Source: a virus
Taxonomy: Duplodnaviria; Caudoviricetes
Length of the DNA stretch: 39,604 nucleotides
IMG/VR virus record: IMGVR_UViG_3300042339_000036
Span: 1 to 39,604 of that record
Reading direction: 5' to 3' (one strand)
The notes beneath the pieces are model-generated. The model was not told the DNA's origin and did not search any database. It saw nothing but the letters and a program-made list of their open reading frames with translations. Both the position numbers and the translations under genes were made by a program. Of the stretch, positions 1 to 39,604 are shown in pieces (positions within the stretch are counted from its first letter, which is position 1; every line of letters begins with the position of its first letter).

Positions 1-286
1 CAGATACGCCAGCAACGCAGGATCAAACGCCTCCACCATTCTTGACCTTTCGCGCCTGGGCTGTGGCCAGAATCGCTTGCAATTTGGCCGCACGCTGGGT
101 GTCGTCCATCGGCTCCATCAATGGGTTGTCAGGGTCGCCAGCCAGGGTGGTGCGGTCGCCGTACTTCTTCGGGTTCCACTTGGCCAACAGCTTGAGCCGG
201 TACTCTGCCCGGTTGCGTAGCCAGGCCACATGGGCGCTGTCGTACTTGGGATTGTCGCCGCCAGTCATCTCTGGCTTGGTGTCAAT
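1..286. repeat. Terminal direct repeat, left copy (circular assembly overlap / terminal redundancy)
   Basis: Matches 39319-39604 except at 128, 137, 140, 167 and 170, all third-codon positions of terS. Confidence 0.95.
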
Positions 287-529
287 GATCTCGAGCGCGT
301 CGTCAGCAATGCAGTCTGTGCCTATTTCACGCGCCTCCGCGAAGCGTTGAGCAAACTCCTTGTCTTTCCCCATCCAAAGGTACACGGTCGAGTAGTGGAT
401 ACCATTGTTCCGGCACCACTCACGCAGGGTTTTGCCGGTCGTGATCCATTCGCAGATCTCGTCGGCTCGGTCCTGTGGCACTGGCTCTGGTGGCCTGCCT
501 GGTGGTCGTTTTTCAGTCTTGGGTTTCAT
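23..529 (-). CDS. terS: Terminase small subunit (Sf6 gp1-like)
   Basis: GRP..EICEWITTGKTLREWCR..YSTVYLW..FAQRFAEARE..ADDALEIID and KWNPKKYGD pattern; directly upstream of terL across the circular junction. Confidence 0.88.
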   Translation of the reverse strand: MKPKTEKRPPGRPPEPVPQDRADEICEWITTGKTLREWCRNNGIHYSTVYLWMGKDKEFAQRFAEAREIGTDCIADDALEIIDTKPEMTGGDNPKYDSAHVAWLRNRAEYRLKLLAKWNPKKYGDRTTLAGDPDNPLMEPMDDTQRAAKLQAILATAQARKVKNGGGV

Positions 530-773
530 CGATGATTTTTTTCCATCTATCAGGGGTTTGTGCTCGTCGCTCGTACTTACAAATTTTCTTGATGGTGCTC
601 AAAGGGATGTCGAAGATCTTGGCCAGTTTGCGGTAGCCCACTTCCTCATCTTCGTGCATGTCACGGATCTTGTCGATGACATCATCTGGAAGGCGGGCAT
701 TGTGATGGGATGCGCCGATGCGGTATCCCTGTTCATTTACAGCTACAAATTGCACCCGCTTCTTACCCTTCAT
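513..773 (-). CDS. Small helix-turn-helix DNA-binding protein
   Basis: HHNARLPDDVIDKIRDM..VGYRKLAKIFDIPLSTIKKICKYERR HTH pattern. Confidence 0.7.
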   Translation of the reverse strand: MKGKKRVQFVAVNEQGYRIGASHHNARLPDDVIDKIRDMHEDEEVGYRKLAKIFDIPLSTIKKICKYERRAQTPDRWKKIIDETQD

Positions 774-774
774 T

Positions 775-1014
775 TCATGTCAATTCGGTACTGCTTAACG
801 CTTCGGTGGTTTCTTGCCCTTGTCTTTTCCATAGCCCATGATGATCTCCTCGAGTGTCGTGCGAAGTTGCACAGTATTGATTTTGCATCATCATTGAATT
901 TTCCGCAACGATGTCACCGGTAATTTCGAGTGCCCAATTTATTCGTTGTGGGCTTATGTTCCATCCTTCACGCGTGCGATCCAGAATTTTTTTTGCTTGT
1001 TCGTATGCGGTCAT
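775..1014 (-). CDS. Hypothetical protein
   Basis: Start overlaps the stop of the upstream ORF (ATGA); its 3' half overlaps the operator/promoter and the micro-ORF. Confidence 0.55.
   Translation of the reverse strand: MTAYEQAKKILDRTREGWNISPQRINWALEITGDIVAENSMMMQNQYCATSHDTRGDHHGLWKRQGQETTEALSSTELT
795..839 (-). CDS. 14-aa basic micro-protein MGYGKDKGKKPPKR (not in ORF track)
   Basis: AGGAG-atcatc-ATG; the 16-nt start context aggagatcatcatggg is identical to that of the gene starting at 36763; a TACTGT -10-like box lies upstream at 871-876. Confidence 0.5.
   Translation of the reverse strand: MGYGKDKGKKPPKR
871..909 (-). promoter_or_regulatory. Tandem 17-bp operator-like pair with a -10-like box, upstream of the micro-ORF/HTH/terS/terL genes
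   Basis: ATTG-N9-CATC (876-892) abutting ATTG-N9-CAAC (893-909); same architecture as 4745-4778 read in reverse complement; TACTGT on the minus strand at 871-876. Confidence 0.6.
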
Positions 1015-1238
1015 TGTTTTCTTTTTGTGTGTATTGCGGCCATCACGGCCTTGAGTTGTTCTGCTGATTTGATGCCGCGTTTTTTTTCTCGGACTTCAAG
1101 TTCATCCCTGCGCTTCCACAATGGCAATGTCAGCAAGTGCCTGGCTTCGCATTCAAGCATCCATTCGCGTGACCATGAGCCAACGACACGCCCATCGTGG
1201 AGCGTGACATCGATCTCGTATTGCTCGCGTGGTGTCAA
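1011..1238 (-). CDS. Hypothetical phage protein
   Basis: Translationally coupled ORF containing SWSREWMLECEARHLL; no function assignable. Confidence 0.7.
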   Translation of the reverse strand: MTPREQYEIDVTLHDGRVVGSWSREWMLECEARHLLTLPLWKRRDELEVREKKRGIKSAEQLKAVMAAIHTKRKQ

Positions 1239-1495
1239 TGCGTTTGTTCCAATGAAGTCATGTGCTTAAACCATCCGTCGACGATCTCGATTGCTTCACG
1301 CATAACCATGTGTTCGAATGCGTGCTCGATCTTGCTTTCACCGCTGTCCTCGTCCCAGCCTATAGCAAATGAGCAAACGCCCATGCCTTCGGGTTGGCAA
1401 AAGAATCGCAACTCAGGTGCGCCCTCTTGGTTCTGCTGTTTCAACATGACGATCTGGCCGTAACGGACCACATCAAATATTCGTGCAAATTTCAT
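1235..1495 (-). CDS. Hypothetical protein
   Basis: AAGGAGAGG RBS; ATGA overlaps with both neighbours. Confidence 0.7.
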   Translation of the reverse strand: MKFARIFDVVRYGQIVMLKQQNQEGAPELRFFCQPEGMGVCSFAIGWDEDSGESKIEHAFEHMVMREAIEIVDGWFKHMTSLEQTH

Positions 1496-1602
1496 TCACC
1501 TCTCCTTAAATAAAAATATATTGCCACACCGATCAGTGCGACAGCGATACCCATGCAGATCAGCAGTTCACCAACCAGCATCATGATTTGCCCTATGTTC
1601 AT
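1492..1602 (-). CDS. 36-aa single-pass membrane peptide (MNIGQIMMLVGELLICMGIAVALIGVAIYFYLRRGE; not in ORF track)
   Basis: Fills the gap exactly, with ATGA overlaps at both ends; long hydrophobic stretch followed by RR. Confidence 0.6.
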   Translation of the reverse strand: MNIGQIMMLVGELLICMGIAVALIGVAIYFYLRRGE

Positions 1603-2054
1603 CGCACATACTCCAACCGGATGGTTCGATACACAACACCGTCGTGCCATTTCTTGTCTGACTCAATGTCATACAGTTCGATGATGTGCTCTGCCTCTGC
1701 AAACTTCATGCGCTGATTGCGGATGCTAAACATGTAGATCAGTGGCGCCTTCTGTGTTGAGTAGGCCTCGATCAATTGTGGCAACAGCAAGCGCTCTTTT
1801 TCTTTGATGTTGGCAGTGCCTTTGACATTGACCACAAAAGTTCGTTCGTCGCGCTGGATCACATAGTCTGGAATGTTGCGCAGGATTGGGTTGAGGTTGT
1901 AGAACGCGCCAACATTGGCAAACTTCTCATCGAACCCCAGGCGTGTGCAGTTCCATCCATTGCGCTCGCACCATTGCTCAAACATCTCTTCGCCAATATT
2001 GACGCCGACGCCCTGCCTGTCCTGGTAGGTTTGGTCTGCGTTTCCGTATGTCAT
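1599..2054 (-). CDS. PD-(D/E)xK-like nuclease-fold protein
   Basis: GEEMFEQW...IPDYVI...VVNVKGT; start reassigned to MTYGN at 2054 (ATGA coupling). Confidence 0.55.
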   Translation of the reverse strand: MTYGNADQTYQDRQGVGVNIGEEMFEQWCERNGWNCTRLGFDEKFANVGAFYNLNPILRNIPDYVIQRDERTFVVNVKGTANIKEKERLLLPQLIEAYSTQKAPLIYMFSIRNQRMKFAEAEHIIELYDIESDKKWHDGVVYRTIRLEYVR

Positions 2055-2254
2055 AGTTTTATACCCCGCACCATGTGCTCTTGATCGATGCGCTTGCAAT
2101 CGATCTCAGGCTTGTACGCTGGCCAATGGCCTTCGCGGACCATGTCGCAGTAATGTTGCTCTGCCTTGATGGCATCGTCGTAGTCCATCTGGTTGACGAA
2201 TGCAAATGCACCCAGCAGTGCAAGCCACAAAACAATTGCTTTGATCATGCTCAT
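2051..2254 (-). CDS. Hypothetical small membrane-anchored protein
   Basis: N-terminal hydrophobic segment then MDYDDA..YCDMVREGHWP; coupled overlaps. Confidence 0.65.
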   Translation of the reverse strand: MSMIKAIVLWLALLGAFAFVNQMDYDDAIKAEQHYCDMVREGHWPAYKPEIDCKRIDQEHMVRGIKL

Positions 2255-2643
2255 GATTTCACCTTTGGCATTGCCATTTTTTCACGCAGTTCATCCATCA
2301 TTTTTCTAACCCTGGCCCTGTTGATCTCCGCCTGCTCTTCAGAGATCGTGTGCTCAATCTTTATTGGTTCTGGCCGTGGCGCCATGCGGCACAGTTCTTT
2401 GAACTTAATGCAGTTGGGCACGCGTTCAGGCAAATGCTCCAAGGCGTATGCGATGGCCTCTGGCCACTTCACAAAGTTGCCCAGTTCTTCAGCCCATGTG
2501 GCTTTTGCGTTTTCCAGGCCAGCGTCAATGCCGTTGACCATGCCGGTGCTGTACTGCCCAGTAAACTCTCTGCCATAGATGCCCTGTAGCCTGGCAAAAA
2601 TCTTCTCAACCCAAGCGTTTGGGAGTATTAGGTTCTGCGTCAT
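2251..2643 (-). CDS. Putative replication protein P-like helicase loader
   Basis: VEKIFARLQGIYGREF..ATWAEEL..PNCIKFKELCR; directly follows the initiator-like gene. Confidence 0.55.
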   Translation of the reverse strand: MTQNLILPNAWVEKIFARLQGIYGREFTGQYSTGMVNGIDAGLENAKATWAEELGNFVKWPEAIAYALEHLPERVPNCIKFKELCRMAPRPEPIKIEHTISEEQAEINRARVRKMMDELREKMAMPKVKS

Positions 2644-3373
2644 AAATTTCTCCTTCGATAGTGGTGCCTTGATATTCGTCGTGTTTTGGTAAAAGACCGA
2701 GTGAGCGTGCTATGCCCTCCTGGTTGATTTGGTGCTGGGTCTTGTTGCCGTTCTGGTCCTTGTTGACCCAGTCGGCTTTGAACCCTGCCCATCCCCTTGC
2801 ACAGCATTCGGTCAATGCGGCATTGAGTGACCAGCCTGCTTTGCGTGCCTCGCGCTCGATGCCTGCCATTGCCGCTTGAGTGACCGGTGCCTTCTTTGCT
2901 TTGCGGACTGTCAGGAATCCATCCCAAACTTCAGGTGCCACACCATCAGGGCAGGACAAGGGCTTGACCCTTGTATCTATCTTTGTTTCTTGTTTAATGT
3001 TTATTGTTTCTTGTTTCTTGTTTGGTTGAACGGGCGTTGAACGGGCGTTCAATCGTTGTTCGGCAGAGGCTTTACCGGCTCTGGATGCGGCTTCCAGCTT
3101 GCCGTGGTACTTGGAAATCTCTTCATCAGCCCTGCGATTGACCCACCCAGTACCCTCCAAGAATTCAAAAAATTCCTCAAGAACGGTCACCACTTCAGCC
3201 TCATGCTCACGCATGTTGATTGCCCGTGCAACGATCGTTGAACGCTCGTTCAACGGCTGTTCATGCAGGTAGTACAGGTCAAGCAAACGCCTGTATGCCA
3301 GATCCTCCAATGCGGTGAGGTGGCGAGTGTGGCTCGCGTAGTCACCAATGTTGAATGAGTAGAAGTGCATCAC
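2606..3373 (-). CDS. Replication initiator (YdaU/DUF1376-like, lambda O analogue)
   Basis: MHFYSFNIGDYASHTRHLTALEDLAYRRLLDLYYLHEQPL N-terminus; internal repeats and AT-rich tract; C-terminal CCARGWAGFKADW. Confidence 0.8.
   Translation of the reverse strand: MMHFYSFNIGDYASHTRHLTALEDLAYRRLLDLYYLHEQPLNERSTIVARAINMREHEAEVVTVLEEFFEFLEGTGWVNRRADEEISKYHGKLEAASRAGKASAEQRLNARSTPVQPNKKQETINIKQETKIDTRVKPLSCPDGVAPEVWDGFLTVRKAKKAPVTQAAMAGIEREARKAGWSLNAALTECCARGWAGFKADWVNKDQNGNKTQHQINQEGIARSLGLLPKHDEYQGTTIEGEIYDAEPNTPKRLG
2971..3255. other. Probable replication origin inside the initiator gene
   Basis: GTTGAACGGGC x2 plus GTTCAAT (3025-3053); perfect inverted repeat CGTTGAACG-ct-CGTTCAACG (3236-3255); adjacent AT-rich TTGTTTC repeats (about 2971-3024). 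Confidence 0.55.
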
Positions 3374-3558
3374 GCACCTGCCTTGGCCTGGTCCATAATC
3401 TCGCGGATCTTGGATTCATTGGCGCTCTTGGCGTTTTTGGTGCAGGCAACGCAAGCCGCGTTGATCACATACTTTTCGGTTTCGCCGCAGGCTTTGCAGG
3501 GCTTGCCGGTGTACTTGCGCTGGCCCAGTCGGGCGGCTTCAATTCGGGGGGATGCCAC
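3370..3558 (-). CDS. Small Cys-rich (zinc-binding) hypothetical protein
   Basis: KYTGKPCKACG..CVAC; likely GTG start at 3558 after GGAG. Confidence 0.6.
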   Translation of the reverse strand: MASPRIEAARLGQRKYTGKPCKACGETEKYVINAACVACTKNAKSANESKIREIMDQAKAGA

Positions 3559-3618
3559 TTGATGATCTCCATGTTGAGTTTCGGTCCACACATTGTAAAC
3601 CAAAACCCAAACATGAAG

Positions 3619-3771
3619 TCAAGCAGTTTTTTTCAGAATGATTCTTTCGACTTTTTCAGTGGTGACAAACCGGTGCAGGTTGGCGCATTCGTACCTGCGG
3701 TATTTGATGTTGCCAGGCCTAGCCCTGGTTTCTTTCACGATAGTCCAGGCCTGACATACGGGGCACTTCAT
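3619..3771 (-). CDS. Ogr/Delta- or NrdR-N-like zinc-finger protein, candidate transcription regulator
   Basis: MKCPVC..TIVKETR..YRRYECANLHRFVTTE; GAGG RBS before ATG at 3771. Confidence 0.65.
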   Translation of the reverse strand: MKCPVCQAWTIVKETRARPGNIKYRRYECANLHRFVTTEKVERIILKKTA

Positions 3772-3775
3772 TACC

Positions 3776-4165
3776 TCAAAATGGGATGTCGTCGTCCATG
3801 TCTGCCATGTCACCAGCAGGCTGTTGCGTTTGTTGCGTTTGCTGTGGCCGTGCTGGAGCATCACCCTTTGGCGGTAGGTCTATCTGGTCCACAGAGAGGC
3901 GTAGGCGCGTTTTTGGCGTGCCGTCCTTGGCTTTGTATTCCTCGAGTTTGATCGGGCCGCTGACGGTCAAGCGCTGGCCTTTGGCCATGTACTGTTGCAG
4001 AGTGGTTGCCCGCTTACCCCACAGTGCGCAGTCCACCCACATGGTTTCGGGTTTGTCTTTGGTGCCGATGGCCACGCCAATGGCAAAGTTCAGGATGTTG
4101 TCGCCGTTGTGCTGGCGCAGTTCGGGGTCGCGCCCCAGGTTGCCGGTCAGTATTGCAATGTTCAT
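3776..4165 (-). CDS. ssb: Single-stranded DNA-binding protein
   Basis: MNIAILTGNLGRDPELR OB-fold start and acidic DDDIPF C-terminal tip. Confidence 0.95.
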   Translation of the reverse strand: MNIAILTGNLGRDPELRQHNGDNILNFAIGVAIGTKDKPETMWVDCALWGKRATTLQQYMAKGQRLTVSGPIKLEEYKAKDGTPKTRLRLSVDQIDLPPKGDAPARPQQTQQTQQPAGDMADMDDDIPF

Positions 4166-4527
4166 TCGTTGGATTCCTTCGAAATTTGGACGCGTACGAA
4201 ACCACCGATCTGCCCCGCGTCCACTCGTGCAGTCAGTGTTGTGAATTGTTTGTCGTTGATCTTGAGTGCATCAGCGACGCCGTCAAGGCCAGACTTCATC
4301 CTGGCCACCAGGTTGTCTCGATCGTAACTGCGCCGGTCGGGCGGCACGAACTCGAGCACCAGGTGCATGTTGCCAGCAATGTCAGGTCTTACGGCTCCCG
4401 CTTGCTCGAGCACCATGGCCCAGCAGGCTTGCCGGTATGCGGCTTTGATCTTGGAAACCTTGGACCAATGCAGGCGCTTGTTGGGCGAAAGTTCAGACGG
4501 TGGCCAGCCCAGCACCAGTTCAATCAT
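4162..4527 (-). CDS. rusA: RusA-like Holliday junction resolvase
   Basis: LGWPP..SPNKRLHW..PPDRRSYDRDNLVARMKSGLDGVADALKIND motif; start at MIELVL. Confidence 0.75.
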   Translation of the reverse strand: MIELVLGWPPSELSPNKRLHWSKVSKIKAAYRQACWAMVLEQAGAVRPDIAGNMHLVLEFVPPDRRSYDRDNLVARMKSGLDGVADALKINDKQFTTLTARVDAGQIGGFVRVQISKESNE

Positions 4528-4753
4528 TGACTTCGCGCCCAAACACGATGTCGTGCGCAGTGATGTCGATGCCCCGCTCCCAGGCTAATTCCAGAAGGCG
4601 ACGCTGTATGGCGGTTGGCACGATGCCTGACTTTTGCCAGCGAGACACTGCGGCAGGATCGCGGTTGAGGGCACGGGCGAGTTTGCGTACCCCGCCAAAC
4701 ATGTCGATGGCCAGTTCAACTGGCGAGGTGTGATTGTTCAAAGTGTTGTTCAT
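4520..4753 (-). CDS. Cro-like HTH regulator, probably leaderless
   Basis: IDMFGGVRKLARALNRDPAAVSRWQKSGIVP; first gene of the leftward operon at the divergence point. Confidence 0.8.
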   Translation of the reverse strand: MNNTLNNHTSPVELAIDMFGGVRKLARALNRDPAAVSRWQKSGIVPTAIQRRLLELAWERGIDITAHDIVFGREVND

Positions 4754-4788
4754 CCCTCAATGATGACACAGGCGCAACACCTTGTGAA
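4745..4788 (-). promoter_or_regulatory. Leftward promoter and tandem operator over the cro-like start
   Basis: Minus strand TTCACA-N17-CATCAT-N6-ATG; operators GTTG-N9-CAAT (4745-4761) and GATG-N9-CAAC (4762-4778). Confidence 0.55.
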
Positions 4789-4842
4789 CCCTTGATTTAC
4801 CTGGGCGGAACGAATACCCACATAAATCACTCGGAATAGGTA

Positions 4843-4876
4843 TTGCGTTGTGGATATGTGTTGATGTAAGATCACC
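4843..4876 (+). promoter_or_regulatory. Rightward sigma70-like early promoter
   Basis: TTGCGT-N18-TAAGAT; partial operator GTTG-N9-CACC (4860-4876) overlaps the -10 box. Confidence 0.55.
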
Positions 4877-4920
4877 ATATCGACAGCAATCAAGCAGTCG
4901 AATTTTGAAGGAACCCTACT

Positions 4921-5214
4921 ATGACCGCAATTAACAACACCCCCGCTTCTGCTGACGAACTCGGCACACTGCTTGCCCAGATCGCCACGCTTACCAAGCA
5001 AGCCGACGCCCTCAAAGACGCCATGAAAGATGTGGCCAGCAAAGGCGGCGCGACTGTATTTGAAGGCGCCCTGTTCAAGTCGACCTATTGCGAAGCTGAC
5101 CGCGCTGTCACCGACTGGAAAAAGTTGGCCAAGGAGCAGGGCATCTCTGCCGACACCATCGCGTCGTACACCAGCACCACTGCTGTGTTCAGCATCAAGA
5201 CCACAGCACGATGA
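4921..5214 (+). CDS. Hypothetical early protein
   Basis: GAAGGA RBS; ADELGTLLAQIATL coiled coil. Confidence 0.75.
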   Translation: MTAINNTPASADELGTLLAQIATLTKQADALKDAMKDVASKGGATVFEGALFKSTYCEADRAVTDWKKLAKEQGISADTIASYTSTTAVFSIKTTAR

Positions 5215-5357
5215 TTCAGTACGGCATCTTGGATGACGACGGCGCCGTGGTGCGCTGGGTCTGGGACAAGCCGTCCTACCCGCACATCACACGCAAAGTG
5301 CCTCGTCGCCGCAAACCCAAGTTCGACATCAGCACCCTACCAGACGCACCATTTTAA
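5211..5357 (+). CDS. 48-aa hypothetical protein (MIQYGILDDDGAVVRWVWDKP...LPDAPF; not in ORF track)
   Basis: ATGA overlap with upstream gene; stop runs into the RBS of the next gene. Confidence 0.65.
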   Translation: MIQYGILDDDGAVVRWVWDKPSYPHITRKVPRRRKPKFDISTLPDAPF

Positions 5358-5367
5358 GGAGATCACC

Positions 5368-5610
5368 ATGGATTCATACACAGCAACCGGCATCGCAGAA
5401 GGCTTCATTGAGGCAGACAGCAACGACCAGGTCATCGAGGCCTGGCAGACATTGATTGACACTGGCTTGGCCTGGCAACTGCAAGGCTGGTTTGGCCGTC
5501 AGGCACAGCGCTTGATCGAGGACGGGTATTGCCTGCCTGCCGAGGAAAGCCGCCTGCTACGGGCCGCAAAAGCCCTGGGCAAGATCGAGTTTGTAAAAGT
5601 GGGGGCTTGA
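5368..5610 (+). CDS. Hypothetical phage protein
   Basis: AAGGAG RBS; AWQTLIDTGLAWQLQGWFGRQAQRLIE motif; start reassigned to MDSYT. Confidence 0.75.
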   Translation: MDSYTATGIAEGFIEADSNDQVIEAWQTLIDTGLAWQLQGWFGRQAQRLIEDGYCLPAEESRLLRAAKALGKIEFVKVGA

Positions 5611-5612
5611 TC

Positions 5613-5897
5613 ATGTGGTTCACATCTTCACACGGCACGATCGAAATTCAGATGACCATGGCGCAGGCCCAGTCAGCATCGCACCAGGGCCAATGCGACG
5701 ACGATGTCATGGCGCTGTCCAACAACCGCAAGATTCGCCGCCAGTTGGAGCGCATCGATCCAGCCGCATTGCGCAAAGAGTTGGCCGAGTACGGCGCCTG
5801 GGATGAGCAGGAGTTGGCCGACCACGAGCAAAACATCCAGCGCATCCTTTGGATCGCGGCAGGCGACATCGTTGAAAACCAAGGGAGCAGATCATGA
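5613..5897 (+). CDS. Hypothetical phage protein
   Basis: SHQGQCDDDV..LRKELAEYGAWDEQEL..RILWIAAGDI; start reassigned to MWFTS. Confidence 0.7.
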   Translation: MWFTSSHGTIEIQMTMAQAQSASHQGQCDDDVMALSNNRKIRRQLERIDPAALRKELAEYGAWDEQELADHEQNIQRILWIAAGDIVENQGSRS

Positions 5898-6121
5898 GCC
5901 TATACACAGACCTGGTCGAGGCAGGCATCGAGGTCAGCAACTGGCAGTCGGACTTGTATTTCCCGGTGTCGTATGAGTCCATGGAAATCTTGGCCAAGTA
6001 CCCAACACAGTCGCGCTCAATCTTCAAATCAAACATCGATGGCCGTCCGACAGTCGAGGCGCCGTTCGCATTTGATCCGTACTGGGAATCAAAAGTTGTT
6101 GACACAGCGTCAACGAAATAG
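5894..6121 (+). CDS. Hypothetical protein
   Basis: GGAG RBS; ATGA overlap. Confidence 0.7.
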   Translation: MSLYTDLVEAGIEVSNWQSDLYFPVSYESMEILAKYPTQSRSIFKSNIDGRPTVEAPFAFDPYWESKVVDTASTK

Positions 6122-6129
6122 AGTAGAAT
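6098..6129 (+). promoter_or_regulatory. Internal promoter with a palindromic operator
   Basis: GTTGAC-acagc-GTCAAC (6098-6114) overlapping TTGACA (6099-6104); TAGAAT at 6124-6129 gives an unusually long 19-nt spacer. Confidence 0.55.
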
Positions 6130-6157
6130 TTCAACACATCACCACAAGGAGATACAA

Positions 6158-6337
6158 ATGGCAGACATTAGCATCCACAACACCAAGTCAATCGTCATCA
6201 GCGAAGTTCGCGAGATCAATGGCAACACTCCGCTGTACACGAGAGACATCACCATCACCGACGCCCGTGGCCACGAGGTCATCATTACTTGCTTTTCAAC
6301 CAGCGAGGAAGCTGAAGAATTGCGGGTGATGCTGTGA
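6158..6337 (+). CDS. 59-aa hypothetical protein (MADISIHNTKSIVISEVRE...; not in ORF track)
   Basis: AAGGAG RBS; stop overlaps the GTG of the next gene. Confidence 0.7.
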   Translation: MADISIHNTKSIVISEVREINGNTPLYTRDITITDARGHEVIITCFSTSEEAEELRVML

Positions 6338-6597
6338 AGCGCAACAGCTACATCGCCGAGATCGAGCACCGCGTGTGCGGCATCCCTTGCATCGTCGGCG
6401 TCACCGATTACGAGGGCTACTCGCCAGCGTATACCTCTGGCTTACCTGAGAACTGCTACCCGGCAGAAGGTGGGTCAGGGGACTTTGAGATCCTGGACCG
6501 CAAAGGCTACCGCGCCAAGTGGCTTGAGAAAAAACTCACAGCGCGAGATGAGGACGCGATCCAGGAATTGATTTATGAACACATGGAGAATAATTGA
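6334..6597 (+). CDS. Hypothetical phage protein
   Basis: PENCYPAEGG..FEILDRKGYRAKWLEKKL; coupled overlaps. Confidence 0.7.
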   Translation: MKRNSYIAEIEHRVCGIPCIVGVTDYEGYSPAYTSGLPENCYPAEGGSGDFEILDRKGYRAKWLEKKLTARDEDAIQELIYEHMENN

Positions 6598-7547
6598 TGA
6601 CTATTCAAAGAATCGAAATTGAGAGTGAAAAGCAGTGGCTTGCCGAGCGGGCCAAGGATGTGACCAGCACCGAGGTGTCGGCCTTGTTTGGCCTGTCGCC
6701 TTACTTGACTGAGTTTGAACTGTTCCACCAAAAGCGCGACGGCGTGACCGTCAAGTTCGAACCCAACGAGCGCATGAAGTGGGGCAACCGCCTGGAGTCG
6801 GCCATCGCGCACGGCGCCGCCGAAGACATGGGTTGGAATATTGCCAAGTTCAATGTGTACATGCGCGACCAGGCCGCACGAATTGGGTCCAGCTTTGACT
6901 TTGAGATCAAGTCCAGCGCCAATGGCCCGGGCATTCTCGAGGTTAAGAATGTCGACTGGGTGCAATATCAGAAGTCATGGATCGACGACGGCAACGGCAA
7001 CATCGAGGCGCCCGAGCACATCGAGTTGCAGGTCCAGCATCAAATGGAAATTGCCGACTACAACTGGTGCGCAATTGTGGCCCTTGTTGGCGGAAATGAG
7101 CAAAAGATAGTCCTCCGAAATCGCGATCGGGACATTGGTAAAAGTATACGCGAACGCACCAGCGAGTTCTGGAATCTTGTGCAAGCCAATACCGCGCCAT
7201 CAGCCGACTACACCAGGGACGCCGAGTTCATCATCAAGCAATTGCGCAATGGCGCCGACGAAGGTTTGGTGGCCGAGGCCGATGCTGAACTTGAAGACAT
7301 GATCAAGCAGTTTGAGTTTGTGCGCAGAGAGGCCAGCGATCTGGACAAGATCAAGGACCAGAAACGCGCAGAGATCCTAGAGCGCATTGGCCGCGCCAGC
7401 AAAGTTTTAACCAGTTTTGGCTCGCTATCGACGGGGCAAGTCAAAGGCCGATCAGGCACTCTCATCACACCTGAGATGGTCGGCACAGTCATCGGCGCAA
7501 CCGAGGGCTACCGCAGTTTCCGTTTTTATTCAAAGAAGGAGAAGTAA
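6594..7547 (+). CDS. YqaJ/lambda-exonuclease-family recombination nuclease
   Basis: WLAER..STEVSALFGLSPY..WGNRLE..SSFDF..LEVKN..LQVQHQM motifs; upstream of recT. Confidence 0.9.
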   Translation: MMTIQRIEIESEKQWLAERAKDVTSTEVSALFGLSPYLTEFELFHQKRDGVTVKFEPNERMKWGNRLESAIAHGAAEDMGWNIAKFNVYMRDQAARIGSSFDFEIKSSANGPGILEVKNVDWVQYQKSWIDDGNGNIEAPEHIELQVQHQMEIADYNWCAIVALVGGNEQKIVLRNRDRDIGKSIRERTSEFWNLVQANTAPSADYTRDAEFIIKQLRNGADEGLVAEADAELEDMIKQFEFVRREASDLDKIKDQKRAEILERIGRASKVLTSFGSLSTGQVKGRSGTLITPEMVGTVIGATEGYRSFRFYSKKEK

Positions 7548-7550
7548 ACC

Positions 7551-7778
7551 ATGGCAACCGAGCAACGCATTTACAAAGTCACCAGCGGCACCAAAACACA
7601 CCTGGTCCAAGCAATCAGTCAGGCACAGGCATTGCGCCATGTTGCAGGAAAGATGTTCCAGGTTGATGTGGCCAGGCCCATCGATGTAGCCAAACTCATG
7701 GGCACTGGCACACAGTTGGAAGTGGCCAGCGTCGTGACTGAGCAAGACCAATTGAAATTTGAAGGAGACAAAGCATGA
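7551..7778 (+). CDS. Hypothetical phage protein
   Basis: RIYKV..HLVQAISQAQALRHVA; AAGGAG RBS. Confidence 0.75.
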   Translation: MATEQRIYKVTSGTKTHLVQAISQAQALRHVAGKMFQVDVARPIDVAKLMGTGTQLEVASVVTEQDQLKFEGDKA

Positions 7779-8623
7779 CTACCAGCACCGAACTGTCACC
7801 CATCGAGGCAATGCGCGGCACCCTTGTGCGCATGCAGGCAGAGTTTCAGGCCGCACTGCCACCGCAGATCCCGGTCGAGAAGTTTATCCGCACCACACTG
7901 ACCGCAGTGCAAATGAACCCAGACCTGCTGGGCGCCGATCGCCGCTCACTGCTGGGCGCGTGCATGAAGGCCGCACAAGATGGCCTGCTGTTGGATGGCC
8001 GTGAAGCCGCGCCCGTAATCTTCAACACCAAGGAAGGCAAAAAGGTCCAGTACATGCCTATGGTCGGCGGCATTTTGAAAAAGATCCGCAACTCAGGCGA
8101 ACTGTCCAGCATCAGCGCACAGGTGGCGTACGACAAGGACCACTTCGAGTACGAGTTGGGCGACAACGAGAACATCGTTCACAAGCCATTCCTGGGCGAG
8201 GATCGAGGCAAGCCAATCGCTGTGTACGCTGTGGCCAAGACCAAGGACGGCGCGATCTACCGCGAGGTGATGAGCGTGTCCGATGTTGAGAAGGTGCGAG
8301 CCGCCAGCCGGGCAGGCAAGTTTGGCCCATGGGTTGAATGGTGGGATGAGATGGCCAAGAAAACTGTGATTCGTCGCATGGCCAAGCGCCTGCCATCGAG
8401 CGCAGATCTGGACCAGGTTATCGCGCACGACAACGAGGCATCAGGATTTGTCCAGGTGGAGCGCAGAGAGGCCGTAAACATCACGCCGGTACCAGAGGCC
8501 CAGCAAGCCCCTTTGAGCCGCCTGAAGGCCTCTATGGGCCAGCCAGCGGATGATGTCATTGACCAGGCAACTGGCGAAATCACACAACCGGAGGTGCCCA
8601 ATGTCTCAACTACTGACGCCTAA
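7775..8623 (+). CDS. recT: RecT-family single-strand annealing recombinase
   Basis: SLLGACMKAAQDGLLLDGREA..GPWVEWWDEMAKKTVIRRMAKRLP. Confidence 0.92.
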   Translation: MTTSTELSPIEAMRGTLVRMQAEFQAALPPQIPVEKFIRTTLTAVQMNPDLLGADRRSLLGACMKAAQDGLLLDGREAAPVIFNTKEGKKVQYMPMVGGILKKIRNSGELSSISAQVAYDKDHFEYELGDNENIVHKPFLGEDRGKPIAVYAVAKTKDGAIYREVMSVSDVEKVRAASRAGKFGPWVEWWDEMAKKTVIRRMAKRLPSSADLDQVIAHDNEASGFVQVERREAVNITPVPEAQQAPLSRLKASMGQPADDVIDQATGEITQPEVPNVSTTDA

Positions 8624-8798
8624 ACAATTGTGCGAGCGATGGAAGGTCGCCGATAACACCCTGCGCAAGTGGCGGGTGGCCAACATCGGACCGGCTTACA
8701 TCAAACTGGGCGATGGCCGAAACAGCGAGGTGCGTTACCGCATCGACGATGTCGAGGCTTTCGAGAAGAGCAACCGATTTACCACTGACAACAAATAA
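8601..8798 (+). CDS. Excisionase/AlpA-like winged HTH protein
   Basis: LLTPKQLCERWKVADNTLRKWR..GPAYIKLG..VRYRIDDVEAF; GGAGG RBS before ATG at 8601. Confidence 0.8.
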   Translation: MSQLLTPKQLCERWKVADNTLRKWRVANIGPAYIKLGDGRNSEVRYRIDDVEAFEKSNRFTTDNK

Positions 8799-8806
8799 GG
8801 AAAGCC

Positions 8807-9073
8807 ATGAGGAACAGAATGATCACGATCCTGATTGTCTGCTCCCTTGGCTGGATCAGTGGGTGCGCAAGCAACAAGCCAATGCCACCCACACCAGTCG
8901 AGCAGGAGTTGATTCTTGATAAACAGATTCACTCATTAAGCCGCAACGAAGTTATCACTGCGGTTCGTGAATGTGAAACAACAGGGCTTCGCGCCGTCAT
9001 GATGTATGGAAAACGCAAAGTCAACGGGTACTCAGCAGACATCGTCATTGATGTCACATGCGCACCCAGGTGA
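8807..9073 (+). CDS. Putative lipoprotein
   Basis: Basic N-terminus, hydrophobic core, lipobox-like ISGC. Confidence 0.7.
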   Translation: MRNRMITILIVCSLGWISGCASNKPMPPTPVEQELILDKQIHSLSRNEVITAVRECETTGLRAVMMYGKRKVNGYSADIVIDVTCAPR

Positions 9074-9102
9074 AAAAAAACCCCAGGGCGCAAACCCTGG
9101 GG
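9073..9102 (-). terminator. Rho-independent terminator where the late and early arms converge
   Basis: CCCCAGGG/CCCTGGGG 8-bp stem followed by a T8 run on the minus strand. Confidence 0.85.
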
Positions 9103-9156
9103 CTAACCGTCGTGAAGGAGTTTGGCAACTGCTAAAGCCTGACGGGAAGGAGACAA

Positions 9157-9609
9157 CTAAACCAGTTCGAAATGTGGGCCGTCAATGAACGGCCTTTTGT
9201 TTTGCTTGCGACGCTCATCGATGTAGTGGTTCATGGCCTCTTCCATCGTGCCACGCCACATACGGATGTCCGGCACATTCCATGCGGCACCCCAACGGAT
9301 GGCCACATTCTTTTCAATTGCGGCCTGCTTCATTGCGTCGGCAAGGTTGTCATACAGATTGAGTTCCCATGACACTTGGCCATCGATGTAGGCCACCAGG
9401 TCCACAGCGTCGCCGGTCAAATGCTTGGACTCCATTGTCTGGCTTTTGCCAGTCTCAACATATTTGCGTTGTGTCTCGGTAGTGCGCAAGCCTTCAGTGA
9501 CACCGAAGTCAACCGTGCTGATTTCAATTGCGCGAGTGACCACATCAATCAATGAATCTTTAACGCCATCAAGGCGAGCAATGCTTTTTTGTGAAAGTAT
9601 AAATGCCAT
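9157..9609 (-). CDS. Endolysin, M15-family L-Ala-D-Glu peptidase
   Basis: VTEGLRT..SKHLTGDAVD..IRWGAAW..FIDGPHFEL. Confidence 0.9.
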   Translation of the reverse strand: MAFILSQKSIARLDGVKDSLIDVVTRAIEISTVDFGVTEGLRTTETQRKYVETGKSQTMESKHLTGDAVDLVAYIDGQVSWELNLYDNLADAMKQAAIEKNVAIRWGAAWNVPDIRMWRGTMEEAMNHYIDERRKQNKRPFIDGPHFELV

Positions 9610-9611
9610 GA

Positions 9612-10022
9612 TTATTCCTTTGCTGGTTGCTTAGAACGCATGTCCATAATCTTTTCAAGAGTGCGGCCACCAAAATAAAACGACATGATCAGCATGCCCC
9701 ATTGGCCAAGCAACTCGACATACTTTTCATTTGTGTCGATGCCATACGCAGACATCATTGCAAAGGTTGTGTATGTGACCAGGATAAAAATCAGCGTCAT
9801 AGGACGGATGTTTTTAGACAGCCATGAGTCACTGCCCATGTCTGCTTGCTGGCGCTTGGTAATTTCTTGTGCCTCGATGTTGTCAGCATTCAGTTCAGCC
9901 AGGCGCCCTTCTTGTTGCATCTTCAAAAGTTCTTGCTGTGCTTTTGCTTTTGCTTCTGGGTCTGGAATAAATTTGTCGAGCACTTTCATGCCGACATCAA
10001 ATAATGCTGTAAGGGGAAACAT
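9612..10022 (-). CDS. Holin (3TM/GTA-holin-like)
   Basis: LDKFIPDPEAKAKAQ..SDSWLSKNIRP..FYFGGRTLEK with hydrophobic segments; adjacent to the endolysin; start at MFPLT. Confidence 0.75.
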   Translation of the reverse strand: MFPLTALFDVGMKVLDKFIPDPEAKAKAQQELLKMQQEGRLAELNADNIEAQEITKRQQADMGSDSWLSKNIRPMTLIFILVTYTTFAMMSAYGIDTNEKYVELLGQWGMLIMSFYFGGRTLEKIMDMRSKQPAKE

Positions 10023-10024
10023 AA

Positions 10025-10528
10025 TTATCCTTTCTGAAAACCACACTTGCCGCCGCACTGTTGCACAGCGTCGTAAACAAACCAGCCCATACCACCCAAC
10101 AGAACTGCCAACAAGGATACAGCAAGGGCAATTGTAATTACTTCGTCAATCTCTTCTTTGCGCCGCTTTTTAGCTTCTTTTGCACGGCGTGCATCATGGG
10201 CCGCTTCTCTGTCTATGCTTGCGGCACGAGCCACGATTTTCTGCCAGACATCCATCTTATTGCTTTGAAAGAAAAGCATTTTTACTTCTTCTTCAAACGC
10301 CCTGGCTTGTTCAATTGCAAGTTCTAGTTCAATGGCTTGACCCATTGCACTGCCTTTAAAGCCTTTGGTCTTGGACTGCTGAAGAACCTTTATGCCGTCG
10401 GCCTTGGCTGTGAAGAACTTGGAAAGTACAGGTCCAAGGGATTCAACATCCTGCACGGTTTTGGCGGCAGTTTTGACCAGCTTTACAGCAGTCTGGATTG
10501 CGGCAAGTGCTGTGAATGGATCGATCAT
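10025..10528 (-). CDS. Coiled-coil protein with a C-terminal transmembrane helix
   Basis: MIDPFTALAAIQ start; C-terminal hydrophobic helix; lies in the lysis region. Confidence 0.7.
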   Translation of the reverse strand: MIDPFTALAAIQTAVKLVKTAAKTVQDVESLGPVLSKFFTAKADGIKVLQQSKTKGFKGSAMGQAIELELAIEQARAFEEEVKMLFFQSNKMDVWQKIVARAASIDREAAHDARRAKEAKKRRKEEIDEVITIALAVSLLAVLLGGMGWFVYDAVQQCGGKCGFQKG

Positions 10529-10650
10529 TTTTTCACCCATTCAAGGCAAACAACTTTTCTGTTGTACACATCTCCCGTCCAAGTCCAGCGCACACATTGA
10601 TAGTAAACAATGGCGGGTGGGGGTGGCGGTAGTGGTGTAGCGTCGATCAT
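10525..10650 (-). CDS. 41-aa protein MIDATPLPPPPPAIVYYQCVRWTWTGDVYNRKVVCLEWVKK (not in ORF track)
   Basis: ATGA overlap with the downstream gene; Cys pair flanking a beta-hairpin-like segment. Confidence 0.6.
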   Translation of the reverse strand: MIDATPLPPPPPAIVYYQCVRWTWTGDVYNRKVVCLEWVKK

Positions 10651-10671
10651 TGCTATGGCTTTGATTTAAAT

Positions 10672-11151
10672 TTACTTAATGCCCCAAGTAAGGTACCAGG
10701 CAATGATTGAAGCCAACGCAAAGCACATAAACTGTACTCGCCTAACTTCTTTAAGATCATGTTGAAAGTCTTCATTGTTTTTTCTTTCCATGTTTTCAAT
10801 GTCAAGTTTTATTTTTAGTAAGGCTTCCCATTCTTTTGCACCGTACTTTTTTACAAAATCAATTTTTAACTTTGCTTCTTCATCTGAAATTTGTTTCTTG
10901 TGCTTCCATTGCTCAAGCGCCCTAATCAGTGCTCGTTCTTTTTTAAACTCTGCTTCTCTAACTTCTCTGCGTCTTTCTTGTGCTTTCTGTTGCGCTACAT
11001 CAGATGCGTCTTTCTGAATCCCTTCTATGCTTTTAGATAGCCCCTTTGAAACTTCTCTGCTGGCATCCAAAGAACTGGATAATGCTTTTACACCTTCAGT
11101 TATTCCAAATTGATCAGGCACATTTTTAGTCCTTGTCTTCTTTGTGCTCAA
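10672..11151 (-). CDS. Coiled-coil protein with a C-terminal transmembrane helix
   Basis: Charged helical body and hydrophobic C-terminus; AT-rich; true start may be the GTG at 11121. Confidence 0.65.
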   Translation of the reverse strand: MSTKKTRTKNVPDQFGITEGVKALSSSLDASREVSKGLSKSIEGIQKDASDVAQQKAQERRREVREAEFKKERALIRALEQWKHKKQISDEEAKLKIDFVKKYGAKEWEALLKIKLDIENMERKNNEDFQHDLKEVRRVQFMCFALASIIAWYLTWGIK

Positions 11152-11392
11152 GTTTTTTAAAGATCAAACCAAGCGTGTTGTCAATTTTGTTGAAGCCATC
11201 TTTCATGTCCTGCTTGATGTCGCGGACTGCTTCTTTGAAATCATCCTTGCGCACATAGACCTCTGGCAAGTCGCGCTCGATTTGACGAATGTCGCTCTTG
11301 AGTTCTTTGATTGCGTCCCAGATAACTTTCAAGATCCAGCCTCCAAGAAATCCGCAGACACCCACTACCCAGTTAAAAAGCGTCTGGTCCAT
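11126..11392 (-). CDS. Small N-terminal-TM coiled-coil protein (lysis region, holin/antiholin-like)
   Basis: FNWVVGVCGFLGGWILKVIW then LPEVYVRKDDF; AAGGA RBS. Confidence 0.7.
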   Translation of the reverse strand: MDQTLFNWVVGVCGFLGGWILKVIWDAIKELKSDIRQIERDLPEVYVRKDDFKEAVRDIKQDMKDGFNKIDNTLGLIFKKLEHKEDKD

Positions 11393-11406
11393 TGCTTATC
11401 CTTTTT

Positions 11407-11766
11407 TTATGGCTGTTCGTCAGGGACTGTGTCCCAGGCTTGAGTTGATTCGTTCCATGTGTAGCGACCGCCATCAGTTGGCATTGCAACCGGTGCGCCC
11501 CACAAGCATGTGTCGTCGTTTAATAGCCAGCTTGCGTATGGCTTTGGCGGGATAAATGCATCACGCGTTGCGTCATAGCTGTAACCAATGCCAGCGTAGT
11601 TCTTGCGCAGTGGCGTGCCACCGTTTGCGTGAACACCGCCATGCGTGTTGTATGAGGTTTGAATCCATTGACCAGGACTCGAGTCCACAAAGGTGTCAAA
11701 AAATTCTGGCTCGGCGACAATGACTTGCTCGACGATGCCGTTGTTTACTTTTGCAAAATGTGCCAT
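11407..11766 (-). CDS. Tail-fibre-associated protein (possible assembly chaperone)
   Basis: MAHFAKV..WIQTSYNT..LRKNYAGIGYSYD..DAFIPPKPYASW; directly follows the glycine-rich fibres. Confidence 0.65.
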   Translation of the reverse strand: MAHFAKVNNGIVEQVIVAEPEFFDTFVDSSPGQWIQTSYNTHGGVHANGGTPLRKNYAGIGYSYDATRDAFIPPKPYASWLLNDDTCLWGAPVAMPTDGGRYTWNESTQAWDTVPDEQP

Positions 11767-11778
11767 GTGCTTCTCCTG

Positions 11779-12849
11779 TTATGCAGTGAATGTTCCGCTA
11801 GATGTAAATGTGTGAATTGTGTATCCGCCGGATGATGTGACCGTGCCGCCAGTGCCGCGCTGTGCTCCAAGGTAACGAACAATGACAACACCTGAACCTC
11901 CACCACCTGATGGGAAAGATGGACTTGTACCGTATCCAGTTGGATGTGTTCCACCTCCACCTCCGCCAGTGTTTGGTGATCCGTTAACACCTGCAAACGA
12001 GCCAGCACTTCCGCCCGCGCCACCACCGCCCGCGCCACCAGCACCGCCTGTACCATTAGACGCTCCGCCACCACCGCCACCTGCATATGAAGTGCCAAGA
12101 GATTTCCAGTTAATACCAGCGCCACCAGCACCGCCATTTGTAGTAACTGTGCCATCAATAGTTACACCAACAGCAGATTTTCCACCACCACCTCCGGCTG
12201 GCAAATTAACTTGCCCTCCGCTAAAAGTTAAACTTCCTCCGGCATTTCCTTGACCGGAAGTTCCAGAAGCACCGGTTAATGTTGACCAACCGGCACCGCC
12301 TCCAGAACCTCCTGAAGTTGCTGAAACATAACCAGGGCTTACCTGGTAATAACTACCAGTTCCACCTCCAATGCAAGTGGTACTAAAAGCGGTTGTATTT
12401 GATCCATTATTTCCACCGCCATCGCTTGCAGAATAAGCAGTTCCTCCACCGCCAATAACAATAGAATATGCCGTGTTAGGTGAAACTATTAGGCTTGAAT
12501 CAACTGCGCCTCCAGCGCCACCACCACCTCCGCCGACATTGGGTGATCTTGCTCCAGATCCTCCTCCAGCAACAAGCAAATATTCCACTGTGTATGGAGC
12601 ATCAGCAGGTTGCCTCCATTTTGTCCCGTCGTAATATTCAAAATTGTTGTCAGTAGAATTAAATCGGATCATTCCATTTGCAGGAGTTCCAGGCCGCTCT
12701 CCTGTAGTTCCAGCAGGAATATCAAACGATCCCGTGCTTGTGTTGGTTTTGTCGCTGATAGATGCAGGCGTCACATTGTCGAGCGATGATGCGTTGATGT
12801 CACCACCTAAGTCGACAATCACCTGCGATAAATTTCGTGCTTTGCTCAT
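11779..12849 (-). CDS. Short glycine-rich tail fibre / receptor-binding protein
   Basis: PAGTTGERP..GMIRFN..VEYLLVAGGG..Gly-rich..HTFTSSGTF; paralogous to the C-terminal third of the upstream fibre. Confidence 0.8.
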   Translation of the reverse strand: MSKARNLSQVIVDLGGDINASSLDNVTPASISDKTNTSTGSFDIPAGTTGERPGTPANGMIRFNSTDNNFEYYDGTKWRQPADAPYTVEYLLVAGGGSGARSPNVGGGGGGAGGAVDSSLIVSPNTAYSIVIGGGGTAYSASDGGGNNGSNTTAFSTTCIGGGTGSYYQVSPGYVSATSGGSGGGAGWSTLTGASGTSGQGNAGGSLTFSGGQVNLPAGGGGGKSAVGVTIDGTVTTNGGAGGAGINWKSLGTSYAGGGGGGASNGTGGAGGAGGGGAGGSAGSFAGVNGSPNTGGGGGGTHPTGYGTSPSFPSGGGGSGVVIVRYLGAQRGTGGTVTSSGGYTIHTFTSSGTFTA

Positions 12850-12858
12850 ATCGATTCC

Positions 12859-15837
12859 TTATGCTGTGTAGGTGCCGGACGAAGTGAAGGTGTGGTAGGT
12901 GTAACCGCCTGCGCTTGTCACTGTTCCGCCGGTGCCGCGCTGTGCGCCGAGATAGCGAATGATGGAAATGCCAGAACCTCCTGCTCCACCATAAGTGCCA
13001 TTACCGTTGCCTCCACCACCACCACCAGTGTTTGCGCCGCCATCAGTACCCGGTGTGCTTGCATTGAATTCACCGCCGTTTCCACCGCCGCCAGAGCCAC
13101 CTGTACCGCCGGAAGATGATGCTCCTGCACCGCCACCTCCCGCGTAGAAAGTGCCAAGCGATTGCCAATTTACGCCGACACCACCATTGCCACCAGCAGA
13201 ACCTGCTCCAGCAGGACTTTGTCCAACAGCGCCAGCGCCACCTCCTCCTGCTGAAGGATAATTTCCTGACGAAAATCCACTGTTGCCGCCAGCAAAACCT
13301 TGTCCAGCAGTTCCAGATCCCCCTGTTGGTGTATTAACTGACGAGCCACCTCCTCCACCAGAACCGCCTGAAGTTGCAACGCCAACCCCTCCACCGCCAA
13401 TTGCTCCAGCGCCACCACCTATTGCAGTTAATGAATTAAATACAGAATTGTTTCCTGACGCGCCTAAATTGCCTAAGGTTGATCTAGCGGCTCCAGCGCC
13501 AACTGTAATTCCATACGCGGTTAAAGCTGTGACTACAGAAGTACCAGACAAAAGACCGCCAGCGCCACCACCTCCGCTGACATACCCACCGCCACTTCCG
13601 CCGCCAGCAACAAGTAGGTACTCAACAGAATATAAACCGGCTGATTGCGTTGTCATCGCTTTCCAATTTCCAGCTTGATAAACTTCATATTCACTATTTG
13701 AGGTGTTGTAGCGAACCATTCCGTTAACTGGAGAAGCAGGCCTTTGTGCAGTTGTGCCTGATGGCAAAGCAAAGTAGCCAGTGCTTGAGTTTGCCTGGTC
13801 ACTTACAGCAGTTGGCGTTACAGCCACAGTCTTAAAGGTGTTGTCACCAGCCAAGAATGTAGATGCACTGCGCGTGCCAGTCGCATTTAATTTGCTGATG
13901 TTAACTGTGTTGTCGTCAAGGCCAGAGCCGTTGAACGACGCCACATTGAATGTGCCAAACGCAACAATATAAAGTTCATCGTTAAGCGCCGTGCCAGAGC
14001 CAAGCACAATGCTTGTGCCGGTTGTTGCTGTGTAGTCTGTAGGGTCCAGGTGAACGCCGTTCAAGTACACATCGATGAAGCCTGCGTCATAGGTCAGCGT
14101 GTTGCCGCTGGCATCAGTGCCAGAGAATGAAGTCTGGCCAGAGGTGGCCACATATTTGTAGCGTTGACTTGTGCCGTTAACGCTCGAGCCAGCAGGCACC
14201 CAACCACCAGAGCCGTACACAAACATTGTGTCGCTCGTCGTGTTGAAGTACATGTCACCTTCAAGCAGTGCGCCGCCGTTATTGCGTAGCGTAGGTGCAG
14301 TTGCTTTGGCGCCCTGGTAGGTGTTGGCGTAGTCGTTGATGTTGGACACATTGGTCGCAACAGTTGGGATGTCAGATGCAACACCGGCCACCGCAGTGAC
14401 ATCAGAATCAATTGCGGCAACAGCCGTCACATCGGTATCAATCGCGGCAACATCAGACACAGAGGTCGAGATGCCAGCAACAGTCGTGACATTCGCGCTG
14501 ATACCTGCAACCGTAGTCACATTGGCCGCAATCCCTGCGACAGTGTTCACATTGCCTGCAACGCCTGCAACGGTCGATACATCAGCAATGTTGGTGCCGA
14601 CGGTATTGACGCTTGCAATGTTGTTTGCAACGACATCGATCTCGCTGGTTGGCTCGTTCAAGTCATTGGCAACAGTCGTGATGGCGGCGATGTTTGTCGC
14701 GGCAGTATTGATGTTTGTTGAGTTCGTCGCGACAGCGTTGATGTTTGTGCTGTTTCCAGCCACTGCGTTAATGTTGGTCGAGTTGCTTGCGACCGAGTTC
14801 ACATTCGCAATGTTGGTTGCTACCGTGCCGACATCAGCAATGTTGGTTGCAACAGTCGTAATGTTCGTGTTGTTTGCGGCAGTCGTGTTGACGCTTGCGA
14901 TGTTTGTGCCAACTGTGTTGACATTGGCAATATTCGTGGCAACTGTTTCGATCTCAGAGACAGGCTCATTGAGGTCGTTGGCCACGGTAGTCACTGCGGA
15001 GATGTCAGTTGCCACAGTAGTCACTGCGGCGCTGTTGGTGGCCACGGTTGTCACATTGGCAGAGATGCCAGCCACGGTCGTCACATTGGCCTGGATACCG
15101 GCCACAGTGTTGACGCTGGCAATGTTAGTACCGACAGTGTTTACATTCGTGATGTTGGTTGCAACAGTTTCAATCTCAGACACCGGCTCATTCAAGTCAG
15201 ACGCTACGGTGTTGACCGCCGCAATGTCAGTGGCCACAGTGGTCACATTTGCGGACACACCGGCAACGGTGTTCACATTGCTGATATTGGTTGCAACGAT
15301 GTTGACATTGGTAATGTCGTCGCCTACTTCATTTACATTGGCAATGCTGTTTGCAACGGTGTCAATGTTGTCTGCGCTGTCAGCCAGGCGGACAATGTCG
15401 GCCACCAAGGACGCGGCATCTGCGTCGCTCGTAATTGGCAACAGGGCCGCACGGTTGACAGAGGTTTGAAGCTGTTGAATCTGAATCGTTGCACGGTCCA
15501 GCGCGTCGGTGATCACTTCAGGGTAAAAGCCACCCTGGTTGGTCAGGTCGGTCGGCTGAAGGTTTTCAATGTCCGAGGTGATGACCAGGTTAAAGCCAGC
15601 CGCCAGGGCGCCAGCAGACAGCGTGATCGTGCCGCCAGGGCTTGAATTCTGGTCTTCATTGACCGATGCGGTGTAATTGGTGCCGAGCACAAGCACCGTC
15701 TCCACATTGGTAGCGACGGTGAGTCTTACGACTTCCAGGTCAGAAGCCTGAAAGACCTTGAATGTAAAGGGGAAAGTCGCGGCTGTCCCGTTACCAATGA
15801 ACGGACCGGCTTTCCGGCTATTTGAACTGATGGTCAT
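12859..15837 (-). CDS. Long tail fibre: T7 gp17-like N-terminal anchor, repetitive shaft, glycine-rich tip
   Basis: GNGTAATFPFTFKVF..ALDRATIQIQQ anchor; (V/I)xxVAxN repeats including three DLNEPxSEI units; Gly-rich C-terminus. Confidence 0.88.
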   Translation of the reverse strand: MTISSNSRKAGPFIGNGTAATFPFTFKVFQASDLEVVRLTVATNVETVLVLGTNYTASVNEDQNSSPGGTITLSAGALAAGFNLVITSDIENLQPTDLTNQGGFYPEVITDALDRATIQIQQLQTSVNRAALLPITSDADAASLVADIVRLADSADNIDTVANSIANVNEVGDDITNVNIVATNISNVNTVAGVSANVTTVATDIAAVNTVASDLNEPVSEIETVATNITNVNTVGTNIASVNTVAGIQANVTTVAGISANVTTVATNSAAVTTVATDISAVTTVANDLNEPVSEIETVATNIANVNTVGTNIASVNTTAANNTNITTVATNIADVGTVATNIANVNSVASNSTNINAVAGNSTNINAVATNSTNINTAATNIAAITTVANDLNEPTSEIDVVANNIASVNTVGTNIADVSTVAGVAGNVNTVAGIAANVTTVAGISANVTTVAGISTSVSDVAAIDTDVTAVAAIDSDVTAVAGVASDIPTVATNVSNINDYANTYQGAKATAPTLRNNGGALLEGDMYFNTTSDTMFVYGSGGWVPAGSSVNGTSQRYKYVATSGQTSFSGTDASGNTLTYDAGFIDVYLNGVHLDPTDYTATTGTSIVLGSGTALNDELYIVAFGTFNVASFNGSGLDDNTVNISKLNATGTRSASTFLAGDNTFKTVAVTPTAVSDQANSSTGYFALPSGTTAQRPASPVNGMVRYNTSNSEYEVYQAGNWKAMTTQSAGLYSVEYLLVAGGGSGGGYVSGGGGAGGLLSGTSVVTALTAYGITVGAGAARSTLGNLGASGNNSVFNSLTAIGGGAGAIGGGGVGVATSGGSGGGGGSSVNTPTGGSGTAGQGFAGGNSGFSSGNYPSAGGGGAGAVGQSPAGAGSAGGNGGVGVNWQSLGTFYAGGGGAGASSSGGTGGSGGGGNGGEFNASTPGTDGGANTGGGGGGNGNGTYGGAGGSGISIIRYLGAQRGTGGTVTSAGGYTYHTFTSSGTYTA

Positions 15838-15864
15838 GGGCGGAACTCCTGGACAATTGTGAAG

Positions 15865-15897
15865 AGACTAAGCATTCTGGTTGTGGATACGGGTACC
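15865..15897 (-). promoter_or_regulatory. Putative late promoter (tail fibre and lysis genes)
   Basis: GGTACCCGTA-N17-TAGTCT. Confidence 0.75.
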
Positions 15898-18800
15898 TTA
15901 CTGTCTCGACGATTCACTTGCTTTGCCAGTGGCAAGGCCGCGAATGTAGTCGGCAGAAGAGGTTGGTTCAATCTTCCCGCGCTCGACTTCAATGGCATAA
16001 CCAATAGGTCTGCCGAGCACGGTAACGGGGATGCCGGTCACAAGGCTGATCAATGTCAGGATGTCTCGGACATTCTTGCCCGTCACATCCTTGTCAGGAT
16101 CTGCAATGTTGATACCGGCTTTTACTACACCGATGGTCGCACCTTCCAGCGTCGATACAGACGGGCTGGTGGTCATGCGGTCATCGTATGGCTTGTTGTT
16201 GAAGGCGTTGAATGGCACGATTGCCGCAGAGCCAAACGGCACCAGGGCAACAGCACCACGCAATTGTGACCCAAGGAACCAACTCATGAAGACATCGAGG
16301 TAGCCGTCGTCATCATCGTCGTCCCAGCCGCCACCCAGACTGCGCACGATGGCGTCAGCGGCCAGCATTGGCAAGCCAAAGCCGAGCAGGTAGGTCATGA
16401 ACAGCTTGCCCTTGTGGCCACGCCATCCAAGGTCACGGAAGATCTTGATGTACTCGTTGGCGTTCAGGTTGGCCATCATGTTGAAGTAGCCATAGAACTG
16501 AATCAGCGTCTTGTAGAACGGCGATCCGACTTCAAAGGCAGACAAGTCTTCAGGCAACAAGCTAGATTGCGTCATACGCACTGCGGCGTCTGCTCGCTTG
16601 ATTGCCTCATTGCTTGCTGACTTTTCATCAACATTGGCGCCAAGATCTGTGACGGTTTGGTTGTACGCGCCAACCCAGGTCACGATGTCCACAAAGTTTT
16701 GGAAAGCCTGTTGCAAAAAGTAGCCATGCTTGTTGGACCACTTCTGGATCTTGTCAAACTTCGTTGGGTTGATCAGCAGGTCATTCATCATGTCCTGCAC
16801 TTCGATCATCTGATTGCTCATGCGGTCAGCCATGAACGGCGACAACTCAGCAACAAACTCAGCTTGCGCTGTTGGACTCTTCATGTAGTCGACCAGGGCC
16901 GTCTTCATGTACTTGCCTTCAACCTTGAGCAATGCAGGGAAGAAACCAGTCACCTGTTGCAATGCGTTGGTGATGTTGGCAAACATGATGCCGATACCAG
17001 TGCGAGTGCGAACAGCACGCCAGAAGTTGTCGACGCTTCGGTTCATGCCGACCTCGCTCGTGATCTGGCGAGCAGATCGATTGAGCCATGGCAAGATCAT
17101 GTCCTCGATCACAGTCGGATCGATTCGGGTGATCGTGTCTGCAAAGTCACGCTTGCGAATGATCTTGAGTGTGTCGCGGATCGTAGGCTGTACGCGTGCA
17201 AAGCGAATCACATCATCGATGTGCTTGGCCATCACGCGGATGTCCAAAGATAGAGGCTTGTTGTATTCGACGCGAGACTTCGTAAACCCGGCGCCAGTGC
17301 TTGGCATCGAGTTCCGGAAGTCGGACTCGAGTTCCTCCATCTTCATTTGACGCTGTGCGTCGCGAACTATGAACGGGTCAGTCTTCGCCGGAACATAGCC
17401 ACCACGGTATGTGCCAAACGGTGTAACCACAGGTCGCGATTCGACTTCCTTAAAATAGTAGCCGAAAATCTCGCGATGCGCCTCTTGCGCCATAGGCTTG
17501 AGTTCTTCATTTAGATCCCATACAGCTTGCACAAAGTCGAAGTCTGCTTTGGTCAGCACGCCTTCGTCGATCATGCGGTTCATAAAACTATTCCAGCGCG
17601 TCGTGTCGACAGAGCCGTCTTCATTGATCTGCCCCCAGCCACGGCCAGCAATTAATTTCTTCATGTTGCTGTCGTTGCCAATGTGCATCAATGCACCAAG
17701 CACCTCTGCTTTACCGATGCCACCGTTCTCATTGCCGAATGTGTAGTTCAGTTCAGGTGCAGTGATCTTTTGCACTGGCAGGTCCAGCTTGCCGATCATG
17801 TCCACATAGTCTTTGACATAGCGGTTGCGATCGACGCGGTACTGGTCAAGAGCCGCACGCAGTGGGCGCCAGATGTAATTGGTGAATGGACCAGGGCCAC
17901 CAGGGCCGTCTGTTGCGTCAGCCCAGTGCTCGACCTTGCGGGTCAATGCCTTGGCGTTGTACAAAGCGCGGATGGCTTTTTCTTTTGGACCAGGCGCCAT
18001 GCGTTCACCGGCAACCTCTTCAGGCACACCGATCTCGTCAAGTCGCGCATTCAGTTCGGCAATGATCGAATCAAGAGCAACTGCTTTGCCCTCAATCATC
18101 ACTTCGTTTTCACGCTTGGACTGGTACCACAGCGCATCGACAATTTCCTTCATCTGACGGAATTCGTTGAGCGTGAGTTTTTTGTAGTTGCGCGGGCCAC
18201 CAGTTGACTCAAGCAAGATCGGCTCGATGTCTGCGTACAGGTCTGGGTTGTAGGACTTGAGTTGCTCCACAAACTTTGCTGGGTCGACATCACGCGGGCC
18301 AAGGCCGTAGTGGCCAAGGATGTAGCGTGCGGCGTTGACCAGGTCAATGTTGCGGTTCTTGGCCATCTTCGCATCGGCCTTAAAGATCTTGGCAAAGCTA
18401 TCAATAGCCTTGTCAATTTCCTTGCGTGCGTTGACTGCCTCGAGCGACAACTGATTGTTCAGCAATTGATTCTGTTTGGCCTTTGCGGCTTCAGTAGTTT
18501 TGCCAGCCTTTGATGCCTTGATGCTTTCTTTCGATGCGCGGGCTTCTGCCAGCGTGTAGTCACGCGGACGGATCTCGCTGATTACCTTGTTGCCAATGAT
18601 TGATTTGGCCGCAGTCTTTGCGGCTTGAATCATCAAGCGTGCAGGCTGTGTTGCCTTGGCCAGGTAGCGCAACTCGACGGCCACAAAGCGGGCGCGTGCT
18701 TCGTTGTGCAATGCCTTTTGGATTTCCAACTCAATGCTGGCAGGGTCCATTAAGTCAGAGAATTCAGCCATCATGCGTTCATCAGTGCGGCCATCAATCT

Positions 18801-21800
18801 CTTCTTTGATTGGCTTGGCCTCGAGCAATGAGCGGACCAACTGGTCGCCAGAATCAAAGCCAAACATCGATGCCACCAGGTCAGGCGGCAAACCGTCTTC
18901 AGCCAGCATGCCGTACTTGCCATAACCAAGTTTGGTCAGGTCAGGCGCAGGTGTCAGCGACTCTTTGCTTTCTGGGTACAGCGCTTTGACATCGGCGATT
19001 TTGAGTTTGTGGCCAGTCAGCGCTTGTATGTCTTGGCCGTTTTCATCTTTGGTGATGCCGCGCTTCAAGAATTCCATGGCCAGGTAGACGCGGTCCTCTT
19101 GAACCTCTGCGGCCACTTCTTCGCGCACGCCCTTGCGGGTGTCGGCAGTCTTTGCCTGCATCTCTTTGAGTACGCGAGAACGAGCATTGCCCAGCCACTT
19201 CAATTGGCGCAGGCTTGCCTGTGTCAACTCCGTAATTGATGCCTCTGTAGCTTCAGCCATCATTGCCTGGTAAGCGGCCCACTCTTCGTTAGGCATGCCG
19301 GACTCTTCTTGGCTCTGGTACATCGGCACCATGCTGTTGACTGCTTCGGACTGCTTGATCTGCTCTTCGCTGGCCAGCATCCGGTCCATAACCTGGCGGA
19401 CTTCGCCGGTCAGGATTGGCAGGTCTTCGCCGTTTTCTTGGCGATAGATCTGATTGAGTTCGTCGCGAATCGATTTGTAGACGCGGCGCAACCAGGCGCT
19501 AAATCGCTCAAACATCGATTGCATTTGCAGGCTTGGTGCTTTGCCTTCAAACAAATAGATTTCGTAGTTGTATGCCCATGACTCGTGGTACTTGCGTTGC
19601 TCATCAAGAGACAGCGCGTTCCAGGTGGCCAGGTCTTTGATGCCAAACCAATCAAGAATGGTCTGCATGTCTTCTTTGTTTTGCGCGGTCGCGTCTGGCC
19701 GTGCGGCCATGTCAGCGTAAACCGTCAGGAAGAAGTGGGCAGTCTCATGCAGGAAGGTGGACATATCCGCCTTCTCGTTGAGGATTGTGGTCAATCGTTT
19801 CGGATCGAACCCACCGCGTTCTGGTTGACGGAATATTTGAGCCTGCGCCGCTGGCGGGAAAAACTTGGCTATAGCTTCAGCATCGGCATCGTCAAAAGTC
19901 AGCGTGCCAGAGCGCAGGTCAGCGGATGGTGCCGCCGCCTTGATTTGAGCCTCCTGGGCCTCGAATTTACGGATCTCAGGGGTGAGCATCGCGTACTTGC
20001 GTTTGGTGCTTGCAGGCGTCGTATAGGCGCCCTGTGATGGCATTGAGTGCATGCCATGCTGTTCGACTGGCACCTTGGTGTGTGTTGGCCCCAAAAGCAC
20101 AGCAACGCCCTGGTCACCGCCAGCGCCTGGGATGTAGACGCCATCGAACCCGGCATCAATGATTGCGGCCTCTACATCGTTGAACCATTTACCTGCGTCG
20201 TCACGGCCACCGGTTGATGCTTGGGCACGGATGCCCAGCGGGTCAGCCGACGCGTCGTAAAGGTTGTCCAAGTAAATGGCGTGGACATTACCGCCAACGC
20301 CAGCCTCTGGCCTGATGCCATTGCCGGTGTCGACATAGAAGTGAACTCGGTTGGCCAGGCGAGGATCTCCACCTGCCAAGCGGCCAGCTTCAGCGCCTTT
20401 TAAGCCTGTGTCGTAGGCGAATCCGGTAAGACTGCTTCGAGGTTCTTTTGAATAGTGGATACCAAGGACTGAAGTTGCTCCATCCCTGGCTGTCCCGTAT
20501 CGCTGGGTAACATCGAGATCGCTTGCTCGTAGGCGTTGAACGCCGCCTGCTCCGGTTCCTGATTGGGCAAAGACTGCGGGTTTTCCATTATCTTCTCTCC
20601 TTTTTTTGTTGCGCTTTACAGCGCGGTTTTGATCTGCAACAGCGTCGTCATAGGTCTTGGACTTCTTGCCGTCGCTGATCTTGTGCCAACCGTAGTACGA
20701 CTGGTCCAAGGCCATAAAGACAACATTCGGCTCGCCGTTGTTGAAGTCTTTAAATGCTTCCTTGCTCCAGCCTTCTGGCGCCTGGGTGTTATCCCAGGGT
20801 AAACGCGAAGCCGCAACAAATCCATGCGCGGCGTAGAACTCAGGCAGGATCGTCTCAAATGCATCCAGCTTGGTACCACCTGCGGCCACGGCCAACTCCA
20901 TGACAGAGCGGCCAGCGCCAGCCTGCGAGAACACTGAGACGATGTCGCCGTCAGGTTTGACTGCCACACCGGACAGGCCGTCTTCAGCCAAGAACAGGCG
21001 CATGCCTTGGTATTCCTCGACTGGGTAGACGAAGACAGCCGCGCCCATGTCGCCACTGGCTTGCTTGCTGGCCGTGATGGATTCAGAGAATCGTTGTGCA
21101 TTCTGTGCGTTGCCTTGCTCCAACTCGTAGAACTTGGGCACCTTGATACCGTTGTTGCGGTACACGCGGGCCAGGCCTGCGCCTGCTTTCCATTCTTGAG
21201 AGTAGGTGACAAGTTGGCTTTTTAGAACCCGAACTTTTCCGCCATCTCCACTGCTTTTTGCCGTGTAAGACCAGGATTGTTTTTGATCGCCGCTTCGATT
21301 GGATCTTGCAATTCTGGTTGCGACTGCGCCTGCAAAGAGCCGTTTTTCTCTTTGAGTAAAGCCTCCAGCTTCTGCTTGCTCCCCTCCAGCGACCTGCGCT
21401 TGCTCATCTTGTAATCGTGTTCGTCTTGCGCGTTCATCTTTAGACTCCTTCTTCAATGCATTGTTGATCTTGCGATCGGAAACACCCAAGGTACGCGCAA
21501 CACCTGCGGCGGCGTTGGCGTAGTCTGGGGCATCTTCATCACTATACCCGTCTGTTGACTCTTGGTCAACATTATTGTCCTTGGCTGATTCGTAGAGTCT
21601 TTTCTCTGCGTACCAGAGCACGGCTTGCAAATCGGCCATGGTCAGGTCAGCATAGGCTGGATCAGCCTGCAACTCAGCCAGGATCTGGGCAAAGACAGAG
21701 CGGATGTAGGTGCGCTCGTGAGGGCCAGCCGGTGCTTCCTTTTGGCCGTCGTTGTACTTGGCCAGGCTGTTTCCCGCCTTGCGGACTTCCTCGCCGACCT

Positions 21801-24800
21801 TGGACTCGTTCATCTGCTCGCGCAGTTTGGGGTCCATGGAGGCCTTCTGAATGGCATCAGCCAGGCGATTGACCTCGGTGTTGGCAATGTCCAACCCAAT
21901 AACTTTAGACAGGGCTGTAGCCTGTTCTGGGGTTGCGCTACGGATCGCTGAGTTCAGGCGGTTGGTTGCCGTTTCCACATGCTTGGGCAGGCTCTTAATG
22001 AGCGTGCCGGTCCACCGGCCCCAAGTGCGGACCAGCCAGCGGTCCATCGTCAGGGAAGTGAAATCGCCATACAGGTTGGAGAAAAAGCCGTTGCCGATCT
22101 TTGGACCAATGATGGCCGCGCCCTTGACCGTAGTGTCTGCGTGCTCACCGCCTGGCTTGAGGTCTTTGCTGATTGCGCTGATCTCGCCCACGGTGAAGTT
22201 GGTTTGCATGAACTGGCGCAAGTTCTTGATGCCCCAGGCTCCGACCAATTCGTTGAACAGGGCAAGCGAATCATTGATCGCGCCCTGGGCCTGGCCACCT
22301 TTGATGTTGGTGGGCATGACCTTGTTTTCTTTGTAGTAGCTGTACGCCTTCTCAGCCAGTTCAAAGTTCTTGTCGACCTTCAAGCCGTTGGATGTGACGG
22401 CCAGCGCCCAGGTGAATGCAAAGCGTGCGTCTTCGTTGGTTGCAATCTCTGGGTGGACCAGCGCCATGACGGCCAGCGCCTGGCGTGTCTTTTCGTCGTA
22501 CCAGCCGATTGCGTTGGGGTTTTGCTCAAGCGCAAACAATGCGTCCTTGACGCCCACGCGCACCAGGTAGTCAGTAGTCTGTGGAGACGGCACTGACACA
22601 TCGACACCGGCCTCAGTCGCGGCCTGTTGCACTGCGGTCTGGATGGCCAGCTTGAGGTCACGACCTTTGTTCCACACCTGGCTTTTGGCCACCTCGAGCG
22701 CGTTCTTGAGTTCGGCCTGGTCTTCGACAGCCTCGGGGATGTCAGCTTGCGCCTCGATCGCGGCCACATCGTCAGCCTCCGCATCCTCTTCGGAATTGAT
22801 TGCATCAGCGTCGGTCAAGGATTCAGTCTGCAACACTTGTCGACCTTGGCGCAGGATGTCTGCATTCTCACGCGACCAAGTGCCATCGTTAAATGGCGAC
22901 TTGACTGCGGCATTGTCAAACACGACGATCTCGCGTGCATCGGGCGCGACCTCCATGATCACGCCATCGTAGCCCTGGGCTTGCAGTTCAGCAGTAAATG
23001 CATCAGCGGCTTCGCGACCACCAGCACGAATGCGAGTCTTGTCCTCCATGGTGGCCATGTAAGGGTTCTCGAGTCGAGCATACAGCGGCATGACATTCTC
23101 ACCAGCAGTGCCGGTGCGGCGCTTTTGCATGGCATATATTTCGGCCATGTCGGCGCTGTCAGTCAGGTACACACCAGTGCCAAGCCATCCGCTGTCTTTG
23201 CGGTTTGGATTGTCAAGGTCAAACGCGGTCACATTGTCTGCGGTGCCGTGGTAAAGCGTTTGTGGTCTGCCGCTTTCGTCTTGAAAAATAGACGAGCCAA
23301 ACCAGTTGCGGAATGGCACGCTGTCAGTGATCACGCGCTGGTCTTGATTGAACAGCGCCATGCCACCAGGCTGGCCTTCTGCTCGCTCGACGCGGTACAT
23401 GTAGCGGTTGTAGAACTCTGTCGGCATGATCTTGAGTGCCGCTGATTGGGTCACCACAAAGTCACGCACAAGTTGTGCATTGATTCGTGCCGCGTTGTCG
23501 GTGTACTGCTTGGTCGCTTTGACCTGTTGGTACATCAGATTCTCAACCTCACGCGCAGACTTCACAAAGTCCTTGTTGGTCATCTCGACTTTGGCGTTGG
23601 CCTCCATCTGAGTCTTCATGATCTCAGCCTGGTTGTCGATAAACTCGCGTGCCTCGCGGCGTGTCATCATCTCACCTTCAATGCGCAAGTCGTCAATCAG
23701 CGCGGTGCTGAACTCGGTCGGTGCAATGTTGGTTTGGTACTCGGTCACAGGGATGGCAATGTCGCCACCAGTTGCAATGGCTGTGTCAAGTTGCTCGCGC
23801 ACGGATGGCGATACTTCAGCCACACGCTCGGCCAATCCAGATTGCTTGAGCGTTTCGCCGCTGATGTAAACCGTGGTGACATCAGTCTCTTGCGATACTT
23901 GACCGATCCAATCATTAAATGTTTCTGCACTGCGTGCGCGTACTTTGCTGGCGCGGGAAAACTCTTGCACCTTTTCAAATGCTTTGGCACTGCGTTCGGC
24001 AGACTCAGCTTGCAACATGGTGCCGCGATAGTTGCCAGGCACCTCGACCAATGCGGTTGGGATCTCTGCGAATGCCTCGAGCAAAATCTCACCTGGCTTA
24101 AACTCATCGGTCAACGCTTGGGCTGTTGCTTCACCAGCGGCGCCGCCTGCGGCCTGCACAGCGCCTTCACCAACCACACGAGTGCCAACACTCAACACAG
24201 TAGGGCGTGCGCCTTTAAGTAATTTGCCAGCTATGCCAGCAGTCAATGCGTCAAACAATGCAATTGGCACACCGCGCTTAATTCCTTTTTCGCGTGCTTC
24301 ATTCATTATTTTTTCATCAGTAAGCACACGGTAAAGCGCGTCTGATGTGTTTATTTTTTCGGCTTGAGATGTAATAACCTCATCCATCGTAGTTGCATAT
24401 TCGATCAAAAAACTTGTCGTACCTGCGGCAGTAGCCACAGCCAATGGACCCATAGGAATTGAAGCGGCAGTAACTGCTAGGCCTGGTGCGCCGACACCAA
24501 TCGATTCAAAAATAACTTCTTTGACTGCGGCAGGGTTGCGAATGATTGCAGAAAAACCTTCGCTAAAATTTGTAGCTTCGCCAATTTCTTGAAGACCGCG
24601 CTGAATATTTTCAGGGACAGGAAATTTTTCAACACCTCGTTGGTAATTGTCGAGACTAATTTTTTGCTGAATTTTTGGATCGTATGTGATGCCGTTGGCT
24701 TCAGCCGCCGCTCTTTGTTGATTTTGCAATCCCTTAATTATTGGGGTGTCTGCAAGACCTAATGCAAACGCTTTTTTAAATTTTGCGTAGCCACGCTGAA

Positions 24801-25227
24801 GTGGTTCAGTAATCTCGTCTAGGAATGACCGCTCAATCGGTTTGATCGTGCCGTATTCACGCTCGATGCCAGCCAGGTTAGTAGAGTCGTCGTGTGAAAT
24901 CTTGGCGTTGTTTGGATTGCTTAACCACTGGCCAAGCAACGGCGAGCGCTTGAGCGTTTCGTCGAACTCATTGAGTTGCACAGTGCGGTTGACCTGCGCG
25001 TAGTTGCGCTGGACGATGTCGACAGGTACGCCAGACTTGTTTGATAAATTCTTTGCGCGTGCGGCTTCATCCGGATTGGAATCGAGAGCGCCATACAGGC
25101 TGGTGCGCAGTTGCGTGCGCTGGCCATCGATTACATTGGCGGCGGCTTCATCAAGTGTCGGTGCTTTTTTTACACCAGCAACTCGTTGGGCGGCGGCATC
25201 AAATTCATCATCAGGTACTAGCATCAT
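15898..25227 (-). CDS. Giant polyvalent internal virion (ejection) protein: ADP-ribosyltransferase-like, HhH-glycosylase-like, GNAT-like, second ART-like and HExxH metallopeptidase domains
   Basis: T7 gp16-equivalent position; FRNWFG..YHGT..GVYLT..GYDGV..EIVVF (about 22850-23320); GWY..GPKIG..TMDRW..QAVLWY (about 21590-22520); KPDGDIVSVFS..KLDAF..FYAAHGF (about 20640-21100); HYS..HFY..GFDGVY (about 20090-20470); HETAH at 19735-19749. Confidence 0.85.
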   Translation of the reverse strand: MMLVPDDEFDAAAQRVAGVKKAPTLDEAAANVIDGQRTQLRTSLYGALDSNPDEAARAKNLSNKSGVPVDIVQRNYAQVNRTVQLNEFDETLKRSPLLGQWLSNPNNAKISHDDSTNLAGIEREYGTIKPIERSFLDEITEPLQRGYAKFKKAFALGLADTPIIKGLQNQQRAAAEANGITYDPKIQQKISLDNYQRGVEKFPVPENIQRGLQEIGEATNFSEGFSAIIRNPAAVKEVIFESIGVGAPGLAVTAASIPMGPLAVATAAGTTSFLIEYATTMDEVITSQAEKINTSDALYRVLTDEKIMNEAREKGIKRGVPIALFDALTAGIAGKLLKGARPTVLSVGTRVVGEGAVQAAGGAAGEATAQALTDEFKPGEILLEAFAEIPTALVEVPGNYRGTMLQAESAERSAKAFEKVQEFSRASKVRARSAETFNDWIGQVSQETDVTTVYISGETLKQSGLAERVAEVSPSVREQLDTAIATGGDIAIPVTEYQTNIAPTEFSTALIDDLRIEGEMMTRREAREFIDNQAEIMKTQMEANAKVEMTNKDFVKSAREVENLMYQQVKATKQYTDNAARINAQLVRDFVVTQSAALKIMPTEFYNRYMYRVERAEGQPGGMALFNQDQRVITDSVPFRNWFGSSIFQDESGRPQTLYHGTADNVTAFDLDNPNRKDSGWLGTGVYLTDSADMAEIYAMQKRRTGTAGENVMPLYARLENPYMATMEDKTRIRAGGREAADAFTAELQAQGYDGVIMEVAPDAREIVVFDNAAVKSPFNDGTWSRENADILRQGRQVLQTESLTDADAINSEEDAEADDVAAIEAQADIPEAVEDQAELKNALEVAKSQVWNKGRDLKLAIQTAVQQAATEAGVDVSVPSPQTTDYLVRVGVKDALFALEQNPNAIGWYDEKTRQALAVMALVHPEIATNEDARFAFTWALAVTSNGLKVDKNFELAEKAYSYYKENKVMPTNIKGGQAQGAINDSLALFNELVGAWGIKNLRQFMQTNFTVGEISAISKDLKPGGEHADTTVKGAAIIGPKIGNGFFSNLYGDFTSLTMDRWLVRTWGRWTGTLIKSLPKHVETATNRLNSAIRSATPEQATALSKVIGLDIANTEVNRLADAIQKASMDPKLREQMNESKVGEEVRKAGNSLAKYNDGQKEAPAGPHERTYIRSVFAQILAELQADPAYADLTMADLQAVLWYAEKRLYESAKDNNVDQESTDGYSDEDAPDYANAAAGVARTLGVSDRKINNALKKESKDERARRTRLQDEQAQVAGGEQAEAGGFTQREKRLFAGAVATRIARSNRSGDQKQSWSYTAKSSGDGGKVRVLKSQLVTYSQEWKAGAGLARVYRNNGIKVPKFYELEQGNAQNAQRFSESITASKQASGDMGAAVFVYPVEEYQGMRLFLAEDGLSGVAVKPDGDIVSVFSQAGAGRSVMELAVAAGGTKLDAFETILPEFYAAHGFVAASRLPWDNTQAPEGWSKEAFKDFNNGEPNVVFMALDQSYYGWHKISDGKKSKTYDDAVADQNRAVKRNKKRREDNGKPAVFAQSGTGAGGVQRLRASDLDVTQRYGTARDGATSVLGIHYSKEPRSSLTGFAYDTGLKGAEAGRLAGGDPRLANRVHFYVDTGNGIRPEAGVGGNVHAIYLDNLYDASADPLGIRAQASTGGRDDAGKWFNDVEAAIIDAGFDGVYIPGAGGDQGVAVLLGPTHTKVPVEQHGMHSMPSQGAYTTPASTKRKYAMLTPEIRKFEAQEAQIKAAAPSADLRSGTLTFDDADAEAIAKFFPPAAQAQIFRQPERGGFDPKRLTTILNEKADMSTFLHETAHFFLTVYADMAARPDATAQNKEDMQTILDWFGIKDLATWNALSLDEQRKYHESWAYNYEIYLFEGKAPSLQMQSMFERFSAWLRRVYKSIRDELNQIYRQENGEDLPILTGEVRQVMDRMLASEEQIKQSEAVNSMVPMYQSQEESGMPNEEWAAYQAMMAEATEASITELTQASLRQLKWLGNARSRVLKEMQAKTADTRKGVREEVAAEVQEDRVYLAMEFLKRGITKDENGQDIQALTGHKLKIADVKALYPESKESLTPAPDLTKLGYGKYGMLAEDGLPPDLVASMFGFDSGDQLVRSLLEAKPIKEEIDGRTDERMMAEFSDLMDPASIELEIQKALHNEARARFVAVELRYLAKATQPARLMIQAAKTAAKSIIGNKVISEIRPRDYTLAEARASKESIKASKAGKTTEAAKAKQNQLLNNQLSLEAVNARKEIDKAIDSFAKIFKADAKMAKNRNIDLVNAARYILGHYGLGPRDVDPAKFVEQLKSYNPDLYADIEPILLESTGGPRNYKKLTLNEFRQMKEIVDALWYQSKRENEVMIEGKAVALDSIIAELNARLDEIGVPEEVAGERMAPGPKEKAIRALYNAKALTRKVEHWADATDGPGGPGPFTNYIWRPLRAALDQYRVDRNRYVKDYVDMIGKLDLPVQKITAPELNYTFGNENGGIGKAEVLGALMHIGNDSNMKKLIAGRGWGQINEDGSVDTTRWNSFMNRMIDEGVLTKADFDFVQAVWDLNEELKPMAQEAHREIFGYYFKEVESRPVVTPFGTYRGGYVPAKTDPFIVRDAQRQMKMEELESDFRNSMPSTGAGFTKSRVEYNKPLSLDIRVMAKHIDDVIRFARVQPTIRDTLKIIRKRDFADTITRIDPTVIEDMILPWLNRSARQITSEVGMNRSVDNFWRAVRTRTGIGIMFANITNALQQVTGFFPALLKVEGKYMKTALVDYMKSPTAQAEFVAELSPFMADRMSNQMIEVQDMMNDLLINPTKFDKIQKWSNKHGYFLQQAFQNFVDIVTWVGAYNQTVTDLGANVDEKSASNEAIKRADAAVRMTQSSLLPEDLSAFEVGSPFYKTLIQFYGYFNMMANLNANEYIKIFRDLGWRGHKGKLFMTYLLGFGLPMLAADAIVRSLGGGWDDDDDDGYLDVFMSWFLGSQLRGAVALVPFGSAAIVPFNAFNNKPYDDRMTTSPSVSTLEGATIGVVKAGINIADPDKDVTGKNVRDILTLISLVTGIPVTVLGRPIGYAIEVERGKIEPTSSADYIRGLATGKASESSRQ
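20400..20588 (-). CDS. Nested +1-frame small protein B (62 aa) inside the giant gene
   Basis: AAGGAG-agaagata-ATG; helical E/Q/L-rich composition unlike the P/R/S/W-rich shadow ORFs; starts in an inter-domain linker. Confidence 0.55.
   Translation of the reverse strand: MENPQSLPNQEPEQAAFNAYEQAISMLPSDTGQPGMEQLQSLVSTIQKNLEAVLPDSPTTQA
21222..21437 (-). CDS. Nested +1-frame small protein A (71 aa) inside the giant gene
   Basis: AAGGAG-tctaaag-ATG; amphipathic C-terminal DPIEAAIKNNPGLTRQKAVEMAEKFGF; occupies an inter-domain linker. Confidence 0.6.
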   Translation of the reverse strand: MNAQDEHDYKMSKRRSLEGSKQKLEALLKEKNGSLQAQSQPELQDPIEAAIKNNPGLTRQKAVEMAEKFGF

Positions 25228-25241
25228 GTCGTTGTGTCCTA

Positions 25242-26930
25242 TTACTTCTTCTCAATACCGTAGGTTTCGTACAGAACCGCATCAACTTGCGTTCTGGTTG
25301 GATTTGATACGCCATTGCGTTTAAGCGCTTCGGTTGCACGAGAGCGTTGTGCATCAGTGAACTCTGGTTTGAATTTGGCTTCATCTCCACGAGCACGAGC
25401 CTCGAACCGGCGCATGTTTGAATCTGGCAAGAAGAACGAGCCACTCAATACTTCACCTTCAAGCACCAAGCCATCAAGAACTTTTTGGCGCTCTGCTTGA
25501 TCGAGTTTGCCGCCTTTTTGAACTTGTGCCGCAAACAATGCTTTGTTGGCTTCGGATGTAAACATCCCGGCCTTCTCTTCTTTAAGTCCAAGCTGTTTGG
25601 TTGTGGCTGTAATTTGCTGTTGAACTGTGACAGCTTCTGGCGCTTCGTTTTTTGTGCCAATCGTGCGTTGCAAATTGATAAAGTGATTGCGGTCACCAGG
25701 TGACAGCTTGTCAAAGTATTTGCGCAAGTCAACCTTTGCTGGATCTTTAAAGTCAGGATTCATCATGGCTTCTTGCGTCAGCCTGTAGTAGACATTTGGA
25801 TCTGTCTTGACTTCAGTTCCTTTGGTGCGTGCCTCGACATCAGCTTTGGCTGTGCGTTGCAGGCTGGCCAAATCAGCGCCGTCCATGCTGGCCAACACGC
25901 TTGCAGGGATCTTGCTAAAGTTATTTGTCTCTGCATACGAGCGCCACGCTTTGTCTTTGGCTTCGTTCTGTGCGGCCTGAACAATTCCGGTTCGCTCGTT
26001 TTCAAAAATCTTTAAGCGTTGTACAACCTGGTCTTCTTCTTTGCCGGATAGATTTTCACGAGCCAGCTTCAGAGCACCAGCAATGTTGTTGCCGCTACTG
26101 CCCCAGAATTTTTCTGCCAGGCTTTGTTCTTTGACATCGGCTGTGCCAATCTCAAGCGCTTTCTTTGCACGGCCAAAAGTATCTGGCGTCATTTCGTTGC
26201 CGTAGCGTTGCAAGTAGTCGCGTGCCTGGTCAAGGTTCTGCGCATCGATCTGAGTTTGCACAACCTGGCCATGAATAGCGTTGGTCGCTTTTAAAAGCAA
26301 CTGCTCACGCTGTGCGCTCTTTGGCTCGTAGCCAAGTTTGTCGGCCAGCTTGTTGGCGCCATCTTTTGCCGCGCCGTAGTAAATTGCAAAGTCGCCGTCC
26401 GGACTGCGCCAGCCAGCAGAGTAGCGAATTGCGTCATTGACAAATGTGTCAACTTGGGCGCCACTTTCTTTGACATCGTAGTCGCGCTGTTCAACAAGCG
26501 AATGCTTGATGATTGAACTGTTGGCACTACGCAAGCGCACATTGGCAGAGTTGCGCAACATGATGCGCTGGACATCATTCTGTGCTTTGTCTGCAACATC
26601 TCTAAATGCGGCGTCAAGGTCACCGCGTGTCTTCATTGCGTTGTCGACAGCGTCTCTACCTTTGAGTGTCAGGTATCTGGTTTCAATTTCGTCAGCGGTA
26701 GTCGCGAAGTTGTTGTAGAGTTCTTTGACCTGCGCATCATCAAGTTCGCCTTGCAAGCGGTCTGCAATTTTGACTACAGTAAGGCCAGCAGACTGAACTG
26801 CCTGGCCAGCTTTTTGTATTTGCTCGCCAGTGAAATTGCGCATTGGCTCTACACCAGGAGCCTGGAATGCAGGCATGTTGCCTACGCTGGCGTCTTGAGT
26901 CGGTAAATCGTAAATGGGTACTGTTGCCAT
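25242..26930 (-). CDS. Internal virion (ejection) protein, T7 gp15-equivalent position
   Basis: MATVPIYD start; helical A/Q/K-rich composition; gene order. Confidence 0.7.
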   Translation of the reverse strand: MATVPIYDLPTQDASVGNMPAFQAPGVEPMRNFTGEQIQKAGQAVQSAGLTVVKIADRLQGELDDAQVKELYNNFATTADEIETRYLTLKGRDAVDNAMKTRGDLDAAFRDVADKAQNDVQRIMLRNSANVRLRSANSSIIKHSLVEQRDYDVKESGAQVDTFVNDAIRYSAGWRSPDGDFAIYYGAAKDGANKLADKLGYEPKSAQREQLLLKATNAIHGQVVQTQIDAQNLDQARDYLQRYGNEMTPDTFGRAKKALEIGTADVKEQSLAEKFWGSSGNNIAGALKLARENLSGKEEDQVVQRLKIFENERTGIVQAAQNEAKDKAWRSYAETNNFSKIPASVLASMDGADLASLQRTAKADVEARTKGTEVKTDPNVYYRLTQEAMMNPDFKDPAKVDLRKYFDKLSPGDRNHFINLQRTIGTKNEAPEAVTVQQQITATTKQLGLKEEKAGMFTSEANKALFAAQVQKGGKLDQAERQKVLDGLVLEGEVLSGSFFLPDSNMRRFEARARGDEAKFKPEFTDAQRSRATEALKRNGVSNPTRTQVDAVLYETYGIEKK

Positions 26931-26939
26931 GGTCGGTCC

Positions 26940-27551
26940 TTATTCGAGGCCAAGACGGCTTGCTATGGCCGCAAGTTTGCGATCTTGGTACCAGGCATTG
27001 GCTACAGATCCAGCGCTACCTAGAATGCTTGTGCCAGCCGCTAGGAACGGGCTGATGGTTGAAGCAGAGCCTGCCAAGTTGGAAGCAGAAACATCCTGCA
27101 TTGTTGATGCGGTCAAATAGTTCTGGCGTTGCTGTCGAGCAGACTCGGCACTGCGTACGGTGTCTGCGTTGACCGTCAGCATATCGATCTCTTTCATGAG
27201 GTCCGTTGTTGCAATCGTCTCAACAGCACTGCCGACACCCAGGTCAATGCCTCGAGCGGCCATCGATGCACGCTGTGAACTCTTGATCTTGCCAGCACGC
27301 AAGCCAATCTGGCCTTGTCTTTGTTGGCCAGCACGCATGATCTGCTGGGCTGTAAATTCAGCCTGGGCCGCATTTAGTTCTGAGATGTCGGACTGGAATC
27401 GCATCGAGGATGCTTGTGAATCCAGTTGCGCCTTCTGGCTTTGGGCGGCGTAGTAGGAGCCAATTGCGCCAGTGACTGCTCCACCAATAGAAAAGATGGA
27501 GCCGAACTGGCTCATTGCCTGCGTCCCGGTTCCGGTCAATAAGGTTGCCAT
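26940..27551 (-). CDS. Internal virion (ejection) protein, T7 gp14-like
   Basis: Hydrophobic G/A/S-rich ends; QRASMAARGIDLGVGSA motif; AGGAG RBS. Confidence 0.75.
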   Translation of the reverse strand: MATLLTGTGTQAMSQFGSIFSIGGAVTGAIGSYYAAQSQKAQLDSQASSMRFQSDISELNAAQAEFTAQQIMRAGQQRQGQIGLRAGKIKSSQRASMAARGIDLGVGSAVETIATTDLMKEIDMLTVNADTVRSAESARQQRQNYLTASTMQDVSASNLAGSASTISPFLAAGTSILGSAGSVANAWYQDRKLAAIASRLGLE

Positions 27552-27631
27552 GTGTCAAATCTCCTGTTTCACCTGGGCTTGAAGGACTGTGTTGACCTTA
27601 CCTCCACAGCACCAGGTTATTGCATGGTTGA

Positions 27632-27664
27632 ACAGTATCCGGGTCACCGGATCTTACGGGTACC
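27632..27664 (-). promoter_or_regulatory. Putative late promoter (ejection protein genes)
   Basis: GGTACCCGTA-N17-TACTGT. Confidence 0.72.
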
Positions 27665-27665
27665 T

Positions 27666-29993
27666 TTACCCACCGACAGCAACCTCAAGGGTCATGCCAA
27701 CGATGGTCAATGGCAATGGGTCAGACTGCCTGACATACACCTGGCCACTATCAAGCCATGTCGGTGTCAGCATAATCTGGATCTCTTCTGTTTTAAGCGC
27801 AGGAGGCGAGCCGTATGGTTCTGTCGTCCGTTGCTTGGCCTCGACCAAGTTTTGTGGGTTTGGACCAATGAAAATGCCGGAGGACTGGTACACGCGGAGC
27901 CAGGCTTTGTTGACATTCTTGTAGCGTCCTTGGCCCATGCCATTGTCAATGCCCATGGCCAGTGGCAGGCTTTGCAGGTCAGACTGGTATGGCAGGCCAA
28001 TGTGAATGATGCTCGAAGCCCGGTCGAGCGTAATTGCTCCACTGGTCACAACCTCTTGCGGTTGCACCGATCCATCAGCCAGGATCGAGACGGTCTTGCC
28101 CTCAAGCCAGGTCAGGCCGCTGATCGTATTGCGTGCAAACGAATACAGGGCCGTAGCGGTGTTTCTAAGCGCGGCGGGTAGTGTCACATCAACTCGAGCC
28201 GTTGCGACCGTTGTGGAGGTCGTGGAACGGATTGTGAGGCGATACTTGTTGCCAGCCGAGTCGGTCAGCACAATGGCGTCATTGACATCCCCAGTGCCCG
28301 GGTAAGTAAAGATGGCTGTCGATGCTGTGATTGTCAAGACATCTGCCGGACCCCAGGTCGTACCCCCACTGACTGTGACGGTCGTTGCCGAAGTGTTGGT
28401 GCCGTCATAGGTGGCGCCCGAGTCAACAAAGAATGCGCCCTCGATCGATTCAAAGTGACGGCTTGCCATGCGCTCGACATATCGCTTTGTGACTCCGCCA
28501 ATGGTGCGCTTGACGACAACATACAGCCGATCCTCATTGCCCTCGGCCACCACTGTGCAAGACTCAAATGTGCCATCGGTATCGTGCTTGTGCCATGCGC
28601 CGACCTGTTGCTCTGGTGTATAGGTTAAGCCAAGCAACATGCCTGAAGTCGACACAAACCAAACCATCTGGATCGGAGCCTTGGCAAATGCCATGTCGTT
28701 GATCTCATAGTTGTCAAATAGGTTTGCAGAGCGGATGGACAAATCATTGGTGATAAAGCCGCTGGCCTGCCAGTTGTAGCCCAGTTCGCGCACATGGCCA
28801 CCGCGTGCGCCGCAGTAGACCAAGGCGTTGTTGATGATCACCGGTTGAACATTCGATGCGCCGATGTACGACTGTGGCCGAACAGAGATTGTGGTCGGCG
28901 TGATCTCGTCACTGTTTAATGATGACACGCGCCACTCAGCAGACCCGGTCAACAAAAGCAACTGGGTTAGCGGGACAATGTGGCGAATGGTGTTGGCTTC
29001 GCGAGCGGCCACACGGAACTCAATGCGGTCGTCGTCACGAATAGGTAGGCCATAACTGAGATTGGACTCAGTGCCTGACTTGGTCATCCAGATTTTTTGT
29101 GGCTCGTTGATGGTGCCAGCAAAACAGCGACGCTGTTCGAAGTACGAAACGGCGCCAGGGTAGTTGCCTGAACTGACGAACTCGTTGTCGTATATGGGTG
29201 GAGTAAGCGACAGATCTGGCGCGATGTTGTTGTCAACGATGCTCGTTCCGGTTGTGCTTCCAATGTAACCATACAGACCCCCCAACAGTTTGTAGACGCG
29301 ATAACGCGATGCGCCAGTCACTGCGGACCAGGCAATCGTGTTGGTTGCGCCAGTAACAAAAATGTTGTTGGTGACTGATGCCACGCTGGATGAGACGGAC
29401 TCGCCAATCTCATCGGATGTGATGGCAGTCACGACATAACTCATCGTCTCGTATGTGTCTGCGTTGGTTGAGGATGACGCAGGAATGTACCGGGTGGCAG
29501 TCACGCCAGTGGGCGCGGCAATCGGCGATCCAAAGTTGATGGTGGTAAGCGTCCAGTTGGTGGCGCCCAATCGTTTGAGTTCACGCGGCGCATAGTTGGG
29601 ATGCACCAGCGTCATCACATCAGCCGACTGCACATAGTGGATGTCAAACAGATCTGCTTCTGCGTATGGGTTGGCAATCTCGTATGGCACGCCACCAGAC
29701 AGCAGTGTGCCGCCTTGTGTGTGAAAGCGAATGAAGCCTGGGCTTAACTCGATCACCATGGTTTGCGTGGTCGAGTATGTGAACGGGATAAGCCTGGTGC
29801 GCTTGGTACTGTCTTTGACCTCGCGGACAAATGCAAAGCCTGCGCGGTTTTCTGCTGGGCCTTGTGGCGTAGCAATGAAGTTTTTCATCGTTGCCGCGCC
29901 GGTCTGGTACTTCACATCATCGATGCGACCAAACATCTCTGGCGACATCTCGCCGCCAGCAAAGGATCGTTGTAGTGTGCGCACATTAGGCAT
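27666..29993 (-). CDS. Tail nozzle / tail tubular protein B-like
   Basis: QRSFAGGEMSPEMFGRID..QSADVMTLVHP..YPGAVSYFEQR..QSDPLPLTI; size and gene order. Confidence 0.85.
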   Translation of the reverse strand: MPNVRTLQRSFAGGEMSPEMFGRIDDVKYQTGAATMKNFIATPQGPAENRAGFAFVREVKDSTKRTRLIPFTYSTTQTMVIELSPGFIRFHTQGGTLLSGGVPYEIANPYAEADLFDIHYVQSADVMTLVHPNYAPRELKRLGATNWTLTTINFGSPIAAPTGVTATRYIPASSSTNADTYETMSYVVTAITSDEIGESVSSSVASVTNNIFVTGATNTIAWSAVTGASRYRVYKLLGGLYGYIGSTTGTSIVDNNIAPDLSLTPPIYDNEFVSSGNYPGAVSYFEQRRCFAGTINEPQKIWMTKSGTESNLSYGLPIRDDDRIEFRVAAREANTIRHIVPLTQLLLLTGSAEWRVSSLNSDEITPTTISVRPQSYIGASNVQPVIINNALVYCGARGGHVRELGYNWQASGFITNDLSIRSANLFDNYEINDMAFAKAPIQMVWFVSTSGMLLGLTYTPEQQVGAWHKHDTDGTFESCTVVAEGNEDRLYVVVKRTIGGVTKRYVERMASRHFESIEGAFFVDSGATYDGTNTSATTVTVSGGTTWGPADVLTITASTAIFTYPGTGDVNDAIVLTDSAGNKYRLTIRSTTSTTVATARVDVTLPAALRNTATALYSFARNTISGLTWLEGKTVSILADGSVQPQEVVTSGAITLDRASSIIHIGLPYQSDLQSLPLAMGIDNGMGQGRYKNVNKAWLRVYQSSGIFIGPNPQNLVEAKQRTTEPYGSPPALKTEEIQIMLTPTWLDSGQVYVRQSDPLPLTIVGMTLEVAVGG

Positions 29994-29995
29994 GT

Positions 29996-30676
29996 TTATC
30001 TCCCCGCAATCCAGGACACGATGTGCTCTGGCTTGATCTGGCGCTCATTGGAATCAGACTCCATTGCTTTGCCAAGGTACAAGTTCATCATGGTGATGCA
30101 TCGCTTGGCTTCTGCGGCGCCCTGGTCACCCTTAATCACTGGTCCTGCAAGCATTGATGCAAGGTGCCATGACAGGGTATTGGTAAACAATGCAGAGTAT
30201 TTTGTTGGGTCAGTTACGCGTGCGGCGTAGCGTATGACTGCTTGATTTTGATTGGTCAGGACAATCTGCGATCCATCAAATGCAGTCTCGACTGCGAACT
30301 TCTGCGGGACATATTGGCCAGCGGCCACAGACGGTGAGTAGTTGGTGTAAAAGTCCGGATAAGTTTCCGGAGTGAAGTTGGTGCTGTAGTCGTCTCGTGC
30401 TTCAGGCGGTAGCACTGCAATGATGTGCATTGCATCACTAGGCGTTGCGTATGCGTACTGCCACATTGGCCAAGTGTTTTCAACTTCGGCGCCGTATGCT
30501 CGTTTGGTTGCGAAAGCCCAACTGTGCATCTCGAGCAAGGTGTCTCGAGCGATTGGGAAGAAGCGTTGGCAATGTTCTGCCTGCGCAGATCCTTCTGGTG
30601 GATCGATGCTTGCGATGGTGGCGTTGTCGCCCAGGTGCGCCAGCGCAAGGTTACAGATGTCGACAACTGATGCCAT
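29996..30676 (-). CDS. Tail adaptor / tail tubular protein A-like
   Basis: MASVVDICNLALAHLG..RDTLLEMHSWAFA..WQYAYATPSD. Confidence 0.85.
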   Translation of the reverse strand: MASVVDICNLALAHLGDNATIASIDPPEGSAQAEHCQRFFPIARDTLLEMHSWAFATKRAYGAEVENTWPMWQYAYATPSDAMHIIAVLPPEARDDYSTNFTPETYPDFYTNYSPSVAAGQYVPQKFAVETAFDGSQIVLTNQNQAVIRYAARVTDPTKYSALFTNTLSWHLASMLAGPVIKGDQGAAEAKRCITMMNLYLGKAMESDSNERQIKPEHIVSWIAGR

Positions 30677-30693
30677 GATGGCCTCCTAAATGT

Positions 30694-30725
30694 AAAAAGG
30701 GGACCGTGGTTTCCCAGCGGCCCCC
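30694..30725 (-). terminator. Rho-independent terminator after the capsid genes
   Basis: GGGGGCCG-c-TGG-gaaa-CCA-CGGTCCCC followed by TTTTT on the minus strand. Confidence 0.8.
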
Positions 30726-30754
30726 CGTGACTTACGGCTTCCAATTAGGAAGGA

Positions 30755-30952
30755 TTACACGGAGCCTTCATCAGCGCCGCGCTTGGCTTTAGGTGCCCAC
30801 TTCTTTGCAGAAGTTTCTACCTTGGCCTCATTGCCTTCATCATCGATGGGGACCAAAGCAGAGCCAGCAGGACCATCATAGTCGACGATCTCGCCTTCAT
30901 TGCGTAGGCCATTGTTGATAAAGCAAGGTGCGGTGACGCGGTATTTAGGCAT
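30755..30952 (-). CDS. Small head-region protein
   Basis: AAGGAG RBS; MPKYRVTAPCFINNGLRNEGEIVDYDG. Confidence 0.75.
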   Translation of the reverse strand: MPKYRVTAPCFINNGLRNEGEIVDYDGPAGSALVPIDDEGNEAKVETSAKKWAPKAKRGADEGSV

Positions 30953-30967
30953 GTGTAATTCTCCTTA

Positions 30968-31402
30968 TTAGACTACGGCAAAGCCAGATGCATAGAACTT
31001 CTTGCCGTCCTGAACATCCATAACGATGTCTGCAACAACCTTGCCAGCAGTGTTAGTGCCAGACACGGTGTAGCGGGCGCCCAAGTAACGCTTACCAAGC
31101 GATGCGATTTGCGGGTTCAGACGCACGGCAACATTAGTGCCAAGAGTCAAACTAGCAGTCACGATCGCGCCGGAAGCGCCAATCACCACGACATTGCTCG
31201 ACAGAGCGGCATTGTCAGCGATGATGATTTCGAAGTTGGTAGAAGTACCACCAGCGAAAGCCTCAGTCATTGCGAAGTTCATGTAAAGGTCGCCACCTTC
31301 GCCCATGTCGCGAGCAACAGACAAGTCGACAGTATCGGTCGACACGGCAGTTGTGGTCACGGCTTGGTCAGTAGAGACGCGGAGCAGTTTATCGGTAATC
31401 AT
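30968..31402 (-). CDS. Capsid cement/decoration protein (BPP-1 Bbp16-like)
   Basis: MITDKLLRVSTDQAVTTTAVSTDTVDL..RYLGARYTVSGT; follows the major capsid gene. Confidence 0.82.
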   Translation of the reverse strand: MITDKLLRVSTDQAVTTTAVSTDTVDLSVARDMGEGGDLYMNFAMTEAFAGGTSTNFEIIIADNAALSSNVVVIGASGAIVTASLTLGTNVAVRLNPQIASLGKRYLGARYTVSGTNTAGKVVADIVMDVQDGKKFYASGFAVV

Positions 31403-31433
31403 GATGTGTTCCTTTCAGAGTTAAGTTGATCAA

Positions 31434-32453
31434 TTAAGAAATGGCCGCTTCGGTGTTGAGCAATGAGTCAACACAACGGAGCGGAACGCCAAGGAACGAC
31501 AGCCAAGAATAAGGCATACCGAATTGGCTCAAGCCTTCGTTGATCTTCAGAACATATTGGCTCTTGTCCAGGGCCGCAATTGCCAAACCGGAATGCACAG
31601 TGCGGTTCATGTAGAACGCGCCACGGCCCATTGCCATGTTAGGAATACGGTACAAAGAACGAGCCATCAACTTGATGATCGCGGTTGCGGCGGTAGAAGC
31701 CTGCGTGCCAGTTTGGGCCATTAGGTCAGACACATCGATGTTTGCGATGCGCACAACATAGCGCCAATCTTTAACGACAAGACCATTCTTCCACTGGTAG
31801 CGAGTTGCCAAAGCCTGCATGCGAGTGCCGTCACTGTTGTAAACGGTTTGCTCGCCGAGGTCTTCGTGAACCAAGCCAGCCTTCGAACCTTTAGGGAACG
31901 GGCAGTACACAGTGTTGTCACCCCACACGACCAAATAGACCGATGTGTTATCAGAACCAGAGCCACCGGCCTTCAGAATGTTCTGACCGTTGGCGGCAGT
32001 GCTGTCGCTGTAGCGAGCGGCAAGGCCGAGGAACTGCTTGGGATCAACACCAGGGTTGCCGTAGAACAAAGTCGTGGCTTGAGTCTGGTTCATTGCTTCC
32101 AGGAAAGCCTGGTCTTCAGACAGGCGGAATTGAGCGGTGTTACCGTTCAACATTGCCAAGTCTTTGTCGATTTCAGAACGGGCTTCCAAAATACCGCAAG
32201 CCTCGTCAACTTGTGCAGTTGTCGATTTGCTGTTTGGAATACCTTGGTTCAGAGCACGCCAGTAAACAGTTGGCAAGCCAGTACGGATTACGACGCGTTC
32301 GCCGGTAGGCAGGTTGCCTTCCTTGAACACGCAGTCTTCCAAGATTTCGTTGCTCTGCGAAAGCAGTTCTGCAACGATGGGAACTCGACCGTCCGGGTCG
32401 ACGCGTTTGGCCCAATCGGCCAGGGTGAGAGAGTTGTTCGACAAAGTAGCCAT
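31434..32453 (-). CDS. Major capsid protein (BPP-1 Bbp17-like, HK97 fold)
   Basis: LTLADWAKR..ELLSQSNEILED..RTGLP..WRALNQG..GLVVKDWRYVVRIANID..FLGVPLRCVD. Confidence 0.92.
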   Translation of the reverse strand: MATLSNNSLTLADWAKRVDPDGRVPIVAELLSQSNEILEDCVFKEGNLPTGERVVIRTGLPTVYWRALNQGIPNSKSTTAQVDEACGILEARSEIDKDLAMLNGNTAQFRLSEDQAFLEAMNQTQATTLFYGNPGVDPKQFLGLAARYSDSTAANGQNILKAGGSGSDNTSVYLVVWGDNTVYCPFPKGSKAGLVHEDLGEQTVYNSDGTRMQALATRYQWKNGLVVKDWRYVVRIANIDVSDLMAQTGTQASTAATAIIKLMARSLYRIPNMAMGRGAFYMNRTVHSGLAIAALDKSQYVLKINEGLSQFGMPYSWLSFLGVPLRCVDSLLNTEAAIS

Positions 32454-32466
32454 GATGGACTCCTAT

Positions 32467-33147
32467 TTAAGATTGCTGATTTGAATAAAGCGCTGATGCT
32501 AAATCGTTGAAACCCTTGGGGCCAGATTTCTGACCACCTCGAGTGCCGCCAACAAAGCGATCCTCACTGATTGCTTTGCCTGCCCTGTACATCATGCGGA
32601 TCATTTCCGGATGATTGCCCAGGCCAGACTCGTTTAACAACTTGCGCAATTCTGGCGTACCAAAAGAGTCGAGTGCTTTCTTCGCCACAACCAGGTTATC
32701 GTTGAGTTTGTCACCCCCGAATTCCTTGTCGGTGCGAGCAGATTCGGCCCATTCATTACGAGCAGTTTCAAGTGCTTGCATCTGACGCTCCAAGATTTTT
32801 GGTGCGACTTTGTCCAGCACTTTCTGCGCGGCGTCTTGCGGCAAATCCAATTCCTTGGCGATTTCCGAGAATGATTTAATCACCTCGGGGTCGAACTCTC
32901 GGCCTTCTCCTGCGTTGAATTCGTACGCTTCCGGTGCTTTGGCCGTGGCCTTGACACCGTTCTGATCACCTTCGGTATTGCCAGTCTTCTGGCCGTCCTG
33001 GCCAGTCTGCTGGTTTTGCGTACCGTCAGCCTGTTGCTGTGATGCCTGTTGCTCACCCCCCGTCGGTTGTGTGCTCGAGGCGTCTTGCGATGCGGGCGTG
33101 CCTTCAGTGGTCGTTGTGGCTTGATCCGTCATCAGCGATTCTGTCAT
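32467..33147 (-). CDS. Capsid scaffolding protein
   Basis: Low-complexity N-terminus; APEAYEF..DKEFGGD..GLGNHPEMIR..ISED; directly upstream of the capsid gene. Confidence 0.82.
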   Translation of the reverse strand: MTESLMTDQATTTTEGTPASQDASSTQPTGGEQQASQQQADGTQNQQTGQDGQKTGNTEGDQNGVKATAKAPEAYEFNAGEGREFDPEVIKSFSEIAKELDLPQDAAQKVLDKVAPKILERQMQALETARNEWAESARTDKEFGGDKLNDNLVVAKKALDSFGTPELRKLLNESGLGNHPEMIRMMYRAGKAISEDRFVGGTRGGQKSGPKGFNDLASALYSNQQS

Positions 33148-33454
33148 TGGATTGCTCCTTTACCATTTGTGGATATAACTCAGGACATAGAGAGTGAATC
33201 ATCGCTAGCATGCGATTGCCGAAGTTCCTGTTACCTTCTGCAAATGCCATTTGCATCGAGTTGGTATTGAACGACAGCCGGAACACACCGGATTGATCCA
33301 TAAGACGCCACACTACGCGACGCCCCCTCTTACTACCCATGAGCCACTTGATATCTGCCTCTTCGTTATCGCGGGCTAGTTTTTCGCGCATATCTTTGTC
33401 GGACTTTGCACGCTCTTGCCCACGGATATCGATCGGGTCGAATTCTTTGCTCAT
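33104..33454 (-). CDS. Bbp19-like head-region protein, probably leaderless
   Basis: DIKWLMGSKRGRRVVWRL..MAFAEGNRNFG; ATG lies 6 nt after the -10 box. Confidence 0.78.
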   Translation of the reverse strand: MSKEFDPIDIRGQERAKSDKDMREKLARDNEEADIKWLMGSKRGRRVVWRLMDQSGVFRLSFNTNSMQMAFAEGNRNFGNRMLAMIHSLCPELYPQMVKEQSNDRIADDGSSHNDH

Positions 33455-33460
33455 GGCGCC

Positions 33461-33493
33461 AATCTAACGACTGCACATTTGGATACGGGTACC
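33461..33493 (-). promoter_or_regulatory. Putative late promoter (scaffold and capsid genes)
   Basis: GGTACCCGTA-N17-TAGATT. Confidence 0.75.
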
Positions 33494-33494
33494 G

Positions 33495-34061
33495 TCATGC
33501 CGCCACTTCATTCACCGTGACGATTACAGATGGGGTTATTGGCCTGGTTGGGCTAGTTCCTGCGGGGTCGTAATGAAGGCGAACGCGGACATCAGGCGTA
33601 TTCCACATGATTTGAAAGTAGTCCCCAGCGTTGGCTTGCCCAAAGAAGTTCCATGCCGCAACTGTTTTTGACGCATTTGCATTGCCGCTGATTGTGACTT
33701 TGGTGTTTGAGTCAGGAAGATCTACGCCATTCTTGCGGAACCATATATCCACAATATCATTGCCTGAGTTTGTCCTATCCAGTTGGGTTGAAAACTGAAT
33801 GTTGTAAATTGCCGCACGATCAACTGTGATTTTGGAGCCATCAACAACAGATATGCCACGAGACAAATCAGTTTCACCAAGCGTCATTGCATAGGCTGTA
33901 TTTGGCAGTGCGGCCACTTGCGTTGCGTTGTCATGGAAAAGGCCGACACGCGGTATGCGCTGAAAATAGAATTCAGACCCATCAGGATCTTTGACCCCAA
34001 CAATGTCTCCGGTCGTCTCGTCGTATAGCCAGGGAGCGCCCTGGTACCTTTGGCGTGCCAT
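33495..34061 (-). CDS. Beta-rich (C1q/TNF-like) putative virion decoration protein
   Basis: IYNIQFSTQL..IWFRKNGVD..VAAWNFF..GDYFQIMW..PSVIVTV. Confidence 0.6.
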   Translation of the reverse strand: MARQRYQGAPWLYDETTGDIVGVKDPDGSEFYFQRIPRVGLFHDNATQVAALPNTAYAMTLGETDLSRGISVVDGSKITVDRAAIYNIQFSTQLDRTNSGNDIVDIWFRKNGVDLPDSNTKVTISGNANASKTVAAWNFFGQANAGDYFQIMWNTPDVRVRLHYDPAGTSPTRPITPSVIVTVNEVAA

Positions 34062-34228
34062 TATTTCTTCTCCTTGTCTTTGCCGTACAGCTTCTCAGCC
34101 GCAGACTCCTTGAAGTCTTTTTTGGTAGGCGCACCTTCTTCGCCAGGCTTGCGCATGCGCTCACCTGAACCAGACTCGATCCGCTTACGCTTGGCGTGGA
34201 TGTTGGCCCAAAGTCCTGGTCCTGGCAT
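34061..34228 (-). CDS. 55-aa basic protein MPGPGLWANIHAKRKRIESGSGERMRKPG...SAAEKLYGKDKEKK (not in ORF track)
   Basis: Tiles exactly between neighbours; stop overlaps the next ATG (TAATG). Confidence 0.75.
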   Translation of the reverse strand: MPGPGLWANIHAKRKRIESGSGERMRKPGEEGAPTKKDFKESAAEKLYGKDKEKK

Positions 34229-34230
34229 AG

Positions 34231-34392
34231 TCAGCCTTTCTTCTTTTCTTTGTCCTTGGCCGGGTACATTTTGTCGGCCATCTGTGAAAACTCACGGCCA
34301 ACAGACTGAGGCACCCCGGCCTTCTTTGCAAACTCGGGGTTGTTGGCCACGGCCCGCATGAACCGGGCCTGCTTCTCAGTCTTGGCTGGCAT
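34231..34392 (-). CDS. 53-aa basic protein MPAKTEKQARFMRAVANNPEFAKKAGVPQSVGREFSQMADKMYPAKDKEKKKG (not in ORF track)
   Basis: GGAG RBS; 2-nt gaps to both neighbours. Confidence 0.75.
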   Translation of the reverse strand: MPAKTEKQARFMRAVANNPEFAKKAGVPQSVGREFSQMADKMYPAKDKEKKKG

Positions 34393-34394
34393 GG

Positions 34395-34721
34395 TTACTC
34401 ACCAGAACCGTAGAGCATGGTCGACGCATCAGCATTACGCTGTTGCTGGTTGCCTTGGATCTCCATGTCGGTGATCTGCAACTCGATGCCTATGTCTTCG
34501 CCTTCGCCTTGAGTCTCGTACGCACGAGTCATCTTGACATAGGCCTTGGCCATGATGGACATCTCAGTGCCGACTTTTGGCAGTGCGGTGATGCCTAGCT
34601 TCTCGAGTTCGTCTTTGCCCAGGGTGATGCATAGGCCATACGGGTAACGCGGCTCGTCTGCTTCGTATTCACCTGGCATCTCTTCGCGCTCGGCGGGTTT
34701 CTGCATGTTGATCATTGGCAT
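34395..34721 (-). CDS. Capsid staple / minor head protein-like
   Basis: YPYGLCITL..LEKLGI..P.VG..ELQITDM; directly follows the portal gene. Confidence 0.7.
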   Translation of the reverse strand: MPMINMQKPAEREEMPGEYEADEPRYPYGLCITLGKDELEKLGITALPKVGTEMSIMAKAYVKMTRAYETQGEGEDIGIELQITDMEIQGNQQQRNADASTMLYGSGE

Positions 34722-34732
34722 GGCTATTCCTT

Positions 34733-36436
34733 TCAGGGTGTGTTGTATCCGGAGAACATATCGATCACATTGGTCAAGGCGCTAGGGTCTGTCGTTTTTG
34801 CTTGTGACAAATCTTTTGCGATGACGGCTTGCTGTTGCATTGCGGCCTGTTGCTCTTTGGCCGCGAGTGCTTCGTTGCGTGCTGTTCGAATCATTGCGAC
34901 TTGCTCGCCGCCAACCAGGATGTTGGGGTCGACGCCCAGCATGTCGGCATAAGCATCTGCCCATGCGTCGCCGTTGAACTTGTCGAGCACTTCTGGTTTC
35001 ATGTTGGCCACGACGCCCAGATTGCCGACAAATCGGTCAACGCTGTTGGTGCCAATGGCACGCTGTGCCTGGGCCAGCATCGATACGAACTCGACCGACA
35101 ACTCCATGCCCTGCAATTCTGGAGGTGGTGGCAATAGAACGCCAGCCTCTACCATGCGGGTGAATGTCATGTCGATCAATGGAGACAGCAACTCGTTGTG
35201 CAAACGCTCGAGCACTGGTCCAAGCATAAGCAGTTTCTCTTCGTGGCGCTCGGCCACTTCGGTTGCTGTCATGCGTGTGTCTGTTGCGTTGGCCAGCATC
35301 AAGAACAAGTCAGCATAGAACGCACCACGAACGCGGTCGCGGCAGTCTTGGATGTCGTTGAGCAGGTATTGCAAGTTGAGGTTGACTTCGAACGCAGAGC
35401 GAATGCCGCCAGTTGGCGAGTTTGCGTCAACAAACGATACGCCGCCAGGCAGTGTCTCGACATCGCGGTTCTTCATCGAGGTCGGCACCTGAAGCGGTGG
35501 CTTGACCTGGTAGTCGATCGCTTGGGCTTTGCGCAGTTGCTCGTGTTGCAATTGCTTGATGTCGCCCAATGCTTCCATGCCAGGGCTGTTGCCGTAGATG
35601 TCACCACCAGCAGTGGCCCAGCGTGGAGCCAAGGCCGGGAACATCTTAAACCCAGACTCGCGCAGGAACTTGTTGTTGTCGCCGCCCACCTCAAAGTGGT
35701 ACGACGCAAACGGCATGTTCATGTTGTCGCGCTTGCGTGTGTCACGGTCTGCGCGTGGTTCGATGGCGTGAATGATTGGCACCCAGGCATCAAGCGAGCC
35801 ACGGTCAAACATGTTGCGCACAGTGGTCGAGCAGTTCTCGCGCCCAAACTCCTGCACCACTTCTGCAACGGTCTTCTCGTATTCACGGTACAGCGTGTTG
35901 ACTGTGCCTTGGTAGTTGGTCGCGATGCAATACTCGCCGGTTGTCAGCGGGTAGTGATGAATGACATTGTTGAAGTCAGGCAATACGATCGACACACCAG
36001 TGCCGAATGCGCCCAGTTCCTCATACATCTGGTGCATGGCGCGGTAAGTATTGGACCGCTGAAACACCATCTGCATGCGACGGGTCGTGTCATCGAGCCA
36101 CACCTTGACCGGCTGATACTTGTTGAGTTCAGGGTCTGCTGTGGCCAGACGGAACCATGGTCGTGCTGGGCTTGTTGCGCCAGCCATCATGCCAGCGCCT
36201 AGCACGCGCAGTGAGCGTGTGCCGGTGTTGTCGTAGATGTTGTTGTGACGGCGCCATCCTTTGTCACGGTCCTGGACGAAGTATCGGCCATTGCGTGGTA
36301 GCAGGTAGGTTGTGATCTCTTGCCAATGCGCCCACCAGGATGCACGCTCCGACTTGAGTTGACCCCAACGCGTGAACAGTTTGTCCCGCTCTGGGGCGTT
36401 TGCATACGACTGTGCGTCGCTGGGGAATTGACTCAT
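34733..36436 (-). CDS. Portal (head-tail connector, T7 gp8/BPP-1-like)
   Basis: TSPARPWFRL..YGNSPGMEAL..RMTATEVAERHEEKLLMLGPVLERL. Confidence 0.93.
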   Translation of the reverse strand: MSQFPSDAQSYANAPERDKLFTRWGQLKSERASWWAHWQEITTYLLPRNGRYFVQDRDKGWRRHNNIYDNTGTRSLRVLGAGMMAGATSPARPWFRLATADPELNKYQPVKVWLDDTTRRMQMVFQRSNTYRAMHQMYEELGAFGTGVSIVLPDFNNVIHHYPLTTGEYCIATNYQGTVNTLYREYEKTVAEVVQEFGRENCSTTVRNMFDRGSLDAWVPIIHAIEPRADRDTRKRDNMNMPFASYHFEVGGDNNKFLRESGFKMFPALAPRWATAGGDIYGNSPGMEALGDIKQLQHEQLRKAQAIDYQVKPPLQVPTSMKNRDVETLPGGVSFVDANSPTGGIRSAFEVNLNLQYLLNDIQDCRDRVRGAFYADLFLMLANATDTRMTATEVAERHEEKLLMLGPVLERLHNELLSPLIDMTFTRMVEAGVLLPPPPELQGMELSVEFVSMLAQAQRAIGTNSVDRFVGNLGVVANMKPEVLDKFNGDAWADAYADMLGVDPNILVGGEQVAMIRTARNEALAAKEQQAAMQQQAVIAKDLSQAKTTDPSALTNVIDMFSGYNTP

Positions 36437-36439
36437 GGT

Positions 36440-36763
36440 TTAACCGCCGAGAAGTGTATTTTTGCCAAGGGCCAACTGTTGAGGGTCGATACCCTGCGGT
36501 CCAGTCAGCATGGTGCCGCTTCCACCACCAGAGCCAGCCATCGTCGCATCAGCCATAGCGGCCTGCGTGTCTGGTCGGCGTTGGTTTGCCTTGTTGATGT
36601 TTTGTTGTGAGGTAGTCGCTACTTCTTTAGCCTGCTCAAGCTGTTGCGTTTGGGCAACCTCTTGTCTTTGCATTGCTTGCTTTTGTGTCTTCTTGGCCTC
36701 TTCGCCACTGTAGACCGCGTATGTAGTTCCTACCACTGCCGCCACTGCCGCTGTTACACCCAT
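36440..36763 (-). CDS. Small virion-associated protein preceding the portal
   Basis: AAGGAG RBS; TMLTGPQG..LGKNTLLGG C-terminus typical of pre-portal genes of such podoviruses. Confidence 0.7.
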   Translation of the reverse strand: MGVTAAVAAVVGTTYAVYSGEEAKKTQKQAMQRQEVAQTQQLEQAKEVATTSQQNINKANQRRPDTQAAMADATMAGSGGGSGTMLTGPQGIDPQQLALGKNTLLGG

Positions 36764-36774
36764 GATGATCTCCT

Positions 36775-37224
36775 TTAGATCTGAATACTGAAGATAATGT
36801 CCTGCACACCGTAACCAAGGCGAGGCATCATCTTCTCCAGCGGCGTGCCTGGTTTGGCATGCCACAGCATCAGACGGGCGCCGCGCTGTTTTGCTTCTTT
36901 CTCCGTTGCACGGATCAGTTGCAAGCCAAGTCGGCCACTCCTCTTGCCTTCAGTCACAAAGAGCAAGTCGTTGCTACATGTTATGAGATCGGCGTAGTGA
37001 AGATGATTCGTCACAACATTCACCGAATAACCCACAACCTTTTCGTCCTCAAAAGCGGCGAGGATCAACAGCATGCCGTTGGCCTCTGCGGCTCGGTACT
37101 TACCCTCATCGGGCTTGAGCACCATCACCTGCTTGTTCAGGGCAATCTCTTCCCAGTGTTCCGAGAACAACTCACTTGCATTCGCAAGCATCTCATCGAC
37201 ATTTGAAAGTCGTATTTCAGTCAT
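36775..37224 (-). CDS. GNAT-family acetyltransferase
   Basis: DLLFVTEGKRSGRLGLQLIRATEKEAKQRGA..RLGY acetyl-CoA motif A. Confidence 0.82.
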   Translation of the reverse strand: MTEIRLSNVDEMLANASELFSEHWEEIALNKQVMVLKPDEGKYRAAEANGMLLILAAFEDEKVVGYSVNVVTNHLHYADLITCSNDLLFVTEGKRSGRLGLQLIRATEKEAKQRGARLMLWHAKPGTPLEKMMPRLGYGVQDIIFSIQI

Positions 37225-37847
37225 GGGTTCCCCACTATTGACGCCACAGTAGTGGCTACATTATCGGATACGGGTACCTTACGCATCGGGAACAGCGGGG
37301 TCACCGCGTCAATGATGATGTGAATGCGGTCGGTATCGCCGTCGTTTCGTGCGGAGTGTTTTACCTTGTGATTAAACCACCATGCGTCGCCAGGCTCGAG
37401 GTGATGCGTCTCACCTCCTGCTGTCAGTGTCGCCTTGTCTGTGCCGGTGACGGCCACATGAAAGCGGGCGTAGTGGTCTGCGTAGGTGCCTTCATCAGTG
37501 TGCGGGGTGATGACGCCACCAGGCTTGAGTTTGACAATGAGCACCCGGCCCAAGTCGTCGACCTTGAGCACATCGGTAAGCAGTGGCCGCAAGATTGGGA
37601 CCAGGACATCGGCCAGCGTGTCCATCACTGGGTAGTCGTACGCTCCGATGTCGAACATGTAGTAGTAGGGCGTGAACTTGAGCGGGCCACGCGGGTAGAT
37701 GCAGTGTGTGTCTTTATGTGCCGTGCCGGTGTACTCCTGGCGTGCGGTGATCTCGTCCCATAGGTGCGGCATGGCATTAAGCCTGGACAACAGAGGCTGA
37801 ACATCGATGCCGGTGGCCACTCGTTCAAAGTTTGCTGTACGGGTCAT
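37221..37847 (-). CDS. Aspartyl/asparaginyl beta-hydroxylase-like 2OG-Fe(II) oxygenase
   Basis: LKPGGVITPHTD..RFHV..WWFNHKVKHSARN...RIHIIID (HxD...H triad plus Arg). Confidence 0.82.
   Translation of the reverse strand: MTRTANFERVATGIDVQPLLSRLNAMPHLWDEITARQEYTGTAHKDTHCIYPRGPLKFTPYYYMFDIGAYDYPVMDTLADVLVPILRPLLTDVLKVDDLGRVLIVKLKPGGVITPHTDEGTYADHYARFHVAVTGTDKATLTAGGETHHLEPGDAWWFNHKVKHSARNDGDTDRIHIIIDAVTPLFPMRKVPVSDNVATTVASIVGNP
37246..37278 (-). promoter_or_regulatory. Putative late promoter (GNAT and portal genes)
   Basis: GGTACCCGTA-N17-TACTGT inside the 3' end of the oxygenase gene. Confidence 0.72.
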
Positions 37848-39357
37848 ACTCTTCCCTCTTGTTGTAGCGGCCCAGTTCCTTCATGATCGATCGCTTGGGC
37901 GTGTCCATCAATGCCAGGCAGTAGGCCGACGCATAGTCAGGTGATCGCCCGATTTTGTCGAGGATCTCTTCCCGGCTGGCCACGGCCACAGTCTGGCCAA
38001 CCAGCTTCCAGGTCGGTGCGCACAGGTCAGCAAGCAGGTGTTGATCTGGAGGCAACGCGATGCCGGTGTTGTTGGCCGGGTCCAATGCCTCACGCATGCG
38101 CCACCACAGTTCGGACCGCTGGTTCTTGAAGCGCAGGCGCCCAGACTTGTCCAGGCCCAGTGCTGACTCAGCCACATTGACGCCCAGCACCTGCTGGCCC
38201 ATCTCGTTCAGGAAGTCGTACGGGCTTGAGCCGACACCAATCACATCGATGTGGATCGGCGCCCGGTCGCGTAGTGCTGACACCACCAGGCCTGCGATCG
38301 TCGGGCCATCGGGTGTGGTCTTGCCCGGGTAAGCCAGTGCCTCATCGAACCACATGCCATGGCGCCTGGCCAGGATCGTGTTGTCTTTGCCGCCTCGGGC
38401 CACATCGACGCCCAGGCTATCCATTGGCGCCAGCTTGTCAGGACGCTTCCAGCGGGCCATAGCGGCCTCTGCCCATGCCGTGGGCACCACCTGCCAGGGA
38501 TCGTCCTCCATGCCTGCCTGGAAGTCGCCGTATAGCATCTGTGAGCGCAGTGGCTCGGGTAGTGATTGCAGTTGTGCCATGTAGCCAGTCCCCATCAAGT
38601 AAGGGTTATCACTTATGCGTGAGGGAATGAAGGTACGCGACAGCGGCGTGATCTGCTCTCCATTGTGAATAAAGGGTTTACCCGTATCCATCTCGACATC
38701 TTTGCCATCGACGGTTGCAAAGTAGCGCAGTTCGCCTGGCTCTGCCGGGTTCGGGTGTTTCTTGTCCAGCCATGGCGCAAAGAACTGGACGATCCAGCGG
38801 CCCTCGGCTGTGGTTGGTGGGTTGAATGTCAACAGGGCTTGGCACTTTTGGCCAGGCACGGTGGTACGCAACCAGCCAAGCAGGAAGCGCACGGCAGACT
38901 CGCGCATGTTCGCGGCCTCATCAAAGACCAGCAGGTCATGCGGTCGGCCCTGGTACTTCTTTTCGTCGTCTGGGTTTGGGAACGATCCGAACTCGACCTG
39001 AATAGCCACGCCATCGATGCGCCTCATGCGCCAGATATTGTCCTTGCCGTTGTACCCATTGCGACTGCCGACCAACTCGGTGATTCGGTCCAGCACGCCG
39101 GTCAACTCGGTGCCGTTCAATCGGAAGATGCCGATCTTGCGATGGCTGGTCAATGCTTTGCCGCAGGCCAGGTCAGTCTTGCCGCCGCCCGCCGCGCCGC
39201 CGTAGCCAATGATGTCGGCCTGGCTTTCGTATGCCATGGTCTGCGGGCCAGACAGTGGGCGCCACAGGGTCTTGTCGCTGGTCAGTAGTGAATCGAGTTC
39301 TGATCTTTCCTCGTCGGTCAGATACGCCAGCAACGCAGGATCAAACGCCTCCACCAT
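37825..39357 (-). CDS. terL: Terminase large subunit
   Basis: Walker A YGGAAGGGKT, Walker B LVFDEA, TFNPP, nuclease LGVDVARGGKD and SPDYA; start reassigned to MVEAF at 39357, overlapping the terS end. Confidence 0.93.
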   Translation of the reverse strand: MVEAFDPALLAYLTDEERSELDSLLTSDKTLWRPLSGPQTMAYESQADIIGYGGAAGGGKTDLACGKALTSHRKIGIFRLNGTELTGVLDRITELVGSRNGYNGKDNIWRMRRIDGVAIQVEFGSFPNPDDEKKYQGRPHDLLVFDEAANMRESAVRFLLGWLRTTVPGQKCQALLTFNPPTTAEGRWIVQFFAPWLDKKHPNPAEPGELRYFATVDGKDVEMDTGKPFIHNGEQITPLSRTFIPSRISDNPYLMGTGYMAQLQSLPEPLRSQMLYGDFQAGMEDDPWQVVPTAWAEAAMARWKRPDKLAPMDSLGVDVARGGKDNTILARRHGMWFDEALAYPGKTTPDGPTIAGLVVSALRDRAPIHIDVIGVGSSPYDFLNEMGQQVLGVNVAESALGLDKSGRLRFKNQRSELWWRMREALDPANNTGIALPPDQHLLADLCAPTWKLVGQTVAVASREEILDKIGRSPDYASAYCLALMDTPKRSIMKELGRYNKREEYDPYSKL

Positions 39358-39604
39358 TCTTGACCTTTCGCGCCTGGGCTGTGGCCAGAATCGCTTGCAA
39401 TTTGGCCGCACGCTGGGTGTCGTCCATCGGCTCCATCAATGGGTTATCAGGGTCACCGGCCAGGGTGGTGCGGTCGCCGTACTTTTTGGGGTTCCACTTG
39501 GCCAACAGCTTGAGCCGGTACTCTGCCCGGTTGCGTAGCCAGGCCACATGGGCGCTGTCGTACTTGGGATTGTCGCCGCCAGTCATCTCTGGCTTGGTGT
39601 CAAT
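39319..39604. repeat. Terminal direct repeat, right copy (contains the 3' part of terS)
   Basis: Near-identical to 1-286. Confidence 0.95.

Follow-up and report, generated by a model that had tools for sequence, protein, structure and literature searches.

Two conserved genes nested out of frame in a giant polyvalent phage gene: candidate partners of the enzyme-like domains beside them

Results

A giant virion gene with several enzyme-like domains

The window, meaning the whole 39,604-nt stretch of viral DNA analysed, has the appearance of a near-complete podovirus genome. It encodes terminase, portal, capsid, nozzle, an internal virion protein and a 3109-aa protein, and also has tail-fibre-like genes, lysis genes and a module for replication and RecET. 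The 30 ORFs scanned, which are a subset of those in the window, included no integrase, repressor or RNA polymerase. The giant gene (15898..25227, minus strand) is the third of the internal-virion block in a T7-like podovirus head-tail module. It comes after the portal, capsid, nozzle and internal virion genes, is followed by tail fibre-like genes, and has as its neighbour a gene for an internal virion protein (26940-27551, phrog_418). From this position, the giant protein is probably packaged in the virion.

Several conflict-related domains are combined in this one large protein: LPD22 and ART-PolyVal (both by Pfam), a domain of HhH-GPD fold, a GNAT-like domain and a HETAH motif at aa 1825-1831. 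On its sequence it fits the polyvalent proteins described by Iyer et al. (2017; PMC5512222), whose main text likewise presents giant multi-domain proteins of the virion block with LPD22, ART-PolyVal, GNAT-like and HExxH domains. According to the same text, polyvalent domains accreted from solo modules in phages and conjugative elements. A polyvalent gene of phage PTXU04 is reported to be needed for fitness (PMC11879866).

Three of the domains, all on the minus strand, adjoin the nested ORFs discussed below. The first (21463..22710, main-frame aa 840-1255) is helical and was modelled with confidence (pLDDT 88.5). Its best structural matches were HhH-GPD glycosylases (3n0u, rmsd 4.2 over 198 aligned residues, at a Z of 11.4, for which the tool still advises caution with helical models), and the top 23 structural rows were all such glycosylases or close kin, including gp46 of phage PaMx11; Foldseek with the same model returned nothing meaningful. 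The modelled domain thus appears to have an HhH-GPD glycosylase fold, with catalysis only predicted. The second (20593..21219, aa 1337-1545) resembles phrog_2563 and phage genes annotated as acetyltransferases, and has no Pfam match and no meaningful PDB match; its putative GNAT identity rests on the annotations of the matching phage genes. The third (19948..20505, aa 1575 onward) carries invariant His and Tyr motifs and was modelled at a pLDDT of 57, with MbcT, ParT and RES matched at E values of 0.09-0.7; its assignment to the ART/RES fold is a weak one. It is the second ART-like domain of the protein. Neither beside the first, ART-PolyVal (22891..23280, aa 650-779, by Pfam), nor beside the HExxH domain did ORF and synonymous-diversity scans reveal a nested gene. 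Profile searches of PDB sequences with the HhH domain, the GNAT-like domain and ORF A gave nothing meaningful.

ORFs A and B are selected genes in the +1 frame

ORF A (21222..21437, 71 aa) and ORF B (20400..20588, 62 aa) are both read from the minus strand, in the +1 frame relative to the 3109-aa ORF, each with an ATG preceded by a Shine-Dalgarno (SD) sequence AAGGAG, 7 nt upstream for A (21445..21450) and 8 nt upstream for B (20597..20602), exactly where the original prediction had placed them. The 9,330-nt giant gene contains no other AAGGAG hexamer. Of 3000 synonymous shuffles of its codons, none yielded a pair of out-of-frame ORFs that were 60 codons or longer and led by AAGGAG-ATG, and 236 yielded a single one; with AGGAG in place of AAGGAG, a pair was obtained in 11 of 3000.

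Main-frame diversity at four-fold synonymous sites, taken across 35 close sequences, was 0.071 over A and 0.092 over B, compared with 0.340 elsewhere. None of 1427 other windows was as low as A and none of 1425 as low as B, making these the sole two troughs of the gene. Two other linkers (aa 790-835 and 1750-1810) showed no drop (0.41 and 0.35) and contain no nested gene. Other +1 ORFs bearing an SD within the giant gene, at 22940, 22769 and 21572, were unconserved and lacked a synonymous trough.

Selection on the encoded peptide was also seen at greater distances. In 28 junctions less than 85% similar, identity was 43% in the +1 frame vs 38% in the main frame (50% vs 39% over the last 27 codons), and the +1 frame outscored the main frame in 287 of 378 pairs. 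The +1 start codon stayed at a constant place (ATG in 24, GTG in 4) and in-frame indels were tolerated; an SD match of at least 4 nt was present in 18 junctions, the other 10, mostly A-rich, having none. Over the last 27 codons the +1 identity was 0.48, where 0.17 would be expected from the main frame alone, and the main-frame identity 0.37, where 0.24 would be expected from the +1 frame alone. By these comparisons the stretches over A and B are dual-coding, with both frames constrained. The earlier proposal that the main frame becomes linker here, as expected if the overlapping frame carries the constraint, needs correction: the overlapping frame is constrained, but so is the main frame, and the stretches are not passenger linkers. 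ORF B does sit between the GNAT-like and second ART-like domains, but not in pure linker: its 3' half reaches into the beginning of the ART-like domain (GIHYS, main aa 1589, within the ORF B span of 1547-1609) and overlaps the first strand of that domain.

Each ORF has its own start, its own SD and an open frame under selection within another gene. At the level of sequence, these results demonstrate that A and B behave as two selected out-of-frame genes. Four of the 21 RNA runs listed were compared with the region and consisted entirely of contigs, which favour conserved stretches by selection and are uninformative on starts and translation. Re-initiation or frameshifting into the main frame at the stop of A was considered and set aside, there being no main-frame start codon or slippery run there. 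Neither product resembled a described immunity or antitoxin family (no Pfam match, PHROGs only at E ≥ 0.0086, no significant PDB match), and ESM Atlas matched them to unnamed clusters alone (0.90 for A, 0.77 for B).

Each nested module travels with a flanking domain

Homologues of each domain were collected from viral, metagenome and genome collections, keeping the best 80 per scan where more matched. The +1 frame was open and equipped with a correctly placed start and SD at 27/27 ART2 loci (those of the second ART-like domain), 73/87 GNAT loci and 50/59 HhH loci, compared with 9-13% of control windows; the loci are non-redundant and come from those best 80 per scan, but the homologues are related and the counts across loci are not independent. 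The +1 frame alone was open in all 173 loci, a set in which the GNAT and HhH loci overlap, against 43-44% of controls. The proposed homologue comparison of the +1 frame, start and SD thus came out in favour of conservation and of co-travel with the flanking domains.

Which domain each ORF belongs with had been left undecided between the upstream and the downstream neighbour. We addressed this with module profiles, those for ORF A being trained on junctions in which HhH precedes GNAT, and counted a score of at least 10 bits as a match. The C-terminal hairpin module of ORF A (residues 45-71, DPI...NPGLTR...FGF; 21225..21305, minus strand) was matched at 15 of 50 junctions in which another domain precedes GNAT, some of these other domains being probably divergent HhH relatives, and at 0 of 11 in which HhH precedes another domain (L378 was left out of this set as an HhH-GNAT junction); none of 4420 shuffles matched. 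The N-terminal part (residues 1-33; 21339..21437, minus strand) was matched at 1 of the 50 and 2 of the 11, and an ATG 7-14 codons past the HhH domain was kept in 10 of the 11. For ORF B, the helical core (residues 12-29, PEQAAFNAYEQAISMLPS; 20502..20555, minus strand) was matched at 8 of 31 junctions in which a domain other than GNAT precedes ART2, with no match in 930 shuffles. Its N-terminal extensions, judged by eye, vary with the upstream domain, and like extensions recur after the same upstream domain elsewhere (L041, L042, L110, L241 and L265).

The profiles miss most of the distant cases, 35 of the 50 peptides before GNAT and 23 of the 31 before ART2 scoring below 10 bits, so homology at those junctions rests on position; the equivalent place is occupied there by other short, mostly acidic ORFs. 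A few fused GNATs (L376, L377 and L425) have no convincing upstream gene.

From these patterns, ORF A appears to be a fusion, its N-terminal part staying with the upstream HhH-like domain by its start position and its C-terminal part following the downstream GNAT-like domain, and the core of ORF B appears to follow the downstream ART-like domain. While the context varies, a small gene stays linked to a single effector domain, as in effector-immunity pairs. The junction comparisons show each domain and its particular out-of-frame module moving together as a cassette; the module lies just upstream of the GNAT-like and second ART-like domains and starts just downstream of the HhH-like domain. At the meeting point of two cassettes, a single small ORF combines both modules.

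The built-in immunity envisaged for these ORFs has gained from the conserved frame, start and SD, from the cassettes and from the pairing by comparison, but the mirror tree did not favour the hairpin-GNAT pairing. Across 52 junctions, in which the parts are linked and the module is only 27 aa long, the correlation of the C-terminal module was 0.47 with GNAT vs 0.59 ± 0.03 with length-matched HhH. This is the opposite of what a hairpin-GNAT pairing predicts, because the module tracks HhH better than GNAT. As a separate observation, linkage alone would make adjacent DNA travel together.

Searched at E ≤ 0.001, the C-terminal module profile matched 240 clusters at 50% identity. Of the 150 clusters listed, the majority are small proteins that end in the motif at their C-terminal side. 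The motif falls within no Pfam family; Pfam searches with 19 longer C-module proteins gave no family apart from two unrelated matches. The long matches P0039, P0090, P0129 and P0176 proved to be repeat look-alikes and were set aside.

Copies outside giant genes

Other proteins, too, have a +1 ORF that ends where their GNAT domain begins: the MuF-type minor capsid protein of Microbacterium phage Barnstormer (L039), and proteins whose GNAT is C-terminal from Rhodococcus, Nocardia, Terriglobales and Gastranaerophilales. At one locus (L360) two copies stand in tandem. At a bacterial locus (L361) the nested copy is stopped at codon 4 and two identical intact free copies lie downstream among small genes; in its relative L362 the nested copy is whole and the locus contains no free one. 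A broken nested copy accompanied by an intact free one suggests, from sequence, a protein that acts in trans. The doubling of the free copies could be an assembly repeat, but trans action is suggested even then, because one free copy suffices.

With an iterated C-module profile, copies from Nocardia (L375, 13.7 bits), L037, L453 and the free L361 copy (8.0 bits) scored above the best of 1370 shuffles (6.5 bits), and L362, L365 and L039 did not exceed that maximum. Homology of the actinobacterial and Gastranaerophilales peptides to ORF A is therefore weak. An archaeal-virus MuF-GNAT (L117) has, in place of a nested ORF, a small downstream gene in the position of an immunity gene. Three solo GNAT genes inspected by eye had no partner of the nested type, and GNAT activity therefore need not be toxic. 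Streptomyces gene 73, downstream of a solo GNAT, was considered as an ORF B homologue and showed no resemblance.

A conserved promoter-like site precedes ORF A

A candidate sigma70-like promoter (21541..21569, minus strand) lies inside the HhH-coding region, 104 nt before the ATG of ORF A, with a -35 TTGACC (21569-21564), a 17-nt spacer and a -10 TATAGT (21546-21541). It is the sole promoter-like match in 19500-23000, where 1.5 would be expected by chance, and is alone not significant. Scored with a weight matrix built from textbook values, it also ranks first across both strands of the entire window, at 14.1 bits. In the HhH model the site falls in a low-confidence acidic loop.

Its conservation was more informative. 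The site was identical in 27 of 29 close relatives, with a third-position diversity of 0.087 vs 0.17-0.28 nearby. In 49 distant loci the mean promoter score was 3.16 bits vs 0.03 ± 0.37 after synonymous recoding, and TTGAC at the 17-nt spacing occurred 10 times where 1.8 were expected; a score of at least 5 bits was reached in 25 of the 49, many homologues being without a strong match. In the 195 nt upstream of the nested starts, scores exceeded those of recoded sequences at junctions of HhH with GNAT (6.05 vs 4.26, n = 44), of other domains with GNAT (5.52 vs 3.59, n = 24) and of other domains with ART2 (7.69 vs 5.16, n = 25), in each case with 0 of 60 recoded replicates reaching the observed value. 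Nine control windows in domain bodies showed no promoter excess (differences of -0.96 to +0.20). Junctions of GNAT with ART2 (n = 3) had no excess upstream of the nested start, which fits ORF B sharing the transcript of ORF A; no minus-strand terminator-like site was found between the promoter-like site and the end of ORF B.

By these measures the promoter-like site is conserved beyond protein constraint. This suggests that synthesis of the nested peptides need not depend on the late giant mRNA and can probably take place soon after infection as well. The original prediction confined their action to the producing cell and should be revised accordingly, the conserved site suggesting their separate production.

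Discussion

We lean, on balance, towards reading ORFs A and B as conserved small +1 genes whose products bind the adjoining enzyme-like domains and switch them off. The peptides would arise soon after entry and would stay out of the virion. Transcription of A, and probably of B, separately from the late giant mRNA would be driven by a host-polymerase promoter within the HhH-coding region; peptides accumulating after DNA entry would end a burst of activity of the injected domains. Later, they would hold newly made giant protein quiet until packaging and, being left out of the virion, would leave the domains active again in the next host. By the genetic code, the +1 arrangement would allow the third positions of nested codons to be changed so as to avoid main-frame stops; because of this, a pair of partner and enzyme could become readable through into a polyprotein with the partner kept.

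The first alternative to be weighed is that the peptides are domain-specific chaperones or packaging or ejection helpers, acting on folding and packaging readiness and leaving catalysis unblocked. Cassette travel, trans action and the absence of a partner beside solo genes are explained equally well in this way, but such helpers would be needed only when the giant protein is made, which requires no separate host-type promoter, and other domains of the giant protein manage without a nested partner. We regard this as unlikely.

Slightly less probable again is that the peptides are independent early phage proteins, for example anti-defence proteins, housed in tolerant stretches, with the flanking domains untouched and the co-occurrence due to linkage. 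The mirror tree, which does not favour the C-terminal module with GNAT, would then be understandable, as would the divergence of same-position peptides past profile detection, and the internal promoter-like site fits early expression. Against it, the C-terminal module is absent from all 11 junctions at which HhH precedes another domain but reappears ahead of GNAT in host proteins that are unrelated and in different phyla, and the linkers at aa 790-835 and 1750-1810 house no nested gene.

The early type of expression would also suit peptides made just after entry as activating subunits, targeting adaptors or substrates that switch on or aim the injected domains. An activator in the new host accounts for separate expression as well as an inhibitor does, and cassette travel is likewise expected. 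We nevertheless doubt it more than the two preceding alternatives: solo GNAT genes work without a partner, the free duplicates downstream of a C-terminal GNAT in L361 resemble an immunity array, and production that awaits transcription would presumably delay an effector meant for entry. Very improbable is an origin of the constraint in RNA or DNA signals, or in translation acting in cis on the giant gene, with no functional protein made: the main frame is likewise constrained over A and B and the promoter-like site is nearby, but at 40-50% identity the amino-acid motifs persist, indels stay in frame and starts alternate between ATG and GTG, and free-standing copies occur.

Parts of the inhibitor reading have parallels. 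In type II toxin-antitoxin systems with GNAT or RES/ART toxins (AtaRT, MbcTA, ParST), a small helical partner is encoded just upstream of the toxin, as it is here just upstream of a GNAT- or ART-fold domain. Unlike those antitoxins, A and B have no antitoxin match in Pfam or PDB and no evident DNA-binding domain, and the enzyme is within a virion polyprotein. Same-strand, out-of-frame genes with their own ribosome-binding site are known from lambda Rz1 in Rz and from the nested genes of phiX174, and occur in embedded and separated forms; those are fixed pairs, whereas here many modules are shuffled with many domains in one giant gene.

In the V. cholerae T6SS (type VI secretion system), promoters of immunity genes are reported inside the effector genes (vasX/tsiV2, tseL/tsiV1 and vgrG-3/tsiV3; PMC3857813). 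There too, each effector domain has a small partner, and the in-effector promoter permits its separate expression; these immunity genes are the nearest tested precedent. As described in that source, the V. cholerae immunity gene follows the stop codon of its effector, whereas A and B are overprinted within a read-through polyprotein, and A and B modules may lie upstream or downstream of their domain and are fused with the neighbour's. The main text of PMC5512222 uses neither 'overlap' nor 'linker' and is not known to describe nested partner genes, of which the giant gene here has two. In a literature search that covered few subscription journals, we found no published description of nested genes within polyvalent proteins. 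Effector-partner cassettes are known in kind; their overprinted arrangement in a polyvalent gene appears to be an undescribed architecture.

A more general proposal, towards which we are nearly evenly disposed but slightly sceptical, is that polyvalent virion proteins carry a second coding layer, in which a domain is accompanied by an overprinted cognate inhibitor and often by an internal host-polymerase promoter. Modules would fuse on shuffling, and the layer would both time events after injection and give immunity to effectors that related phages inject. This could answer how a phage makes a giant enzyme-laden protein and yet spares the cell on which it still depends, and how domains get shuffled yet keep their control. 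A nested partner would mark the domains that probably need restraint and provide a partner for expressing them; if the proposal is true, a +1-frame reading of polyvalent genes would yield a catalogue of specific inhibitors for uncharacterised GNAT, ART and HhH enzymes. Gene callers omit such ORFs on long contigs, which leaves a family of at least 240 clusters (50% identity) nameless.

A cultured phage and host are available for direct tests. Among cultured phages the nearest is Limnohabitans phage DC33, with 89.7% identity over aa 810-1776 and Limnohabitans sp. DCL3 as host; it is reported to form clear plaques and to have a short tail and 52 ORFs (PMC12195039), in a paper whose main text contains no proteomics terms. 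Its record annotates the giant gene alone, leaving out the nested ORFs, and its genome retains every part, including the promoter-like site, ORF A and ORF B.

Nested +1 frames over whole domains and at domain boundaries

Overprinting in these giant genes extends beyond linkers, since in three of the homologous loci collected for comparison (L072, L073 and L076, about 6330-6740) a nested +1 ORF of 124–135 aa, located 3' of the HhH-like domain, spans the whole of a short ART-like domain that the main frame encodes. An unnamed domain beginning 'FEVAPDPND', which recurs in the giant proteins of L041, L042, L110, L239-L241 and L265, has its own family of +1 starts after it, often with a promoter-like site. 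In L037 (5941-6285 and beyond), another domain is inserted within the GNAT-like domain, and an additional +1 ORF lies at the insertion point.

The HhH domain is also found joined to ORF A, the nested +1 ORF at 21222-21437 (minus strand) of the window. In L065 (=L315), around position 1069, a deletion places the HhH domain in frame with the final two thirds of ORF A, and the protein terminates at the end of this fusion. A similar fusion of HhH and ORF A was found in P0103, a protein matching the profile of the ORF A C-terminal module. These fusions could be assembly errors or genuine truncations.

GNAT proteins and their neighbours in other genomes

Rhodococcus and Nocardia (L365, L369-L375) have proteins, 310–390 codons long, that end in a GNAT domain and whose genes contain a nested +1 ORF. 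Their gene neighbours look chromosomal, and the four proteins scanned from this set had no Pfam match.

Haloarcula tailed virus 2 (L461, 1177-2283) carries a solo GNAT gene followed immediately by a gene annotated as endonuclease III, an order echoing the HhH and GNAT pairing in the giant protein; the two may share a DNA-modifying pathway. In Methanobrevibacter virus vir075 (L117, 2929-3198), an 89-aa gene follows MuF-GNAT and overlaps its final 19 nt, which is the usual toxin-immunity layout; comparison of this gene with ORF A revealed no resemblance. In L361 (3090-4834), the small genes 3' of the C-terminal GNAT protein form an array that includes an approximately 1.1-kb repeat and has the appearance of an immunity array.

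A second promoter-like site and the classification of DC33

The second-best-scoring predicted promoter-like site within the giant gene, TTGAAC-17-TACATT (minus strand, about 15943-15971 of the window, −10 at 15948), lies immediately 5' of the downstream tail-fibre-like genes.

The record of Limnohabitans phage DC33 (L040, PQ492659.1), the closest cultured relative, places it in Inoviridae; its genes, together with the microscopy in its paper (PMC12195039), indicate a short-tailed phage.

Follow-up and report, generated by a model that had tools for sequence, protein, structure and literature searches.

A conserved out-of-frame gene nested in a giant phage protein, with a probable role as inhibitor of the neighbouring GNAT acetyltransferase domain

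In this study, a nested gene, here called A, was found in the +1 frame of the gene for a giant polyvalent phage protein, just upstream of the stretch that encodes a GNAT acetyltransferase domain. We are practically certain that A is a real, conserved and unannotated gene. Its product is probably the cognate inhibitor of the neighbouring GNAT, silencing this effector in the producing cell, and in the same reading hosts and satellite-like elements have captured A.

Genomic setting

The window, i.e. the whole stretch of DNA analysed, is a whole virus record of 39.6 kb (Caudoviricetes), whose minus strand carries the terminase, head-tail adaptor, major head and tail genes according to the window annotation. 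The host gene of A lies on the same strand at 15898..25227, within the virion gene cluster, in which an internal virion protein gene, the giant gene and the tail fibre genes follow one another. It encodes 3109 aa with domain matches to LPD22 (E 1.1e-22) and ART-PolyVal (E 2.2e-19), and with these LPD/PolyVal domains and its structural gene neighbours it is polyvalent as Iyer et al. 2017 (PMC5512222) use the term.

Two main-frame domains surround A. Downstream, at 20593..21222 on the minus strand, a domain matching phrog_2563 was modelled with a pLDDT of 94.8, and its predicted model has the GNAT fold: the best VIA-align match reached Z 10.4 (rmsd 3.0, 130 aligned residues) with acetyltransferases in 50 of 50 rows, and the best Foldseek match had E 1.9e-3. 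Upstream, at 21583..22515 on the same strand, lies a domain that a weak profile match relates to DUF7178, and which we presume, on weak support, to be HhH-like. A DUF7178 match was obtained for 1 of 18 members (E 0.0034), DUF7178 made up 11% of the top Atlas cluster, the PDB gave no match, and comparison with a Streptomyces phage 'glycosylase' revealed no similarity.

Limnohabitans phage DC33 was the closest cultured relative found, with a GNAT 94% and an A 80% identical to those of the window; its record annotates the giant gene alone at this place, and its copy of A is unannotated. It infects the Limnohabitans-labelled genus in which free copies of A occur. According to the accessible part of its description, DC33 is a short-tailed phage; its record, PQ492659.1 (L115), is filed under Inoviridae, while that part of the paper describes a tailed dsDNA phage (PMC12195039).

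Start site of A and selection on its frame

Gene A is located at 21222..21437 on the minus strand and overlaps residues 1264-1336 of the giant protein; the frame, the length of 71 aa and the C-terminus are as the earlier note had read them, and the main-frame residues that it quoted opposite A are also correct. A Shine-Dalgarno site, AAGGAG, stands at 21445..21450 on the minus strand, 7 nt 5' of the ATG, and among the +1 and +2 ORFs of the giant gene only A and a second nested gene, B, combine such a six-base match with an ATG. The median anti-Shine-Dalgarno pairing was -6.3 kcal/mol at A starts as against -2.1 kcal/mol at other +1 ATGs (27 vs 1222 sites, P=6e-8), and some AT-rich members of A are without this site.

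Among 23 unique close relatives, main-frame third positions were variable in 30 of 72 codons of the overlap, compared with 94 of 120 and 96 of 120 codons in the two flanks, the +1-frame pN/pS, which was 1.91 and 2.34 in the flanks, fell to 0.63 in the overlap, and a +1 stop inside the overlap was found in none (0/23). This suppression of third-position change, together with the pN/pS of A in its own frame, the missing stops and the Shine-Dalgarno pairing, makes A more than a chance reading frame. The main frame opposite A, which the earlier note had described as looking unstructured, is constrained in the close relatives (pN/pS 0.32), but it is free in 29 nested copies from distant loci, in whose last 27 codons pN/pS was 0.50 in the A frame and 1.25 in the main frame. 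Distant comparisons overall, with the weak matches L151 and L152 omitted, gave 0.38-0.50 for the A frame against 1.21-1.25 for the main frame. Contigs from RNA runs (24 runs listed, 4 compared) gave patchy cover and were uninformative on expression.

The A family and its structure

A word search returned 26 homologues of A, and a profile search 162 clusters at 50% identity, nearly all of them short proteins ending at the motif. With homologues in this number and selection in the A frame, neither a lack of relatives nor conservation of the main frame alone, the two outcomes that the earlier note had held to speak against the gene, was observed. Its guess that A belongs to a small family with free-standing members was right about the free-standing copies and wrong about the size.

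Three elements of A are conserved. The first is an N-terminal DAQxxHD helix (residues 1-12, 21402..21437, minus strand), which tracks the upstream HhH-like domain and not the GNAT; the second is a middle LEALL..K helix (residues 21-38, 21324..21377, minus strand), outside the predicted GNAT interface; and the third is a C-terminal DPI..AM..[NH]PGLTRE.A.EMA..FGF unit, built as helix-PGLT-helix-GF (residues 45-71 and the stop, 21222..21305, minus strand), which is the predicted GNAT interface. The C-terminal end reads G[FYWLG] in 127 of the 150 A matches listed, and in 121 aligned members L57 is conserved at 94%, T58 at 93%, G70 at 99% and F71 at 89%. Some members carry the C-terminal unit in duplicate or fused to other small modules.

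The AlphaFold2 model of A (pLDDT 81.5, pTM 0.35) is all-helical, with helices at residues 3-12, 21-38, 46-53 and 59-68, no strand and no compact core, and such a model would fit a peptide that folds on its partner. Searches with A gave no family match in Pfam and PHROGs, nothing significant in the PDB profile search (best E 0.48), no significant fold match by Foldseek (best E 6.1) or VIA-align (best Z 3.4), and unnamed small viral clusters only in the ESM Atlas (0.90 and below); a HypK row from Foldseek (E 8.6) was not counted as evidence of a relative, and a search scan with a diverse A alignment displayed no pattern. Any known family was matched by at most one of the 121 members, and the modelled C-terminal unit is a two-helix hairpin only. 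The helix-turn-helix-like tail and the coiled-coil-like helix before it, as the earlier note had described them, therefore survive as secondary structure, but a DNA-binding helix-turn-helix found no evidence in the 121 members or the fold searches; an RHH/DUF1778 domain was likewise absent from the 121 members.

Linkage of A to the GNAT and to the upstream domain

Matches of A neighbour the GNAT, which lies 3' of A, and the HhH-like domain upstream, as the earlier note had suggested. From the GNAT side, 80 loci fetched by the GNAT alone were grouped into 22 clusters at 80% identity, and the 450 nt upstream were scanned with an A profile made from library proteins only, without the tested loci. 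A was detected in the +1 frame at 14 bits or more in 14 of these 22 clusters, with other frames at no more than 4.8 bits, control windows at no more than 2.6 bits and one borderline locus (L109) at 5.9. The profile found no match in the remaining 8 clusters, nor at the free-standing GNAT genes of one Streptomyces and one Pseudomonas phage, nor at a MuF-GNAT fusion, so the GNAT family does not always need A. Conversely, each of the 10 viral loci fetched by A alone shows the nested arrangement, and its GNAT comes 47-74 nt beyond the stop of A. In 29 of 29 nested copies this stop has a fixed place just 5' of the GNAT, and one ORF (L126) harbors two A+GNAT modules.

From the upstream side, 18 clusters were fetched by the DUF7178-like domain, 3 of 72 loci with partial matches and the deletion variant L227 being left out. 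The C-terminal unit of A was present in 9 of 14 such clusters with a GNAT and in 0 of 4 without one, counts which share ancestry, as do all A-GNAT co-occurrence counts here, and are not phylogenetically independent. The unit also occurs in 7 of 14 GNAT loci that have no detectable HhH-like domain upstream. Five of the 14 HhH-anchored clusters with a GNAT gave no match to the unit, and four of these five carry a look-alike that has diverged and does not end in GF. L250, L264, L265, L267 and L099 have +1 ORFs of divergent sequence before the GNAT, which end in helix-G[MF]S.EEA-helix, lack the GF and are possibly a second A subfamily. The tail of A was also considered as a partner of the upstream domain and rejected, as it occurs in none of the four HhH-like clusters without a GNAT.

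The N-terminal motif of A behaves differently from the tail. Where an upstream domain lies close to the GNAT, the motif reached 5 bits or more in 17 of 17 loci; where that domain is distant or absent, it did so in 0 of 4 and 0 of 14 loci, respectively (L091 borderline at 4.5 bits). ORFs of the DAQ type without the tail follow the upstream domain in L258, L262 and L263, and more weakly in L260. These four loci display a nested family, here F, with the motif AQ[DE][EQ]ADEDL, which resembles the N-terminal motif of A and is without the GNAT-binding tail.

Several loci depart from the common arrangement. In L086 and L088, near position 5935, the main frame stops at the usual stop of A, A is extended by 10 residues and the GNAT is split from the giant protein, which is either a real variant or an assembly error. 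In L227 and in protein P0128, a deletion or frameshift joins the DUF7178-like domain in frame to A. In L114 and L116 (Microbacterium phage Barnstormer gene 4), MuF-like minor capsid proteins have the GNAT as their C-terminal domain and no A, and a 64-aa gene directly downstream of the MuF-GNAT in L114 is a candidate conventional immunity gene. Solo GNAT genes were observed in L117 (Streptomyces phage Triumph) and L118 (Pseudomonas phage Alpheus), and 165 Streptomyces phage records match the solo GNAT; one such gene lies two genes from a 'glycosylase' and another upstream of an RNA polymerase gene.

Predicted A-GNAT complex

The complex prediction for the GNAT with A passed with a score of 0.82, compared with 0.00 for the best of 3 controls. 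The mark applied is reached by 116 of 157 solved pairs and by 2 of 215 mismatched pairs, counts that are approximate with custom alignments. The runs agree in at least 64% of contacts with a partner pLDDT of at least 51, the pLDDT of A within the complex being only 51-59. Confident contacts of A are confined to residues 44-71, which are placed on GNAT residues 98-105, 124-132, 159-160, 56-62 and 179-182, and the predicted interface includes residues that are among the most conserved of A (L57, T58, G70 and F71), with G70 and F71 in contact with G104 of the GNAT. The predicted contact surface at GNAT residues 98-132 (20827..20931, minus strand) is formed by the Gly-rich loop that follows strand 4 together with the LPEFY helix; in line with established GNAT anatomy, we take the loop (98-105) to bind the pyrophosphate of CoA and the helix (124-132) to line the pantetheine channel.

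The prediction supports a direct binding of A to the GNAT. PDB searches found no comparable complex, so a recall of a known complex by the predictor is possible but not evident. Compared by eye, the interface residues did not differ clearly between GNATs with A and those without it. The notion of A as a substrate of the GNAT was dropped, since K68 is not conserved (the majority residue being Ala, 39%).

Free-standing copies of A

Among the A loci from metagenomes (24) and MAGs (9), 31 of 33 are not nested; the two nested ones are L133 and L153, the latter being a 39-kb contig with a full giant gene in a MAG labelled Klebsiella, and possibly a mis-binned phage. No GNAT was found at the 31 free-standing loci, 24 of which offer at least 500 nt of downstream sequence, and in 30 of the 31 the old main frame does not stay open beyond 610 nt upstream. 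Stops of the old main frame fall inside the span of A in 17 of 28 unique free copies, as against 0 of 29 nested ones, and the free copies are under selection in the A frame (pN/pS 0.38). In five of them (L134, L140, L141, L144 and L145), 15-20 codons after the stop of A resemble the N-terminus of the GNAT, and these remnants suggest that the free copies may have been captured from the nested state. The GNAT was detected in 0 of 8 MAGs with free A, where a positive control was detected, and in the Limnohabitans-labelled genus A occurs in 4 of 139 genomes and the GNAT in 0 of 139; the MAGs and genomes in both counts are incomplete.

The neighbours of free A were scanned through 51 ORFs from 16 loci. 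Primase or helicase genes typical of satellite-like elements were noticed at 6 of the 16 and BREX, EVE-HNH or Cas3 genes beside A at 3 of the 16, while tRNA genes lay nearby at 4 of 17 loci. Small families without a known counterpart (DDPIY, CK.GDLA.IV, RDYT..GARF and L.NLP.DP) recur beside free A, some of them fused to A or to each other (L129-L132, L136, L137, L139, L140, L146, L147, L150, L158 and L159), and are candidates for further captured antidotes; the DDPIY and CK.GDLA families were not nested in any giant ORF among L001-L161. The gene after A in L159 is a fusion; to the eye, its second half is similar to nested gene B, and as a protein query this fusion gave 3 matches.

Other nested genes in giant proteins

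Gene B (20400..20588, minus strand, 62 aa, +1 frame) has its own AAGGAG at 20597-20602 and lies 5' of the next main-frame domain (20011..20499, minus strand), which carries an H-Y-S motif that we read as ART-like. Segments resembling B stand in the +1 frame before the H-Y-S domain in 5 of 5 distant loci in which another domain lies upstream (among L191-L196; judged by eye, two with early stops). The earlier note had ranked A as the stronger of the two nested genes, and A is indeed the better documented, but B is conserved too and has a partner domain of its own. A third nested family, here C, with an ETE..G motif in the +1 frame, lies just 5' of a domain that we take to be zincin-like (L097 at 6425-6590, L101, L106, L260 and L262). 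Other nested families pair with other domains. No nested ORF was seen after the GNAT where other domains come next, and long +1 ORFs are common in the giant gene, e.g. one of 198 aa at 20616-21212.

We put forward only tentatively, at less than even chances, that each enzyme domain of giant injected phage proteins has its own out-of-frame antidote, and that bacteria and satellites reuse these antidotes as anti-phage defence. The antidote of the GNAT would be the tail of A, that of the DUF7178-like domain the head of A or family F, that of the ART-like domain B and that of the zincin-like domain C. Bacteria and satellites of phages would excise the antidotes, build arrays and fusions of them, and disarm the virion enzymes ejected into the cell.

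Proposed role of A and alternative explanations

As an inhibitor, A would cover the acetyl-CoA site with its C-terminal hairpin and terminal Gly-Phe and so block cofactor binding; its free C-terminus would extend to the pyrophosphate-binding loop, and this would account for the stop being fixed after GF. A would be translated from the late mRNA of the giant protein, keeping the acetyltransferase quiet in the cell that builds virions. To judge from the gene context and the available part of Iyer et al. 2017 (PMC5512222), the giant protein would then be packaged and ejected without A, and activity of the enzyme would be limited to the newly infected cell. Orphan A in bacteria and satellite-like elements may be captured immunity against the incoming enzyme. 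The N-terminal helix may, with less to recommend it, serve the upstream domain likewise, which would make A a two-headed antidote.

The predicted contact would look the same if A assisted the GNAT instead of blocking it, and we consider it unlikely, though worth weighing, that A binds the GNAT as a folding or packaging chaperone or as an activator of the giant protein. The complex prediction shows contact only, A is co-encoded with the giant protein, and two further conserved helices lie beyond the GNAT interface, all in keeping with a chaperone; the predicted surface is nevertheless the cofactor site, a chaperone role would leave unexplained why free copies are under selection in genomes where no GNAT was found, and the GNAT also exists without A.

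Just as unlikely, in our estimate, is that A acts by itself as an effector on a host target or as a superinfection-exclusion factor, its link to the GNAT being due to shared cassette ancestry. That free copies are under selection without a GNAT, that many of them sit in mobile elements with primase or helicase genes (6 of the 16 loci scanned), and that HhH-A-GNAT may be inherited as a block would all be expected of such an effector. Against this, the C-terminal unit accompanies the GNAT also when the upstream domain differs, and again in the duplicated module, the complex prediction passed against controls, and other domains have nested genes of their own.

That 29 of 29 nested copies stop just short of the GNAT, and that the main frame stops at the usual stop of A in L086 and L088, could alternatively point to a cis-acting translational device, either a coupling or frameshift ORF that yields a separate GNAT or an A-GNAT fusion, or a tuner of ribosome traffic. 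This is improbable, since a slippery heptamer near the stop and a main-frame ATG or GTG within -12 to +33 nt were each found in 0 of 29 copies, conservation is seen in amino-acid motifs whose third codon positions are free, and free copies are maintained with no GNAT downstream. Lastly, that A is a mere shadow of main-frame constraint, as the constrained main frame in close relatives (pN/pS 0.32) and the abundance of long +1 ORFs in the giant gene might suggest, is largely refuted and very nearly excluded by the third-position suppression, the Shine-Dalgarno enrichment, the distant pN/pS values (0.38-0.50 vs 1.21-1.25) and the intact A where the main frame is broken.

Implications

Polyvalent virion proteins are thought to deliver host-modifying enzymes, and how such late-made enzymes are handled in the producing cell is not addressed in the part of PMC5512222 available to us. 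If the inhibitor reading is true, one nested inhibitor per domain would be the way in which a phage spares its own factory late in infection, and would account for the shuffling of effector modules within one ORF with their control preserved. The nested genes are a layer missed by annotation, as in the unannotated copy of DC33, and residues 44-71 of A constitute a 28-residue candidate GNAT inhibitor. Nested antidotes also suggest a new source of anti-phage genes; the free-standing bacterial copies of A may blunt the phage. With the cultured pair of DC33 and Limnohabitans DCL3, and also with E. coli, the model is open to direct testing.

Comparison with known systems

The host gene agrees with the polyvalent proteins described in the accessible part of Iyer et al. 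(PMC5512222) in being multidomain, lying in a virion cluster and combining LPD22 with ART-PolyVal. The same part reports that the phage GNAT family neighbours an ART domain and has solo members in Firmicutes and Actinobacteria (PMC5512222), and solo GNATs were seen in this study too; overlap, nested genes, immunity proteins and cognate inhibitors are not mentioned in what is accessible of its main text.

GNAT enzymes are also the toxins of the GNAT-RHH type II toxin-antitoxin systems AtaRT, TacAT and KacAT, and AtaR is described, in the part of the source consulted, as neutralising AtaT by its C-terminal region, which disturbs the alignment of acetyl-CoA (PMC7758455). A resembles AtaR-type antitoxins, so far as these are described there, as a small protein encoded just upstream of a GNAT, nested in the case of A and not a separate cistron, and its C-terminal unit is likewise predicted on the CoA site. 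It differs from them in having no RHH/DUF1778 domain and in lying inside the gene of its partner in another frame, and the GNAT here is a domain of a 3109-aa protein, with toxicity that is putative.

In the Rpn genes-within-genes, an antitoxin is made from an internal start, RpnS being the C-terminal domain of RpnL (Zhong et al. 2023, PMC10327210, as far as accessible). The likeness lies in an inhibitor, predicted in the case of A, that is translated from a start inside the gene of the protein which it blocks. Unlike RpnS as there described, A is out of frame (+1), unrelated to its partner in sequence and phage-encoded, and it is accompanied by other nested genes that are linked to domains of their own. 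A belongs to neither the AtaR nor the Rpn family.

The Rz1 gene of phage lambda is embedded in Rz in the +1 frame, and its product binds Rz as a structural lipoprotein partner in lysis. A shares with it the position in the +1 frame of a larger phage gene and, as predicted, the binding to the product of the host gene; Rz1 is a lysis lipoprotein and not an enzyme inhibitor, and A has no visible lipoprotein or membrane features.

In polymorphic toxin systems, including MuF toxins, immunity genes are normally separate and downstream of the C-terminal toxin. In the giant gene, by contrast, the small gene overprints the stretch upstream of an enzyme that is itself an internal domain, and the cell targeted is the host of the phage. 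No report of these nested genes was found in the literature searched, which covered main texts and few subscription papers, and within this literature A would represent the effector-immunity theme in a new arrangement. Orphan copies of A without the enzyme are found among genomes that are incomplete. By analogy, A would share with such pairs a delivered enzyme with a small cognate neutraliser, and orphan neutralisers clustered in mobile DNA.
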